A stretch of 64,000 nt of DNA from positions 992,001-1,056,000 of the forward strand of contig CAXXDV010000001.1 of NCBI GenBank assembly GCA_963674745.2, written 5' to 3'. Under the pieces are notes generated by a model. That model worked only from the letters and a program-made list of their open reading frames with translations, was not told where the DNA came from and searched no databases. Source of the stretch: Desulfosudaceae bacterium (GTDB lineage: Bacteria; Desulfobacterota; Desulfobacteria; Desulfobacterales; Desulfosudaceae). Below, piece by piece: positions 1 to 64,000 of this stretch. The position numbers and the translations under genes are program-made. The stretch's first letter is position 1. Each line of letters opens with the position of its first letter.

Positions 1-273
1 TTTATCGGAAAACAGATCCCGGGCCGGCACATCCATTCTGAAGACAACGGCCCGGTTAAACTTTTGCAGCCAACCGCGCATCCCGTCCGGCCCTGCCACA
101 TGGGGCGGGCAATTTACCGACAGCCCGAAATTGGGGCAACCGGATCCCCGGCATTTGTCGGCCAGGCCGGCATCTATAACGATATCCCGGGTTGACAGGA
201 CAACGGCCCGGACGGCGCCTGATGCAAGCGCGTATTCGATGATGGCATCCAGATTTTGATCCGGGCGCGGCAT
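1..273 (-). CDS. DUF2284-like predicted metal-binding protein (5' part; continues beyond window start)
   Basis: Translated by hand from ATG at 273: MPRPDQNLDAIIEYALASGA...DKCRGSGCPNFGLSVNCPPHVAGP..., open to base 1. The C-x4-C-x2-(F/Y)G-x4-CPP pattern is typical of DUF2284. Confidence 0.75.
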   Translation of the reverse strand, partial: MPRPDQNLDAIIEYALASGAVRAVVLSTRDIVIDAGLADKCRGSGCPNFGLSVNCPPHVAGPDGMRGWLQKFNRAVVFRMDVPARDLFSDK

Positions 274-317
274 CTGCCCTTTTTATCCTTTTTTATTCCA
301 GCTGTCATAAAGTTGAT

Positions 318-3300
318 TCATGTCGACTGCTCGAGCACCTGGCGTACTTTTACCGCAATTTCCGTTAAAGAAAAAGGTTTCTGAATAAAATTGATGCCCT
401 CTTCTAAAACACCCCGGTGAACAATGACATCAGCCGGGTAGCCGGACATGAAAAGATATTTGATGTCCGGGCGGACTTCTTGAACACGGGCCGCCAGATC
501 CCGGCCGTTCATTTCCGGCATGATAACATCCGTAATCATCAGATCCAGGGTTGAACCGTGGGCCGCAACCAGATCGATCGCCTCACCGGGTGTGGCTGCG
601 GAAATAACATTGTATCCCAATCGATGGAGCATGGTGATGCCCATTTGCCGAAACATGGGATCATCTTCCACCACCAGAATCGTTTCCCCCAGGCTGACCG
701 GCACCTCGTCAACCGCTTCGGCCAAGGCAGGTTCGCCTTCGGCTGCATGACACGGAAAGTAAATCCGGAAAGTGGTTCCTTTCCCAGGTTCGCTGTAAAC
801 ATTGATAAATCCGTCATTCTGTTTGACGATACCATAAACCGTAGCCAGCCCCAGGCCGGTGCCTTTACCCTGCTGTTTGGTTGTAAAAAAAGGATCAAAA
901 ATACGGTCGATGGTCTCCCGGTCCATGCCCGTACCGTCATCGCTCACGGCCAGCATCATGTAGTGACCGGGAATAAAGCCGGAATGATTTTCGCAGTATG
1001 TTTTGTCAAAAGAGGCGGCCGCTGTTTCAATCGTAATTTCGCCCACATCCGCGATGGCATCCCTGGCATTGACGCACAGATTGGTCAACACCTGACTCAG
1101 CTGGGCCGGGTCCAGCTTTACAGAACATGGACCGTTCATGGGCTGCCAGGACAGCTGGATGTTTTCGCCCAGAAGCCGGCGAAGAATCTTGAGCATGGCC
1201 GTCACCGACTCATTGAGATCCAGCACCGTGGGGGCGATCGTCTGTTTGCGGGCGAAAGCCAGAAGCTGGCTGGTAAGTTCGATGGAATGACGGGCGGCTT
1301 CGCTGATGTTTTCGAGATACTGACGCTCCGGGCTGTCGTTATCCATGACCTGCAGGGCCAGTTCGGTGAAACCGATGATAGCCCCGAGCATGTTGTTAAA
1401 GTCGTGGGCCACACCGCCGGCCAGGACCCCCACCGCTTCCAGTTTTTGAGACTGAAGCAACTGTTCCTGCAGTTTTTCCCGCTCCTCTTCAGCCGACTTG
1501 CGGGCGGTAATATCAAAAAAGCTGGCTACGATAAAATCCCTTATCCGGCTGGTCGTAATGATGGTCGTCAGTTCCCGGCCGTCTTTGCAGGTTACTTTTA
1601 CTTCACCCAGGTTGACAGGCGCGCTGCTGGTTGAAATCCGGTCAAAAACCGCGTTCCAGTCGGCGATCATGCGGCGCCGGTGGTCCGGATCGGGATGCGC
1701 CCGGCGCCACCAGTCTTCCAGGGTGGGCACATCATCAAACGCGTACCCCAGGACCTTGGTAAACCGATCATTAACATCCAGAACCCTGCTATCCACGGAC
1801 AGCGTGGCCATGGGGATGGGGGCCATGTTAAAAAGGTCGCGAAAACGGACCTCGCTTTCTTTGAGTGCTCTCTGGGCTTTTTTCCGTTCGGTTACGTCCA
1901 GGGTGATGGAAAGGACCTGCTTTTCCCCGTCAATCCCCATCAACACCGATGAATAAACGATATCCCGTAACGAACCATCGGCTGCTTTAACCTGCGCCTC
2001 ACGGTTTTTGACAACCCCTTTTGTAATCAGGGTGTTTAATACTTCTTTTGCTTCTTCTTCCGACTCGGACGTAAAATCCTGCGTTTTCAAATTGACCAGC
2101 TGATCGCTGCTGATCTTCCGGCTTTCCAGAAACGCCCGATTGGCTGCCAGGTATTGGCCGTCTTCCAGGCTTGTAATGGCAATGGCATAAGGCGCGTTCT
2201 CAAAAATTGCCCGGAACCAGGACTCGCTTCGGGTAAGGCGTTCCTGATTCTGCTTCATGTTCTGGATGTTAATGTCCAGGCCGATGACACGGGATACCAT
2301 TCGCTTCTTATTCCATTCCACGGCCTGCCCTTTTGAGAGGACCCAGCACCAGCTGCCATCGGCTTTGAGAAGGCGGAACTCGACTTCAAACTGCCCCCGG
2401 CCACCGGCCGTGATATACCCCCTGAGCGCGTCTTCCAGGACGGATTGATCCCCGGTATGAACGAATGTTTTGAATTCATCCAGCGTTAAATTCCGGGCTT
2501 CGGCCGAATAACCCAGCATGGCATACCATTGGCTGCTCAAATAAGTTGTCCCCTGTATCGGGTAATATTCCCAGACGCCGGCATTAAGCGCCTCGGTCGC
2601 CAGCCGCAGCCGATCGGCCTGATCGACAATCTGCTGCTGCGCTTTCTTCAGGTTATCAATCTTTTCATCGAGCCGGCGCTTGAGAAGATAACTGATGATG
2701 ACCAGCCCGATTAAAAGCACCCCTACCATTCCGGAGCCCACCTTGATAGCCGTCCACGTTTCCGGGCTCAGCCAGGGGTTTACTTCGAGGGAAATCCATT
2801 TTTGATGTATGCTTTCCAGATCGTTTTCGGGGATGACGTCAACCGCTTTCTGGACAGCGCTGTAAAGCAGGGGATATTTGCGACTGATACCAATTGACCA
2901 TTCAAAGACGTAATCCGTGGTACCGGCTACGCACAGGTTGGAAACACCTTCCTGGCCGATAAAATAAGAGGCGACAGCCAGATTTTCCAAAAAGGCGTCC
3001 ACGTGCCGCAGCGAAACACTGTGCAGCCCTTCCGGAACATTTTCAACCGTCAACAATTCAAACCGGCCCCGGGACTTTTTTCTGGTGTAAGCTTCGGTTG
3101 CAAACCCGGAAACCACCGCCACTTTTTTACCGGCCAGATCGTCCAGCGTCATTTCATGGGATTCACCTCTACCGGTAATAATCACCACCGGTGCCGAGGC
3201 GTAAGGGGTGGTGAAAAAGGCAAATGCTTCCCTTTCCGGAGTGGCCACAATGGTCGGCGCGATGGCGCATTCGCCACTGGCCAGTGCCGCCAGATGCCGG

Positions 3301-3626
3301 TTCCAGTCCGGGCAGGGCTGCTTGATAAACGTGACACCCAGCAAATCCTCAACCCGGGCGATCACATCAGCACCCATCCCTGCAAATTCACCGGTTCCGG
3401 ATGAAAATTCAATGGGTGGAAATTCTGTATTGAAATAAAGGACCAGCTTATCCGGATTCTGCGTCAGCCAGGCCGCCTCCTCGGTCGTCAAATCAGGTAA
3501 GAGCGGTTTTTGGGCCAGTGTAATAAAGGACGAAAGAGAAAAACAGACGACCAGACTTAACAGAAAAATAATGGTTCTTTTTACAGTGCCGGGGAATTGT
3601 CGGGTATGCGTCAGGATCTGTTCCAT
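318..3626 (-). CDS. Hybrid sensor histidine kinase/response regulator (periplasmic SBP sensor, TM, 3 PAS, HisKA, HATPase, receiver)
   Basis: SBP family-3-like N-terminus, PAS repeats, H-box [12 protein letters not shown]-boxes DDGTGM and GTGLGL, C-terminal receiver (VVEDD...DVIMP...KP). Confidence 0.95.
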
Positions 3627-3915
3627 TAAAATCCTTCCCGGTGGTAACTGGCCTGCAACGGATTATTCGGCGGGCAAAAGGCTGCGACCCGTTAATTTAT
3701 GCTGATCGTTTTTTAGAAAAAAGACGGCTTGGGCTTTTGAATCGTGGCGCAGCTTACCCAACCATTTAATTAACGAAAAACATTTAAAATTATTACAAAG
3801 ACACCCATTGCTGTCAATTGTTTTCTAGCCCGGCAAAGCGCTTTGGCAAACACCGTTTTGGGTCGATCAAGACGTGTTTTCGGATGTTTTCAACAAACGG
3901 ATTCAGCGTCATGTT

Positions 3916-4332
3916 TCATCCTTGCTTGTTTTCGTCCCCGAAAACAAAGTGAAATGGGATCGCGATCAGATCTCCGATGATGTAGCTGACCATGATGACA
4001 ATAACAAGCCCGGCATAATCGGGCAGTTTTCCGCTGACAACCAACGGCAGGATGACACCGATAACCCAGACGGTTTTATAAACAAACTGCATGCACAGCA
4101 CCGGCAAAAATTTCAGCGGGGCGCGCAGCCCGAATATCGACATGATACCGAAAGCGAACCAGATGCTGGCCGCAATGCCGAAAAAAATCGGATCCTGCTC
4201 TCCCATGCCGAACAGCCGTTGCGAAAGTCCCGGGGCGACAATCATTCCCGCACCGGAAAGGCCGGCCCCCAGAATTGTATAAATGTACATTCCTTTGATC
4301 CAGCCCATGCGGATCTTCTTTTCCTGAGCCAT
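3916..4332 (-). CDS. Hypothetical 4-TM membrane protein
   Basis: 138 aa with four hydrophobic segments; GGAGG RBS upstream. Confidence 0.75.
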   Translation of the reverse strand: MAQEKKIRMGWIKGMYIYTILGAGLSGAGMIVAPGLSQRLFGMGEQDPIFFGIAASIWFAFGIMSIFGLRAPLKFLPVLCMQFVYKTVWVIGVILPLVVSGKLPDYAGLVIVIMVSYIIGDLIAIPFHFVFGDENKQG

Positions 4333-4452
4333 CGTGCCTCCTTCATGTTTCCAATTGTTTTGGCCCTTATGATAACATCCGTCATTCCTTTTGAAAAACA
4401 GTCAGCGCTTCTGTAACCGCAGCCGCAACCCGCATAAAGGGTTTGCCTGATA

Positions 4453-5316
4453 TTACAATTCAGGCCGAAAGCCCTGAAAATAATCCTCAACAAGGTCCCT
4501 GGACGGAGCGACCGGTTTAACTTCGAGTACCTTTTCCGGGCAGACGGATACACATATCCCGCAGCCCAGGCATTGATCTGAAATCCTGACACCACCGTCT
4601 GCCACCTGGATGGCATCAATCGGACAGGTCGAAAGGCATTGACCGCAACCGCTGCACTGTCCGACAACCCGGGCCTGCCACCCCATGGACCGAAATCTCT
4701 GTTGGACATCGGGGGTCACTTTCCGTAAGTTCTGCAACGCAATACAGCAACAAGGGCAGCAAAAACAGATTTCCAGCCACTGATGGTGGTGTTCCTTTTT
4801 GATGCCCCAGATATAATTTTCCGCCTCGATCCACATGCCCATGCCCACCAGACCGGAACCGACCGCTTTTTCCAGATGCGCCAGGGCTTCTTCAACGCTC
4901 GCCTCCCGGGCCAGGCCGTTTTTTACCGTGGCAACGGCCCCGGCGCCGAGAAAAATACAGCCCAGGCTTTTATCATACGTTCGGCACTGGCGCCCTGTCC
5001 GGCACAGGCACTGGTCCATGATGGCGCGATAGCCCGAACACCTGATCGATTGCCGGATCACATCAATAGGCAGGACCACGTTTCCCATGGCCTTGTTATC
5101 GCTGAGAGAATGGTTCAGATCAAAACTATAGGCCTGGGTGAGGTTGCCGGGACGACCGTCCATCAACACGATCTTCTTCAGCACACCGCCGATCAAAGGC
5201 GTTTTTACAAAGTCAGCCGCAAGGCCCATAACCGCTGTAAAGCCCCTGGGGTACCAACCCCAGTTTGACCTGCTGGCGGCAAACCACTCTCGAAAAGGTT
5301 TATTAAATAAATTCAT
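4453..5316 (-). CDS. 4Fe-4S dicluster domain protein
   Basis: CLCR..C, ICFCCPCCC motif and two CxxCxxCxxxCP ferredoxin motifs. Confidence 0.85.
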   Translation of the reverse strand: MNLFNKPFREWFAASRSNWGWYPRGFTAVMGLAADFVKTPLIGGVLKKIVLMDGRPGNLTQAYSFDLNHSLSDNKAMGNVVLPIDVIRQSIRCSGYRAIMDQCLCRTGRQCRTYDKSLGCIFLGAGAVATVKNGLAREASVEEALAHLEKAVGSGLVGMGMWIEAENYIWGIKKEHHHQWLEICFCCPCCCIALQNLRKVTPDVQQRFRSMGWQARVVGQCSGCGQCLSTCPIDAIQVADGGVRISDQCLGCGICVSVCPEKVLEVKPVAPSRDLVEDYFQGFRPEL

Positions 5317-5541
5317 AATGATGTCCGTTCAGATCAATTATCCGGAATTAAAACAGCTCAATCAATCATATGGTTTTTAGACCGATCAGTCAACACTATA
5401 CATGAAAGGGGTTTTTATTGCCGATGATTGACAAAAAAAACTGTTTTGGTTATATTTTAAATTTGAGGTCTTTTTCATCCCTGTCAGACGTTCATTGCCC
5501 TGACAGTGTGTTCTTCCACAGTAGCGACAAGGAACCACTAT

Positions 5542-5922
5542 ATGCCCCCTGGCAAAACAGTAGACAAAGAAAGGCTGAACCAGCTTCTGGGCGATGTCCG
5601 TCGCCGACGCATGCAATCGGAAAAAGGGTATCGTGAACGGGCCTTGAAACTGTTTCCGCACATCTGTGCTCATTGCGGGCGGGAATTTTCAGGCCAGCGG
5701 CTGAAAGAGCTTACCGTTCACCACAAAGACCACAATCATGACAACAACCCGCCTGACGGCAGCAACTGGGAACTGCTCTGCCTTTATTGCCACGAAAATC
5801 AGCACGCCCGCCAGGCGGTCGCCGACGCCTACGACACGTCGACCGACAACCAGAAAGAAAAATCAACGTTAACGCATCAACCCTTTGCCGGGTTGAGCGC
5901 GTTGCTGCAAAAAAAAGAGTGA
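5542..5922 (+). CDS. yajD: YajD-family HNH nuclease
   Basis: GYRERALKLFPHICAHCGREF...LTVHHKDHNHDNNPPDGSNWELLCLYCHENQH; probable ATG at 5542. Confidence 0.85.
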   Translation: MPPGKTVDKERLNQLLGDVRRRRMQSEKGYRERALKLFPHICAHCGREFSGQRLKELTVHHKDHNHDNNPPDGSNWELLCLYCHENQHARQAVADAYDTSTDNQKEKSTLTHQPFAGLSALLQKKE

Positions 5923-5959
5923 TTGCATTATAACGAAAGAACAATAAAAAGGAAAAAAA

Positions 5960-6301
5960 ATGAATCTCAAGGCCAAGCCCCACTTAGAGGAACAAAAGAA
6001 AACCACCCAGGAAAAGCTGGCGGCACGTATTGCAATGCTTAAAGAAAAAGGGGTCGATCCCCAAAAGGTGGTAAAAGACGCTTATATCCGTAAACTGCGC
6101 GCCGATATCCGCAAATCAGACGTTCGACTGAGCAGCATCGCCGACCTGGAAAAACTTAATGATCGGAAAATTCAGGAAAAACAGGAAAAAGCCGAAGCCA
6201 AAAAGCAGGCCCGGGAAGCCGGCAAAGCCAAGCCCGCCAAGGAGAAAGCCGCCAAACCGGCAAAGAAGGAAAAGAAGGAGAAGAAACCGAAGAAAGGCTA
6301 A
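5960..6301 (+). CDS. Hypothetical Lys-rich coiled-coil protein
   Basis: 113 aa, AAGGA RBS, highly basic K/E/A-rich C-terminus. Confidence 0.7.
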   Translation: MNLKAKPHLEEQKKTTQEKLAARIAMLKEKGVDPQKVVKDAYIRKLRADIRKSDVRLSSIADLEKLNDRKIQEKQEKAEAKKQAREAGKAKPAKEKAAKPAKKEKKEKKPKKG

Positions 6302-6328
6302 CGATCAGTAATATAATGGAGGTAAGGC

Positions 6329-7414
6329 ATGAGTGAAGACGTTTACCGTAAACTGCAACAGGCCCTGGACACCCTTCCCAACGGCTTTCCGGCCACAGAA
6401 GAGGGAACGGAAATCAGGTTGCTGGAAAAAATTTTCGAGCCGGACGAAGCCGAACTGTTCTGTGATCTACGGCTGACGTTTGAGACACCGGAAGAAATTT
6501 CAAAGCGGACCGGACGCCCCCTGGAAGGACTTGAAGACAAGCTGACCGAAATGTGGAGAAAAGGCCAGCTTTTTGGTGTCGATTTCGGTGCCACGAAAGT
6601 GTTTAAAATAATGCCCTGGGCCTTCGGTATTTATGAATTCCAGTTAAACCGCATGGATCGGGAGTTCTGTGAACTGTGTGAGGATTACATGCTGGCCTTC
6701 GGGGAGCAGTTTTTCAAAAGCCAGCCGCAGCTCATGCAGGTCGTGCCGGTGGAAAAGGAAATCCAGGCCAGCCATGAAGCCATACCTTCCCAGCAGGTCT
6801 CCAACATCATCGAAAAGGGCCTGTCCTTTGCCGTGGCCGACTGTATCTGCAAAAAAGAAAAACACATGCTCGACAAGGGCTGCGATAAGCCCCTTGAGGT
6901 CTGCATGGGAATTGCTCCGGTGCCCGGTGTTTTTGACAATTATCACTGGGGCCGCCCCATTTCAAAGGAAGAAGCCTACCAGGTCCTGGAAAAGGCCGAA
7001 GAGGCCGGCCTGGTGCATATGACATGGAACATGCAGGACGGTAATTTTTTCATCTGCAACTGCTGCGGCTGCTGCTGCGGCATCCTGCGCGGGATAAACG
7101 AACTGGGCGTGGACTCCTCGCTGGTGGTCAATTCCCATTTTTACGCCGAGATCGATCCGGATGAATGCGTGGCCTGTGGTGTGTGTGCCGACGAACGTTG
7201 CCAGGTCAATGCCATTGAAGAAGTCGATGATGCCTACCGGGTGGTGCCGGAAAAATGCATCGGCTGCGGACTCTGTATCTCAACCTGCCCGTCCGAGGCG
7301 ATTAAACTGGTCAAGCGACCGGCGGACCAGTGCCTGACGCCGCCGGTCAATGAAAACGCCTGGTATGACGAACGGGGTGAACGGCGGGGTGTGGATTTCA
7401 GCCAGTACAGATAA
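6329..7414 (+). CDS. 4Fe-4S binding protein (N-terminal wHTH-like region, Cys-rich core, ferredoxin dicluster)
   Basis: GGAGG RBS; CICK, ICNCCGCCCG, CVACGVC and CIGCGLCISTCP motifs. Confidence 0.9.
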   Translation: MSEDVYRKLQQALDTLPNGFPATEEGTEIRLLEKIFEPDEAELFCDLRLTFETPEEISKRTGRPLEGLEDKLTEMWRKGQLFGVDFGATKVFKIMPWAFGIYEFQLNRMDREFCELCEDYMLAFGEQFFKSQPQLMQVVPVEKEIQASHEAIPSQQVSNIIEKGLSFAVADCICKKEKHMLDKGCDKPLEVCMGIAPVPGVFDNYHWGRPISKEEAYQVLEKAEEAGLVHMTWNMQDGNFFICNCCGCCCGILRGINELGVDSSLVVNSHFYAEIDPDECVACGVCADERCQVNAIEEVDDAYRVVPEKCIGCGLCISTCPSEAIKLVKRPADQCLTPPVNENAWYDERGERRGVDFSQYR

Positions 7415-7482
7415 CGCCCTGATGATCGGGTTTTCCAACCAGCCCGGATGTTTGAAGTCCTAAGCGCGGGGCCAGAATTCAC

Positions 7483-7541
7483 GTAGGGGCACCCCCCTGT
7501 GGGTGCCCTTCATCAGGGCAGGCACGGGGGCCGGCCCCTAC
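7483..7541. repeat. REP-like palindromic element (GTAGGGGC...GCCCCTAC)
   Basis: Near-identical copy at 56919-56977; GTAG foot, internal hairpins; lies between convergent genes. Confidence 0.8.
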
Positions 7542-7588
7542 AATTCATAAAAAATGCCAACCTCGGCGACTTGGCCACATTGATCTTT

Positions 7589-8476
7589 TTAAGAAGCCCC
7601 CAAAAGTGTCCGGCTGAAAAAATCGGCCTGCAGGGCAGACAGCTTCTCAAACAGATCACCGACATAAACCTCAAAGTGGCCCACCGGCAAGACTTCCAGC
7701 TGAACGGATTTAATCCCGGCCGCGCATTTGCGAACCGCTTTTTCCGGAATAAGGGAGTCTTTTTCGGCACATATCATCAGCACCGGACAGTTGACGCGCG
7801 AGGCAAATTTTACCGGCCGGTAACTGGCCAGGGTCAGGGCGATCCTGGCCGGTGCCTTGTTTTCCCAGGTGGTATCCTGCGGCACCAGGGCCATAAAACC
7901 ATCCCTGGCGTCGGGTGTGTTCATCAGGCCGAAACGGTCGGGTTCGGAGATCACCGGCACATAATGCGCCTTGCCGACCAGTGACGCGAAAAAATCCATC
8001 AGCCCGTGACCGATACCGATAAGATTAAACAGGGGCGGCAGGCTCAGGGCCGTGGAGAGGCCGTCCACAAACGGCACCTGGGAAACCACCGCCGCGACCT
8101 GTCCGTCTCCGGCAGCGGCTGCCAGCACATGCCCGCCGGAAAAAGAAGTGCCCCAGAGGCCGATGCGGTTACCGTCCACCTGATCCAGCCTGCGAGCGAA
8201 TTCGATGGCCGCCAGCCAGTCTTCGACATGACGTTTGGGGGCGACCAGGTTTCTGGGCTCTCCGTCACTTTGGCCGAAATTACGGTAATCAAAGGTCATC
8301 ACCGCCAGCCCGCGTTCGACAAATTTTTCCGCGTAAGCCGGCAGGCGAAAATCCTGCTGAGCGCCGAATCCATGGGCCATAACCGCCACCGGCGGTTTTG
8401 CCGTTTCATCCGGCAAAAAAATCCTGGCCCCGCATCTGACGCCGCTGCTCTTAAAGTCTGTTTCCCGGACGATCAT
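7589..8476 (-). CDS. Alpha/beta hydrolase (S9/S15/Xaa-Pro-dipeptidyl-peptidase-like)
   Basis: AHGFG, FDYRNFGQSDGEPR, nucleophile GTSFSGG, Asp (EKD) and His (GHF); ATG at 8476 with GAAGGAG RBS. Confidence 0.85.
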   Translation of the reverse strand: MIVRETDFKSSGVRCGARIFLPDETAKPPVAVMAHGFGAQQDFRLPAYAEKFVERGLAVMTFDYRNFGQSDGEPRNLVAPKRHVEDWLAAIEFARRLDQVDGNRIGLWGTSFSGGHVLAAAAGDGQVAAVVSQVPFVDGLSTALSLPPLFNLIGIGHGLMDFFASLVGKAHYVPVISEPDRFGLMNTPDARDGFMALVPQDTTWENKAPARIALTLASYRPVKFASRVNCPVLMICAEKDSLIPEKAVRKCAAGIKSVQLEVLPVGHFEVYVGDLFEKLSALQADFFSRTLLGAS

Positions 8477-8528
8477 GTTTTCTCCTTCGCGCCTCATCCG
8501 GAGAGTGCCCCTGAAATGTTGTACGCCA

Positions 8529-9710
8529 CTAGGCCGCCCGGTAATCCCGGGAAGAATCGGGAACATCAAAATCCAGGGCATCAAAGACCGGTTTGTAAAT
8601 GGTCATCATTTCGCTCATGTCTATCCCGAACTGCTCCAGTGAGTAGCTGTGCCGGCTGACATAGCCGCGCGATCGCATGGATTCTTCTTTCAGTTTCAGC
8701 TCAAACTCAGGATTCAAAGGGAGATGGAAAGTGGCATAAATATGCCGTATGTGGGCTTCCAGGTCTTTGATCAGGTCATCATACCGTGAGGTAAAAAACT
8801 TGTCCGGTTTAAAGTCAGGCCTCTGTTCAATGGGATACATGTAACCGTTATAAATAAACGCCATAAGTTCCTGCTTATGCTCAAAAACATTCTTGAGTTT
8901 CATACCGAAGATCCCGAAAAAGAGCGCCTGCAGGCTGAAATCGGAAGGGACCAGCTCCATGGGCGTCCGCACCGGATTAATCACCCTCACGTCCGGACAC
9001 ATCTGCTGGATCGACTTGATTTTAAATGAACAGGCGGGGTTTTTTGACAGAAAGATCTTGTCCGGCCCATGAAAATAAAGGTGCCGCTGGATACAGCGTT
9101 TGTAGAAAGCCATGATAAACCGTTTTTCTTTTTTCGACATCAGGTGGTCGAAATAAAAAAGCTTTCTGACATGCTCGAAATATGGAAACATGAAAGAGAT
9201 AAAAAACGTGCTGAAGGTATTGAGCAGCAGCAGATCGTCCTCTTCGTTTTCAAACAGGCTTACCCGGCGAATATCATATGTCGATTTAAACAGCAGCCAG
9301 TCCATGGCCCGGACAATCTTGTACAACAGGCCGAACAACAAAAGGGCATCCAGCCGGTTGATCAGCATCAACAGCTTTCGTTGCACCACCGACGGCGCGA
9401 ACACCAGTTCCCACAGCAAAAAGCTGGTGAACTGACTGTCTTTGGACATGGTCCGGTGAAGATGAGTGGCACCGCTTCTGGGAACACCGAATATAAATAC
9501 CGGTGCCTTGATTTTCACTTTTCGAAACCCGGGATAAAAAACATGATCCAGCGCCAGGCAGATCCAATTGATGGCGATATTCACCAGAATCAACGGCACC
9601 ATCACCGCCAGGCAGAAAATCCGGTATGGACTCAAAGGTGTTCCGTACTTTCGGCCATTGAAGATGGCAATAAGATACAATTTTGCCACAAGCAAAAAAT
9701 TAAAAAACAT
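8529..9710 (-). CDS. Sulfotransferase family protein
   Basis: PVFIFGVPRSGAT 5'-PSB loop, LSKNP, RTP..S, RYDDL and H.YSLEQFG C-terminal motif; probable ATG at 9710. Confidence 0.85.
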   Translation of the reverse strand: MFFNFLLVAKLYLIAIFNGRKYGTPLSPYRIFCLAVMVPLILVNIAINWICLALDHVFYPGFRKVKIKAPVFIFGVPRSGATHLHRTMSKDSQFTSFLLWELVFAPSVVQRKLLMLINRLDALLLFGLLYKIVRAMDWLLFKSTYDIRRVSLFENEEDDLLLLNTFSTFFISFMFPYFEHVRKLFYFDHLMSKKEKRFIMAFYKRCIQRHLYFHGPDKIFLSKNPACSFKIKSIQQMCPDVRVINPVRTPMELVPSDFSLQALFFGIFGMKLKNVFEHKQELMAFIYNGYMYPIEQRPDFKPDKFFTSRYDDLIKDLEAHIRHIYATFHLPLNPEFELKLKEESMRSRGYVSRHSYSLEQFGIDMSEMMTIYKPVFDALDFDVPDSSRDYRAA

Positions 9711-9762
9711 ATTCCCCCCCACAGAGAATCTAGACAACCGTAGAAAAATTTCCCGTACAACT

Positions 9763-9803
9763 AAAAAAGCCGGGATACCCCTGTTACATCAGGGCATCCC
9801 GGC
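9763..9803 (-). terminator. Intrinsic terminator forming the riboswitch expression platform
   Basis: Minus strand GCCGGGAUGCCCUG-AUGUAA-CAGGGGUAUCCCGGC-UUUUUU; overlaps the 3' arms of the aptamer. Confidence 0.8.
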
Positions 9804-9865
9804 TGTCTTTTAAAAAGATCCTGGGCTTTCCGCTCCCGGATGTCCGGGATTAGCTTTTTCCTGAT
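9788..9865 (-). ncRNA. Cyclic di-GMP-I (GEMM-I) riboswitch aptamer
   Basis: Minus strand AUCAGG-AAAAA-GCUAAUCCCGGACAUCCGGGAGCGGAAAGCCCAGGAUCUUUUUAAAAGACAGCCGGGAUGC-CCUGAU. P1 is AUCAGG/CCUGAU; the GCGGAAAGCC junction and AGACAGCCGGGAUGCC resemble deltaproteobacterial GEMM-I RNAs. Confidence 0.8.
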
Positions 9866-10070
9866 CTTAACCACTAATTAAGAACAACATTCACTAACCG
9901 AACGGTATGTTATTGCCTCCTTGCTGTCAACAAAAAAATTCAGGTAATATGTTGTTTTATTGGTCTAAACAAAAGCCACCGGATACTTTCACTTCTTATC
10001 AGCCGATATATCAGCCCCATATTCGACCAGTCGTTCGACTAAGGTCCCGGTATGTAATTCAAACAGATGG

Positions 10071-11339
10071 TTATCGTAGGCTCCGCTTTTTCTTTGCCTT
10101 TACACCGTACTTTTTGCGATTTCGATCAATTTTTATGGCTGTCATCAACCCCTTGTCCCGCACGGCAAACATCTTCAGCCCCAGGCGGCCCATGTTAAAA
10201 AAACGCTTTCCGTATTTGCTTAATTCTTTCTCGTTAATTTCAAATCCCAGTCCCGGCAGCCTTGGCGGATTCAGTACCCCGCGATCATGGTGAAACTTTT
10301 CAACCAGCAGCCCGTCGCGTTTATCCACCACCCATGACGGTGGATTAAGCGGATACTCAAGAGGCTTGCGGCCGTTGAAACCACTGGCCAGCATAAGCTG
10401 AAGGTTCACGGCAAAACCGATGCCGTTGGTCCAGGTATGGGGTGTGTATAAAAGATCGTTTTCGCGACACAGCCTGGCCACTTCCATTGTCTGGGCGATA
10501 CCGCCGGTCATGATGGCATCCGGTTGAAAAATATGATAACATTTTCGCTCGATCATCATCTTCAGCTCGGCAAACCCGTTGGTATGGATTTCTCCGCCAC
10601 TGATGGGCACCCGGCTGTAAGCGGTCAGGGCGGCCTGATCGTCATAAGCGTCCATGGGCAGGGGTTCCTCCAGCCAGGCCACGCCCAGGTCGGCACAGGC
10701 ATCGGCAAAATTTTTAGCCCGCGCAAGGTCCCACAGGGGGGCATCATTGACAATGGTCACCCGCCAGGCCTGGTTGGCATCCACGCCGATATTAATTTTA
10801 TCACCCATGGCCACGGCCACGGCTTCCACCTGGGCAATGTCCTTTTTAATATCAAAGTCATGCACCCGCAGCTTGACGCTTTTAAAGCCCTCTTCATAGC
10901 GCTGCTGAACTTCTTCCACCCGCGCCCGGGGTGATTTCACCTCCCCGGTTGACGCATACAGCGCGACCGGTTCGTGTTGACCGCCCAGCAGTTCATATAC
11001 GGGCTTGTTTTCCAGCTTGCCCGAGATGTCCCAGAAAGCGGGCTCCATCCAGTTGGCGCGAACCCCGAGGTAGGACACTTCCCGCAGACGCTGCTGGATC
11101 AGCGGAATATCAGTGGCATCAACATCGATCAGGTAGGGTGTGATCAGTTCTCCCAGGCCTCTGCGCTCGGTGGAGATGGCCGGGCCGGCGGAATATCCCT
11201 GAACGCCGCTTGCCGTGGTCACACGGACAAGGTCAAACCGGTTTTCGGTCTGGGGATACCCCGGAATCCAGCTGGGATAAAACGGTTTATCAAGGGGGAT
11301 ACGAACATGAAACAGTTCAATGCGTGAAATTTGGCTCAT
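10071..11339 (-). CDS. Mandelate racemase/muconate lactonizing enzyme family protein
   Basis: KSVKLR, VDANQAW, WLEEPL, SGGE, IFQPD enolase-superfamily motifs. Confidence 0.9.
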   Translation of the reverse strand: MSQISRIELFHVRIPLDKPFYPSWIPGYPQTENRFDLVRVTTASGVQGYSAGPAISTERRGLGELITPYLIDVDATDIPLIQQRLREVSYLGVRANWMEPAFWDISGKLENKPVYELLGGQHEPVALYASTGEVKSPRARVEEVQQRYEEGFKSVKLRVHDFDIKKDIAQVEAVAVAMGDKINIGVDANQAWRVTIVNDAPLWDLARAKNFADACADLGVAWLEEPLPMDAYDDQAALTAYSRVPISGGEIHTNGFAELKMMIERKCYHIFQPDAIMTGGIAQTMEVARLCRENDLLYTPHTWTNGIGFAVNLQLMLASGFNGRKPLEYPLNPPSWVVDKRDGLLVEKFHHDRGVLNPPRLPGLGFEINEKELSKYGKRFFNMGRLGLKMFAVRDKGLMTAIKIDRNRKKYGVKAKKKRSLR

Positions 11340-11561
11340 GGTCTGCTCCTGAAAATGGGATTAATTTGTTTTACCATATTTTCAATTTTATGCCAGCCTG
11401 GAAACGCTCCTGTCGAAAAATCGGGACAGGCCTGCCCGCTGACGCTCATCCGCTATGGCGCTTCCGGAAATTTGTTTGAAAACAAACCCTAAACATGATA
11501 CACAAAGAGACAGTATATATTTGTTTTCTTTAGAACATATTGTTACCCGGAATGGAATCGA

Positions 11562-12566
11562 ATGTCTGTTTATACCCGCCAGCTGATGAATTGCGTGGAA
11601 ATCGGCAAGGCCGTTACTTCGGCCGCCAACATGGAGGAAATTACCGCCGTCATCCTCAAGCGCCTCAGCGAATTGATCAAGGCCCGGAACTGGACATTAT
11701 ATCTGCTGGACCATGAACGCGAGGAGCTGATCTTCGCCCTGGTGATGGGGCTGGATTATAATCTGGTCAAAGATCAACGCATTAAGCTGGGAGAGGGTAT
11801 TGCCGGTAAAGTGGCCCTGACCGGAGAACCCATTTCCGTTCGCAAAGAAGTGGGGCACGACCCGCGCTTCAACCCGGAGATCGACTCGCTGACGGGGTTT
11901 AAGACGAAATCCATCATATGTATCCCGCTTAAAGCCCAGGGCCGTGTGATCGGTGTGCTGGAAGTGATCAATCCTCAGGACACATCGCTTTTTGAAGACG
12001 ACTATCAGCCGATCCTGTCCATTCTGGCGGATTTCACCGCCATCGGCATCGTCAACGCCCGGGTCTATGAAGAAATCAACCGCCTGGTCATTACCGATGA
12101 TGTCACCGGCTGTTACAACACCCGTTTCCTGCATGATTTCCTGAAACAGGTCATCGACAGCGGGCAGGAAGTTTCCCTGGTGTTTCTCGATCTGGACGAC
12201 TTTAAAAGCGTGGTGGACACACACGGACACCAGCTTGGCAGTAAAATGCTAAAAGAGGTGGCGACCACCCTGGTGGACAGCGTTGATCGCCAGGACCGCC
12301 TGGTCCATTACGGAGGGGACGAGTTTGTGATTATCTTTCCGGGGCAGGACAAGGCCACGGCCCTGGCCAAGGTTGATAAAATTCGAAACACGCTTGAGAA
12401 AACGGCGTTCCTTCAGGAAGAAGGCCTCCAGGTCCCCATCAGCGCCAGTTTCGGCGTCGCCGGCTGCCCTCATGACGCGCCGGATCAGAAAAGCCTGCTC
12501 CAGCTGGCCGACAACGCGCTCTACCGCAGCAAGGATAAAGGCAAAAACGCGGTCACGGTGATGTAA
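11562..12566 (+). CDS. GAF-GGDEF dinucleotide cyclase with Hypr-type Ser signature
   Basis: N-terminal GAF (GEGIAGKVA...IDSLTGFKTKSIICIPL); DLDDFK..DTHGHQLGS; YGGDEF. Confidence 0.9.
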   Translation: MSVYTRQLMNCVEIGKAVTSAANMEEITAVILKRLSELIKARNWTLYLLDHEREELIFALVMGLDYNLVKDQRIKLGEGIAGKVALTGEPISVRKEVGHDPRFNPEIDSLTGFKTKSIICIPLKAQGRVIGVLEVINPQDTSLFEDDYQPILSILADFTAIGIVNARVYEEINRLVITDDVTGCYNTRFLHDFLKQVIDSGQEVSLVFLDLDDFKSVVDTHGHQLGSKMLKEVATTLVDSVDRQDRLVHYGGDEFVIIFPGQDKATALAKVDKIRNTLEKTAFLQEEGLQVPISASFGVAGCPHDAPDQKSLLQLADNALYRSKDKGKNAVTVM

Positions 12567-12574
12567 CCGACGAT

Positions 12575-14173
12575 CTACTGTTTGCGCGTCCAACCCTCAT
12601 ATCTTTTACAGGCCTCCTCATGCCCCAGGTCGCAGGCCTGTTTCAGATCTTCCAGGGCGTGTTCCATATCATCGTTATGATAATGGGTGCCGAATCTTTC
12701 GTAATACGCATCCGCATGATCCGGTACCAGGGAAATATAGTCGTTCCAGTAGGCGATAATCGTCTCCCACCGACGGTCACGGACAAGAATGTAATCGATC
12801 ATGCGATAGGATTCAAAGTGGCGCGGGTCTATGGCGATGGCGGATTGAAAATCCATCAGCGCCGCATCAAACGCCTTTAAATCGTAATGGGCACGGCCCC
12901 GCCAGAAATAAGCGTCCACGTTTTCTTCATCAAACGCAAGCGACAGGTTATATTTCTCAATCGCGCCCTGATGATCGCCTTTAAACTGTTTATGCCCCTC
13001 GTGCATAATGATATTGGACGCTTTTTCTTTCCACCCGATGATATCCGGATCGACCGGGTTGATAAGCATGGCCCTTTCCAGGTCCGCCTTTGATTCATCA
13101 TACTGCTCCCGTGCCAGATAGACAACCGACCTGATCCGGTAACCGTCTGCCTTTGTCGGCCTTAATTCGATACTTCGATTGACATATTCAAGCGCCCGGT
13201 CATAGTCCTTGATGTTATAACAGTAAATTCTGGCCAGATCACTATAGATGATACACAAATCACCGAATGACAGGGCCTTGTTCAAAAGATCAATCGCTTC
13301 CTGATATTTTTTTTTATGGCGATATACCCTGGCCTGATCAAGGTAAATCAGCCCGTACAGCGCGCCAAGGGAAGGGTTAACTTCCATGTGCGCCTCGGCC
13401 TTTTTCACCAGGGCTTCCATCTGCGAATAGCTTCCGCCCCACCGGGGCTGTTTTGACCACATTGCCGAGAACAGGACAAGCGACGAAGAAGGAAACAATT
13501 CCATGCCGTGTTTAATTGTCCTGTCTTCCAGCACATCCTCGCCATCGCAGTTATAAATTCCGATTAAGACGGGATAAACGATCAGCAGGTCGGGATGAAG
13601 GGCCAACGCCTGATCAATATTCCTGAGTGCTTCTGAAAAAAAATGGCGCATTCCTTTGAACTGCGCATCGGAAGTCTCTCCGGCCCAATCGGTTCCTCTG
13701 CTCGCCAGGCCTCTTTCATAGTTATACAGGGCAAAGGCCAGATAGGGCTGATAGGCATCAGGGGAATGATGGATCCACTGTTTAAAATACGTTTCATTGT
13801 CCGAATCGGGCACGGCCAGGGATGTATACGCATCGGACAGCTTGTATTCGTTGGCCGGGTCCGCTTCAAACGCCTTCTGATAACCGTTTAGGATCTCATT
13901 TAAAGCATCAAAATCTCCGCTTTTGAGCATCTCCCGCAACCGGGCCATTTGCCGGTAATCAATCGTTTCCGGGGCAAGGGCTGAAGCAGGGAGATCCGGT
14001 GCGGCCTGTGTTACTTCATACACGTCGCCTTTCCAGAGACGTGCCGCCAGGTTGAAAAGACCACTATGAAGATCAAAATGCCTGATGGTGATGATGGATA
14101 TTGATATGATCACCACCAGAAACACCGCGGTCAACAAGAATGGGGTTAAACCACTTCTATTGCCATCATCCAT
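12575..14173 (-). CDS. Membrane-anchored DUF4034-like + TPR repeat protein
   Basis: N-terminal TM; RGTDWA and PRWGGSY motifs; multiple TPRs ending in AxxDLxxACxLG. Confidence 0.75.
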   Translation of the reverse strand: MDDGNRSGLTPFLLTAVFLVVIISISIITIRHFDLHSGLFNLAARLWKGDVYEVTQAAPDLPASALAPETIDYRQMARLREMLKSGDFDALNEILNGYQKAFEADPANEYKLSDAYTSLAVPDSDNETYFKQWIHHSPDAYQPYLAFALYNYERGLASRGTDWAGETSDAQFKGMRHFFSEALRNIDQALALHPDLLIVYPVLIGIYNCDGEDVLEDRTIKHGMELFPSSSLVLFSAMWSKQPRWGGSYSQMEALVKKAEAHMEVNPSLGALYGLIYLDQARVYRHKKKYQEAIDLLNKALSFGDLCIIYSDLARIYCYNIKDYDRALEYVNRSIELRPTKADGYRIRSVVYLAREQYDESKADLERAMLINPVDPDIIGWKEKASNIIMHEGHKQFKGDHQGAIEKYNLSLAFDEENVDAYFWRGRAHYDLKAFDAALMDFQSAIAIDPRHFESYRMIDYILVRDRRWETIIAYWNDYISLVPDHADAYYERFGTHYHNDDMEHALEDLKQACDLGHEEACKRYEGWTRKQ

Positions 14174-14211
14174 CCCCCCCCCTTTTTTTCACAAACCTGT
14201 CTGTTTTAGAT

Positions 14212-15039
14212 TCAGTCGCACTTTATCTCGGCGGCCGCATCCGGATCAAACGGGTTAATCCGTACTGCCAATGAAAAAAGATATTTATAATTCAATTGCA
14301 GATATCGTATATAGCGCAACCATTCGGACACCAGCAATTTGTATACCCGGGCCATATCCCCTTCCAGATGTCTGCGGTCCGTTTCAGGCACATCAGACAG
14401 GTCTTTCCGGTTTAACAGTTCATCCCGCAGGTGAAACAGGGCACGAAGAAGTTCCGTAAAACGCTCATGTTCCTGAATGTTCGGATTTTCAAGCAGCCGC
14501 AACAAAAAATCGCCGTTTTCCCGCAGAAAAGCCAGTAATGCAGGCCCGTCACCGCCAGCAAAGTCGATTGAGAAATGATGCTGCCGGATAAAACCATCGG
14601 CCCTGACAAAGTCTTCTTTTTTCCAGTCCGATGAAACTTTCAGCTCCTTTTGAAGCGCTGCAAGCCCAGGATCATATCCCGCAAACCGCCTTAACAGCGC
14701 GTTACCGATTTCACTGAAAAACAACCCGGTGACCATATCGATTTTCTGCTGCCTGGCCGCTTCTTCGCGGCGATTGACAAACACATCCGTAATACTGGCA
14801 ATAACACCGAGAAAAGTGCCCACACCGCCGATGATAATGACCAGGGTCAGGAGCTTACCGATACCGGTCACGGGATGAAGATCGCCATACCCGACGGTCG
14901 CCATGGTAACAATGGAAAAATAGACGGCGTCGGTCAAAGACATGCCCTCAAACGCCATGAAGCCGATGATACCGGCCAGCAGCAGCCCCGTGAAGACCGC
15001 CAGATATACTTTAAGGCGAAAATTCGTCTTGTCGCTCAT
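14212..15039 (-). CDS. Potassium channel family protein (2-TM pore)
   Basis: TMATVGYGD selectivity filter. Confidence 0.9.
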   Translation of the reverse strand: MSDKTNFRLKVYLAVFTGLLLAGIIGFMAFEGMSLTDAVYFSIVTMATVGYGDLHPVTGIGKLLTLVIIIGGVGTFLGVIASITDVFVNRREEAARQQKIDMVTGLFFSEIGNALLRRFAGYDPGLAALQKELKVSSDWKKEDFVRADGFIRQHHFSIDFAGGDGPALLAFLRENGDFLLRLLENPNIQEHERFTELLRALFHLRDELLNRKDLSDVPETDRRHLEGDMARVYKLLVSEWLRYIRYLQLNYKYLFSLAVRINPFDPDAAAEIKCD

Positions 15040-15048
15040 AACTGTCCC

Positions 15049-15846
15049 TTATGCTTTCAGCCGCTTTTCGATTTCGGTTTCCGATATATGATAAAGCGCG
15101 TCAATAAAACAGACCTGGAAGCTGCCCGGACCGGCGGCGTTTTCGGCCGCTATTTCTCCGGCAATACCCATAACGGCCATGGCATGGGCCGCGGCCTGGT
15201 CATAATCCGGATTGACTGCGGCAAAAGCCCCGCACAGGGCGGTGGCCGTGCAGCCCAGCCCCGTAACACGCGGCATCAGGGAATGGCCGTTTTTTACTTC
15301 CACCACGACTCGGGAGGATACGATAAAATCAACGGCTCCTGTCACGCAAACCGCGCAGGAAAAATCCCGGGCCAGGACTTTGGCCGCGTCAACGGCCTGG
15401 CCTGAAGCACGGGTACTGTCGACACCTTTGGTGCTCACCTCTTCTTCACAAAGCGCCAGGATCTCCGAAGCGTTTCCCCGGATAATCGCGGGTGCACCTG
15501 CCCGCATGAGCGATTTGGCCGTCCGGGTGCGGTACGCCGTGGCCCCGGCCCCTACCGGGTCCAAAACAATGGGAATATTCCGCTGGGCGGCTTTTTCAAC
15601 AGCCTTGTACATGGCCGCGATCCAATCATCGCTCAAAGTGCCGATATTAATGACCAGGGCGCCGGCAATCCCGGCCATGTCCTCAACTTCGGGCAGGGCA
15701 TGGGCCATGACCGGCGAAGCGCCAATGGCCAGAAGGGCGTTGGCAGTGATGTTCATCACCACGTAGTTGGTAATGTTGTGGATCAGGGGCGTCTGCTTTC
15801 TGATTTCGTTAACATCACTGAAAATGGATGTTGCTGTCAGGGCCAT
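15049..15846 (-). CDS. thiM: Hydroxyethylthiazole kinase
   Basis: PLIHNITNYVVMNITANALLAIGASPVMA, LDPVGAGAT, RGNASEI, VTGLGC; ATG at 15846 with AGGAG RBS. Confidence 0.95.
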   Translation of the reverse strand: MALTATSIFSDVNEIRKQTPLIHNITNYVVMNITANALLAIGASPVMAHALPEVEDMAGIAGALVINIGTLSDDWIAAMYKAVEKAAQRNIPIVLDPVGAGATAYRTRTAKSLMRAGAPAIIRGNASEILALCEEEVSTKGVDSTRASGQAVDAAKVLARDFSCAVCVTGAVDFIVSSRVVVEVKNGHSLMPRVTGLGCTATALCGAFAAVNPDYDQAAAHAMAVMGIAGEIAAENAAGPGSFQVCFIDALYHISETEIEKRLKA

Positions 15847-16145
15847 GGGTTTTCTCCTTTTTGCCGGACATGATAGCGGTCTTTTGGTTATTTTGTAAAA
15901 CAACCCAACATAATTTACAACCATTTGTACTTTAATGGTTAATCATTCATCGTCAAAAAACTCATGAAATATCCGGGTTTGCCAGGCCGGCCGTGTGTGT
16001 AAATGATTTTCCGGCCGCCGGAAGATATACACTTATACAAAAAGCCTTGACAACCCCATGCTTTAATTTATTATACATCTGTACAAAAAATTTGCTTGTT
16101 TATTACCTTGTGCCCATCGGTAAAAAAATAAAGGCACAAGTAAAC

Positions 16146-16286
16146 GTTTCCCATCCATAAATGGCCTTTTTCCGCAAGGTCAAGGAAAACAAGGGGTTTT
16201 GCGGAAGCGTACTGTTCGTGCGCCGCACAAATGCGCCCGCAGCTTGACACATAGATTGCGGCAAAAGGCCATTTATGGATGGAAAC
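16146..16286. mobile_element. MITE-like element with ~31-bp terminal inverted repeats
   Basis: Left GTTTCCCATCCATAAATGGCCTTTTTCCGCAA; right (revcomp) GTTTCCATCCATAAATGGCCTTTTGCCGCAA; non-coding interior. Confidence 0.65.
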
Positions 16287-16308
16287 CACCTAAGAGGGAG
16301 GCATAAGC

Positions 16309-17967
16309 ATGATGTTACATCGAAAGATCGGCTGTCGTGTGGCATGCGCTTTACTCGCTGTTTTTTTCCTTGGTTTTGTTCCAATTTCTTCAGCAGCGGA
16401 CTTATCTAAAGCTAAAATGCAGGCCATATTGGATGAGAGCATAAAAGACCTGCTGACCGGAAAGGCATTCCCCCCGGTACTGGAGAAAAAACAGTTGGCC
16501 CTTCGGAAAATGTTTGAAGCCGGCGCTGTCAGCAAGTCCGAGCTGACAGCAATGGTGGAAGCGTCGATGATGCCGATTCTGGACGCGCATCAGCAGGAAA
16601 CCTCGGTAGACATTTTCAAAGAGCTTCCCGCGCGTGTTGAAGCCCTGCTTTCCCCTTACATGAGCTGGCAGGAGGTCAAGGAGGCCGGCTGGCGAATTGC
16701 ATCTCCCCTGATCAATGAAAGCATCAAGAACCTGCTGACCGGGGAGTCGTTCAGCCCGGAACTGGAGCGCAAGCAGCTGGTCGTGAGAAAGATGTTTGAA
16801 GCCGGACTGATCAGCAAGGCGGAGTGTATCACCATGGTGGAGGATTCGATGATTCCCATTCTGGATCATTACAAGACCTCGCGATATATTTTAAAAGACA
16901 TACCTGAACGCGTGGAAGCCCTGCTGGCCCCCTATATGACCTGGGAGGAGGTCGAGGAGGTGGCCTGGCGGAAAGGGTCCTCCCTGATCAAGGATGGGGA
17001 CCAGATGGTCCTCACCATCGGCACCCTGGCCCCGCCAGGAACCCCGTGGATCAACATTCCCGAAAAAGTTCTGATTCCCCGGATCGCCCGGTTGAGCAAC
17101 AACAAGGTAGTCGTTAAAGTTTACGGCGGCGGCGTCATGGGGGAGGATACCGACATCTTAAGAAAGATGGACATCGGCCAGCTCAGCGGCTGCGGCTGCA
17201 CGGCCCTGGGCATTCTGGCTGCGTCACCGGAGATATCGGCCCTTTTGCTGCCGGGCCTTTTCAGAAACTATGATGAAGTGGATTACATACTGGAGAAGTT
17301 CAGAAAAAGGATCGACAGTTCGTTTGAGAAACGGGGTTACATCCTGGGCGCCCTGATTGATACCGGCTTTTTTTACCTGTTTACCAAATACCGTGCATCC
17401 TCTCTGGCCGACCTGAAAAAACAGAAACTGTTGACATGGTTCGGCGAAATGGAAACGACCTTTTACAAAGAGCTTGGAATTGATGCCACGCCCGTGGCCG
17501 TTCCGGAAACAATTTCAGCGCTGAGCATGGAGCTGGCCAACGCCAATATGGCGCCGGCTGCCTGGATGCTCGGCATACAGGCGTATCAGTACCAGAACTA
17601 TTTTTTCACACCGCCGATGGTTTATTCTCCCGGTGCCATCATTGTCAGCGTGGCCACTAAAGAAAAGCTGCGCAAACAATTCGGCGTTTCGGAGACACTG
17701 GCTTACAATGTTCAGGAAATGCTGATTTATGAGGTCAGCCTGTTGGAACCCCGGTGGAAAAAAGAGGTCCGGGATTTTGAGGCAAAAAGCCTGAAGGCGT
17801 TTCAGGTCAAGTGCGGCATGAAAGCCGTCCCCCTCTCCGCCGAGGATCAGAAAACGCTTGAACAGGCGGCCTCGAGGGTTAACGACAAGCTGGCCGACAG
17901 GGTTTATTCCCGAGCCTTCATGGACGACATCCGGAAGGCGCTGGCGGAGTATCGGTCCGGACGGTAA
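16309..17967 (+). CDS. TRAP transporter substrate-binding protein DctP with a tandemly duplicated N-terminal domain
   Basis: Signal peptide; two ~94-aa repeats; then IGTLAPPGTPW...YGGGVMGEDTDILRKMDIGQL DctP domain. Confidence 0.85.
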   Translation: MMLHRKIGCRVACALLAVFFLGFVPISSAADLSKAKMQAILDESIKDLLTGKAFPPVLEKKQLALRKMFEAGAVSKSELTAMVEASMMPILDAHQQETSVDIFKELPARVEALLSPYMSWQEVKEAGWRIASPLINESIKNLLTGESFSPELERKQLVVRKMFEAGLISKAECITMVEDSMIPILDHYKTSRYILKDIPERVEALLAPYMTWEEVEEVAWRKGSSLIKDGDQMVLTIGTLAPPGTPWINIPEKVLIPRIARLSNNKVVVKVYGGGVMGEDTDILRKMDIGQLSGCGCTALGILAASPEISALLLPGLFRNYDEVDYILEKFRKRIDSSFEKRGYILGALIDTGFFYLFTKYRASSLADLKKQKLLTWFGEMETTFYKELGIDATPVAVPETISALSMELANANMAPAAWMLGIQAYQYQNYFFTPPMVYSPGAIIVSVATKEKLRKQFGVSETLAYNVQEMLIYEVSLLEPRWKKEVRDFEAKSLKAFQVKCGMKAVPLSAEDQKTLEQAASRVNDKLADRVYSRAFMDDIRKALAEYRSGR

Positions 17968-18100
17968 CCCTTATGCTTTTCATAAGGCGGTGTTCAGGTT
18001 GGCCCGGAAAAAGGCTTGGCTTTTTCAGGTAAGCCAATCAGCCCGAAATTTTTTCACCGTCATTTGTGCTGTAGCGGCTAATCCATCAGCGTCCAAAAAG

Positions 18101-19096
18101 TCATGACCTGTTCGGGTCGGTCAGACCGGCCTTGTGAGTGGTTTGGGCAATCGCGAAAATTTTTGCGTTCTGTTCTTTCGGAATCAATTCGTTTTTCATC
18201 TGCTCGGTCAGGGCCTTCATGGCAAACCATTGACCCGAAGAAACAACCACCACTTCAAAGGTGCCGTCGTCCCGCATCACGGCGCCACAGCCCGAAGCCC
18301 AGAAAAACATGCGTTTATCAATACGCCCCTTGACCTGTTCGCCGCGCCCGAAAAACACGACTTTTTCATGAACGCCGATCTTTCTGAGCAGGGTATATTT
18401 AAGGCGCACGGAAACCCCGCCATGGGCATAAGCCATAAAACCGCCCCAGCCCATGGTTTCATCCAGCACGGCAAAGAGGGTAATGGGATGCAGGCAACCA
18501 TTACGGCAGAAGCGATGAATGGTCTGTTTGTCTTCCGGGTTAAATCCGGAAAAGGCGCAGACGATGTCACCATGGGGGCTGCTCCACAAATGAAACTGCC
18601 TTTTCAGTCCCGGCATCGACCGTTCGACCCCGCAGACAAAACAGTTCAGGTAATACGGGATATGCTCCAGCTTTCCCGATATCTGCGAAAAATTTTCCGG
18701 AACATAGTCCCGGGCATAAGCATCCTTTTCCGGCACCTTGTCACCAAAGCTGATTTCACCGGTAATATAGGGCATATCAGCCCCCTCGGGACTGATGCGA
18801 CCGGATATACCGGTTTCGGTCGCTGTCGCCTCGATCAGGACCGTATTTCCAACCCGTACTTCACTGCCGCCCATGCGGAAACTGCATTGGACCGGATACT
18901 TTAAATCGTTTTCGAAAGTACAATGTTCAAAACCGTTCGTCAGTTCCAACATCGCGCCCATGCCGATACCGCCGTGGGGAATACCGACCCAGCCTTCTTT
19001 ACCGGCATCCATCATCATCGGCATTGATATTTTCCCGGCGCTTTTGACAATATCGGCATTGTCGAATAAAAACGTGCGCACAAAATCATTTGACAT
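18101..19096 (-). CDS. Double hot-dog fold thioesterase-like protein
   Basis: GWVGIPHGG and CFVCG...LHP...LDETMGW PaaI-like motifs; GGAGG RBS. Confidence 0.7.
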   Translation of the reverse strand: MSNDFVRTFLFDNADIVKSAGKISMPMMMDAGKEGWVGIPHGGIGMGAMLELTNGFEHCTFENDLKYPVQCSFRMGGSEVRVGNTVLIEATATETGISGRISPEGADMPYITGEISFGDKVPEKDAYARDYVPENFSQISGKLEHIPYYLNCFVCGVERSMPGLKRQFHLWSSPHGDIVCAFSGFNPEDKQTIHRFCRNGCLHPITLFAVLDETMGWGGFMAYAHGGVSVRLKYTLLRKIGVHEKVVFFGRGEQVKGRIDKRMFFWASGCGAVMRDDGTFEVVVVSSGQWFAMKALTEQMKNELIPKEQNAKIFAIAQTTHKAGLTDPNRS

Positions 19097-19195
19097 AACC
19101 GCCCCTCCTCCAGGACCCTTTTAAGCCTTTTTGTGGCTATTTTTGGCTGTTTATCTTTTTCTGTCAAGTCACCGGCCCGGCCTGACGCATCTTTA

Positions 19196-22100
19196 TTAAA
19201 ACCGGATCGGCTCGGCACGGGCCAGTTGTTCGGTTGTCCACCGGCGCCAGTTCGCGTTTCCAAGCGCCTCGGCCAGGGCCGTTGCCAAATGTACGGTCGG
19301 CGCGAAACATTGCCGGCTCAAGCCGTTGATGCAGGCCGGGCAGTTGGTCACCAGCCGGTAAGGCGCCGCAAGATCCGTTAAACAAGTTTCCAGCGCCAGG
19401 CGTTTGCGGTCCAGCATGGCAGCGGCAATATCCGGGCGGCTCAAGGTCAGCGTACCTGCTTCGGAACAGCAGCAGGAGGTTGAGACAACGCCTTTCGGAA
19501 CCAGGCGGCGGAGCAGTTCTTCGCCCTGGCCGTCCAGGGAGTCATGGCAGGGCCGGTGGTAAACACACACGCCCGCCATCTTCAGGGCCAGGCCGCGGTC
19601 CAGGACAAAAGCCGCGGCATCCATCAGGGGGGCGCCGAAGATATCAGCGGCATTGACGCGGTCAAGCCCCTCCCGGCAGGTGCCGCAACTCACCAGGCAA
19701 CCGTCAAAGTCAAGGTATCCGAACAGGGAACGGATCTGGTTGAAGATGATGGTGTTGCGCAGTTCCTGGCGACCGCTCATATCCGTTTTGGCATTGGCCC
19801 GGGCCGGAAACCCGCAGCAGAGGTACGGCGGCGGCAGCACCACCCGCAACCCGGCTTCAAGCAGCAGGTAAATTACCGCCAGGGCAATATCGGCATGCAT
19901 TCTTTCGGAGCCGCAGCCGGGAAAATAAAAAACCGTTCCGGTGGCCTCGTTGTCCGGGTCCAGCAGCAGGGTATGATGAAGATCGCGGGGCCGCGGATAT
20001 TTATCCGGCAGGGCCCTGGCCGCAATAACGGGCGCCGGGGCATAGAGCGGCGTCAGCAGCGGAAAACGCCGCCATTGATCGCCGACCAGGCGACTGCCGA
20101 AGCGTTGTGCGGTCCCGCCCCATTGCAGCACCGTGCGCCGGATCAGCCGGTTGGTGAGTTCGGAGCGGGAAGACAGATACCCCAGAACGATCCGCGTCGG
20201 CAGGGCGCTCTTTCTGGCATGTCGGGCCGCCAGCACTTCCCGCTCCAGAACCGACACGTCGGCGGTGTCGATATTGACAGGACACTTTGCCTGACACTTG
20301 TGGCAGAGCGTGCAATGGTCGGCTATTTCCGTCAACCAGCGCAAAAGCCTCAACCCGGTGGCCTTGGTGCGCTGGGCATCGTAAAGCAACGCTTCGATGA
20401 TGCCGGTCAGGGCCAGATTCTTGTTGCGGGGATGATAAAAAAGATTCCGAGCCGGATAAAACACGCAGCAGTCCGTCTTGCAGCGGCCGCAGCGCACACA
20501 CTGTGAAATTTTCTCGGTCAGCTGCTCCAGATGGCTGTAACGAAGAATGCGCGCTTCTAACTCGATAAGGTTGAACGACGGTGTAAAAACCCGGTCCGTC
20601 ACGCTCCGGTCGGTCAACTTGCCGGGATTGATCAGGTCATCCGGATCGACCCGTTGTTGATAAGCCTGGAATTCGGCCAGGATTTCCTCGTCCAGATGTT
20701 TGATCTTGGTGAACCCGATACCATGCTCGCCGCTCACCACCCCCCCCAGGTCGACGGCCTTTTCCATGATGGTATCGGCTGTTTCGGCGGCCCGCAGCAT
20801 CATCTCGCGGTCATTGGAAAATACCGGAATGTTGACATGTACGTTGCCGTCGCCGGCGTGCATATGCGTGGCCACCACAATACGACGGCTCCGGATGGCA
20901 GCCATGTCCCGTTGAATCTCGGCCTGCACCTTTACAAAGCCGCGCAGCAGCTCGGTCATGGATGTCTGTACGCTGTTTAGGTGGGTCTCGTTTTTTAAAT
21001 GCGCACGTCCGGCCAGATTGATCTGGGCCATGGCCTCATTGAGCAGGTCCCGGGCGGCCGGCTTTTTGGCGGCCAGCCATCCCGGATCTTCGATCGGCGC
21101 CGCCGCATCAAGATAGGCCAGCAGTTGCCAGATCACCTGCTGCTGATTTTCGCGATCTTCCTCAACATTGAGCATGTCGACGAATTCGGCAAATTCAGCC
21201 AGGGCCTTTACCGGCAGGACGATATCCTCGTTGAGTTTGAAAGCGTTGGTCCGGGCGGCGATGGCCCCCAGCCGTTTCCGGTCGCGCCAGAACCGTTCGG
21301 CTTCGGCTTCATCCCGGGCCACGGTCATGCCGGTATTGGGATAGGCCGCAAGCAGATCGGCCAGCCGCTCCAGGCCGGATTGAATCTGCTGGACGGTATG
21401 CCCCACCAGGTCGAGCAACAGCACGGCCTTGGGACTTTCGCTGCTGGGTGTCTTGGCCTTGTATTGAATGGCCCGGACATACTCCTCGTCAAAATGCTCC
21501 AAGGCCAGAAGCGTTTCCTGCCCCCGGTCGACAAAAGCACCCGTAATCCCGTCAATGACCCGGGCGGCCTCCTCCATGTCTTCGCCGAAAAACTCCAGGC
21601 AGACGGTACGCTGCTCCGGATAAGGGCGGTGCAGAATAAATGTTGCCGAGGTGATGATGCCGTCGGTACCCTCTTTCTGCACACCGGGCAAGCCTTCCAG
21701 TGTTTTGTTGGTGATATCTTTTCCCAGCCCGGGCTTTCGCAACTTGTCACCCGGAATATGGATTTGCTTGACCGGTTGACCCGTGGCCGCGTCGGTCACC
21801 GCAAAGGAGGCCGTCTCTTGCTGACCGATGCGGCCGCCGGTGGGATTGGTTCGCTGCACCTCAAGCAGCCTGCCGCCCGGAACTGCGATACGAAAACCGA
21901 GCAGGTTGTCGATGCAGGTGCCCCAGAGCACGGCCCGCTTACCGCCGGCGTTTTCGGCGATATTGCCTCCGATGGTGCAGGCCCAGGCCGATGTCGGGTC
22001 CGTGGAAAAAATCAGGTTTGCGGCCGCGGCGGCCTGCATGGCGTCATCGGTAATCACGCCTGCCTCCACTTCGATCACGTCAAGCGTCAGACAGGCGCCG

Positions 22101-22798
22101 TCGGGCAGGTTGATATTGCGGGTTGTCATTTCGCCGATCCGGTTCAATTTCTCCGTGTTGATCATGACGCATCCGGACGCCACCGGAACGGCCCCGCCGG
22201 TCAGCCCGGTCCCCCCGCCCCTGGGAACGGCCTTGAGACCGAGAGCCGCGATGGCTTCGAGCAACAGCGGCACCTGTTCCGCTTTTTCGGGGCAAACCAC
22301 CGCCACCGGCATATGCATGCGCCAGTCGGTGGCATCCGTGGCATGGGCCGCCAGGGTAAAAGGGTCGAAAAAAAGATTCCGCCCGCCGACGATCCCGGCC
22401 AGGCGGCGACGGATAAGGCTCCGCGCCTGACCGACCGCGTCCAGTTCCCGTTTTAAATCCTCGAGTTGTCGGCGACATTTATCCAGAATCAGCACCATAT
22501 CCGGATCCTGCGCGCACTGGTCGGCGACCTGGGTGAGATCTTTTCGGGCCGAATCCAGGAAGCGGCGCCGCCGCCTGCCGTCTTCGACCAGTTCCTGGTA
22601 GAGAAAGGGGTTGCGGCGATGAATAAAAAGATCGCCGACAAAGCGCATCAGCAGGCGCCAGGCATGCCCGGCCGGACGCTTGAACCGCAGCCGTTCAAGA
22701 GGTGCCAGCACCTCGCGGCCAAGTAAAAATGCGCAGATGCGCTGGTCATCGGCCGATGTATAATTGAAGGGAATTTCCCTGGCGGTTACCCTGCTCAT
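19196..22798 (-). CDS. FAD-linked oxidase/Fe-S oxidoreductase fusion (GlcD/GlcF-like, DUF3683-type N-terminus)
   Basis: REIPFNYTS, PRGGGTGLTGG, HAGDGNVH, SGEHGIG, CxxCxxC motifs and CCG domains. Confidence 0.9.
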   Translation of the reverse strand: MSRVTAREIPFNYTSADDQRICAFLLGREVLAPLERLRFKRPAGHAWRLLMRFVGDLFIHRRNPFLYQELVEDGRRRRRFLDSARKDLTQVADQCAQDPDMVLILDKCRRQLEDLKRELDAVGQARSLIRRRLAGIVGGRNLFFDPFTLAAHATDATDWRMHMPVAVVCPEKAEQVPLLLEAIAALGLKAVPRGGGTGLTGGAVPVASGCVMINTEKLNRIGEMTTRNINLPDGACLTLDVIEVEAGVITDDAMQAAAAANLIFSTDPTSAWACTIGGNIAENAGGKRAVLWGTCIDNLLGFRIAVPGGRLLEVQRTNPTGGRIGQQETASFAVTDAATGQPVKQIHIPGDKLRKPGLGKDITNKTLEGLPGVQKEGTDGIITSATFILHRPYPEQRTVCLEFFGEDMEEAARVIDGITGAFVDRGQETLLALEHFDEEYVRAIQYKAKTPSSESPKAVLLLDLVGHTVQQIQSGLERLADLLAAYPNTGMTVARDEAEAERFWRDRKRLGAIAARTNAFKLNEDIVLPVKALAEFAEFVDMLNVEEDRENQQQVIWQLLAYLDAAAPIEDPGWLAAKKPAARDLLNEAMAQINLAGRAHLKNETHLNSVQTSMTELLRGFVKVQAEIQRDMAAIRSRRIVVATHMHAGDGNVHVNIPVFSNDREMMLRAAETADTIMEKAVDLGGVVSGEHGIGFTKIKHLDEEILAEFQAYQQRVDPDDLINPGKLTDRSVTDRVFTPSFNLIELEARILRYSHLEQLTEKISQCVRCGRCKTDCCVFYPARNLFYHPRNKNLALTGIIEALLYDAQRTKATGLRLLRWLTEIADHCTLCHKCQAKCPVNIDTADVSVLEREVLAARHARKSALPTRIVLGYLSSRSELTNRLIRRTVLQWGGTAQRFGSRLVGDQWRRFPLLTPLYAPAPVIAARALPDKYPRPRDLHHTLLLDPDNEATGTVFYFPGCGSERMHADIALAVIYLLLEAGLRVVLPPPYLCCGFPARANAKTDMSGRQELRNTIIFNQIRSLFGYLDFDGCLVSCGTCREGLDRVNAADIFGAPLMDAAAFVLDRGLALKMAGVCVYHRPCHDSLDGQGEELLRRLVPKGVVSTSCCCSEAGTLTLSRPDIAAAMLDRKRLALETCLTDLAAPYRLVTNCPACINGLSRQCFAPTVHLATALAEALGNANWRRWTTEQLARAEPIRF

Positions 22799-22996
22799 CG
22801 TTTTTTCACTATAATCCTGAATCGCTTCTCAAAAAGGCCTGACAACGACCCCATTATGTTAAAACTGAAACTGTCTGAAATATTATGGCGCCCTTTTTTC
22901 AAAACTCAAATGCTAAATAAACGGCTGCAAATTAAAATGCCCTTCGGGAGGTTAAAAAAGGCTTTTCAAATCATATTTTCGGTGGGTTTTGTGTGT

Positions 22997-24490
22997 TTAT
23001 GCCTGGATATCGGATTGTTGATCCGATCCGGTCCGAACCGTTAAAAAATCATACCGGTCCGCCAGCGCGGAAAAGGCATTGACCACATGATGGGCGTTGG
23101 GATAAACCATGATCCCGCAGTTGAGCAGATTCAGGACGGCCTCGTAATCCCGCCGGATGGCTTGGCGCACGACTTTGGAGTTGATCAGCAGGGGCAGGCC
23201 CCATTTATTCGAATATTCTATCAGGACGTTGCTCAGGGCGACCTCTTCGTCCAGCACGCGCTGGACCCCTTTACGGATCATCTTGTGTTCTTCAGAGGCG
23301 TTGACCGGGTCATAAATGGAATAAATCCAACCGATGCCATTGAATATAATACCGTCAAAATCACCGCTTTCCATTAAGATGGGGATTATTTCCCGGGGGC
23401 CGCCATAGCCCAGGCCGGCCACCATATCCACCGGATTGTTGGGATGCCACCAGGCAGGCAGATGTTCGCGGAGCCTGGCAACAGTGGCCTCGGAAAGGGG
23501 GGGCAGTTTCAGGCCGCGCTCCGCGATGGCATCGGCGGTCAGCACCCCCTGGCCGCCGCCGCCGGTCAGAACACAGACGCGTCGCCCCTTAGGCAAAGGG
23601 GTGGTGACAAAGGCGCAGGCTAAAATGGCCGCTTCCTCCAGGGTCCGGACGCGATTGAGGCCGGCCTGCCGGCAGACACCGTCGAAAACATCATCCGAAC
23701 CCGCCAGAGAGCCGGTATGGGAGGAAGCCGCCCGGCCGCCTTCTTCGGTACGCCCGCTTTTGATGAGAATGACCGGTTTTTCCAGGGATGTCTTCCGGGC
23801 TTCTTCGAAAAACGCCCGGCCCTGACCGGCTCCTTCCATATACAGCAGAACCACTTTAGTGGCCGGGTCCTTCCGGAAATAGGCCAGGTAATCCGCCCAG
23901 GCAAGATCGGCGCAGTTGCCGGTGGAGACGACCTTGGAACAGCCGAACCCGAACTCCGCGATCTGCTCGGACAACTCCGTGGAAATACCACCGCTCTGAC
24001 TGGCAATACCGATTACACCGGGGTCAGGCCGGAAGGTAGGAAACCAGGGATAAAATTTTGACTCCGGCGCGGCAATTCCTTGTCCGTTGGGGCCGACCAG
24101 CACCATTTTTCCCGCTTTCGCCCGTTTGAGCATTTCATTTTGAAGGGCCTGACCCTGGTCGCCCAGCTCGGCGAATCCGGAGGTGATCACAATGGCCGCC
24201 TGAATATCTTTAGCCACACAATCGGATATAACATCCGGAACACCAACGGCCGGAACGATAATCACGGCCAGGTCGATTTCATCCGGAATATCCCTTACCG
24301 AAGCATAGGCCGGAAAGCCGTGAACCTTTTCCTCTTTGGGGTTGACCGGATACAGCTTGCCTTTATAGCCGCCCAGAATGATATTAATCGTGACGATTCC
24401 GCCCCATTTGGCGACATTGTTGGAGGCGCCGACCAGCGCCACGGATCGTGGCGAAAATATCTTTTCCATCTTTTGAATGCGTTCGTTCAT
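22997..24490 (-). CDS. Acyl-CoA synthetase (ADP-forming) alpha subunit / CoA-binding protein
   Basis: PRSVALVGAS, GPNGQG, SQSGG, phospho-His in AASSHTGSLAG, NPVDM. Confidence 0.9.
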   Translation of the reverse strand: MNERIQKMEKIFSPRSVALVGASNNVAKWGGIVTINIILGGYKGKLYPVNPKEEKVHGFPAYASVRDIPDEIDLAVIIVPAVGVPDVISDCVAKDIQAAIVITSGFAELGDQGQALQNEMLKRAKAGKMVLVGPNGQGIAAPESKFYPWFPTFRPDPGVIGIASQSGGISTELSEQIAEFGFGCSKVVSTGNCADLAWADYLAYFRKDPATKVVLLYMEGAGQGRAFFEEARKTSLEKPVILIKSGRTEEGGRAASSHTGSLAGSDDVFDGVCRQAGLNRVRTLEEAAILACAFVTTPLPKGRRVCVLTGGGGQGVLTADAIAERGLKLPPLSEATVARLREHLPAWWHPNNPVDMVAGLGYGGPREIIPILMESGDFDGIIFNGIGWIYSIYDPVNASEEHKMIRKGVQRVLDEEVALSNVLIEYSNKWGLPLLINSKVVRQAIRRDYEAVLNLLNCGIMVYPNAHHVVNAFSALADRYDFLTVRTGSDQQSDIQA

Positions 24491-24695
24491 TATCGATGCC
24501 TTATTGGGTTGTCTGCCGGATTCACCACCGGTGACCCGGGTTAGCGTTTGCGTGTATGGTCGTTATGAATAGCAGGTCGCGTCCCCGGGTGTCAACTTGA
24601 GAGACACCATGCTGAAAAAGGGCATTCCAAGCATGCTTTTACCCTGCTTTCCGAAGCTGTTTTGTTAACTATTCAATCCGTTGTTTTGGCCCGAT

Positions 24696-27674
24696 TCAGT
24701 GAAGCAGGCTGTCGATAAAACAATTACTGTGAGAATGATGCGAATCATTATTGCCGTCGATTGTAAATTCGGCCATGACCGTTATATCTGCTTCGGGCAT
24801 GGTCAGCGTGGTGTCAGCCAGACCGGTATAGAGCATCCAGCCGGTCTGCCCGGTCCAGGTTTCAAAGTCAAGTCCCTCCGGAACCGAAGCTGAAATAGCA
24901 ACCTCAGTACCCGGCAGGTAGTTCCCGCTGCCTGAGCCGCCGGAAACGGTCAGCGTGTATTCGTCTGTCCCCTGGTCCTTGTAGGTCGCTGTCAGCATTG
25001 TCGGAGCGGCCGGCATATAGAGGTAAGTTGCCGGCAGATTAATATTGGCCAGATTGTTCGTGTCACCGGTCCACTGATCGAATATCTGACCCGCCGGAGG
25101 GGTGTCCGCAACCGGATTGATTATCGTCCCCGGCAGGTAGTCGCCGCTGCCGGAGCCGTCAATGACCGTTAATGGATAAGCCTGATCTCCACGGGCCTTG
25201 TATGTAGCCGTGACAGTGATATCTGACGAGGGCATGACCAGGGTTGTCGCCGGAAGATTCGAATTGGTCACATATCCCGAAGCACCGGTCCATCGATCAA
25301 AAATCAAGCCGTCAGCCGGTTCATCCGCAAAAATATTGACGACCATGCCGGGCAGGTAGTTGCCATCGCCATCGCCCTTTTGCACGGACAGAAGATAGGT
25401 GTCGCCCCCCTGGTTCTTGTAAGTGGCCGTAACAGTCACCGGTTCGTCCGGCATGCGCACGAAGGCGTTGGGCAGATAAATACCGGAGACCGCTTCCTGA
25501 TCGCCGGCCCATTGATCAAAAATCAGGCCGTCCGAAGGGAGATCGGCGGCGATGGTGACAACGTGTCCGGCCGCGTAATTGCCCGAACCTATACCGTTGT
25601 GAACGGTCAGGGGATAGCTTGAAATCGGAGTTGCTTCAAATTCGGCCGTTACCGAAATATCGCCGGTTACATTTGCGTCCAGGCGGGGGTTGTCGGTTTT
25701 ACCGTCGCTCCATTGCATAAAATGGTATCCCTCCGCCGGCAGTGCCGTAACCTGCTGGCCGTTAAAGCCATAGGCTACGGACTGGGGGGTAGGCCCTTGA
25801 ATCGACCCGCCGGTTCCGGCGGTATAGGTCAACGTGTAAGAGTTGATAACGAATTCAGCCGTGACCATGATATTGCCGATCACGTTGGTGTCCGTGCGGG
25901 TAGTGGTCGTGACGCCGTCGCTCCACTGCGAAAAAGAGTACCCCGCTTCGGGCAGGGCGGTTACCTGCGCGCCGTTAAAGCCGAAGGCCACGGTCTGGGA
26001 ACCTGGCCCTTGAATCGATCCGCCGGTGCCGGCGATATAGGTCAAGGTGTAGAAGTTGCGGACGAAATTGGCCGAGATCGTGGCCGAACCGGTGAGGGTT
26101 ACGTTGGTTGACGCCCCGGCCGCGTTGCCGAAGACCGCATTTCCTGTCGGGGCGGCCGTCCAGTTGACGAAGTTGTAGCCCGCGGCGGCCGTGGCCGTTA
26201 TGTTCACAGGCACACCGGCATCCACGTTGGTGTCCGACCCCTCAGCGGGCGTCGTCGTGCCCCCCCCAACCGGTGTCAGGGCCATGGTCAGAACAGCATC
26301 GGTTGTGAACGCCACCTGGTCCCCATAACCGGTCCCGGCCGTATTTGTCGCATAAGCCCTGACATAGTAAGTGGTGCCGAGCGTAAGACCGGTCATTCCG
26401 GAAGTGAAAGAACCGGTAGCGGCTATCGCCCCCTCATCGGTACAGCTGTCAGCTGTTGTCGGCGTGCCGCCGGTGTTCCAGCAGACACCATACGCCGTCG
26501 GGTTTGAATAACCAAGATCCGAGATGGTTCCGTTGCCGGTGGCCGTGGTTGTGTTAATACCGGTCACCGCCTGGGTGGTCACAATCGGGGCCTGCACACT
26601 GGCAAAAACCTTGCCCCCGTCTCCATCTGAGTTCGCAACCCCCGCAAAAAGGCTTGATCCGTCTGCCGCGAGCGAATGCACCGCTTCATTTGTTGTGTCG
26701 CCGAAGCCATTATCGTTCACCTGGTCCCAGGTAGTCCCATCATATTCCCAGACCTGACCGCCGCTGGGAACGCCGGAGTCATTGCCGGTCCCGACGTACA
26801 GCTTTCCCTGGAACACGGTCATGCACCGTGCGGCGTCATACTGCATGGACGCGCCCGGGTCATTTCGGGTGAAGGCAGCCCCATCATACTCCCAGACCTG
26901 GCAGGAGGTGCTCCAACCGGAGCCGCCGATAAAAAGCTTGCCGTCGTATGCCGCCAGGCTGCGGAATTCCACAAAATTGCCGCCAAAGCCGCCGCTGGCC
27001 ACCAGCGTCCAGTCGGATGTCGTCGGGCCGTCATAGCGGTAGAGATTGGCATTGTCGGTGGTGTTATACACACCCGCGTACACCTTCCCGCCGTACACAG
27101 CCAGGCTCCGGACTTGCTGGTTATCACTGTCTCCGAATCCGTTCTCGTTTATCTGGGTCCAGGTACTCCCATCATAGGTAAACACGCCTGCCTGAAAGCT
27201 GGTTCCGAGGTAAAGGATATTGTCATGGACGACCATGGAACCGGCCCAGGTATTGGCACTGTCACCCAACCCGCCGCCGGCCACCCGCGTCCAGGAGGAC
27301 CCGTCGTACTTCCAGACTTCGAAACCGGCGGTATTGTTTGCTGTTCCGACATAAAGACAATCGTTGTAGACCGCCATGGCGTGCGCGCCCCGGTTATTGG
27401 CGCTGCCGAAACCGTTGGTATTGATCTGCGTCCAGTCGCCGGTGCCGGAGCCGTCACATCGCCAGACGCCGCACCCGTCGGGGTTATTCCAGGTGCCGAC
27501 GTAGAGTTTGCCGCCGTAAACGGCCATGGAAAAGGCGCTGAAATTGTTGGTATTACCGAACCCGTCCGTGTTGATCTGGGCCCAGTTCGTCCATTGGGCC
27601 CCGCAAACGGCCGGCAGGACCAGTGACAACATGAAAAAAACAGCGCCATGGAAGAAAGATTTTAAAGACCGCAT
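24696..27674 (-). CDS. Large secreted repeat protein (beta-propeller, Fn3-like, InlB-B/bacterial repeats, C-terminal CFI-box)
   Basis: Signal peptide; W.Q(I/V)N..GFG...SMAVY.GKLYVG repeats; TTYYVRAYATN; GY.F.QWSDG repeats; four Y.LTV..G.GSG.Y.PG repeats; ends CFIDSLLH. Confidence 0.85.
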   Translation of the reverse strand: MRSLKSFFHGAVFFMLSLVLPAVCGAQWTNWAQINTDGFGNTNNFSAFSMAVYGGKLYVGTWNNPDGCGVWRCDGSGTGDWTQINTNGFGSANNRGAHAMAVYNDCLYVGTANNTAGFEVWKYDGSSWTRVAGGGLGDSANTWAGSMVVHDNILYLGTSFQAGVFTYDGSTWTQINENGFGDSDNQQVRSLAVYGGKVYAGVYNTTDNANLYRYDGPTTSDWTLVASGGFGGNFVEFRSLAAYDGKLFIGGSGWSTSCQVWEYDGAAFTRNDPGASMQYDAARCMTVFQGKLYVGTGNDSGVPSGGQVWEYDGTTWDQVNDNGFGDTTNEAVHSLAADGSSLFAGVANSDGDGGKVFASVQAPIVTTQAVTGINTTTATGNGTISDLGYSNPTAYGVCWNTGGTPTTADSCTDEGAIAATGSFTSGMTGLTLGTTYYVRAYATNTAGTGYGDQVAFTTDAVLTMALTPVGGGTTTPAEGSDTNVDAGVPVNITATAAAGYNFVNWTAAPTGNAVFGNAAGASTNVTLTGSATISANFVRNFYTLTYIAGTGGSIQGPGSQTVAFGFNGAQVTALPEAGYSFSQWSDGVTTTTRTDTNVIGNIMVTAEFVINSYTLTYTAGTGGSIQGPTPQSVAYGFNGQQVTALPAEGYHFMQWSDGKTDNPRLDANVTGDISVTAEFEATPISSYPLTVHNGIGSGNYAAGHVVTIAADLPSDGLIFDQWAGDQEAVSGIYLPNAFVRMPDEPVTVTATYKNQGGDTYLLSVQKGDGDGNYLPGMVVNIFADEPADGLIFDRWTGASGYVTNSNLPATTLVMPSSDITVTATYKARGDQAYPLTVIDGSGSGDYLPGTIINPVADTPPAGQIFDQWTGDTNNLANINLPATYLYMPAAPTMLTATYKDQGTDEYTLTVSGGSGSGNYLPGTEVAISASVPEGLDFETWTGQTGWMLYTGLADTTLTMPEADITVMAEFTIDGNNDSHHSHSNCFIDSLLH

Positions 27675-27998
27675 ATCGCCGACTCCTTTTATCAATTAAT
27701 AACAAAAAAGGGCCACAGCCAGCCTCAACGCCGGTAATGGGGAGAGTCATCAGCAATGGTGGTGGACAGTGAGGTACTTTTATGGATATCCTCTAACAAA
27801 ACAATGGATTATGTCAACCGTTTTCCGGATGCAAACGCCCTGACCACATTTGTCCTGTGCAATATAAACTGGTACCGCTCATAAAAAAGGCGCCTACGGG
27901 CCAAAAGTATATCGTCAATGCCTCGGCCATGGAGGGCAAGTTCTTGAAGGATTATTTCCCTATCGGCTGATGAGGGGATATAAACCAAAGGCCGTATT

Positions 27999-28421
27999 TC
28001 AACACTTCATAATCAGCTCAATCGCCCGCTGGTACTTTACCATTCGTTCCTGGTCCGGCCTGGTCGGATTGGCGATTCTGGACGAATCGATGTTGTCCTC
28101 CAGGTCGGCGAGCTTAACCCGCCGGCCTATGGGGTTGGCCGCCGCCCGCACGATAAATTGGTTATACGTTTCTCCTTTTCGCTTGGTTACGGCATCAACG
28201 GCCGCGACGATGGCTCTCGTAAACCCTTCCCGCCGGATATCATCGAGCCTCAGATCACTGTCCTCAATCACATCATGCAATACAGCCGTTATCTGCTCCT
28301 CCTCAGAAGAGAGCTTCAGCATCACCCGGAGCGGATGAAGGATATATGGGGCTCCGGCTTTATCTTTTTTACCCGCATGGGCTCTGGCGGCTATTTCAAT
28401 CGCCCGTTCAAGAGTAGACAT
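27999..28421 (-). CDS. Stand-alone HD-domain (p)ppGpp hydrolase-like protein (SAH/Mesh1-like)
   Basis: AHAGKKDKAGAPYILHP, AVLHDVIED, VKLADLEDN. Confidence 0.85.
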   Translation of the reverse strand: MSTLERAIEIAARAHAGKKDKAGAPYILHPLRVMLKLSSEEEQITAVLHDVIEDSDLRLDDIRREGFTRAIVAAVDAVTKRKGETYNQFIVRAAANPIGRRVKLADLEDNIDSSRIANPTRPDQERMVKYQRAIELIMKC

Positions 28422-28507
28422 TGGTGGTTATCCTTTCAGCCGGTAGGGCGTCAGTTTTTGCTCTATTAAAATTTCAGAGACAACAGTATATTGACTGCGT
28501 TCTTTAA

Positions 28508-28891
28508 TCAATGGGGTTTATTTATTATCATCCGGATCAAGACCACTTCCGTAAAGATCAGGATTATCCAGGAAACGCTGATAGCCACCAGATCCAGCCC
28601 TTTAGGTTTGCTGCCCATGGGCCAAACCATCATCAGTAAGATCAGGAATGTCCAGAAAAGGAAGGCAATTCCGTTGTAGATCGCTGCCAGATATTTTGTA
28701 ACACTGCCCCATCGTTTAAACAAACCGAGCAGGTTCAGCACCGGGCAACCGAGCAAGATTGCCAGCCATATAACGGCCCTGAGGTTATTAATGTCCGCCG
28801 AGTCGTCGATAAATTTGTAAATGATCCCAACCACCAGCAGAGCATTCATGGTCATTGCCGTCACGCTTAAGGACAGATCAAACCCGGGCAT
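28508..28891 (-). CDS. Hypothetical membrane protein
   Basis: 127 aa, four hydrophobic segments, GGAG RBS. Confidence 0.65.
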   Translation of the reverse strand: MPGFDLSLSVTAMTMNALLVVGIIYKFIDDSADINNLRAVIWLAILLGCPVLNLLGLFKRWGSVTKYLAAIYNGIAFLFWTFLILLMMVWPMGSKPKGLDLVAISVSWIILIFTEVVLIRMIINKPH

Positions 28892-29124
28892 GGCGATCTC
28901 CCGTTCATAATGAATTTCTTTAATTTTTGGATAAGAATCTGTTTTTCAACCATAATCTATATCAAGACCGGCCTTTTGTGTCAATATCCCCGTGACCACC
29001 ATATAACGTACACCTTTCGGGGACAGCTTACCCAATTTTTGATATCAGTGGACGAATTAAGCGAGGCACCCCCAACATTTTTACAAAACAGGATTGACAT
29101 TCCTGTTTTGCGGCGGACAGTCTG

Positions 29125-29787
29125 TTGTTTGCCGGAACCTATCCGGTTTTTTATGATCGACAGGTGGCCGCCCCGGATTATTATCCGTCTTATATTCAGA
29201 CGTATATCGAACGCGATGTCCGGAGCATCAAAAACATCGGCGATCTGGCCGCGTTTCAGCGATTTGTAAGACTGTGCGCGGGCCGGACAGGCCAACTGCT
29301 GAATCTTTCCAGCCTGGGAGATGAACTGGGCATCAACTATAAGACGGTCAGCTCCTGGATTTCCATACTGGAGGCCAGCTTTATTGTATTCCTCCTGAAA
29401 CCCCATCATAAAAATTTCAACAAGCGTGTTGTCAAACAACCCAAGCTCTATTTTTTTGATACCGGGTTGCTGTGCTCCCTTCTGGGTATTGAATCCGCTG
29501 ATCAGTTACGGTCTCACTATCTGAGAGGCAATATATTTGAAACATTTATTGTGGCCGAACACATCAAACAGCGGTTTCATGCCGGGGGGAGATCGAATGC
29601 CTTTTTCTGGCGGGACAACACCGGGCATGAGGTGGATATGCTGATAGAAGAAGGAGACACCTTCCGCGCGGTTGAGATTAAATCCGGAGAAACCCTTGCC
29701 CCTGATTTTTTCAAAGGGTTAAACTTTTTCAGAAAGATATCCGGCCAGGTTATCGGCTGGAAGGATATGGGGCGGATATTCTCATGA
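29125..29787 (+). pseudogene. 5'-truncated AAA_14/DUF4143 ATPase
   Basis: GTYP, TYIERDV, KQPKLYFFDTGL, EVD..VEIK are present; the N-terminal Walker A domain and a good start/RBS are absent. Confidence 0.7.
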
Positions 29788-29878
29788 TGTCTGCCCGGTC
29801 TTTTGCCGCCCTTCCATTTTCGGCTTTTAAAATGAGTTGTTGAATTATTTATGGCCGGCGCCTATTACTTTTCTCGAA

Positions 29879-30811
29879 TCAGCTGAAAAAGGCTTTTACC
29901 TTCTCCTTGTTTGTATCATACCAGCTTTCGCCCAGCTCTTTTAAATTCTTTATATTTCCACATGTAACGCTATCCATATCGTCATCCACACCTGTTAACG
30001 GACCGTTTACACGTAAGTAGTTTTTGCCCAGAATCTGCGTGACCTGATATTCGGATGTGGATGAACTACCGGCAAACAGATGGTCAATCAACCCATGCCT
30101 AAGCCATCCAATGCCGCCCCACTTCTGGGACGCTTTGCCTGTTTCTGCCGGGTGATCCTGTTCCCTGGTGGGAATGCCGGTTCCTATGGAAAGAATTTTA
30201 ATGTTGTCGTAAGAAAATTTTTTCTTTATGGATTCCGCCAAAGCACACATACAAGGATCATTGGCCGCAATACCACCATCGATTAGCCATCTTGCAGGTG
30301 TATCAGATGTTTTTACTGTCGGGAAATAGGTAGGCGCGGCACTGGTGGCATCGGCTATTTCCCAGAGGAACGGATTGTTCTTGGCAGCAGAGCCGCCAAA
30401 GCTTTTGAAGACAACAATATGGCGTTGGATAATATCATAAGCGGTAATGAGAACATCTTTTTTAACCGTGTTCAGTTTTTTCTGGCCGAACACCTTTTTC
30501 AAAATCTTTTTTTTGCCTTTACCATCATACCGGGGTTCATTCTCCACGGGCAGCATCTTATCCCAGATGGATTTATCCATGATGACTCGCGCGTTTTCAT
30601 GGGAATAAAGATCGAGGCACTCCTGCCCGGACGCCTTATTGGAAGACAGATGAAGGGCAATGAGGCCGCCGGTGCTCGTGCCGGCGAACATGTCAAAAGC
30701 GTCATAAAGACTTCGGTCAAGATCTTTTTCAAGACAGGCCAGAAAACTGGCTTCAATCACACCTCTGATACCGCCGCCGTCCAATGATAATATTGTACAA
30801 GTCTCTGTCAT
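29879..30811 (-). CDS. Patatin-like phospholipase
   Basis: DGGGIRG oxyanion loop, GTSTG nucleophile, SAAPTYF, DGG catalytic Asp; AGGAGG RBS. Confidence 0.92.
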   Translation of the reverse strand: MTETCTILSLDGGGIRGVIEASFLACLEKDLDRSLYDAFDMFAGTSTGGLIALHLSSNKASGQECLDLYSHENARVIMDKSIWDKMLPVENEPRYDGKGKKKILKKVFGQKKLNTVKKDVLITAYDIIQRHIVVFKSFGGSAAKNNPFLWEIADATSAAPTYFPTVKTSDTPARWLIDGGIAANDPCMCALAESIKKKFSYDNIKILSIGTGIPTREQDHPAETGKASQKWGGIGWLRHGLIDHLFAGSSSTSEYQVTQILGKNYLRVNGPLTGVDDDMDSVTCGNIKNLKELGESWYDTNKEKVKAFFS

Positions 30812-31181
30812 TTCTTAATCCTCCTTGATTTTTGATGTTATCCTCTTGTATCCCTTTGGGGTCGTTCGTATATCGGAATTGCGGAGACAATAAACAAACA
30901 TTCCCTCCCCGGATTCCTGCTGCTTCCTTTTTTAAAAATAAGGCTTAAAACGCACTTTCAGGGTAGAAAAAGGACCTCCTAAGCCTTATTTCACGGTCAT
31001 TTTGGCTGTTTTTGCCTTTCTAGCTCAAGGTGTTATTTTGGTCCGACTTCGGCGCCGATTATTTAAAGACGGCCCCTATTTTTCTCCTTAGGCATTATCT
31101 TCAATTTCATTGCAGTTCACAATGATTTCTAAGCATATTTTTCATATTATAGTAGCAATTTACTGGCCATATAATTTTAAG

Positions 31182-31208
31182 TTGACATATATACTTTAAT
31201 GGTATATT
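31182..31208 (+). promoter_or_regulatory. Candidate sigma70 promoter of the S24 repressor gene
   Basis: TTGACA at 31182 and TGgTATATT extended -10 in an AT-rich intergenic region; spacing is slightly short. Confidence 0.45.
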
Positions 31209-31242
31209 AAAAACAATATATATAAACCTATTATTTATAAAT

Positions 31243-31893
31243 ATGAATCAAATCGATTTTAATTCTTTTTACACACGACTTGAAAAAGAAAAGCTTATTT
31301 CCTCCCAAAAGGAGTTGGCTTCAATATTGGGACTGAATAACTCCGCAATAAGTCAGGCAAAAACAAGGAATTCCATACCACTTGGGTGGGTCGTCGTTCT
31401 TTCTGAAAAATTGGACCTGAATCCTCAATGGATTAAAACCGGAGTTGGAAAAAAAGATCTCCGTGATTTGAGTGACGAAAATGACTTTGAGGCTGTTCCA
31501 AAAGTGAAAGCAAGGCTGTCTGCCGGTGGCGGTTCTTTTGATGTAAAGTCTGATATCGAAGGATTCTATTCTTTTCAGAAAAAATGGTTAAGACAAAAGG
31601 GCCGCTCGCAAAAAATGGTTTTAGTGGATATTGTTGGCAATAGCATGGAACCAGAGCTAAAAAATGGGGACACTGTTCTTGTTGATCAGTCTCAAAATGA
31701 AATCCTGGCTGGCGCCATATATGCTGTTGGTATTGACGATATTATAATGGTTAAGAGAATAGAGAAGCTACCTGATACGCTTGTTTTACGTAGCGAGAAT
31801 AAAGACTACCCGCCAACGCATTTACATGGGGAAGAAGTGAATCGTGTACGAATATTGGGGAAAGTGATATGGGTGTGCAGAGAAATCAATTAA
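31243..31893 (+). CDS. Phage CI/LexA-like repressor (HTH + S24 autopeptidase)
   Basis: SQKELASILGL HTH, SAGGG cleavage site, GNSMEP (Ser) and MVKR (Lys). Confidence 0.9.
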   Translation: MNQIDFNSFYTRLEKEKLISSQKELASILGLNNSAISQAKTRNSIPLGWVVVLSEKLDLNPQWIKTGVGKKDLRDLSDENDFEAVPKVKARLSAGGGSFDVKSDIEGFYSFQKKWLRQKGRSQKMVLVDIVGNSMEPELKNGDTVLVDQSQNEILAGAIYAVGIDDIIMVKRIEKLPDTLVLRSENKDYPPTHLHGEEVNRVRILGKVIWVCREIN

Positions 31894-31983
31894 CGCCCTT
31901 TTTCGTTTTAGCATACCAGCTGCCATCGGGGTAAGGGGTATGGTTTTGGCCTACACTGAATATGTTAATGATGTGACTTTTTT

Positions 31984-34900
31984 ATGCTACTAACCACATT
32001 ATATGATGAATTAGACTTTAAAAGTGGAAGCCTATACTCTGCCACAGACACCCCATCGTCATGCCGAGGCCGTAGTGATTGGATAGAAAAAGGCGAATGG
32101 ATTACATCTGCAAAAAGGGCCGGGGCGGATAAAATTTTTTTTGTTGAAAATAATCCTGTGGTTGTTTTCTCAACATGCGGGACAGGACGTAAGGAAAAAA
32201 TAAAAGCCTTTAACCGAACATGGTGTCTCGCCCGACCCCGATTATTATTCCTTGCCTCACCGGGTGAAATAACCGTTTATGACCTGGCACAAAAGCCGGT
32301 TGATATAAAGAATAAAAAGGATTGGGATAATCTGAAGACCCTTGTTGATGTATCCAATGTCGCCGAAAGACTTCAACACTACCATCGGGACAACGTGGAA
32401 TCCGGACGTGTGTTTGCCGACAGAAGATTTGACGATCTTAAAAACCGTGCTGATAAAGCCCTTATTCGAGATTTGAAAATAGTACGGAAGGAGCTGGTTG
32501 GTGAAGGGCTTTCCGGCACCAATATTCAATTTGCCCATGCGCTTATAGGCAGATCGATATTTATCAGGTACCTTGAAGATCGTGGCATATTAAGAGAGGA
32601 GTACTTCTTAAACATTGCCCGGCAAAAAGCCGGGTGGACCGACTTGCTGCGCAATCCTGTAAAAAGGGCAGGTATCGATTTCTCCGACCATGGAACCTAT
32701 TATCCACGGATACTGGCAAATAAAGAGTTTACCTATGCGTTATTCAAAAAATTGGCCCGGGACTTTAATGGAGATATGTTCCCTGATGTCGATGGTGAAG
32801 AAAAGATAGTAAACCAACGCCACCTGACCCTGATACAAGATTTATTATATGGTGATGTGGGCAGAGAGAGAAACCTCTTTTTTTATTCATATCGGTTCGA
32901 CATCGTTCCCTTGGATTTAATCAGTTCGATCTATGAAGAGTTTTATCATACCTCCTCAGAGCCTACTGAAAAAAAGACAACAGCGAGAATGGACGGCGCA
33001 TATTACACGCCTTCTGTTTTGGTGGAATTTGTACTCTCCCGAATTTTGACGCCAGATGCGCTTGCTAAAAATCCACGTGTGATGGATACAGCATGTGGAT
33101 CCGGAATTTTCTTGGTGGAAGCGTTCCGCCGCATTGTTCGGTATAGATGGCACAAGAATAAGCAACCGCTTACCTTCGATGATTTAAAAAACATTTTAAA
33201 GGATCAGATCGCTGGGATCGAAGTGAATAGTGAGGCTGCAAGAGTCGCGGCATTCAGCCTTTATCTTTCCATGCTGCACTACCTTGAGCCCCCTGCAATT
33301 GATCGTCAAATTAAGCTGGGAAACAAATTGCCTAACCTTGTGGCATCAACCAGCAGTTCACCCAATCATTATCACTGCATCCTTCCGGCAAATGCTTTCG
33401 ATATCGAACGGATAACGTCAAATCCTGTTTGGAGAGAGCGGTTTGGAAAAGAATGCGCAGATGTTGTCGTAGGCAATCCGCCTTGGGGCTCTCCTGGAAC
33501 AAAGGCTGATAAGGTGACAAAAGAACGGCATAGATTTTTGGTTGACTGGTGCAAAGCCAACAATAGAACTATTGGAGATGAAGAACCCTCACAGGCATTT
33601 TTATGGCATGCGCTTGATTTTTTGAAAAATAACGGTCAGGCAGGGTTGCTGGTGTCCGCAGGGGTATTGTTTAAGCATAATACAACAACCCAGGCATTCA
33701 GAAAACAATGGTTTGATAGTATACGTCTTAGTGAAATTTTTAATTTTTCCCATGTGCGTGATTTCTTTTTTAAGGGAGGGGTTTCTCCCTTTCTTTCTAT
33801 TTTTTTTAGAAAAGACAATCAAATAAATAATAATTTTTATTATTGGGCTGCAAAGCAGACCGTGAATATCAAAAAAACGCAGGCCATTATGCTGTCAAAG
33901 TATGATGGGCATACTTTAAATACTGAGGACTTGTCTGAGGTGTCAATATGGAAAGAGCTTTGGTTTGGGCGATTAGCAGATAGACGAATGATTCGGATAT
34001 TAAGAAGGCACCCCCGGATCATACACTATTCAAACCGTGAAGAGTCAGGGCAAGGCTTTAAAATTAACCCTAAAGAAAAAGACGCCGCACCCCTTCAGCA
34101 TTATGATTATTTGGATATTGGGAGCTTCTCAAGATATGATTTTTTATCTTTTTCCACTCCACCTGCTAAAGTTCACAGATTTGGAATAATAGCTGCCTAT
34201 GAAGGCCATCGCCTTCTTGTCAAGCGCGGCATAGATCAAAAATCGACTGACAAAGGAACCATAATTGCACGATACGAGGATATGCCATTCTGTTTTACCA
34301 ATGCGGTAAACGGAATAAAACTAAGTTCACCTGAAGACTGGAAGTATAAGACGATTCTTGGAATTTTATGGTCGTCACTTGCGCGGTATTATTTTTTTAT
34401 GACCTCATCAAATTGGGGGTTGTGGCATTATGAAATTCATCTTGATGACGAATTGATGCAATTACCGATTGTTCTCGATGAATCCAACCCGGCGACAAAA
34501 GAAATAATAGCGGTTGTTGACAAGCTTCGCAGCTATCACCCACATGAGAGGGATATTATTCATCATGATGGCGTGCCCAAAAAAAAGATCGAATCCCAGC
34601 GCCGTGACTTGGAAGCAACGCTTGATGAAGCAGTATTTGAACTTTATCATTTGAGCGAGGAACAAAAAGATCTGATCCGCGATTGCTGTGAAGTAACGAT
34701 ACCTTTTTTTTACAAACCATTTGACAGTATCGGTGCCATGCAAGCTGTTGAGAATGATGACTTGTCCTGGATTAGAACATATGCGGATATTTTCTGCAAA
34801 CGCTGGAACGCATATTTGAGAGATAATGAAGAAATGCGTGCAGAGGCTCACATCGGCGCGCATGGAACCATGTTGGCCCTCGAATTTTATCCGGCTGACC

Positions 34901-35148
34901 GCAAAGACCCTTATGATTTTAAAATACAAGATAATACCTGGAGCTATGTCCTCGAACAGCTTGGAGAAACATTACCGCAACCCATGGGGACGTCACAGAT
35001 TGTTTTAGATGGTTTAGTTCATGTCGTGTCTGATTCCGGGATTATTATCATCAAAAGAAATGAAAAACGTTTTTGGACTAGAAGTTTGGCGCGGGAAGAT
35101 GCTGAGGCAACATTATGTAAGCGAATGGTTGAAACCAGACCGGAGTAA
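31984..35148 (+). CDS. N6-adenine DNA methyltransferase with TRD (type IIG/Eco57I-like architecture)
   Basis: GAYYTP, DTACGSGIFL (motif I), GNPPW (motif IV), TaqI_C-like TRD; 1054 aa; AT-rich. Confidence 0.9.
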   Translation: MLLTTLYDELDFKSGSLYSATDTPSSCRGRSDWIEKGEWITSAKRAGADKIFFVENNPVVVFSTCGTGRKEKIKAFNRTWCLARPRLLFLASPGEITVYDLAQKPVDIKNKKDWDNLKTLVDVSNVAERLQHYHRDNVESGRVFADRRFDDLKNRADKALIRDLKIVRKELVGEGLSGTNIQFAHALIGRSIFIRYLEDRGILREEYFLNIARQKAGWTDLLRNPVKRAGIDFSDHGTYYPRILANKEFTYALFKKLARDFNGDMFPDVDGEEKIVNQRHLTLIQDLLYGDVGRERNLFFYSYRFDIVPLDLISSIYEEFYHTSSEPTEKKTTARMDGAYYTPSVLVEFVLSRILTPDALAKNPRVMDTACGSGIFLVEAFRRIVRYRWHKNKQPLTFDDLKNILKDQIAGIEVNSEAARVAAFSLYLSMLHYLEPPAIDRQIKLGNKLPNLVASTSSSPNHYHCILPANAFDIERITSNPVWRERFGKECADVVVGNPPWGSPGTKADKVTKERHRFLVDWCKANNRTIGDEEPSQAFLWHALDFLKNNGQAGLLVSAGVLFKHNTTTQAFRKQWFDSIRLSEIFNFSHVRDFFFKGGVSPFLSIFFRKDNQINNNFYYWAAKQTVNIKKTQAIMLSKYDGHTLNTEDLSEVSIWKELWFGRLADRRMIRILRRHPRIIHYSNREESGQGFKINPKEKDAAPLQHYDYLDIGSFSRYDFLSFSTPPAKVHRFGIIAAYEGHRLLVKRGIDQKSTDKGTIIARYEDMPFCFTNAVNGIKLSSPEDWKYKTILGILWSSLARYYFFMTSSNWGLWHYEIHLDDELMQLPIVLDESNPATKEIIAVVDKLRSYHPHERDIIHHDGVPKKKIESQRRDLEATLDEAVFELYHLSEEQKDLIRDCCEVTIPFFYKPFDSIGAMQAVENDDLSWIRTYADIFCKRWNAYLRDNEEMRAEAHIGAHGTMLALEFYPADRKDPYDFKIQDNTWSYVLEQLGETLPQPMGTSQIVLDGLVHVVSDSGIIIIKRNEKRFWTRSLAREDAEATLCKRMVETRPE

Positions 35149-35170
35149 TATAAGGATAAACAACTGATTA

Positions 35171-35860
35171 ATGGCACGTCGCAAACTATCTTCCTTTTCC
35201 TCTCTTTGGGCCAGACATAAACAGATTTATCTAAGTGTGTTTTCTATGGCGCTGATGAAACTGGCGGAAATGGATGCCATCTCCGGAAATGAAGATGCAA
35301 TCTCCGAACGGCTTTGTATCTTCTTAAATAATGTCTGTTATACTATTAGTAAGTCGAGGGATCAGGAAATTGCAACACCATACTGGGAAGGGCCGATTTC
35401 CCCGGTTACCGAAGATGAATTGAAAGGCGGCAAAGTTAGAAAACGACCTGATTTCACTTGTAAATGCTTGAACCCATGGGCTGATTTACCTGAACATTTT
35501 GAGATATCTCTTCATGTAGAATGTAAACTGTTGGGTAATCCCACAAGCGCCTCATGGGTCCTTAATAAAAACTATGTGGTAGATGGGATAAAGAGATTCG
35601 ATAGTAAAACGCATAAATATGGGAAAAGGGCGAGTTCCGGCATCATGATCGGGTATATCATCAGCATGACGCCTGAAAAGATTGAAACAGAAGTGAATAA
35701 ATATCAAGAAGAACTCTTACCTGAAAATCCGGATCTCATTTTTACCGTTGGATCAACCCCACTCAATCAGGCGCACCAAGTCATTAACAGAAGACATATT
35801 GAGCCGGTCCATTTTGAATTGTTCCATCTCTGGATAGACATCAGAAATTGTTATCATTAG
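35171..35860 (+). CDS. Putative PD-(D/E)XK endonuclease
   Basis: NEDAIS...RPDF...VECK motif; 22 nt downstream of the MTase. Confidence 0.65.
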   Translation: MARRKLSSFSSLWARHKQIYLSVFSMALMKLAEMDAISGNEDAISERLCIFLNNVCYTISKSRDQEIATPYWEGPISPVTEDELKGGKVRKRPDFTCKCLNPWADLPEHFEISLHVECKLLGNPTSASWVLNKNYVVDGIKRFDSKTHKYGKRASSGIMIGYIISMTPEKIETEVNKYQEELLPENPDLIFTVGSTPLNQAHQVINRRHIEPVHFELFHLWIDIRNCYH

Positions 35861-35941
35861 GCATTCCGAGGGCCGTATACAAATTTCCAATATGTCAAGA
35901 AAACATAAATAGATATACTTTCGTCGAAATTAGCCTACATA

Positions 35942-36757
35942 TCATGCCCCCCGAATTTCCCCATACTGAAAATTCACCCCATAGCTGAACCGGCGTTGCG
36001 CGCATGTCAGCGCCAAACCGGCCCAGTTGAGCCCGCGGGCGATTTCCCGGCCGCAGGCCAGCTCTCGGGGAATTGGCTCCGCTTGTGGCGGAAGAATCAA
36101 CACAAAGCCGAGTCCGGTCTTTGGGTTCACGAACATCGTCTCAAAATCGCAGGGCTGCCAGGCCGGAATGTCTTGTCCCTCCCGGATGCCTTGCCCCATG
36201 CGCAGACGGGAGAACGGCACACCGGACACTTCATTTAGTAAAACCAACTCGCCCCGGCCCCGCAACTTCCCACCGTCAACAGTCACGTCCAGCCGTTGCC
36301 CCGCCGTTTTATACAACACCCGGCATTCGCCATGGCCGCGGGAAGGCATCATTGTGCTTTGGATCTGCAATAAGGCGCACAGGGCGTCGCGGACAGGCAG
36401 CAACAATTGCTGGCGCCCGGGCCGACGCATATAGCGGGCCGTGATTGCCTCCATCGCTGCCGGGAACACGGACGGTGTCTTCATTCCGAAGATCCGCCAG
36501 GTCACTGTCATGTTCAGTTGATAGATCTTCTCCATAACATTGGACGTCAGCAGCCGGGCGGAAAGCAGCGACGGGAAAATGGTCTGCTGCCCGGTTTTCC
36601 AGACCGGCAGGCCAAAACCCGCCGATTCTCCGGCATAGATCTGATCCTGCTCGCGAAGAAAGAGACCTTTTGCCATGGGGGCTGTCTTACCTTCCGCCAT
36701 GGCCGGCGCGTGTACCAGCGACAGGGTGTCTGACAAGGGCAGGGTTAAGTTCATCAT
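35942..36757 (-). CDS. Hypothetical protein, translationally coupled to the radical SAM gene
   Basis: ATGA overlap with the upstream radical SAM stop; AGESAGFGLPV motif. Confidence 0.65.
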   Translation of the reverse strand: MMNLTLPLSDTLSLVHAPAMAEGKTAPMAKGLFLREQDQIYAGESAGFGLPVWKTGQQTIFPSLLSARLLTSNVMEKIYQLNMTVTWRIFGMKTPSVFPAAMEAITARYMRRPGRQQLLLPVRDALCALLQIQSTMMPSRGHGECRVLYKTAGQRLDVTVDGGKLRGRGELVLLNEVSGVPFSRLRMGQGIREGQDIPAWQPCDFETMFVNPKTGLGFVLILPPQAEPIPRELACGREIARGLNWAGLALTCAQRRFSYGVNFQYGEIRGA

Positions 36758-38085
36758 TCAGCGGGCGTCCGGCGTTCTTTTCCGGCGGCGAATTGCGCCG
36801 TAACCTCGGCAATTCGCCCTTTCAAATAGCTTTCATCAAATTCCGACTGATAGGTGATGCGGTTTTCATTTTCATACTGCCAGTCAATTTCGGTCTGCAC
36901 ATTGTATACCTTCTCATACAGCCGCGTGCCGGGAAGCGGATACGGAATGGTGAAGGAGATATCGTCCAGCGGGAGCGTAAGCGCCCACTGAAAGGTCGTT
37001 TCAATCGTCTCCTGTGTTTCTCCGGGATAACCGACCATGAAAAAACCGGCGGTGCGGATAGCGCTTGGCGCGAACAGGGCCAGGGTCTCTTCCGCCATCT
37101 CTACGGTGGTTTGTTTGTTCATCAGTTCCAGCACCGCGTTGCTGCCGGATTCCAGCCCGAAAAAGACCTTCCGGCAGCCGGCTGCCTGCATCAGGTCAAT
37201 CTCCTGCGCGGTTATCTTATCTATCCGCGAGAGGCACCACCAGCGCATGTCCAGCTTGTCCGCGATCAGGCGCCGGCAAAACGCCCGGAGATGCTCAAAA
37301 TCCAGTGTCAGACAATCATCCGCGATCCACAGGCCGTTATATCCCCAGGTCTTGATATCTCGGATCTCCGCCACGATCCGATCCATGTCGCGCCGGCGGA
37401 ACCAGCTTCCGAAAATCGGTTTTGAACAAAAATCACAGTGGTACGGGCATCCATAGGTGGTCATGATGCCCGCCAGGGAATAGCCTTCGCGGTCATGCCA
37501 GAATTGCTGATAACGCGCGTGATCGTAATCGCTGCGGTCCGTCAGCGGCAGCTGGTTCAACAGCGTTTCACCGGATGATTGGGGGGCGGTTTGAATCGTC
37601 GCGCCGCCATCCGGCGGTTGATAATGGATACCGGGCCAGGCCTCCGGGCGCCGGACAAAATCCGCCAGGCCCTGCACCGGAATTTCAGCCTCAAGATAAT
37701 CGCGGCAAAAATCGGAAAAGGCCTGGGCGGCCTCGCCGCGAAACACCAGATCAAATTCCCTGTAAAACTGCCGGGGTCTGAGCGTCGGCAGCGGACCGCC
37801 GCACACCAGCAGGGTCTCCGGCATCCGATCGCGAATGGCCCGGGCGATATCCCGCGCGTTGTCGGACATGGACACCATAATCGAGATCCCCACGATTTTG
37901 GGCCGCGCGGCCTCTATTTCCGTAAGGACATCCGCGCGCTGTCGAAAGGTGCAATCCACCACGCCGACGTCCACCCCGGCCGCGCGCAGAACCGCCGTCA
38001 GCTGGGCAATGCCTTGGGGATGAAAGAGCAGGGCCTGCGGCGCGTGCGTGTCAAAGTATGGATAAATGAGCATGACATCGGTCAT
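36754..38085 (-). CDS. B12-binding domain radical SAM protein
   Basis: N-terminal B12 domain (VCGGPLPT, GEA), GCPYHCDFC, GLESG, FMVGYPGET. Confidence 0.92.
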   Translation of the reverse strand: MTDVMLIYPYFDTHAPQALLFHPQGIAQLTAVLRAAGVDVGVVDCTFRQRADVLTEIEAARPKIVGISIMVSMSDNARDIARAIRDRMPETLLVCGGPLPTLRPRQFYREFDLVFRGEAAQAFSDFCRDYLEAEIPVQGLADFVRRPEAWPGIHYQPPDGGATIQTAPQSSGETLLNQLPLTDRSDYDHARYQQFWHDREGYSLAGIMTTYGCPYHCDFCSKPIFGSWFRRRDMDRIVAEIRDIKTWGYNGLWIADDCLTLDFEHLRAFCRRLIADKLDMRWWCLSRIDKITAQEIDLMQAAGCRKVFFGLESGSNAVLELMNKQTTVEMAEETLALFAPSAIRTAGFFMVGYPGETQETIETTFQWALTLPLDDISFTIPYPLPGTRLYEKVYNVQTEIDWQYENENRITYQSEFDESYLKGRIAEVTAQFAAGKERRTPAE

Positions 38086-38188
38086 TTACAACTTCCTTTT
38101 CGGAAACTTTTGGGAATGCCGGAACATTCACGCTTATTCATTTTCAATCCATAAACGGTCTTTTTCCGCAATCTCAGTGGCAAAGGGT

Positions 38189-38806
38189 TTAGAGCACATA
38201 AATCAGCACCGTGAAATAATGGCTGAGGCTGCCGGCAAGCACGAACAGGTGCCAGACGCCATGCGAATGGCGCATTCTGTGGTCAAGCGCGTAAAAAATT
38301 ACCCCCAGGGTATAAAACAGCCCGCCCGTAAGGAGCAGGACAAACCCCGGCCGGGGCAATGCCAGCAGCAGCGGTTTGAGCGCTGTCAATACCAGCCAGC
38401 CCATGAGGAGATAAATGACCACGGGCAGGATGCGCCGTCCATTTTGAGGGAACGATTCCAGGACGATTCCCAGAACCGCAAGCCCCCAGATGACGCCGAA
38501 GATCGACCAGCCCCAGGCGCCGCGAAGGGTGATCAGGGTGAACGGCGTATATGTGCCTGCGATCAGCAGATAGATTGAAAGATGGTCAAACTTGCGGAAA
38601 ATCGTTTTCGCCTTTCCTTTCAGGCTGTGATACAGCGCCGAAGAGGTATACAAGATCAGCAGGGTGGCGCCGTATATGCTGAAGCTGACAATCTTCCACG
38701 GGTCGCCCAGGCGCGACGCCTGCACAACCAGCAGGACCAGCCCGGCCAGCGCTATGGCCGCCCCGACCAGATGGCTGATGCTGTTAAACCGTTCCCCTTT
38801 ATACAC
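38189..38806 (-). CDS. Hemolysin III / PAQR family membrane protein
   Basis: ERFNSISH, SSALYH, DHLSIYLLIAGTYTP, HGVWHLFV; GTG start at 38806 after GAGGAG. Confidence 0.92.
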   Translation of the reverse strand: MYKGERFNSISHLVGAAIALAGLVLLVVQASRLGDPWKIVSFSIYGATLLILYTSSALYHSLKGKAKTIFRKFDHLSIYLLIAGTYTPFTLITLRGAWGWSIFGVIWGLAVLGIVLESFPQNGRRILPVVIYLLMGWLVLTALKPLLLALPRPGFVLLLTGGLFYTLGVIFYALDHRMRHSHGVWHLFVLAGSLSHYFTVLIYVL

Positions 38807-38855
38807 TGCTGCTCCTCGAGATATTTGAAGACATTCGTTATGGTTCGAGCCCGAA

Positions 38856-39995
38856 CTATCGTTTCCCCAGCACTTCGTTGGCAATGACAATCTTCTGGAT
38901 CTGGGAGGTGCCTTCGTAGATGGTCAGGACGCGGGCGTCCCGATAAAACCGTTCCACGGAAAATTCCCGGGTATAGCCGTAGCCGCCGTGAATCTGGATG
39001 GCCTGTCCGGTCACGCGGTTGGCCATTTCCGAAGCATACAGCTTGGCCATGGCGGCCTCCTTGCTGCAACGCTTTTTCTGGTCCTTTTGGGCGGCCGCGT
39101 TCAGGACGAGGAGACGGGCGGCTTCCACATCCGTGGCCATATCGGCGATCATCCAGCGGATGCCCTGGTTGTCCGCGATGGGACGGCCGAACTGCTCCCG
39201 CTGCAGGGCATAGGCCGTGGCCTCTTCCAGGGCGGCCTGGCCCAGGCCCACGGACAGGGCCGCGATGCCGATGCGGCCGTCGTCCAGACCGGACATGGCC
39301 ACCCGGAACCCTTCGCCTTCTTTGCCCAGCAGATGATCCGCCGGCACCCGGCAATCGGTGAATATGAGATCGGTGGTATCCGAGGCGCACTGCCCCATCT
39401 TGTCTTCCAGCCGGCCGGTGGAAAAACCGGCCATGCCCCGGGTGACCAGAAAGGCGGAAATCCCATTGTGACCGGCCGCGGAATCGGTTTTGGCCAGCAC
39501 GATGAACAGCTCGGAGGTGGCCCCGCCGGTAATCCACCGCTTGGTGCCGTTTAAAATATAATCGTCGCCGTCCTTTTCGGCAGTGGTGACCATGCCGGCC
39601 GGGTCGGAACCGGCTTCGGGCTCGGACAGGGCAAACGAACAGATGAATTCGCCCCCGGCCATGGGGACCAGGTATTTTTCTTTCTGGGCTTCACTGCCGA
39701 AACGCACCAGGCTGCCGCAACAGATGGAATTATGGACGGACATGATCACCGCGGTCGAGGCGCAGGCATGGGCGATCTCGCTCAAGGCCAGGGCGTAAGA
39801 AACCGTGTCCATGGCTTCCCCGCCGTATTCTTGCGGCACCAGCATGCCCAGCAGACCCAGTTCGCCCATTTTTTTCAGGCTTTCGACGGGATAGGCATGA
39901 TTCTGATCGCGCCCGGCCGCCAGCGGGGCCAGTTCTTTACGGGCAAATTCCCGGGCCATCTTCTGCACCATCTGCTGTTCCTTGTTCAACTGCAT
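38856..39995 (-). CDS. Acyl-CoA dehydrogenase (butyryl-CoA DH-like)
   Basis: FALSEPEAGSD, GTKRWIT, REQFGRPI, QIHGGYGY, IYEGT. Confidence 0.95.
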   Translation of the reverse strand: MQLNKEQQMVQKMAREFARKELAPLAAGRDQNHAYPVESLKKMGELGLLGMLVPQEYGGEAMDTVSYALALSEIAHACASTAVIMSVHNSICCGSLVRFGSEAQKEKYLVPMAGGEFICSFALSEPEAGSDPAGMVTTAEKDGDDYILNGTKRWITGGATSELFIVLAKTDSAAGHNGISAFLVTRGMAGFSTGRLEDKMGQCASDTTDLIFTDCRVPADHLLGKEGEGFRVAMSGLDDGRIGIAALSVGLGQAALEEATAYALQREQFGRPIADNQGIRWMIADMATDVEAARLLVLNAAAQKDQKKRCSKEAAMAKLYASEMANRVTGQAIQIHGGYGYTREFSVERFYRDARVLTIYEGTSQIQKIVIANEVLGKR

Positions 39996-40213
39996 CTAAC
40001 GTATCCTTACTTTTAGAAATACCTTTGCTTACATTTTGGACTTGTATCCGTCTCAGGACGGTCTTTGGCATTTAATCGGCATTACGTTAACATGCCGACC
40101 GGCAAAAGAAAACAGAAGATGGAATTGGGGTTAACGGCTCGGCCCGTGGGACCGGGCCTTAGGCATAAGGTGGTCGTCAGTTCAATCACACGGCCGGGCT
40201 TTAAATGCCGTAT

Positions 40214-41518
40214 TCACAGGTTGATGCGCTGGGCGGCCTGGATTTTCCCGGCCCGGGCCTGGTCAACCCCGGCCTGTTCGGCAAATTCGGGCCAGCGGCG
40301 GAAAATGTCGATAACGTGATCGATCATCTTTTCGGCACGGGGCTTTTTGATATCCGCTGCTTTGGCCAGGGCGATCAGGTCCGCGCGTTCAAACCCGTCC
40401 CGCTTGCCGTTGACGCTCATCTGGTGGCGGCTCGTCCATTGGCCGGCCGGGTTCCAGGCATAAGAGAGGTCGAAGGCGGGCGACAGCCGCCATTGGCCCC
40501 GCCGATTCATGAGAAAGGCGATGTTTTTGACATGATCGTCGCAATTGCGGCCGACCACATTAAAAATGGCCCGCAGGACCTGCTGATCCATGTCTTTTCG
40601 GGAAAGGCCCAGCCGACGGATGACCTGGATGGCCTGCTCATACGAATAGGCGGCCGGTTGCCGATAATCAAAATGGGCCATGGCGCCCAGGGACTGCATG
40701 TGCACTTTTCCGCCGGCAACGGTCCGGTCAAACCGCCGGGTCATAAAATGACTGCGGTCGCCCTCATGATGCAGGCGACAGGCCGTCATCTCTATACCGG
40801 CTTCGACGGCCATCAGGTGATAGGCGTATTCAATCCGGCCGTAACCCTGGGAGGCGGCGATTTCCGTGTCAAGACTGCCGGTGATGCCGTCAAACTTCAT
40901 CAGCCAGTATTCAAAGCCCTGCCCGGCGTCGATCTGTCCTGACCGGAACTCATTGGTCGACGGGTTCCAGGCCAGGATCGCTTTGGCCCTGGCGCCGCCG
41001 GCCGAGGTGCCGACGCGGAGAATATCAGTGATGGTTTCCCGGTCGTCGACACCGGAAAAAACGCCGCCGACGCCGTTGCGCTCGTCCAGAATCCGATTGG
41101 CCAGATCGACGAGTCTGGCGATCTCAAGCGAACGCCCGGCGGCCGGCGCCTCGATCGTGGCCGGCTGAAACTCCAGGGCCCCCATGCCGCGACTACCGAC
41201 ATAGCACAGGCGTTCCACCGGATGAAAACTGACCGCGGTTCGCCCCTGGGAAGCCAGCCAGGCGTCAATAAGGGCATGGCCGTACCGGTCCGGAAGCGAG
41301 TCCGCCAGCAGTCCCGGCAGCCCTTTGAAGGTGTTCCTGGCCAGGGCCGGGAACTCATAAGGAAATTCGGCCAGGGGCATCATCAGCGGCGCCAGCTGAA
41401 TACCGCTGCGCAGAAAGTCGGGCGCGTACTGGAAGACCCCGATCTCCCTGTCTTCCAGCCAGGTGACGGCACCGATCACGCTGCCCCAGAGAAGCACGTG
41501 GGCGTCGTTATTCATCAT
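40214..41518 (-). CDS. hipA: HipA-family toxin kinase
   Basis: LADSLPDRYG, GTSAGGARAKA, RNCDDHVKN, LSPAFD; probable ATG at 41518/41515 overlapping the antitoxin stop. Confidence 0.92.
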   Translation of the reverse strand: MMNNDAHVLLWGSVIGAVTWLEDREIGVFQYAPDFLRSGIQLAPLMMPLAEFPYEFPALARNTFKGLPGLLADSLPDRYGHALIDAWLASQGRTAVSFHPVERLCYVGSRGMGALEFQPATIEAPAAGRSLEIARLVDLANRILDERNGVGGVFSGVDDRETITDILRVGTSAGGARAKAILAWNPSTNEFRSGQIDAGQGFEYWLMKFDGITGSLDTEIAASQGYGRIEYAYHLMAVEAGIEMTACRLHHEGDRSHFMTRRFDRTVAGGKVHMQSLGAMAHFDYRQPAAYSYEQAIQVIRRLGLSRKDMDQQVLRAIFNVVGRNCDDHVKNIAFLMNRRGQWRLSPAFDLSYAWNPAGQWTSRHQMSVNGKRDGFERADLIALAKAADIKKPRAEKMIDHVIDIFRRWPEFAEQAGVDQARAGKIQAAQRINL

Positions 41519-41876
41519 CACCCCCGCCGTCGCCCCACGACCAGGTCGGAGAGGGATCACCGGATTGGACCGGGCGCGCCCGCTGGCGCTCTGTGCCGCC
41601 GATGCCGACCCGCTCAATGGGTCTTACCGTGGGGTCCGGCAGCAGGGCTTCGAAGTTCTGCTGAATGCCCAGCGCCATCAGAACCCGAATAAAGGTGTCC
41701 ATGGAAACCCCCTGGCCCTTTTCAAGCCGGCCGATGGTTCGTAGCGACACCCCGGCTCGTTCGGCAAGTTGCGCCTGGGTGATGTTACGGGAAAGCCGGA
41801 TGCCTTCCAGCCGTTTGCAGAGGGCGGCTTCGATCCGGGAGCTCGTTGCTACAGAGAAGTCTATATTGTAAGCCAT
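41508..41876 (-). CDS. XRE/HipB-like antitoxin
   Basis: ITQAQLAERAGVSLRTIGRLEKG HTH, RQRAR...W tail; directly upstream of hipA. Confidence 0.85.
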   Translation of the reverse strand: MAYNIDFSVATSSRIEAALCKRLEGIRLSRNITQAQLAERAGVSLRTIGRLEKGQGVSMDTFIRVLMALGIQQNFEALLPDPTVRPIERVGIGGTERQRARPVQSGDPSPTWSWGDGGGDDE

Positions 41877-42015
41877 ATTTTACCTGTAAAGTGATATTTT
41901 AATATATAATTGGTAAAATATGACCACATAAAAGAAAAGTCAAGGAAAATGAAATTAAAAAGCAATATATTGCTTTTTAATTATTTAAATTGCAATTAAA
42001 AAGTAAAATATTACC
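41871..42015. promoter_or_regulatory. hipBA promoter/operator region
   Basis: Perfect 30-bp palindrome at 41953-41982 and three copies of (G/A)GTAAAATAT(G/T)(A/G)C(C/T) at 41871-41884 (rc), 41912-41925 and 42002-42015. Confidence 0.6.
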
Positions 42016-42137
42016 TATAAAAAATTTAATCTGAAGGATATCGTCGAATGATTTACGCTTATACACTCTGCAAGGCTTGCCTGATACCTCTTTCGAGAAA
42101 TTTTGAGGCTAAACAGCCGTTCACCGGCTTTCCTGAT

Positions 42138-44042
42138 TTAATCCGGAAACTCCCTCAGCGACTCATGGATCCCTTTGTGGATCTCATACCAGAATTCATA
42201 GGCGGCGGCCTTTTTGTCCCGTTCAAAAAAATCGATCCAGTGGTCAAGGTCGATATTGTCGATATTATCGACTTCTTTTTTCTTTTTCAGAAAGGTGACC
42301 ACCAGGTCGGCCACGCGTTCGGGTTCCCAGAAGACCGAGGCGTTGCGGCTGGCAATACGACCGGCGGTAAGGTTGATGGCGCGCAGGTATTGCTCGCCCT
42401 GGCCGAAAATCTTTTCCACAATATCAGGAATCATTTCTTCGGCCCAGCCGCGATGAAAGCGGCAGACGCCCATGTTGTCCAGGGCGAGTTCTTTTATCAG
42501 GCGGCGGGCGCACTCCCGGCCCAGGTCCCGGGGCGGCAGAAAGTCGCGGCCGTAATGCATGTAGTATTTACCCATGATGGCCATGGGCGCAAAGGCGCCG
42601 GGAGTCCAGTACTGGTTGGGCACCATCCAGCCCTGACGGGCAAAGGCGAGATAGACAAAACGGTCGCGAACAGCCGCGCCTTTTTCCCGGGCCAGGCCAC
42701 GGGCGAACTTGCGGGCACCCAGGGCCAGGGAAATTTTACCATCCGGTTTGGTCATCTGATCCAGCAGGGCCATTCCCAGGCGGGCATTGTGGGCGGAGTC
42801 TTCGACCGGGTCAAAAGCATCCGCGTTCCAGCGGGGCCGGTCATCCACACCCAGTTCGGCCGGCTCGATCAGGTTTTCATCAAGACAGTCCATGAGCCAG
42901 GCCAGCACACCGCCCACGGAAATGGCGTCAAACCCCAGGCGATCGGCATGATGGTTGAGCTGTTCGGCGGCCCGCTGGTCAAAGATACCGCACAGGGGAC
43001 CCAGGGCCTGGTAGGGCTCGTAATCTTTTTTAAATTCGTTGTTCAGTTTTTTACATACCGCGGCGCAGGGCTCCCCGCAGGTGCGCTGCTGCTTGGTACG
43101 GATGGTCTCTTCATTGAACTGTTTCAAATAATGATCCAGAATCAGGCGCTGATGCAGGTCCCGGCGTTGGGTTTGGGTCCAGTAAATGGTGCGGTAGTTG
43201 AAGGCCAGCAGGTTGTCTTCCATACCGGCATAGTTGACGCCGAAAGTACCGCCGGTGTTGAATTTGGGATCAAAACGATACTTGGTGGTGGCCTCCACGT
43301 CCTTGGCCGCCAGGCGTTGATTGTATTTGTCTTTAAACCATTCATCGGCCACTGAGCGGTTGAGAAAGTCCTCGTCCACGTAAGTGCCGCCGTAAATGAT
43401 GCCGATAATTCCGTGCGCCTGTAGCAACTTGCTGCCCAGGCCGCCCCTGCCGGCCCAGGTGTCGGCATGGGTGATGACGCCTTTTTTAACCGGCGCGGAA
43501 CAAATGGCCCCGATATCCGTGTTCTGGGCGGCCGGACCCACGGCCAGCACCCGGGGATCGTTTTCATATTTTTTGCCGAATCGTTCCAGGGCCTGTTCCA
43601 TCACGGCATACACCCCTCCCCGGCCGCTGTTCCAGACATGATGCGGATTAACCGGAACCAGTTCCACCTCGATCTCTTCACCGTGGTTGCGGTTCAGATA
43701 TAATAAAGACGGATGATTGGCCTGATTAATGATAGACAGCATGTTGATGCCCAGGTTATCGAATACCAGGGCCGCGCCGCCCATGGAAGAAATATAGAAC
43801 CCGTGCCAGCAGGGCGATATGCCGGTGAATATGAGCCGGTTGGAACCGGGCAGAACCGATCCGGCCAGGAGACCGGCACCGATATTGAGGCTGTTGTGTT
43901 TATAGGCCAGGTGAATACCCAGGTCCACGGGCCCGAAGAAATCACCGACCGGATAACGTTGCAGGCGATAAAAGCCGCTGGACGCGTCCAGCATCAGCAC
44001 CTTGAGGGTATGGATTGACTTGTTCTGACCGGGCTTGTTCAT
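42138..44042 (-). CDS. Aldehyde:ferredoxin oxidoreductase family protein (W/Mo)
   Basis: AVGPAA, AGRGGLGS, TCGEPCAAVC, DYEPY, ADRLGFDAISVG, DNMGVCRF. Confidence 0.85.
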   Translation of the reverse strand: MNKPGQNKSIHTLKVLMLDASSGFYRLQRYPVGDFFGPVDLGIHLAYKHNSLNIGAGLLAGSVLPGSNRLIFTGISPCWHGFYISSMGGAALVFDNLGINMLSIINQANHPSLLYLNRNHGEEIEVELVPVNPHHVWNSGRGGVYAVMEQALERFGKKYENDPRVLAVGPAAQNTDIGAICSAPVKKGVITHADTWAGRGGLGSKLLQAHGIIGIIYGGTYVDEDFLNRSVADEWFKDKYNQRLAAKDVEATTKYRFDPKFNTGGTFGVNYAGMEDNLLAFNYRTIYWTQTQRRDLHQRLILDHYLKQFNEETIRTKQQRTCGEPCAAVCKKLNNEFKKDYEPYQALGPLCGIFDQRAAEQLNHHADRLGFDAISVGGVLAWLMDCLDENLIEPAELGVDDRPRWNADAFDPVEDSAHNARLGMALLDQMTKPDGKISLALGARKFARGLAREKGAAVRDRFVYLAFARQGWMVPNQYWTPGAFAPMAIMGKYYMHYGRDFLPPRDLGRECARRLIKELALDNMGVCRFHRGWAEEMIPDIVEKIFGQGEQYLRAINLTAGRIASRNASVFWEPERVADLVVTFLKKKKEVDNIDNIDLDHWIDFFERDKKAAAYEFWYEIHKGIHESLREFPD

Positions 44043-44073
44043 TGCTTAATCCCCCTCCGATTGATGATATCCG

Positions 44074-45273
44074 TCAGGTGGTTTGCCGTTTCCTGCCGAC
44101 AATCAGCAGTCCCAGCGCGGCCACCAGGGCAAAGGCGGCCCCGGTCATGAAGGCGACTGGCGGACCGAACATACTCCACAGTGTACCCGCTATTACACTG
44201 GCCAGCAAGAGGGCAATACCGGAGACCAGATTAAAAATGCCGAAGGCCGTGCCGCGCAGATCGGCCGGGACGGTATCGGCCACCAGTTTGGCGAAAAGCC
44301 CCTGGGTACAGGCCATGTGCAGACCCCACAGGGCGGTTCCGGCAAATACCGACCAGGCGGATGATGCTACCGCCAGCACCAAATCGGCGACGATCAGCAG
44401 GGCCAGGCCTGAAAGCAGCAGGCTCCGGCGGCTGATACGATCCGAGACAGCGCCCAAGGGATAGGCAAACCCGGCGTAAAAAAAATTCATGACGATCATG
44501 ACGACCGGGACATAGGCCAGGGCCAGGCCGACGTTTTGCGCCCGCAGAACCAGAAAAGCTTCGCTGAACCGGGCCAGGGTAAACACCGTGCCGGTGACAA
44601 CAACCAGCCAGTAGCGACGGGACAGGCGTTTGGCATCCGTCAGGGCCAGGGTTTTGACCGTTTCCGCATCTTTATTTTCGGGTTCCCGCAGGTAAATGAT
44701 TAACAGGGCCACGGTGATAAAGGCCGGTACCACCGCCACCCACATGACCAGCCGGATATTGTTGGCCAGCCAGAGCATGAGCACAACCGCCAGTATCGGC
44801 CCGATTAAAGCGCCTAAGGAATCCAGGGCCTGGCGCAGGCCATAGGCCGCGCCCCGGAATTGCGGCGGGGTGATATCGGCCACCATGGCGTCGCGGGGCG
44901 CGCCGCGGATACCCTTGCCGACGCGATCGATAAACCGGCCGGCCATGACCCAGTTGATCGAGGTGGCCAGGGGAAACAAGGGCTTGGTCAAAGCGGCCAG
45001 GGCATAGCCGGACACCAGCACCAGCTTGCGGCGGCCGAGATAATCGCTGAGCACCCCGGAAAAGATCTTGGTGATGGCGGCGGTGGCTTCGGCAACACCC
45101 TCGATCACGCCGACGGTAACCATCGAAGCCCCTAAAACCGAGACCATAAATACGGGCAGAATGCTGTGGATAAGCTCGGAAGAGATATCCATGAACATGG
45201 AGCCGAAACCCAGCACCCAGACACCGGTCGGCAGCGTGCGAAGGGGATTTGTTTTACCGGGGTATCCTGACAT
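44074..45273 (-). CDS. MFS transporter (start uncertain)
   Basis: DISSE, GVLSDYLGRRK, DRVGKGIRGAPRDA; about 12 TMs. Confidence 0.9.
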   Translation of the reverse strand: MSGYPGKTNPLRTLPTGVWVLGFGSMFMDISSELIHSILPVFMVSVLGASMVTVGVIEGVAEATAAITKIFSGVLSDYLGRRKLVLVSGYALAALTKPLFPLATSINWVMAGRFIDRVGKGIRGAPRDAMVADITPPQFRGAAYGLRQALDSLGALIGPILAVVLMLWLANNIRLVMWVAVVPAFITVALLIIYLREPENKDAETVKTLALTDAKRLSRRYWLVVVTGTVFTLARFSEAFLVLRAQNVGLALAYVPVVMIVMNFFYAGFAYPLGAVSDRISRRSLLLSGLALLIVADLVLAVASSAWSVFAGTALWGLHMACTQGLFAKLVADTVPADLRGTAFGIFNLVSGIALLLASVIAGTLWSMFGPPVAFMTGAAFALVAALGLLIVGRKRQTT

Positions 45274-45823
45274 TGTCATCATCGTAAAGGCCGCTCTCGG
45301 CGGTGGTGTGGCAAGCGGCACAGTTGGCCTGTGAACCGATTGCTTTATTGTTCAGAAAATCAGGGGGGATGCCCATGTGTTTCTTTCTTATATATGGAAT
45401 GTCGGTTATCCGGATCGGCACCTGATTGCCAAGGCTTTGCATGATTTTTACCGCTCGTTTGGCAGCGCTGGTTTCAGCAGCGTTTGATTTAAGATACATC
45501 AGAATTTCTTTTTTTGCCTCATCTTCAAGATCAACGGACTCACCAAAATGATCTTCCAGGTCGGCCAGAATCTTTTCCCATGAAGCGGACGGAAGAAGCG
45601 CCGGCTGATAGACGAAGTGACAGGCGCCGCACTGGTCTTTATATGTCTGGTTATCGACCGGTCGCAGATGGTCCTCATGATGTTCCTCATGTTCATGTTG
45701 TTCGTGCCTGCTTTCCCGGTGTTTTTCGTGGTGGTCATCGTCGGCTGCAGCCGAATAGAAGGCGGTGCAAAGGAGCATGATCACAAACAACAACTTCAGT
45801 AAATATTGATTCAATCCATACAC
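45254..45823 (-). CDS. Diheme cytochrome c (DHC family) with His-rich N-terminus
   Basis: Signal peptide, CGACH...LEDHFG...CAACH. Confidence 0.9.
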   Translation of the reverse strand: MYGLNQYLLKLLFVIMLLCTAFYSAAADDDHHEKHRESRHEQHEHEEHHEDHLRPVDNQTYKDQCGACHFVYQPALLPSASWEKILADLEDHFGESVDLEDEAKKEILMYLKSNAAETSAAKRAVKIMQSLGNQVPIRITDIPYIRKKHMGIPPDFLNNKAIGSQANCAACHTTAESGLYDDDNVRIPR

Positions 45824-45851
45824 TTTAATTACCTTTTACCTCCGGACAGCC

Positions 45852-46058
45852 TTATCGTTTGACAACAAACGGCAGTGCCGTCATCACAACTCCCGCCAGG
45901 GACAATATATACGCGTTGGGAATAAAATAGGGGCATACCATTAAGCCGATGCCGCAAAAAAGCGAGACCATTCTTTTCTGCTTTTTCCCGTAAACAAAAA
46001 GGCCCAAACCAATGGCCCCAAAAAGTACACCCAGCATTAAAGTCGACGTGCTGTCCAT
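45852..46058 (-). CDS. Small membrane protein
   Basis: LFGAIGLGLFVYGKKQ...L..CPYF. Confidence 0.7.
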   Translation of the reverse strand: MDSTSTLMLGVLFGAIGLGLFVYGKKQKRMVSLFCGIGLMVCPYFIPNAYILSLAGVVMTALPFVVKR

Positions 46059-46072
46059 TTATACCGGACCTT

Positions 46073-46414
46073 TCACTCAATAAACTTTCCGATAACACTA
46101 TGCTGCTGTTTGATTTCATGGATCAGTTTATCATAATGCCGCATGCGGATGGCGGCACGGACAATCAGGTAAATGCCGAAAACGACCAGCGCCAGGCTGA
46201 GTAAGGCCAGCGGGATTAAGGCGGGTAGGACATGGAGGATATCATAATACTTTGAGGTGGCGATGAGCACGCTCATGACCGACAGGGGCAGGGCCAACAC
46301 GGCGATGCCGGTGCGCATGACCGCCAGGGACGTCCGTTTCTCAGCCAGGAGTAGCTGGGCTTCATTAATGGCCAGAGTGTCACTTCTACCGGCATCTTCT
46401 GTCATATCCACCAC
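46073..46414 (-). CDS. DUF202/YidH-like membrane protein
   Basis: LAEKRTSLAVMRTGIA motif plus TMs. Confidence 0.75.
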   Translation of the reverse strand: MVDMTEDAGRSDTLAINEAQLLLAEKRTSLAVMRTGIAVLALPLSVMSVLIATSKYYDILHVLPALIPLALLSLALVVFGIYLIVRAAIRMRHYDKLIHEIKQQHSVIGKFIE

Positions 46415-46463
46415 CTCGTTTAATTACCGGGCTCTTTGTCTTGGCTGTTCCGTCGGTTCAACC

Positions 46464-46913
46464 TCAGACAGGATGCTTTCCAATATGCTGAACAAAAGTT
46501 CTCAGGTATCTGACGCTCGACAAAACCAGGGCCAGACCGATGCTGATATATAACACGGCCAGATATTGCCTGGGAATGACTGAATGCCGCAGCAAGGCCC
46601 CCATGGTAACCATGACGGCAATAATCAGGTAGCTCTTCCAGGGGATAAAGGCGAACAGGCATCGCTTGCCGGGCAGGGCAAGGATCCTGTCGAGGTTTTT
46701 GCCGGCTATCTTTAAAAAACCGAAATGATGAATCAGAAGTGCGAATACGAGACCGGCTATTTCATACATATGGGCGGTTGGGGACGGTATCGGCGACAGC
46801 CAGGAAAAGGCCATAAATAACAGCATGATACCAACCAGCGTCCAGACGATTCCCGCCAGGAGAACAAGAATATTGTTCGTTACCGCCGGTTTATATCTGT
46901 TGATCGCTGCCAT
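46464..46913 (-). CDS. Hypothetical membrane protein
   Basis: LAGIVW..VG..L, N..RI, CLFAF..WKSY; four TMs. Confidence 0.75.
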   Translation of the reverse strand: MAAINRYKPAVTNNILVLLAGIVWTLVGIMLLFMAFSWLSPIPSPTAHMYEIAGLVFALLIHHFGFLKIAGKNLDRILALPGKRCLFAFIPWKSYLIIAVMVTMGALLRHSVIPRQYLAVLYISIGLALVLSSVRYLRTFVQHIGKHPV

Positions 46914-46985
46914 AATGTAGGCATTATATAATCACTTTTAACCTTTTTTGCAAGCGATCACCATGATGGTTTAATAAAAAGGCCA

Positions 46986-48446
46986 TCATTTCAACAGCAT
47001 TTTATAAATCAGTTTATGGGCCCGTTTCCCGTAAGGCGGGTAAATCATCTTTCCGCTGTTGAACTTCGATTTGAAAAGCACCCCTTTTTCTTTTGAAAAC
47101 GCCAGGAATCCGGCCTGGCCGTGATAGTGGCCCATACCGGACTGACCGATACCACCGAAGGGCATGGTGTCCTGCGGCACATGGATGACGGTATCATTGA
47201 TCAGCACACCGCCGGAATGGGTGTTGTTGATGATATATTCGGCATTTTCGCGGTTGTAATCAAAATAATAAAGCGCCAGGGGACAGGGACGGTCGTTTAT
47301 GTATGCCACCGCCTCTTTCAACTCCCGGTAAGGAATGATCGGCAAAATCGGGCCGAAGATTTCTTTCTGTAGCACGGTCATTTCATCGGTGGCATTCAGA
47401 ATGATATGAAGCGGCAATTTACGGGTGCCGGTAAAATCTTCGTCGGCCGGGTTGATGACGATGATTTGGGCTCCCTTTTCCCGGGCGTCCTGCAAGAGGC
47501 CCTGAAGATGGGCGTATTGCTGATCATTTTCAACACTGGTAAAATCCGGGTTGTCTTTTAACGAGGGATACATGCGGACGACCGCCTGGCGCAAAGCCGC
47601 GATAAAATGCCCCACCCGGCGTTCATGACAAAGCACGTAATCGGGTGCTACGCAGGTCTGTCCGGAATTGAGCATTTTGCCCCAGGCAATGCGCTCGGCC
47701 GCGTCCGCTATGGGCACCCCGGCGCTGACAATGGCCGGTGATTTTCCGCCCAGCTCGAGGGTCACCGGGATCAGGTTGTCGGCCGCGGCCCGCATGACCT
47801 GCTTGCCGGCCCTGGTCGAGCCGGTAAACACAATATGGTCCCAGGGCTTGGCGGTAAAGGCGCTGCCGGAAACATCATCGCCGGCCAACAGCGCCACCTG
47901 GTCTTCACTGAAGGTTTCCCCGATGAGTTGTTTGAGCACCTCCGCTGTTTGGGGAACTTCCCGGCTCACCCGCAGAATGGCCCGGTTGCCGGCTGACAGG
48001 ACACTCACCAAAGGGCCGCCGATGGAAAGATAGACCGGGTAGTTCCAGGGCGAAATAATGCCGACAACGCCCAGTGGCTGATAATAGACTTTGGCCGAAG
48101 CCGGCATATACAGCATGCCGGGCAACCGCCGGGACGGTTTCATCCATTTTTTTAAATGCTTGACCGTATATTTGATGCCTTCAATAGCGGCCATCACTTC
48201 CGCCAGCCAGGTTTCATCCTTCGATCGGGCGCCAAAATCGGCATTGACCGCCTCGGCCAGTTTATCCTTATATTGAACCAGGCTTTTTTTCATCCGTTTC
48301 AGGTTGGCGATGCGCTCGTCGGCATCCGGCAGCGGATTTCTCAAACAAGCCGCTTTTTGCAGCTCAAAGAGCCGGTCCAGCTCGGACGAAACGGCCCGAT
48401 TCTCAGTTGAAAGGTCCTGCTCAAGATTATTTGTTGGCTGTTCCAT
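46986..48446 (-). CDS. Aldehyde dehydrogenase (coniferyl/fatty aldehyde, ALDH3-like)
   Basis: PWNYP, FTGST, LELGGKSP, GQTCVAPD, EIFGP. Confidence 0.92.
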   Translation of the reverse strand: MEQPTNNLEQDLSTENRAVSSELDRLFELQKAACLRNPLPDADERIANLKRMKKSLVQYKDKLAEAVNADFGARSKDETWLAEVMAAIEGIKYTVKHLKKWMKPSRRLPGMLYMPASAKVYYQPLGVVGIISPWNYPVYLSIGGPLVSVLSAGNRAILRVSREVPQTAEVLKQLIGETFSEDQVALLAGDDVSGSAFTAKPWDHIVFTGSTRAGKQVMRAAADNLIPVTLELGGKSPAIVSAGVPIADAAERIAWGKMLNSGQTCVAPDYVLCHERRVGHFIAALRQAVVRMYPSLKDNPDFTSVENDQQYAHLQGLLQDAREKGAQIIVINPADEDFTGTRKLPLHIILNATDEMTVLQKEIFGPILPIIPYRELKEAVAYINDRPCPLALYYFDYNRENAEYIINNTHSGGVLINDTVIHVPQDTMPFGGIGQSGMGHYHGQAGFLAFSKEKGVLFKSKFNSGKMIYPPYGKRAHKLIYKMLLK

Positions 48447-48557
48447 CGTTACTCCTCCATGCTTAAAAATATTTATCCAAGAATATAACGTTGTTCTTTA
48501 TGACTTCTTTGGCATAACGGATCAAAACAAATCCTGCTTCGCCGTTTTTCCGGCGCA

Positions 48558-50906
48558 TTAGACGGCAAGACTGCTTCGGGCGATGATCTCGTCTTTCATC
48601 CGGGGAGAAAGGTCATTGAAATAGGCGGCATATCCGGAAACACGCACCATCAGATAGGGGTGCAAAGAAGGGTTGTCCCGGGCTTGCCGCAGGGTTTCAG
48701 GGTCGAGCATATTGGCCTGCACCTGCATGCCGCCGCGATCAAAATATACACGGAAAATACTGCCCAAAGCGTTCTGGCCGGCCGCGTCCCGCATGTTTAA
48801 GGCATTAAATTTAATGTTGAAATTAATACCGTTGGCCGTTCCGGTAAAATCAAGGCGGTTCATGGAGTTGACCAGGGCCGTGGGACCCTTCCGGTCCATG
48901 CCGTTTTCCGGGGCAATGCCCGAGGCAAAAGGCTCTCCCCGCCGGCGTCCGTTGGGCAGGGCGCCCACAAAACCGGCAAAATGGATGTGGGTGGTATTGG
49001 AGTAGAGACCGGCCGTGTAATTACCCCCGCGGGTGTTTTTGCCCAGGCCGTTTATGGCATCGATATAATCGTCCAGTACGAAACGGGTCCATTGATCCGC
49101 TTCGGGAGCATCGTTGCCGAATTTTTCCAGTCGGCGCAACGTAACCCGTACCTTTTCATCGGCCAGATCCGCCCGGAGACGCTCCACCAGATCGATCAGC
49201 GCCATGGATTTATTGATAAATACTATATTTTCAATAGCATAAAGGGAATCACCGACAGTGGTAATGCCCACGCCCTGGATGCCGGAAAAATTATAAACCG
49301 CCCCGCCGGCCGTAGAATCAACCCCTTTCTCCAAACAACCGTCAATGAGCATGCTGGTCAGCGGCGTGGGATGAAAGGCGGCATGAGCCCGTTCAACCGC
49401 CTTAAGATCGATTTTCAGTTTATCCAGCTGGTGCCGGAGCTGGGTTTTATAGGCCGCAGCCACGTCGTTCATGGTACGCATTTGTGAAACCGGCGGCGTA
49501 ACCGCGCCCAGACGTTTTTTTACGCCGAACTGTCGTCCCTGATTCAAGGCCAGTTCCAGGGCCAGGGGCATGTTGATGATGGCGGCGTCGGTCGATCCCA
49601 GGGTTTTTCCCTGGGAAGTGGGCTCCACACACCCGATGGCCGTATAGTTTCGGGCATCGGTCAGGTTATAGCCGGCCTTGAGCATGGCGGCGATAATAAT
49701 TTCATCATTATACAGGGCCGGGGCGCTGCCGGTACCGGTGGATACCCGCACCACCTGATCGTAAAAATCCGGCGGCGTGTTCCTGTGCAGGCGAATGTGG
49801 GAATTGGGCTGCCGCATGCGCAGTTCGTCGATAAGTTCGAGCAGGATAAAGCTGAGTTCGTTGGTGGTATCGTCTCCGTTTTCATCTACACCGCCGATGG
49901 TGACAACCTGGTAACTGGTCAACCCCCCCAGAGTTTTGGCCAGGGTTTGGGGAAAGGCGGGCACGGTTTCATTCAGTTTGATACAAAAGGCCGCCAGGAT
50001 CTCCTTGGCCTGTTCCCGGGTCAAGCGGCCTTCGGCCACGTCTTTCTCATAAAAGGGAAACAGAATCCGGTCCAGGCGGCCCACGCCGAGGCTTTCGCCC
50101 AGGCTCTCCTGAAACATGGTGATGTGGACCAGCAGAATCGATTGCACGGCCTCGAAAAAGGTCCGGGCGCCAAAGCGGGGGACCTGCCGGCAGGCCTGCG
50201 CGATGCGTTCAAGTTCGTTTCTCCTTTGCGGGTCAGTCTCGGAACCGGTCATTTTTTCTGCCAGATCGGCGTACCTTTGGGCAAAATCAATCAGGCCAGA
50301 AGCCGCAATCTCCGCAGCCTGGTAGAATTGATGCTGCTCCGGCCTGCCGGCCTTTTCCTGAAAAGCCCGGGCTTCTTTTAAATACCCGTCCAGACCGATG
50401 GCCAGAATTTTATCATGATTCGGTGTCAAGTGCGAAATACCGCCTGTTTCATAGATCTGATACTGGTTGGCGGTTAATTGACCCCTTAAAAAACGGAACC
50501 GGTCTTTCATGGTGTCAAAAGCCTGCCAGACAATGTTTTTCGTCAACCAGAAGGGAATGGTGGCAAAAAGCTTCCAGCGATCAGCCGGGGTAGTTTCCAG
50601 GGGGTTGAGGTCGCGTTTATGAAAAGTGAAGATTTCGGCCAGCACACTCAACCCGTGTGATTCCGGGTAGATGATGCCGCCAACCCGCCGGGAGGTGTAG
50701 TTGCCCACGACAAGTTCATGGGGATAAATATTAATGCTTTTATTTTCCAGCACATGACGGACCGCTCCGGAAATTCTGACAACCGCGGGTTTTTTCCAGT
50801 GGGCCTTTTTTTTGAAATATTCCGTCCAGAGCAGGGCCCGTTCGGGACAGATACCGGGCACGGCGGATTGAACGGCTTGCTTTAACCGGTTGATACGGTC
50901 TTCCAT
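48558..50906 (-). CDS. Glycyl radical enzyme (PFL2/eliminase type, unknown substrate)
   Basis: GCVEP Cys loop and RVSGY Gly loop; probable ATG at 50906. Confidence 0.92.
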   Translation of the reverse strand: MEDRINRLKQAVQSAVPGICPERALLWTEYFKKKAHWKKPAVVRISGAVRHVLENKSINIYPHELVVGNYTSRRVGGIIYPESHGLSVLAEIFTFHKRDLNPLETTPADRWKLFATIPFWLTKNIVWQAFDTMKDRFRFLRGQLTANQYQIYETGGISHLTPNHDKILAIGLDGYLKEARAFQEKAGRPEQHQFYQAAEIAASGLIDFAQRYADLAEKMTGSETDPQRRNELERIAQACRQVPRFGARTFFEAVQSILLVHITMFQESLGESLGVGRLDRILFPFYEKDVAEGRLTREQAKEILAAFCIKLNETVPAFPQTLAKTLGGLTSYQVVTIGGVDENGDDTTNELSFILLELIDELRMRQPNSHIRLHRNTPPDFYDQVVRVSTGTGSAPALYNDEIIIAAMLKAGYNLTDARNYTAIGCVEPTSQGKTLGSTDAAIINMPLALELALNQGRQFGVKKRLGAVTPPVSQMRTMNDVAAAYKTQLRHQLDKLKIDLKAVERAHAAFHPTPLTSMLIDGCLEKGVDSTAGGAVYNFSGIQGVGITTVGDSLYAIENIVFINKSMALIDLVERLRADLADEKVRVTLRRLEKFGNDAPEADQWTRFVLDDYIDAINGLGKNTRGGNYTAGLYSNTTHIHFAGFVGALPNGRRRGEPFASGIAPENGMDRKGPTALVNSMNRLDFTGTANGINFNIKFNALNMRDAAGQNALGSIFRVYFDRGGMQVQANMLDPETLRQARDNPSLHPYLMVRVSGYAAYFNDLSPRMKDEIIARSSLAV

Positions 50907-51098
50907 GAAAAGAATCCTTGTCCCCGAAGCTGATTTTTCGTTGTCGGGTTTGATTAAGTGGCTAAAAGAACACAGCAACATGATCATACACAATTTATGA
51001 TGTGTTGACAATATGTTAAAAGGTATTAAGTTGTAAATATAAGAAAAACAGTAGGAAATCATTATCGGACCGAAACCGACCTTTAGGAGAAACGAATT

Positions 51099-51269
51099 AT
51101 GAAAGAATTGCTGATTATCTTCGCCATAGTGGGCGCGTATCTGTTATTGCAGCTCGTCATTCTGCCCAAAATGGGTATATCCACCTGAATGCGGTCTGCC
51201 TGTCAGTTGACAGATCAGAAAAACGAAACAAAAAAAGACACGAAACCGGCAGAAACGGTTAGAGAGTAA
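51099..51269 (+). CDS. Candidate small membrane selenoprotein (56 aa, in-frame UGA at codon 30)
   Basis: AGGAG RBS; MKELLIIFAIVGAYLLLQLVILPKMGIST-UGA-MRSACQLTDQKNETKKDTKPAETVRE-TAA, ending 5 nt before copZ; SECIS-like hairpin after the UGA. Confidence 0.7.
51195..51219 (+). promoter_or_regulatory. Putative bacterial SECIS element
   Basis: UCUG-C-CUGUC-[AGUU]-GACAG-AU-CAGA; apical loop 16 nt after the UGA with G at loop position 2 followed by U. Confidence 0.6.
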
Positions 51270-51274
51270 AAAAT

Positions 51275-51478
51275 ATGGAAACACAAACCTTCACCATACC
51301 CAATATATCCTGCGGGCATTGCGTCATGACCATTAAAAACGAGCTTCTGGAACTTGACGGCGTCAAACAGGTCGAAGGCGATGCTGATACCAAAGCCATT
51401 ACCGTTAAGTGGGATGCGCCGGTTGATCGACAGAAAATTCTCGATCTGCTGCGGGAAATCAATTACCCGGCCGACTAA
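51275..51478 (+). CDS. copZ: Copper chaperone (HMA domain)
   Basis: ISCGHC, 67 aa, upstream of the Cu-ATPase. Confidence 0.9.
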   Translation: METQTFTIPNISCGHCVMTIKNELLELDGVKQVEGDADTKAITVKWDAPVDRQKILDLLREINYPAD

Positions 51479-51499
51479 TGAATTGTAGGGACGGCCCCC

Positions 51500-53740
<2,241 letters not shown>

Positions 53741-53783
53741 CCGGGTAATTGAAGTCCTTCCTAATAATTGTTAAGGTGGTTAA

Positions 53784-53867
53784 GTGATTATGTGTTTATG
53801 TGATTATGCGGTCGGGGTTTGAGTGTTTAACGGGTTAAACCTTGACCCCTTGAATCCTTGAACCCTT
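53784..53867. repeat. Degenerate 8-nt tandem repeats in intergenic region
   Basis: gtgattat/gtgtttat/gtgattat and ccttgacc/ccttgaat/ccttgaac/cctt. Confidence 0.55.
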
Positions 53868-53886
53868 TTTGTAAAAGGAGAAGATA

Positions 53887-55035
53887 ATGGCCAAACGAAT
53901 TCTGCGGACCCCCTTGTGTGACATGCTGGGCATTGAATACCCGATTATCAGTGCGGGTATGGGACCGACCCTGATCGGGGAGCCCAACGGCGCGCCGGTG
54001 GAACTGGTAGTGGCGGTATCCGAGGCCGGCGGGCTGGGCGTTCTGGGCGGCGCCGGGTTTACCCTGGAAGAATTGCGGGCGGCCATCGGAGAGATCAAAT
54101 CCAAAACCGACAAGCCCTTCGGCGTTGACCTGCTGCTGCCCAAAAACCTGCCCGGCGGGGGTATGGCCGGTGGCGGTGACCTGACACTGGGCCAGGTGGT
54201 CGAGATGCTGCCGCCGGAGCACCTGGAGTGGTATCGCAAAATAGCGGAAGAGATGGACTTTCCGCCGCTGGATGACATGAAAGTCCCTACCGATACCACC
54301 ACCATGAACCCAAAAGAGGCCGTGGCCATCTGCATTGAAGAAAAAGTTCCCCTGTTCGCGGCCGGCCTGGGTGACCCCGGCTTCATGGTGGAAGAGGCCC
54401 ACGCGGCCGGCATGAAAGTGCTGGGCGTGGTCGGCAACGCCAAAAACGCCGGTCGGATCGCCCGCTCCGGCGTGGACCTGGTGGCCGCCCAGGGACATGA
54501 AGGCGGCGGACATACCGGCCGGGTAGGCACCATGGCCCTTCTGCCCCAGGCCATTGACGCGGCTCATCCGGTGCCGGTGCTGGCCGCCGGCGGAATCGGC
54601 GACGGCCGGGGACTGGCCGCGGCACTGGCCATGGGCTGTATCGGCGTCTGGGTCGGCACGCGCTTTCTGGCCACCAACGAGGGCGGCGCCATGGAACTGT
54701 GCAAACAGAAAATCCTTTCTTCAACCGACGAAGACACCCGGGTCAGCAAACTGTTTACCGGAAAGACATCCCGGGCCAACGTGACCCGGTTTCATGAAGT
54801 CTGGGATTCATCCGGTCTTCCCGCCCTGCCTTTTCCGTTCCAGGTGCTGCTGGCCTCCGCCCTGCTGGCAGGGTTTGTCCGGTCCGGTCATGATGATTAT
54901 GTCAGCGGCTTTGCCGGCCAGGTTTCGGGACTGATTCATGACATCAAACCCGCCGCACAGGTGGTGGAAGAGATGGTGGAAACGGCGGCCGACATTCTGG
55001 CCCGGAAACTGCCGGAAACGGTTACGGCGCAGTAA
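53887..55035 (+). CDS. Nitronate monooxygenase / FabK-like flavin oxidoreductase
   Basis: AVSEAGGLG, AQGHEGGGHTG, AAGGIGDGRG, VGTRF. Confidence 0.9.
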   Translation: MAKRILRTPLCDMLGIEYPIISAGMGPTLIGEPNGAPVELVVAVSEAGGLGVLGGAGFTLEELRAAIGEIKSKTDKPFGVDLLLPKNLPGGGMAGGGDLTLGQVVEMLPPEHLEWYRKIAEEMDFPPLDDMKVPTDTTTMNPKEAVAICIEEKVPLFAAGLGDPGFMVEEAHAAGMKVLGVVGNAKNAGRIARSGVDLVAAQGHEGGGHTGRVGTMALLPQAIDAAHPVPVLAAGGIGDGRGLAAALAMGCIGVWVGTRFLATNEGGAMELCKQKILSSTDEDTRVSKLFTGKTSRANVTRFHEVWDSSGLPALPFPFQVLLASALLAGFVRSGHDDYVSGFAGQVSGLIHDIKPAAQVVEEMVETAADILARKLPETVTAQ

Positions 55036-55166
55036 TATGCGACGCACGGTCAGGTGATTGTCGTAATATCTGACAACTTTAACCCACAAAGAGGAACGTA
55101 GTTGAAAAAAACAATAAAAAAAGGTATACTACAGACTCATATCAACAATTGAGGAGAGACGTTTCG

Positions 55167-55490
55167 ATGAACCTGCAGCAATTCTGGTTAAAGCATTATT
55201 CCCCTGACAACCAGCAGATCAACATTGCTTCCAATAACGGCAGCCCCTACATGTGGATGCGCAAAACCGCCGAATGGGTTTACCTGGCGGATGAAAACGG
55301 TGATTTCCGCGCAGCGAAAAAAGAAGAAAGCCTTTTCAAAGTGATTACGGAATGGCTGAACGCCATCAGGGCTGATCAGAAAAAGCTGAATGACTTAAAA
55401 CACGATGTAATTAAAGACAATATCATCTTCGACCCGGACCGGGGCCGCTGGTCTTATAAAGGGGCGCCCGACGGTGAAACATCCCGTTAA
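55167..55490 (+). CDS. Hypothetical protein
   Basis: GAGGAG RBS before ATG 55167; no recognised domain. Confidence 0.6.
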   Translation: MNLQQFWLKHYSPDNQQINIASNNGSPYMWMRKTAEWVYLADENGDFRAAKKEESLFKVITEWLNAIRADQKKLNDLKHDVIKDNIIFDPDRGRWSYKGAPDGETSR

Positions 55491-55578
55491 TCAATAAAAT
55501 GTTCCTCTATCAGACTAATCTGGCGGACCAATCCGGCGAACGAGTCCGTGTTTTAACACCTGCCGGCTGACCTTCCTT

Positions 55579-56877
55579 ATGGATGTTGTTACCACGCACA
55601 ATTCCAGTGATTTTGATGCCCTGGCCTCTCTTACCGCGGCCGGTATCTATTATCCGGATGCCAGGTTGATACTGCCCGGCCGCATCAATCCCAATGTTCA
55701 GGCCTTCCTTTCTTTTCACAAAGACCTGTTCGACTTTCCGTCATTTAAGGATATCGATCCGGAAGCCATTACCCGACTGATTGTGGTGGACACCAACCAG
55801 TGGAAAAGGCTGGACCGGTTGAACTGTCTGGCCCAAAAACAGGACCTTGATATTCATGTCTGGGACCATCATGATATCCCCTCGGATATGGCCGCCAGCC
55901 AGGTCCGCCAGGAAACCACCGGCGCCTGCACCACGTTGTTTATGGAAGTTTTTGAATCCCGCGGTATCGAACTGACGCCCATCCAGGCGACGCTTTTTCT
56001 GGCCGGTATCTATGAAGACACGGGCAACCTGTCCTTTCCGTCCACAACCGCCAGGGACGCAAAGGCCGTCGCCTACCTGCTGACCCGGAAAGCGGATTTG
56101 AATGTGCTGGGTAGTTTTCTGCGCCCGGCATATGACGTGCGGCAGAAAGACGTCCTTTTTGAAATGCTTCAGAAAGCGGAACGCATCAATATCGGCGGTT
56201 ACCGGGTAAGCATTTGTGAAATGGATATCAAGGGGCATACTCACGGTTTATCCCTGGTGGTTCATATGTACCGCGACATCCTGAACGTGGATGCCGCCTT
56301 TGGCATATTTAACGACCCTGAAAAAAAACGATGCGTTATCATTGCCAGAAGCGGTGTGGACGCCCTGGACGTGGGACAACTCATGCGCATCATGGGCGGC
56401 GGCGGGCATCCGGCGGCCGCCTCGGCCCTTTTAAAAGACGTCAGCGCCACCGGTGTCAGGGAGTGGATACTGGAACTGATCCGGGATAACCGGCGGTCCT
56501 CAATCCATATCGGGGACATCATGTCTTTTCCCGTCAAAACCATTATGGCCGCAACCAGCATGAAAGAAGCCGCCGCCATTTTGAAAGAGAACCGGGTTTC
56601 GGGCATGCCGGTGGTGGAAAACGGAAAAATGGTCGGGATTATATCGGTACGGGACATCAATAAAATCAGGAAAAAATCACAATGGCAGGCGCCGGTCAAG
56701 TCGTTCATGGCCACCAACATCATCACCGCCCCGCCGGATATGACCGTACCCAAAGCCGCCCGGCTGCTGGTCAAACATGATGTGGGACGTCTTCCGATCC
56801 TCAAGAATGACGAACTGATCGGTATTTTCACCCGCTCGGATGCGATGCTCTACTACTATGACCAAATGCCCGACTAG
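55579..56877 (+). CDS. DHH/DHHA1 phosphoesterase with C-terminal CBS pair
   Basis: THNSSDFDA, VVDT, DHH, EDTG, GGGGHPAAAS, two CBS domains. Confidence 0.88.
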   Translation: MDVVTTHNSSDFDALASLTAAGIYYPDARLILPGRINPNVQAFLSFHKDLFDFPSFKDIDPEAITRLIVVDTNQWKRLDRLNCLAQKQDLDIHVWDHHDIPSDMAASQVRQETTGACTTLFMEVFESRGIELTPIQATLFLAGIYEDTGNLSFPSTTARDAKAVAYLLTRKADLNVLGSFLRPAYDVRQKDVLFEMLQKAERINIGGYRVSICEMDIKGHTHGLSLVVHMYRDILNVDAAFGIFNDPEKKRCVIIARSGVDALDVGQLMRIMGGGGHPAAASALLKDVSATGVREWILELIRDNRRSSIHIGDIMSFPVKTIMAATSMKEAAAILKENRVSGMPVVENGKMVGIISVRDINKIRKKSQWQAPVKSFMATNIITAPPDMTVPKAARLLVKHDVGRLPILKNDELIGIFTRSDAMLYYYDQMPD

Positions 56878-56918
56878 CCCGATATTTATCAAGTCACCAT
56901 GAACGTTTCTGCTATGTT

Positions 56919-57049
56919 GTAGGGGCACCCCCCTGTGGGTGCCCTTTTCCCGGGCAGGCACGGGGGCCTGCCCCTACAGTATTCATAAATGCTCTCCACG
57001 ACCCGTAGGGGCACCCTTTCACCGGGCGACCACAGGGGACCGCCCCTAC
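56919..57049. repeat. Pair of REP-like palindromic elements (56919-56977, 57005-57049)
   Basis: Both GTAGGGGC...GCCCCTAC; the first is nearly identical to 7483-7541. Confidence 0.8.
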
Positions 57050-57079
57050 GACCTGAACGACCCCGACCGGAAAAACAAT

Positions 57080-57134
57080 AAAGGCACACCAGTTCGAATG
57101 AACTCAAATGCATCTGAACCGGTGTGCCTTTTTT
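57080..57134. terminator. Hairpin terminator between convergent genes
   Basis: AAAGGCACACCAGTTC...GAACCGGTGTGCCTTTTTT. Confidence 0.6.
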
Positions 57135-57159
57135 CAGGTGTTCTTTTTTTCAGAGGAGA

Positions 57160-57585
57160 CTACTTATTCGGGCCCAAACCACTCATGGTCGTTGACAGGC
57201 GGGCCTGGGCGCTCTGAACGTCTTTATCCGCCATGTAGGGCATGAGTTTCATAAAGGATTCACCAAACCTCCGGCCGACGTCTTCCATGTCTTTTTCCAT
57301 GGCCTTGATCTCTTCGGGAATGTTTTCCTGGTCTTTCAGTTCGGGATATTTTTCGCTCAGCTCTTTCATTTTCGGTACCAGTTTTTCCATACCATCAGCC
57401 AGTTTATTGATGGCTTTGGCGGCATCCCCGGCACTGGCGACTTTGGCCACATCGTCAACATAATCTGACATCAGTGCGATAAAATCTTTATTTGTTTCTA
57501 CCACATCCGAATATTTGCCGCCACACCCGATAACCAGTGCAACCAGACCCAGAATAACCATTGCCGACAGAATCGTTTTTTTCAT
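57160..57585 (-). CDS. Hypothetical lipoprotein
   Basis: MKKTILS...LVIGC lipobox; GGAGG RBS; helical body. Confidence 0.75.
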   Translation of the reverse strand: MKKTILSAMVILGLVALVIGCGGKYSDVVETNKDFIALMSDYVDDVAKVASAGDAAKAINKLADGMEKLVPKMKELSEKYPELKDQENIPEEIKAMEKDMEDVGRRFGESFMKLMPYMADKDVQSAQARLSTTMSGLGPNK

Positions 57586-57714
57586 TTTTTCCTCCAATAT
57601 GATTGATTATTATACATGTCTCATAAGAACGTCCAAAAATACAATAAAGCGGTTTGGATAGCAATAAAAGAGTTCTTGCTGATTTAATCCCTATCGAGAT
57701 ATTAAACCAACGGT

Positions 57715-59208
57715 TTATTTTTTAATCCGCCAGACACAGGCCTGACGGCGACCGGTCGGCGGAGAAATGGTCAGGCAGTCCGCACCCAGCTTTTTCTGAA
57801 GCATACCGCACTGACAACAAAAATAGGGCAGGTCCTGCCGGTTAAACGACCAGGAACGAGCTGCCTGCGTCCGACCCAGATTGTAGGGCTTGCGCTGGGT
57901 AAAATGATTGACCACCCGAGGGAATATGCGCTGTATTAACGGTTCAGGAAAGGGAAGCCGGCGGGCGGAAATGGTTATGGCGGTGGTCTCCACCTGCTCC
58001 CATGTTTTTCGCCACCGGCTCTGCGGGTCACTGCTTCCGGCCCGGATCAAACGCCCGCCGCTGCCGCAGGGAGACAAGTAAAATTCGATTTCCGTTTTGG
58101 TTTCTTTAATGCTGAACCGCCCCGGATAACGACCGGTGTGGTTACAATTGTCCGTACCGAAAAGGTGGGCAGCCAGAAAAGTCGTTTTCTCCGATACCGT
58201 CATAAGTTTGAGCTTATCCGAAAACTGGCTTAAAACACATTTTTCATACTGCCGCTCAAGGGCCTCTTCCAGTGCGGTTTCGCCCCCCTTTTCCCCGATA
58301 AACGTCAGCGTGGCGGCCAGCATGTTGACATACAAATCGTGAAGCACCAGAAACTCGTCTTTTACTTGTCGGCAAAGACGGCGGGCCTGGCGTAAATGGC
58401 TCTTTTCAAGCGCTTCGATGATCCTGTCCGTCATGGGCCTGGACATCTGTTCCAGTTCCCGGTCTGAAAAATATCGTCCCGGCCTGACGGCATAAGGACC
58501 GGCAGGCCGTGGTTTTCGGGCCACGCCCAGCCGCTTATAATAATGTTCGGGAATATCATCCGGGTTTTTGTAAACATGCCAGGCGCAGGTGTCATCCGGG
58601 TCTTTGATCGGGTCCACCGGCCACAACAGGGCCCCGTATCCGGATTCAAAAGGCAGTATTTCATTTAAAAACGCACAATGGATACAGTAATAAGGAAAAT
58701 TGTTCCTGTTAAAGGTCCAGGGGCGGGGTTGTGTCGACAACCGACCTCCACACCCCGGTTCATAGCGGCCCTTTTTCCACAAGCGCTGACCGCTGGCACA
58801 GGGGTGGAGGTAAAATGTAAATTTCTCATCATCTTCGCGGATGGAAAACCGGGCGGGATATTCCCCGGCACCGAAGCAGCTGTGGGCCCGCCAGGATTTA
58901 GCCAGCAGATAAACCGACAGATACGGCAACACCTGGGCGGCGGCGGCATCAAAAAACTGGCGTTGGGCGGAACCGGCAAAGACCTGGCGAAACATCGCTT
59001 CAACCGTTTCTTCGCCGAAGACATCCCCGACAAAGCTCCATAAAACCGTGCTGGAATCGGCAAAAAAATCGTGCAACAGGATCCGGGACCCGGCCATTTC
59101 CCGGGTCAGGGCAATGGCACCGGCCGTATCTTTCTGTTTAATACAGCGCGCGATCCGGTCCGGATAAGGGGTGGACAACGCCTCCCGTTGCGTTGAAGTG
59201 AAAATCAT
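57715..59208 (-). CDS. Hypothetical protein with two homologous Cys-motif domains
   Basis: LHD(F/L), PC(A/G)SG, W(T/S)FNR..PY(Y/F)C..C and C.W motifs each occur twice. Confidence 0.75.
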   Translation of the reverse strand: MIFTSTQREALSTPYPDRIARCIKQKDTAGAIALTREMAGSRILLHDFFADSSTVLWSFVGDVFGEETVEAMFRQVFAGSAQRQFFDAAAAQVLPYLSVYLLAKSWRAHSCFGAGEYPARFSIREDDEKFTFYLHPCASGQRLWKKGRYEPGCGGRLSTQPRPWTFNRNNFPYYCIHCAFLNEILPFESGYGALLWPVDPIKDPDDTCAWHVYKNPDDIPEHYYKRLGVARKPRPAGPYAVRPGRYFSDRELEQMSRPMTDRIIEALEKSHLRQARRLCRQVKDEFLVLHDLYVNMLAATLTFIGEKGGETALEEALERQYEKCVLSQFSDKLKLMTVSEKTTFLAAHLFGTDNCNHTGRYPGRFSIKETKTEIEFYLSPCGSGGRLIRAGSSDPQSRWRKTWEQVETTAITISARRLPFPEPLIQRIFPRVVNHFTQRKPYNLGRTQAARSWSFNRQDLPYFCCQCGMLQKKLGADCLTISPPTGRRQACVWRIKK

Positions 59209-59240
59209 GGGCTTTTCTTTTCATACCGAAAAACGATTGG

Positions 59241-60353
59241 TTATAGCTTATCGGAGATATGATGAACCAGCAGGTATGGATTGGTCTCCCCCAGGACCTG
59301 CAACACCTTGATATCCCGCATGGCCTTTTCCAGGCCGTATTCATGCATATAACCATACCCGCCATGAATCTGAATGGCGTCGATGACAATTTCAAGGGCG
59401 GCATCCGTGCAGAAGGCCTTGACCAGCGGTGCTTCGGGATCATGAAACGCCGGCCGCCATTTTTCAACATCCAGCAAATCAAGACAGGCAGCCGTTCCCG
59501 TATTCAGTTTCATTTGCATGTTTCCCAGAAGGCGCTGAATTTCCTGGTGTAAAATGATCGTTTGTTTGAACTGATAACGCTGACCGGCATAATCTTTCGC
59601 CTTATGAAAAGCCGAGCGGGCACACCCCATGGCCATGGCGGCCACAAACCCGTAAAAGGCCGTTTCAGCGGAATGCTTCATTTTTTCAGCTTCTTCTCCG
59701 GTTGCCAGAACGGCATCCGCCTCAACCCGGACATGATTGAAAACCAGACGGGTAAAGGCATTCATTTTCAATCCCGGCAAACGAAGCGGCTCTTCCCTGC
59801 CGACGCCGGCAGCCGTCGGATCAATCCGGACAGCGACCGTATCATCCGGGTTGCCGTTTTTGCCGGCAAAAACCATCACCGCGCCTGCCAGACCGTCATT
59901 TCCCGTGAAAGAACTTGTGCCGCTGACAACCAGATGATCGTTTTCCGATATACATGACAGCGGCTTTTCTTCACGTGTTGAGGGGAGGCAGACGGAAGTG
60001 ATCAACGATTGCCTCCCGTCCGGTCCGATCAGATACGAAAACCAGCTTTTAGCGCCGGCTGATGCGGCGGCCGCACAGGCGGCAAAATGACAGGCAAAAA
60101 CCGAGGCAAACCCGGCACAGGCTGAGGCCAGGCGTTCCAGCACCAGCGCCCCGGCCAGTAAATTCATACCGGCACCGCCCAGGTCCTCCGGAACCAGAAG
60201 AACCGGCAGATCAAGTCCGCCGGATTTATCCCACAACTGTCTGGCCGTATTTTTATCAGCGGAAAGATCAGCTTCCAGCGCGCAGGGCAAGACTTCTTTT
60301 CTGATAAACCGGTCACATTCGCTCAGGATTCCTTCGTATATGTTCGACTTCAT
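59241..60353 (-). CDS. Acyl-CoA dehydrogenase-like subunit (degenerate)
   Basis: RYQF and QIHGGYGYM retained; TEP..GSD and IYEG motifs absent. Confidence 0.85.
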   Translation of the reverse strand: MKSNIYEGILSECDRFIRKEVLPCALEADLSADKNTARQLWDKSGGLDLPVLLVPEDLGGAGMNLLAGALVLERLASACAGFASVFACHFAACAAAASAGAKSWFSYLIGPDGRQSLITSVCLPSTREEKPLSCISENDHLVVSGTSSFTGNDGLAGAVMVFAGKNGNPDDTVAVRIDPTAAGVGREEPLRLPGLKMNAFTRLVFNHVRVEADAVLATGEEAEKMKHSAETAFYGFVAAMAMGCARSAFHKAKDYAGQRYQFKQTIILHQEIQRLLGNMQMKLNTGTAACLDLLDVEKWRPAFHDPEAPLVKAFCTDAALEIVIDAIQIHGGYGYMHEYGLEKAMRDIKVLQVLGETNPYLLVHHISDKL

Positions 60354-60380
60354 ACAAAAATTCCGTATCCGCCGGTTGCG

Positions 60381-61865
60381 TCACAATAACCGGCCGACGT
60401 CAAAGTTGAACAGGTCAATTCGGTTGGCCTGGTTGCTGCCTTCGTAAATCTGGGTAATCTTGGCATCCCGGAAGCATTTCTCCAGACCGTGGCTCTGATC
60501 CATCCCCTCAAGCCCGACGATATCAAGCATCCGGGAAGCGGTTTTCACGGCCAGGTCGGTGCCCGCGACCTTGACAGCCGAGCCGTGACGGACAAACGCT
60601 TCGATCGTATCATCATCAACCAGACGATTTTTCAAATATGTTCCGGCCTGGTCCAGAAATTGTCTGTTGGCCAGGGCCGCCACCGCCCCGGAAAGCAACA
60701 GCGACCGGGGCAGTAAATTCAGTGCTGCCCGAACCGGCATCGCTTCGAACAACTGCCAGGCATGCCGCGTATCCAGCGCGATAGCGAAATTATAACAGGC
60801 GTTTCTGACGGATGTCATTTCCTGAATGGTGTCCGCGATCATAAAGCGCACCCAGTCTTCATCAATCAACCGATGATCCCCGACCTTTTTTCCGGCCGCA
60901 TAGACTAGGCAGCGCTCCAGGGCCCCGCGGGCCAGGCCCACGCCGGCCATCCCGATATACCCCCGCGTGATGGAGAGGATTTCCCGGGTATGCCGCAATC
61001 CGCGGCCGGGGGGTTCCCACATGTTTTCATCCGGCACAAAAACATCTTTGAAAAACAGCTCTGCCGTTTGGCTGGCTTTCTGGCCGCACTTGCGCTCCAC
61101 CCGCCCCACGGAAAAGCCTTCACTGGACGAGGGAATCAGAAAAGTGGCCATGGTTTCCAGGGGAGCGTCCGGATCAACGGGAATATTGGCCAGCACAAAA
61201 TGGGCCAGGCTGCCGTTGGTGATAAAACACTTGGTCCCGTTGAGCAGATATCCACCCGAAACCTTTTTGGCGGAAGTGGACGATCGCATGGCCGCCATGG
61301 CCTCGCCTTCTTCCATGTCGGTGCCGGCAGAGGGTTCGGTAATGGCCCAGGACCAGAAAAGCGGTTCCCCCTTCTTCTGAGCGTCAACCATCTGACGGAT
61401 GATGTTCATGATGATGCCGGTCCGGCATTCCACCATGGCGCCCAGCAGCCCGAAGGTATTAAACGCTATATTACTGGCGGTCGCCAGGCAGACACTGGAC
61501 AGCTCTTCAACCATAACGGCATTGGCCAGGGCATGCCATCCCAGGCCGCCGATCTGTTCGGGAATCGAAGCGATGGTCAGTTTCAAGGCGTTAGCCTTGC
61601 GCCAGAGGTCCCAGTCGAAATAGCGGGGATCTTCGCTGCAGCGCCGGTCGGTCTGCAAAATGCCCGGCAGCATCTCCTGTCGGGCGAACCGGCGGGCGAT
61701 AACCTGAGCCTGTTCGGCTTTTTTGATATAGGCGGGACAGGTCTTTTTCAGCTTACCCAGGGCCGGAAGGTTTTGAACCAGATCCGGGGCCTGGGCATGA
61801 ATGCCAAATTTTAAGTCAGGAATATCCATTTTCGGTAATTTTCCTGAAAAGTACAAAAGAGACAT
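60381..61865 (-). CDS. Acyl-CoA dehydrogenase
   Basis: WAITEPSAGTD, NGTKCFITNG, FRDAKITQIYEGSN. Confidence 0.92.
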   Translation of the reverse strand: MSLLYFSGKLPKMDIPDLKFGIHAQAPDLVQNLPALGKLKKTCPAYIKKAEQAQVIARRFARQEMLPGILQTDRRCSEDPRYFDWDLWRKANALKLTIASIPEQIGGLGWHALANAVMVEELSSVCLATASNIAFNTFGLLGAMVECRTGIIMNIIRQMVDAQKKGEPLFWSWAITEPSAGTDMEEGEAMAAMRSSTSAKKVSGGYLLNGTKCFITNGSLAHFVLANIPVDPDAPLETMATFLIPSSSEGFSVGRVERKCGQKASQTAELFFKDVFVPDENMWEPPGRGLRHTREILSITRGYIGMAGVGLARGALERCLVYAAGKKVGDHRLIDEDWVRFMIADTIQEMTSVRNACYNFAIALDTRHAWQLFEAMPVRAALNLLPRSLLLSGAVAALANRQFLDQAGTYLKNRLVDDDTIEAFVRHGSAVKVAGTDLAVKTASRMLDIVGLEGMDQSHGLEKCFRDAKITQIYEGSNQANRIDLFNFDVGRLL

Positions 61866-62109
61866 TTAAAGTTGTTTAACATTTATCTAAACAAATACCA
61901 TAGAATGGCATAAAAAAAAATATTTTTGGTTTGTGAGCGCTTGTTTTCGTGGTGCCCGAATCGGGAGGCGGCCATAAGTCGGCGCCTTATGATTGCCCCG
62001 GGTGAAAACATTGACTTGGCGAAAGACTCCTGCTATCCAGTTTATTTCATGCGTCTATCCGCTAAAAAAAACGTCATGCCCTGATTATCCCGGACAAGAG
62101 GATAATGAA

Positions 62110-63153
62110 ATGATCAATGAAAAAGAGCGCAATGTTTCCCTTGACGTGATTCGGGCGGTTTCCATGCCCATTATTATTTTTTTTCACTACAACTGTGCCA
62201 CGACACGCATTATTTCAAAAGATGTGTTTCTATTAAAAGGCTTCGGATACGCCGGTCTCATCGGTGTCAGCATGTTTCTGATTTTATCCGGTGCCGGCCT
62301 CACCCTGAGCACAAAGCAGAACTTCCGCCCGGCGACTTTTTTCAAAAAGCGCTTTCTGGCAATTTATCCGCTGTTCTGGACGGTATATATCCTGTTTGTG
62401 CTGGGTGGCATCCTGCTCGGAATTGACCTGTTTGCGGACAGGCGTCCGGCACCGGCCAGTTTTATCTATACCATACTGGCCGTTGACGGTCTCATGACTT
62501 ACCGGGGTCCGAATTACTATTTAATCGGGGAGTGGTTTCTGGGCTGTATTCTGATACTTTACCTTTTATACCCGATCATCAGATACCTGATCGACTTGAA
62601 CAGGCACCTGGTATTGCTGGCATGCCTGACCCTGTGCCTGATACTGGGAAAAACATATCACCTGGGAATGCCCTTATCATGGTTCCCTTTGTACCGGCTG
62701 TTTGAATTTGTTTTTGGTATGTATTTTATCTCCCTTAACACCCAAAAGAGCCGGCCCATGAGCCTCCTACTGCTGTCCGGTACAGGGGCCGGCATCCTGG
62801 CCATATTCCTTTCCGGTATCCGCGGCAGTGGTTTTATCCCCACTATCGGTCTGGGAACACTCTGCTTTGTTTTCACGGCCGGCCTGTCTGACCTCACAAA
62901 GCCCCAGTGGCCGATGTTCAAAAAGGCGGTCCGGTTTTTAAGCCGATATTCCTACGCGGCCTTCTTATTACACCATCTCATGCTGGTCCAGATTGTAAAA
63001 ACACTGCCGGATTATCTTACATCACCTTATTATAACTGGACGGTTTTTGGCTTGACGCTGGTACTTGTTTATATCGCCGCTTATGTGGTGGATAATGCCG
63101 TCAGGTGGCTTCTGATCAGGCCTGTTGCCGCGCTGAAAAAAACTTATTATTAA
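62110..63153 (+). CDS. Acyltransferase-3 family membrane protein
   Basis: LDVIRA..H, GVSMFLILSG, FFKKRF..IYP, W(F)LG, SYAAFLLH; probable ATG at 62110. Confidence 0.88.
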   Translation: MINEKERNVSLDVIRAVSMPIIIFFHYNCATTRIISKDVFLLKGFGYAGLIGVSMFLILSGAGLTLSTKQNFRPATFFKKRFLAIYPLFWTVYILFVLGGILLGIDLFADRRPAPASFIYTILAVDGLMTYRGPNYYLIGEWFLGCILILYLLYPIIRYLIDLNRHLVLLACLTLCLILGKTYHLGMPLSWFPLYRLFEFVFGMYFISLNTQKSRPMSLLLLSGTGAGILAIFLSGIRGSGFIPTIGLGTLCFVFTAGLSDLTKPQWPMFKKAVRFLSRYSYAAFLLHHLMLVQIVKTLPDYLTSPYYNWTVFGLTLVLVYIAAYVVDNAVRWLLIRPVAALKKTYY

Positions 63154-63222
63154 CGGGCGCCTTTAAAAAATAAAATTTTGGTTCGAGATCCAGGCGGGTT
63201 AAAGGCAATTTTTATAGGCACC

Positions 63223-63420
63223 CTATATTTTCTGGATCTTTTCGAACTCGACCGCAAGGGGCTTTATCTCTTCTTCCCGGCCGAGTTCGCGCAATTTTTC
63301 TCTGAGCTTTTCCGTTTCCTGGCGAAGTTGGGGCAGCACTTCTTTTTTGATTTTTTCCTGCGCGGCATTACCCGAATGCGCCATTTCTTCGGCCAGAAGC
63401 CTTAGTTCGTTAAAGCCAGT
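63223..63420 (-). pseudogene. Possible 3' remnant of a coiled-coil protein gene
   Basis: ELRLLAEEMAHSG...EKIQKI reads as real coiled-coil protein but has no clear RBS/start. Confidence 0.35.
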
Positions 63421-63445
63421 ATTTTTTTGGCACGGCCGCCCCTCT

Positions 63446-64000
63446 TTATTGGCCACCCCGCACGGCACGAACGTAGTATTCGAATGACGTTTTATAACTG
63501 TAGCCGTAAATTATGCCGGAGTAACTGACATGCCAGGCATATTTGGAATTTTCGACGCGCGTCGTGGACGACCAGTAATTGGACGCCTGCGTATCCGGAA
63601 AATAAGCGGTATCAATCCCCAGGTTTGTATACAGGTCGTCCTGTACGATTGATTCCAGCTCCTTTATCGTCGGGAGGCGCCAGTCGTCATAACCGGCCAG
63701 TTCAAGGTCCTCGCACCAGGCCAGGGCATCCAGCCAGATCATTTTATCCCCGGCTGTGGCCTGCATCCACATCAGACCGGTCACGTTATGTGTAACCGTA
63801 CCGTCTCCGTTATCCGTAAAATCATTATAGGTTTTATTTCCGCGAACGGCCCGCACAAAAAATTCAGCCGCTTTGTCCTCGTCGTTGGCAGCTCCGCCTC
63901 TGAACGATACCCCCCAGGCCTGCCCGTCATAAGCCGGGGGTGTTGTCGATGCCCAGTAATAGGAATAGACAGGCGTATTGGGAAAATAATTTTCATCAAT
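63446..64000 (-). CDS. DUF1566 (Lcl C-terminal) repeat protein, 3' part
   Basis: Open from the window end (IDENYFPNT..YYWAST..VRAVRG), then DNGDGTV..TGLMW..GYDDWRLPTIKEL..YWSST..VRAVRGG. Confidence 0.88.
   Translation of the reverse strand: MDENYFPNTPVYSYYWASTTPPAYDGQAWGVSFRGGAANDEDKAAEFFVRAVRGNKTYNDFTDNGDGTVTHNVTGLMWMQATAGDKMIWLDALAWCEDLELAGYDDWRLPTIKELESIVQDDLYTNLGIDTAYFPDTQASNYWSSTTRVENSKYAWHVSYSGIIYGYSYKTSFEYYVRAVRGGQ

Follow-up and report, generated by a model that had tools for sequence, protein, structure and literature searches.

Positions 51099 to 51269 (forward strand) of the window, by which is meant the whole 64,000-nucleotide stretch of Desulfosudaceae DNA that was analyzed, are very probably a real gene whose product, a selenoprotein of 56 residues, crosses the membrane once; SelB and a hairpin at 51195-51219 would recode the UGA at 51186 as selenocysteine (Sec). 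By sequence comparison this is a new, widespread and systematically mis-annotated selenoprotein family, with an unusual architecture within known bacterial Sec recoding. An earlier note on this DNA had proposed a hidden selenoprotein here, and the evidence bears it out: the TGA is conserved, Sec and Cys codons alternate at its site, a hairpin is linked to the TGA, and the machinery for Sec is present. None of the outcomes that the note had listed as refuting was observed, since homologs are conserved beyond the UGA, orthologs with Cys occur, and the genome has selA, selB, selD and tRNA-Sec.

The gene and its product

The gene consists of 56 codons followed by a TAA stop codon (51267-51269), and this gene and all the features described below are on the + strand. 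Its ATG at 51099 is preceded, 8 nt upstream, by the ribosome-binding site AGGAG (51086-51090). Codon 30 is the in-frame TGA (51186-51188), which is interpreted as Sec30 on the basis of the in-frame TGA in relatives and its alternation with TGC and TGT outside the phylum. When TGA is translated as U, the product is MKELLIIFAIVGAYLLLQLVILPKMGISTUMRSACQLTDQKNETKKDTKPAETVRE. A single membrane helix, residues 2-24 (51102-51170), is predicted by AlphaFold2 on the family alignment and ends at the invariant Leu22-Pro23. The TGT codon of Cys35 (51201-51203) lies five residues after Sec, and the following residues 36-56 (51204-51266) form a variable, charged tail for which disorder is predicted. The mechanical list of open reading frames splits this gene into separate ORFs of 29 and 26 amino acids.

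The next gene is copZ (51275-51478), whose ATG at 51275 lies 5 nt past the selenoprotein stop codon. Its product is a heavy-metal-associated domain protein with a CGHC motif (PF00403, E = 4.2e-14), and its matches to the NCBIfam CopZ models are under the cut-offs. It is followed by copA (51500-53740), whose 746-aa product is a P-type ATPase of the Cu(I) type, with matches to PF00122 and PF00403; relatives of this protein carry the source name Cu+-exporting ATPase and are assigned by their sources to Desulfosudaceae and Thermodesulfobacteriota, in keeping with a Desulfobacterota host. The small protein itself has no match to PF00403 (HMA), unlike the neighboring copZ product. Because its stop codon is 5 nt before the start of copZ, the selenoprotein gene appears to form one unit with copZ-copA in this genome, and the 5-nt gap suggests co-expression and translational coupling with the copper export genes. 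Full-length translation, which depends on selenium, would then bring ribosomes up to copZ, and the cell probably makes the protein alongside its copper export system. A promoter scan upstream of the gene called no consensus promoter on the + strand. Only two sequencing runs contain the stretch, both of them DNA-like and perhaps its source, and one RNA run contains just a conserved piece of copA; no RNA run of the organism was found.

When the sequence was read again, the positions that the earlier note had given for the ribosome-binding site, the ATG, the TGA, the TAA, the gap to copZ and the hairpin all held, as did its placement of the gene at the head of copZ-copA and its description of one (predicted) membrane helix with a Sec-x4-Cys pair. 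The observation itself, an open frame through the TGA with a hairpin and this spacing to copZ, is confirmed.

Homologs and conservation of the in-frame TGA

Homologs are present in 46 of the 61 genomes of the order sample, which comprised 60 relatives and the source genome and was searched in six frames for matches at E <= 1e-6. One genome has two copies, giving 47 matches. All 47 keep the in-frame TGA, and all of their alignments extend beyond it. The same search returned one partial match at E = 0.002 in which the TGA is also present; its other rows (E > 0.1, without TGA) are noise. In a phylum sample of 401 genomes, with a match threshold of E <= 0.01, 182 genomes have a match, and the in-frame TGA is found in 150 of 150 matches among the matches listed. 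The beginning of the gene is equally constant. In 29 of 30 order loci the start codon is exactly 29 codons upstream of the TGA, and in the remaining one 28 codons; it is ATG in 29 loci and GTG in one. Most order relatives have a GGAG-type site at the same place upstream.

The 30 aligned order sequences all share M1, Q18, L22, P23, G26, T29, U30, C35 and Q36, and conservation is at least 90% at M31 and T38. Conservation thus continues on the 3' side of the UGA, where C35 and Q36 are invariant. The core motif of the order homologs is LP-[KR]-x-G-[IV]-[SA]-T-U-[ML]-x-x-x-C-Q, followed by a variable K/D/E-rich tail, and throughout the family the tails vary in length and sequence with K, D and E abundant. 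The Cys at position +5 is missing in 4 of 40 sampled phylum loci (T-U-[LM]-V-P-…), in which the Sec and the hairpin are still present. The constant residue is therefore the Sec and not the Sec-Cys pair, and these proteins cannot all work through a Sec-Cys redox pair.

The frame past the UGA behaves as coding sequence. Among 66 sequences it has a median of 23.5 open codons (minimum 14), versus 6 and 12.5 in the other two frames, and at least 15 open codons follow the UGA in 65 of 66 sequences in frame versus 20 and 27 of 66 in the others. Third-position variability persists beyond the UGA; the codon of the conserved Cys has entropies of 0, 0 and 0.88 at its three positions.

Relatives with a Cys codon at the Sec site occur outside the phylum. 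DNA for these was taken from a species-level genome collection, in which 472 of 560 candidate stretches were confirmed; the best 80 of the 472 were taken and 79 could be parsed. Since these 80 loci are the top matches to one Planctomycete-type query and include related, syntenic genomes, the counts are not independent. Their record titles are mostly Planctomycetota, with some Acidobacteriota, "Deltaproteobacteria" and Myxococcales. The codon at the Sec site of the 79 parsed loci from the best 80 is TGA in 36, TGC in 33 and TGT in 10, so that Cys orthologs aligned to the UGA make up 43 of 79, and the Cys at +5 is retained. An alignment of the Cys forms has the same layout as the Sec form, with the conserved Cys at +5 invariant. 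Judged from these codons, TGA versus TGC or TGT at one site is a classic Sec/Cys pair.

The family is also well represented in protein collections, in altered form. With an E-value limit of 0.001, a profile search of 1.84 billion cluster representatives found 968 proteins. Fragments of 29 residues that stop at the TGA position are common among them; many others have Trp at the site and were presumably called under a code in which TGA is Trp; and a third group is a distinct Cys form (…G-[IV]-x-T-C-M-S-G-A-C…). A word-indexed protein search with the 56-residue protein gave no match, because gene callers truncate the gene.

A SECIS hairpin linked to the TGA

The hairpin that the earlier note had read as a selenocysteine insertion element is CUGUC-AGUU-GACAG (51200-51213), extended by UCUG/CAGA. 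Its core stem pairs 51200-51204 with 51209-51213, its outer stem pairs 51195-51198 with 51216-51219, and the loop AGUU (51205-51208) begins 16 nt after the UGA with a G at loop position 2. The bacterial SECIS consensus of Zhang and Gladyshev, as summarized in PMC13188914, has a G among the first two loop nucleotides, 16-37 nt past the UGA. The hairpin here matches that summary: its small apical loop starts 16 nt from the UGA, and the G at position 2 precedes a G or a U. The SECIS interpretation is sustained by the exact position of the hairpin and its fit to this consensus, by its association with the TGA forms, and by covariation.

Taken as a single sequence, the hairpin is at chance level in its folding (z = -0.12; of 200 shuffles, 80 fold equally well), and no Rfam family matches it. 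With the hairpin alone at chance level, the case for a selenoprotein rests on the comparison with relatives. The loop lies 16 nt past the UGA in 28 of 30 order loci and is either AGGU or AGUU. One of the two remaining loci has a hairpin displaced by a two-codon insertion and the other has a weaker alternative. Global fold energy does not separate TGA from Cys forms (mean z -0.73 vs -0.31), and a position-specific scan was therefore used instead, in which a hairpin was defined by a stem of at least 5 bp and a loop of 3-7 nt that starts 12-31 nt after the codon and has G in position 1 or 2. Such a hairpin is present in 30 of 30 order TGA forms and 34 of 36 TGA forms from other phyla, but in only 9 of 43 Cys forms.

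The helix also covaries. In an alignment of 29 rows its 8 pairs are 84.5% paired; with the partner columns slid, the figure is 33-62%. In 13 cells both sides have changed, and none of 500 shuffles attains the covariation score. The compensatory changes include pair 15-28, where 21 rows have C-G but 7 have U-A, and pair 18-25, where U-A in 27 rows gives way to C-G in two (L027 and L040), and in both of these Thr38 is replaced by Ala.

Selenocysteine machinery

The source genome has the machinery that decoding of UGA as Sec would require: selB (369.8 bits), selA (607.9 bits), selD (368.6 bits) and tRNA-Sec (75.1 bits) were all found and all exceed the cut-offs. The selD gene of this genome itself has an in-frame TGA. 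Co-occurrence with selA is undiscriminating, selA being present in 59 of 61 order genomes and 371 of 401 phylum genomes. The two order genomes without selA are 61% and 79% complete. Thirty genomes of the phylum sample have no selA match, and several of them hold the TGA form. Five near-complete ones (93-100%) were searched again; none has selA, and all five have a SelB above the cut-off and a tRNA-Sec of 70-75 bits, which identifies them as Sec users.

Predicted architecture and topology

The AlphaFold2 model built on the family alignment has a helix over residues 2-24, with a mean pLDDT of 91 for residues 1-20 and 69 for residues 21-30; in the tail, pLDDT is below 50 over residues 42-56. The mean number of K+R residues is 0.4-0.7 before the helix and 1.8-3.4 in the 20 residues after it. 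Under the positive-inside rule the positively charged flank is predicted to be cytoplasmic, and this excess of K+R after the helix therefore predicts an outside N-terminus, an inside tail and a Sec30 at the cytoplasmic face. At three loci the frame continues without a stop from the tail into a downstream domain, which is a classical thioredoxin in two (L139 and L159) and an SQR-like flavoprotein in the third (L107). It is possible that the downstream gene in these loci has an internal start instead. The in-frame fusions fit a tail on the cytoplasmic side and point to thioredoxin as a possible partner. From the charge counts and the fusions, which are the whole basis of the assignment, the topology would be a short N-terminus outside the membrane, with the tail and Sec30, and mostly also Cys35, at the cytoplasmic membrane face.

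Relationship to known families

The earlier note had not recognized the protein as a member of a described selenoprotein family, and this assessment agrees with NCBIfam 20.0, Pfam-A and the published family list. The 56-residue Sec form gave 0 families in NCBIfam 20.0 at E <= 10 and one match in Pfam-A, at chance level only; the Cys and Trp-read forms belong to no Pfam-A or NCBIfam 20.0 family. Ten representatives from the protein library have no informative source name, nine being nameless and one a 'hypothetical protein', and the ESM Atlas has only a nameless "hypothetical protein" cluster from Planctomycetota (score 0.87).

Two known groups are similar in some respects. The YgaP-like TM domain (PF11127, formerly DUF2892) is a small membrane protein domain whose end motif, P-L-G-I-N-T-C, resembles K-M-G-I-S-T-U here. 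PF11127 has two helices. The present protein differs from it in having one helix and in the placement of the second Cys. Kinship with PF11127, which the LGI(S/N)TC motif suggests, was considered and rejected: there is no Pfam match, a whole-genome search with PF11127 missed the locus, and a profile-profile comparison (hhalign) aligned 8 columns with a probability of 11.5%, so the likeness is of a short motif only. TsoA, the LULAxC-motif selenoprotein (NCBIfam NF045695; PMC13188914, Table 1), is uncharacterized and, as here, has a Sec and a Cys a few residues apart. Its spacing is U-x3-C, whereas here it is U-x4-C; some members of the present family have T-U-L-R-x-x-C, and there is no match to the NCBIfam model even at E <= 10.

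Table 1 of a May 2026 review (PMC13188914), with 119 selenoprotein families, has neither a UxxxxC motif nor a tiny membrane protein. The BSepDB paper (PMC13326102) deals with 111 families that had been reported before and were found by homology, and nowhere uses the word "membrane". A full-text literature search found no description of the family, which Haft and Tolstoy 2025 or supplementary files may nevertheless mention. With other bacterial SelB/bSECIS selenoproteins the family shares the in-frame UGA, Cys-containing homologs and, as in many redox selenoproteins, a nearby Cys. It differs from them in its U-x4-C motif, which is neither UxxC nor CxxU, in its size of 47-69 residues, in its single helix and in having no thioredoxin-like fold.

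Gene neighborhoods and possible functions

The best explanation of the whole, which we hold to be reasonably probable, is that the protein is a selenoprotein whose cytoplasm-facing selenol handles reactive sulfur or soft metals and whose gene is one unit with copZ-copA. The helix of residues 2-24 would anchor the protein and place Sec30, and usually Cys35, at the cytoplasmic face of the membrane. There the selenol could react with thiophilic species that gather at the membrane, among them Cu(I) and other soft metals as well as polysulfide or sulfane sulfur. The products might be adducts of the Se-S or Se-metal type, or a selenenylsulfide formed with Cys35, after which the selenol would be reset by thioredoxin or its cargo passed to neighboring systems. 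Gene neighborhoods are the basis for the narrower proposal that the selenol (or the thiol of the Cys form) captures or relays thiophilic species, and it is put forward tentatively.

The neighborhoods that point this way are mainly those in other phyla. In 52 of 79 such loci at least one sulfur or thiol gene lies within 4 kb. A recurrent operon comprises ArsR, a persulfide dioxygenase-rhodanese (PDO-rhodanese), often twice, sometimes a thioredoxin, the small gene, TauE, an SQR-like flavoprotein and a methyltransferase-DsrE protein. An alternative arrangement has an ECF sigma gene, the small gene and then pumps of the HlyD/AcrB or MacB type or a relative of cytochrome bd subunit I. Within ±4 kb, PDO-rhodanese occurs in 36 of the 79 loci, TauE in 23, HlyD in 19, an ECF sigma factor in 19, thioredoxin in 15, methyltransferase-DsrE in 15, SQR-like flavoprotein in 12, ArsR in 11 and AcrB in 10; these counts come from one query type and include related genomes, and overstate independence. 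The common theme of the neighborhoods appears to be defense against thiophilic stress at the membrane, by reactive sulfur species and soft metals.

Within the phylum one locus per genome was taken from 40 genomes across many families, with 5 kb on each side, and 36 were parsed. No neighbor family occurs in more than 5 of these 36 loci and none of the conserved neighbor clusters is a copper gene. With no recurrent neighbor, the gene behaves in the phylum as a stand-alone unit, and a neighborhood so variable says little about this particular gene.

The earlier note had proposed that the protein binds Cu(I) or reduces it, in partnership with CopZ and CopA. As a dedicated copper protein, it would bind or reduce Cu(I) at the membrane through the Sec-x4-Cys pair and pass Cu(I) to or from CopZ and CopA. 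A selenol and a thiol are a plausible ligand pair for a soft metal. The gene is 5 nt upstream of copZ-copA in the window, the same order is kept in 7 of the 9 gene-carrying genomes of its own family, and one more genome of that family has degenerate copA fragments only. At two loci from other families of the order (L047 and L049) the gene is just after copA, so that copA adjoins the gene in 9 of 30 order loci from three families. The arrangement with copZ-copA downstream is nevertheless limited to 7 of the 30 order loci, which all belong to the same taxonomic family, and 20 of 30 have neither copA nor copZ within 1.5 kb; a congener (G001, L028) has no copZ or copA match in the ~1.4 kb downstream that its short contig covers. 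Together with the lack of a copper cluster in the 36 phylum loci, the sulfur and thiol stress genes and efflux pumps beside the gene in other phyla, and the 4 of 40 phylum loci without Cys35, this leaves the copper partnership, in the form proposed, unsupported. We regard a dedicated copper protein as unlikely; a copper-specific function is a local possibility and not a property of the family.

Transporters are a second frequent association, and the protein, which is barely more than one helix and a short reactive motif, could be a micropeptide that regulates or stabilizes co-encoded transporters (CopA here; TauE, RND/MacB pumps or YeeE elsewhere), with the Sec or Cys as a thiol-stress switch. 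A transporter component (TauE, HlyD, AcrB, YeeE-type or cytochrome bd subunit I-related) is the immediate same-strand neighbor, at less than 400 nt, in 28 of 79 loci from other phyla, and CopA is adjacent in the 9 order loci noted above. Single-helix accessory peptides of transporters include KdpF (of the Kdp P-type ATPase), AcrZ (of AcrB) and phospholamban and sarcolipin (of SERCA). The present protein is like these in its size, its single helix and the location of its gene at the head of or beside a transporter operon, here that of a P-type ATPase. To our knowledge none of the four has a conserved Sec/Cys motif, a sequence relation to them is not expected, and the association with transporters is inconstant in the selenoprotein family. 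In its own phylum the majority of loci lack an adjacent transporter, and a single conserved helix would have to suit unrelated transporter folds. A variant of this reading, that of a modular redox micropeptide whose helix docks onto various transporters while a selenol at the cytoplasmic membrane face responds to soft metals or sulfane sulfur by switching or protecting the transporter, is rather improbable; a general regulatory or stabilizing micropeptide is a little more doubtful still. If the modular form were true, the family would be a selenium-dependent counterpart of KdpF, AcrZ and phospholamban, widespread in Desulfobacterota.

A role as a membrane component of ECF sigma/anti-sigma stress signaling, either as a redox-sensing co-factor or as a member of the regulon, is very unlikely. 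ECF sigma genes are neighbors in two phyla. In 6 of 30 order loci the next gene downstream is one of them, in one case with a zf-HC2 anti-sigma gene after it, and in 9 of the 19 loci from other phyla that have such a gene it is immediately upstream; but no sigma factor adjoins the gene in the window or in most loci, and the tail is too short and too variable for an anti-sigma domain. Other neighbors in the 30 order loci are MobB (5), 4Fe-4S dicluster proteins (5), a rhodanese (1) and a DsbA-like protein (1).

That the TGA is a true stop, which would leave a 29-residue peptide and an RNA element such as a regulator of copZ-copA, or a selenium-sensing leader, can practically be dismissed: gene callers do report many 29-residue forms, the hairpin falls in what would be the copZ leader, and termination at UGA is expected when selenium is scarce, but Cys-codon relatives read through the site into the same conserved Cys, the frame past the TGA is open in 65 of 66 sequences with its codon periodicity kept, the gene and the same hairpin occur in dozens of unrelated neighborhoods, so that it is no copZ leader, and the hairpin is linked to the TGA and not to the downstream gene.

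Significance

If confirmed, the membrane selenoprotein described here would represent a selenoprotein family of unusual form, with about 50 residues, one membrane helix, no thioredoxin fold and a U-x4-C motif. Its reach extends to 182 of 401 genomes of the phylum, 472 stretches of the species-level collection found with one subtype query, and 968 representatives of the 1.84-billion-protein library. It has been missed so far because annotation truncates the gene at the TGA, giving 29-residue fragments, or calls the codon Trp, and methods that rely on annotated Cys homologs or known families probably overlook it. In that case the selenoproteomes of sulfate reducers and Planctomycetes would be systematically undercounted. 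The family would also offer a small, tractable system for studying the preference for selenium over sulfur at a membrane surface, and its neighborhoods point to a link between selenium use and defense against sulfide/persulfide and copper stress.

Selenocysteine genes and the upstream region

The genome carries a clear selB (contig C1, 1156265-1158157) and, in addition, a second SelB-like gene (contig C3, 1795409-1797292) that scored narrowly below the cut-off (239.9 versus 242.25 bits). Its selD (contig C1, 326061-326981) contains an in-frame TGA and is therefore the selenoprotein form of that gene. The small selenoprotein gene shares its upstream intergenic region with a divergent gene (window 48558-51062, minus strand) whose product is a glycyl radical enzyme resembling pyruvate formate-lyase. 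A promoter scan of this region called sites on the minus strand only.

Duplication and gene context in relatives

In one genome of the order the small selenoprotein gene is duplicated in tandem (G054, contig C244, 4657-5013), with about 90 nt between the two copies. In genome G004, which belongs to the same family, the region 3' of the small gene (locus L027, 1440-2187) holds copA only as short pieces in differing frames, and copZ was not detected downstream of the small gene at this locus. The copper operon of G004 thus looks decayed beside an intact selenoprotein gene.

At three loci from other phyla a single stop-free frame runs from the small Sec module into a downstream domain. This is a classical thioredoxin domain on two Planctomycetota contigs (L139, 4001-4558, and L159, 4001-4549) and an SQR-like flavoprotein at the third locus (L107, 4001-5482). 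These reading frames may be natural fusions; a downstream gene with its own internal start is a possible alternative at all three.

Conservation of the core

In the sequencing runs that contain this DNA, contigs from other organisms, 85-90% alike, stack on window 51159-51214 only. This 55-nt core takes in the hairpin as well as the codons for LPKMGISTU-MRSACQLT, and because the contigs stack on it alone, its nucleotide sequence is conserved among members of the community. A subfamily in four of the phylum's genomes (loci L180, L185, L194 and L198) has T-U-[LM]-V-P-x-x-R-Q after the helix, in which the Cys five residues after Sec is absent and a SECIS-like hairpin is retained, which indicates that Sec alone is the constant residue.
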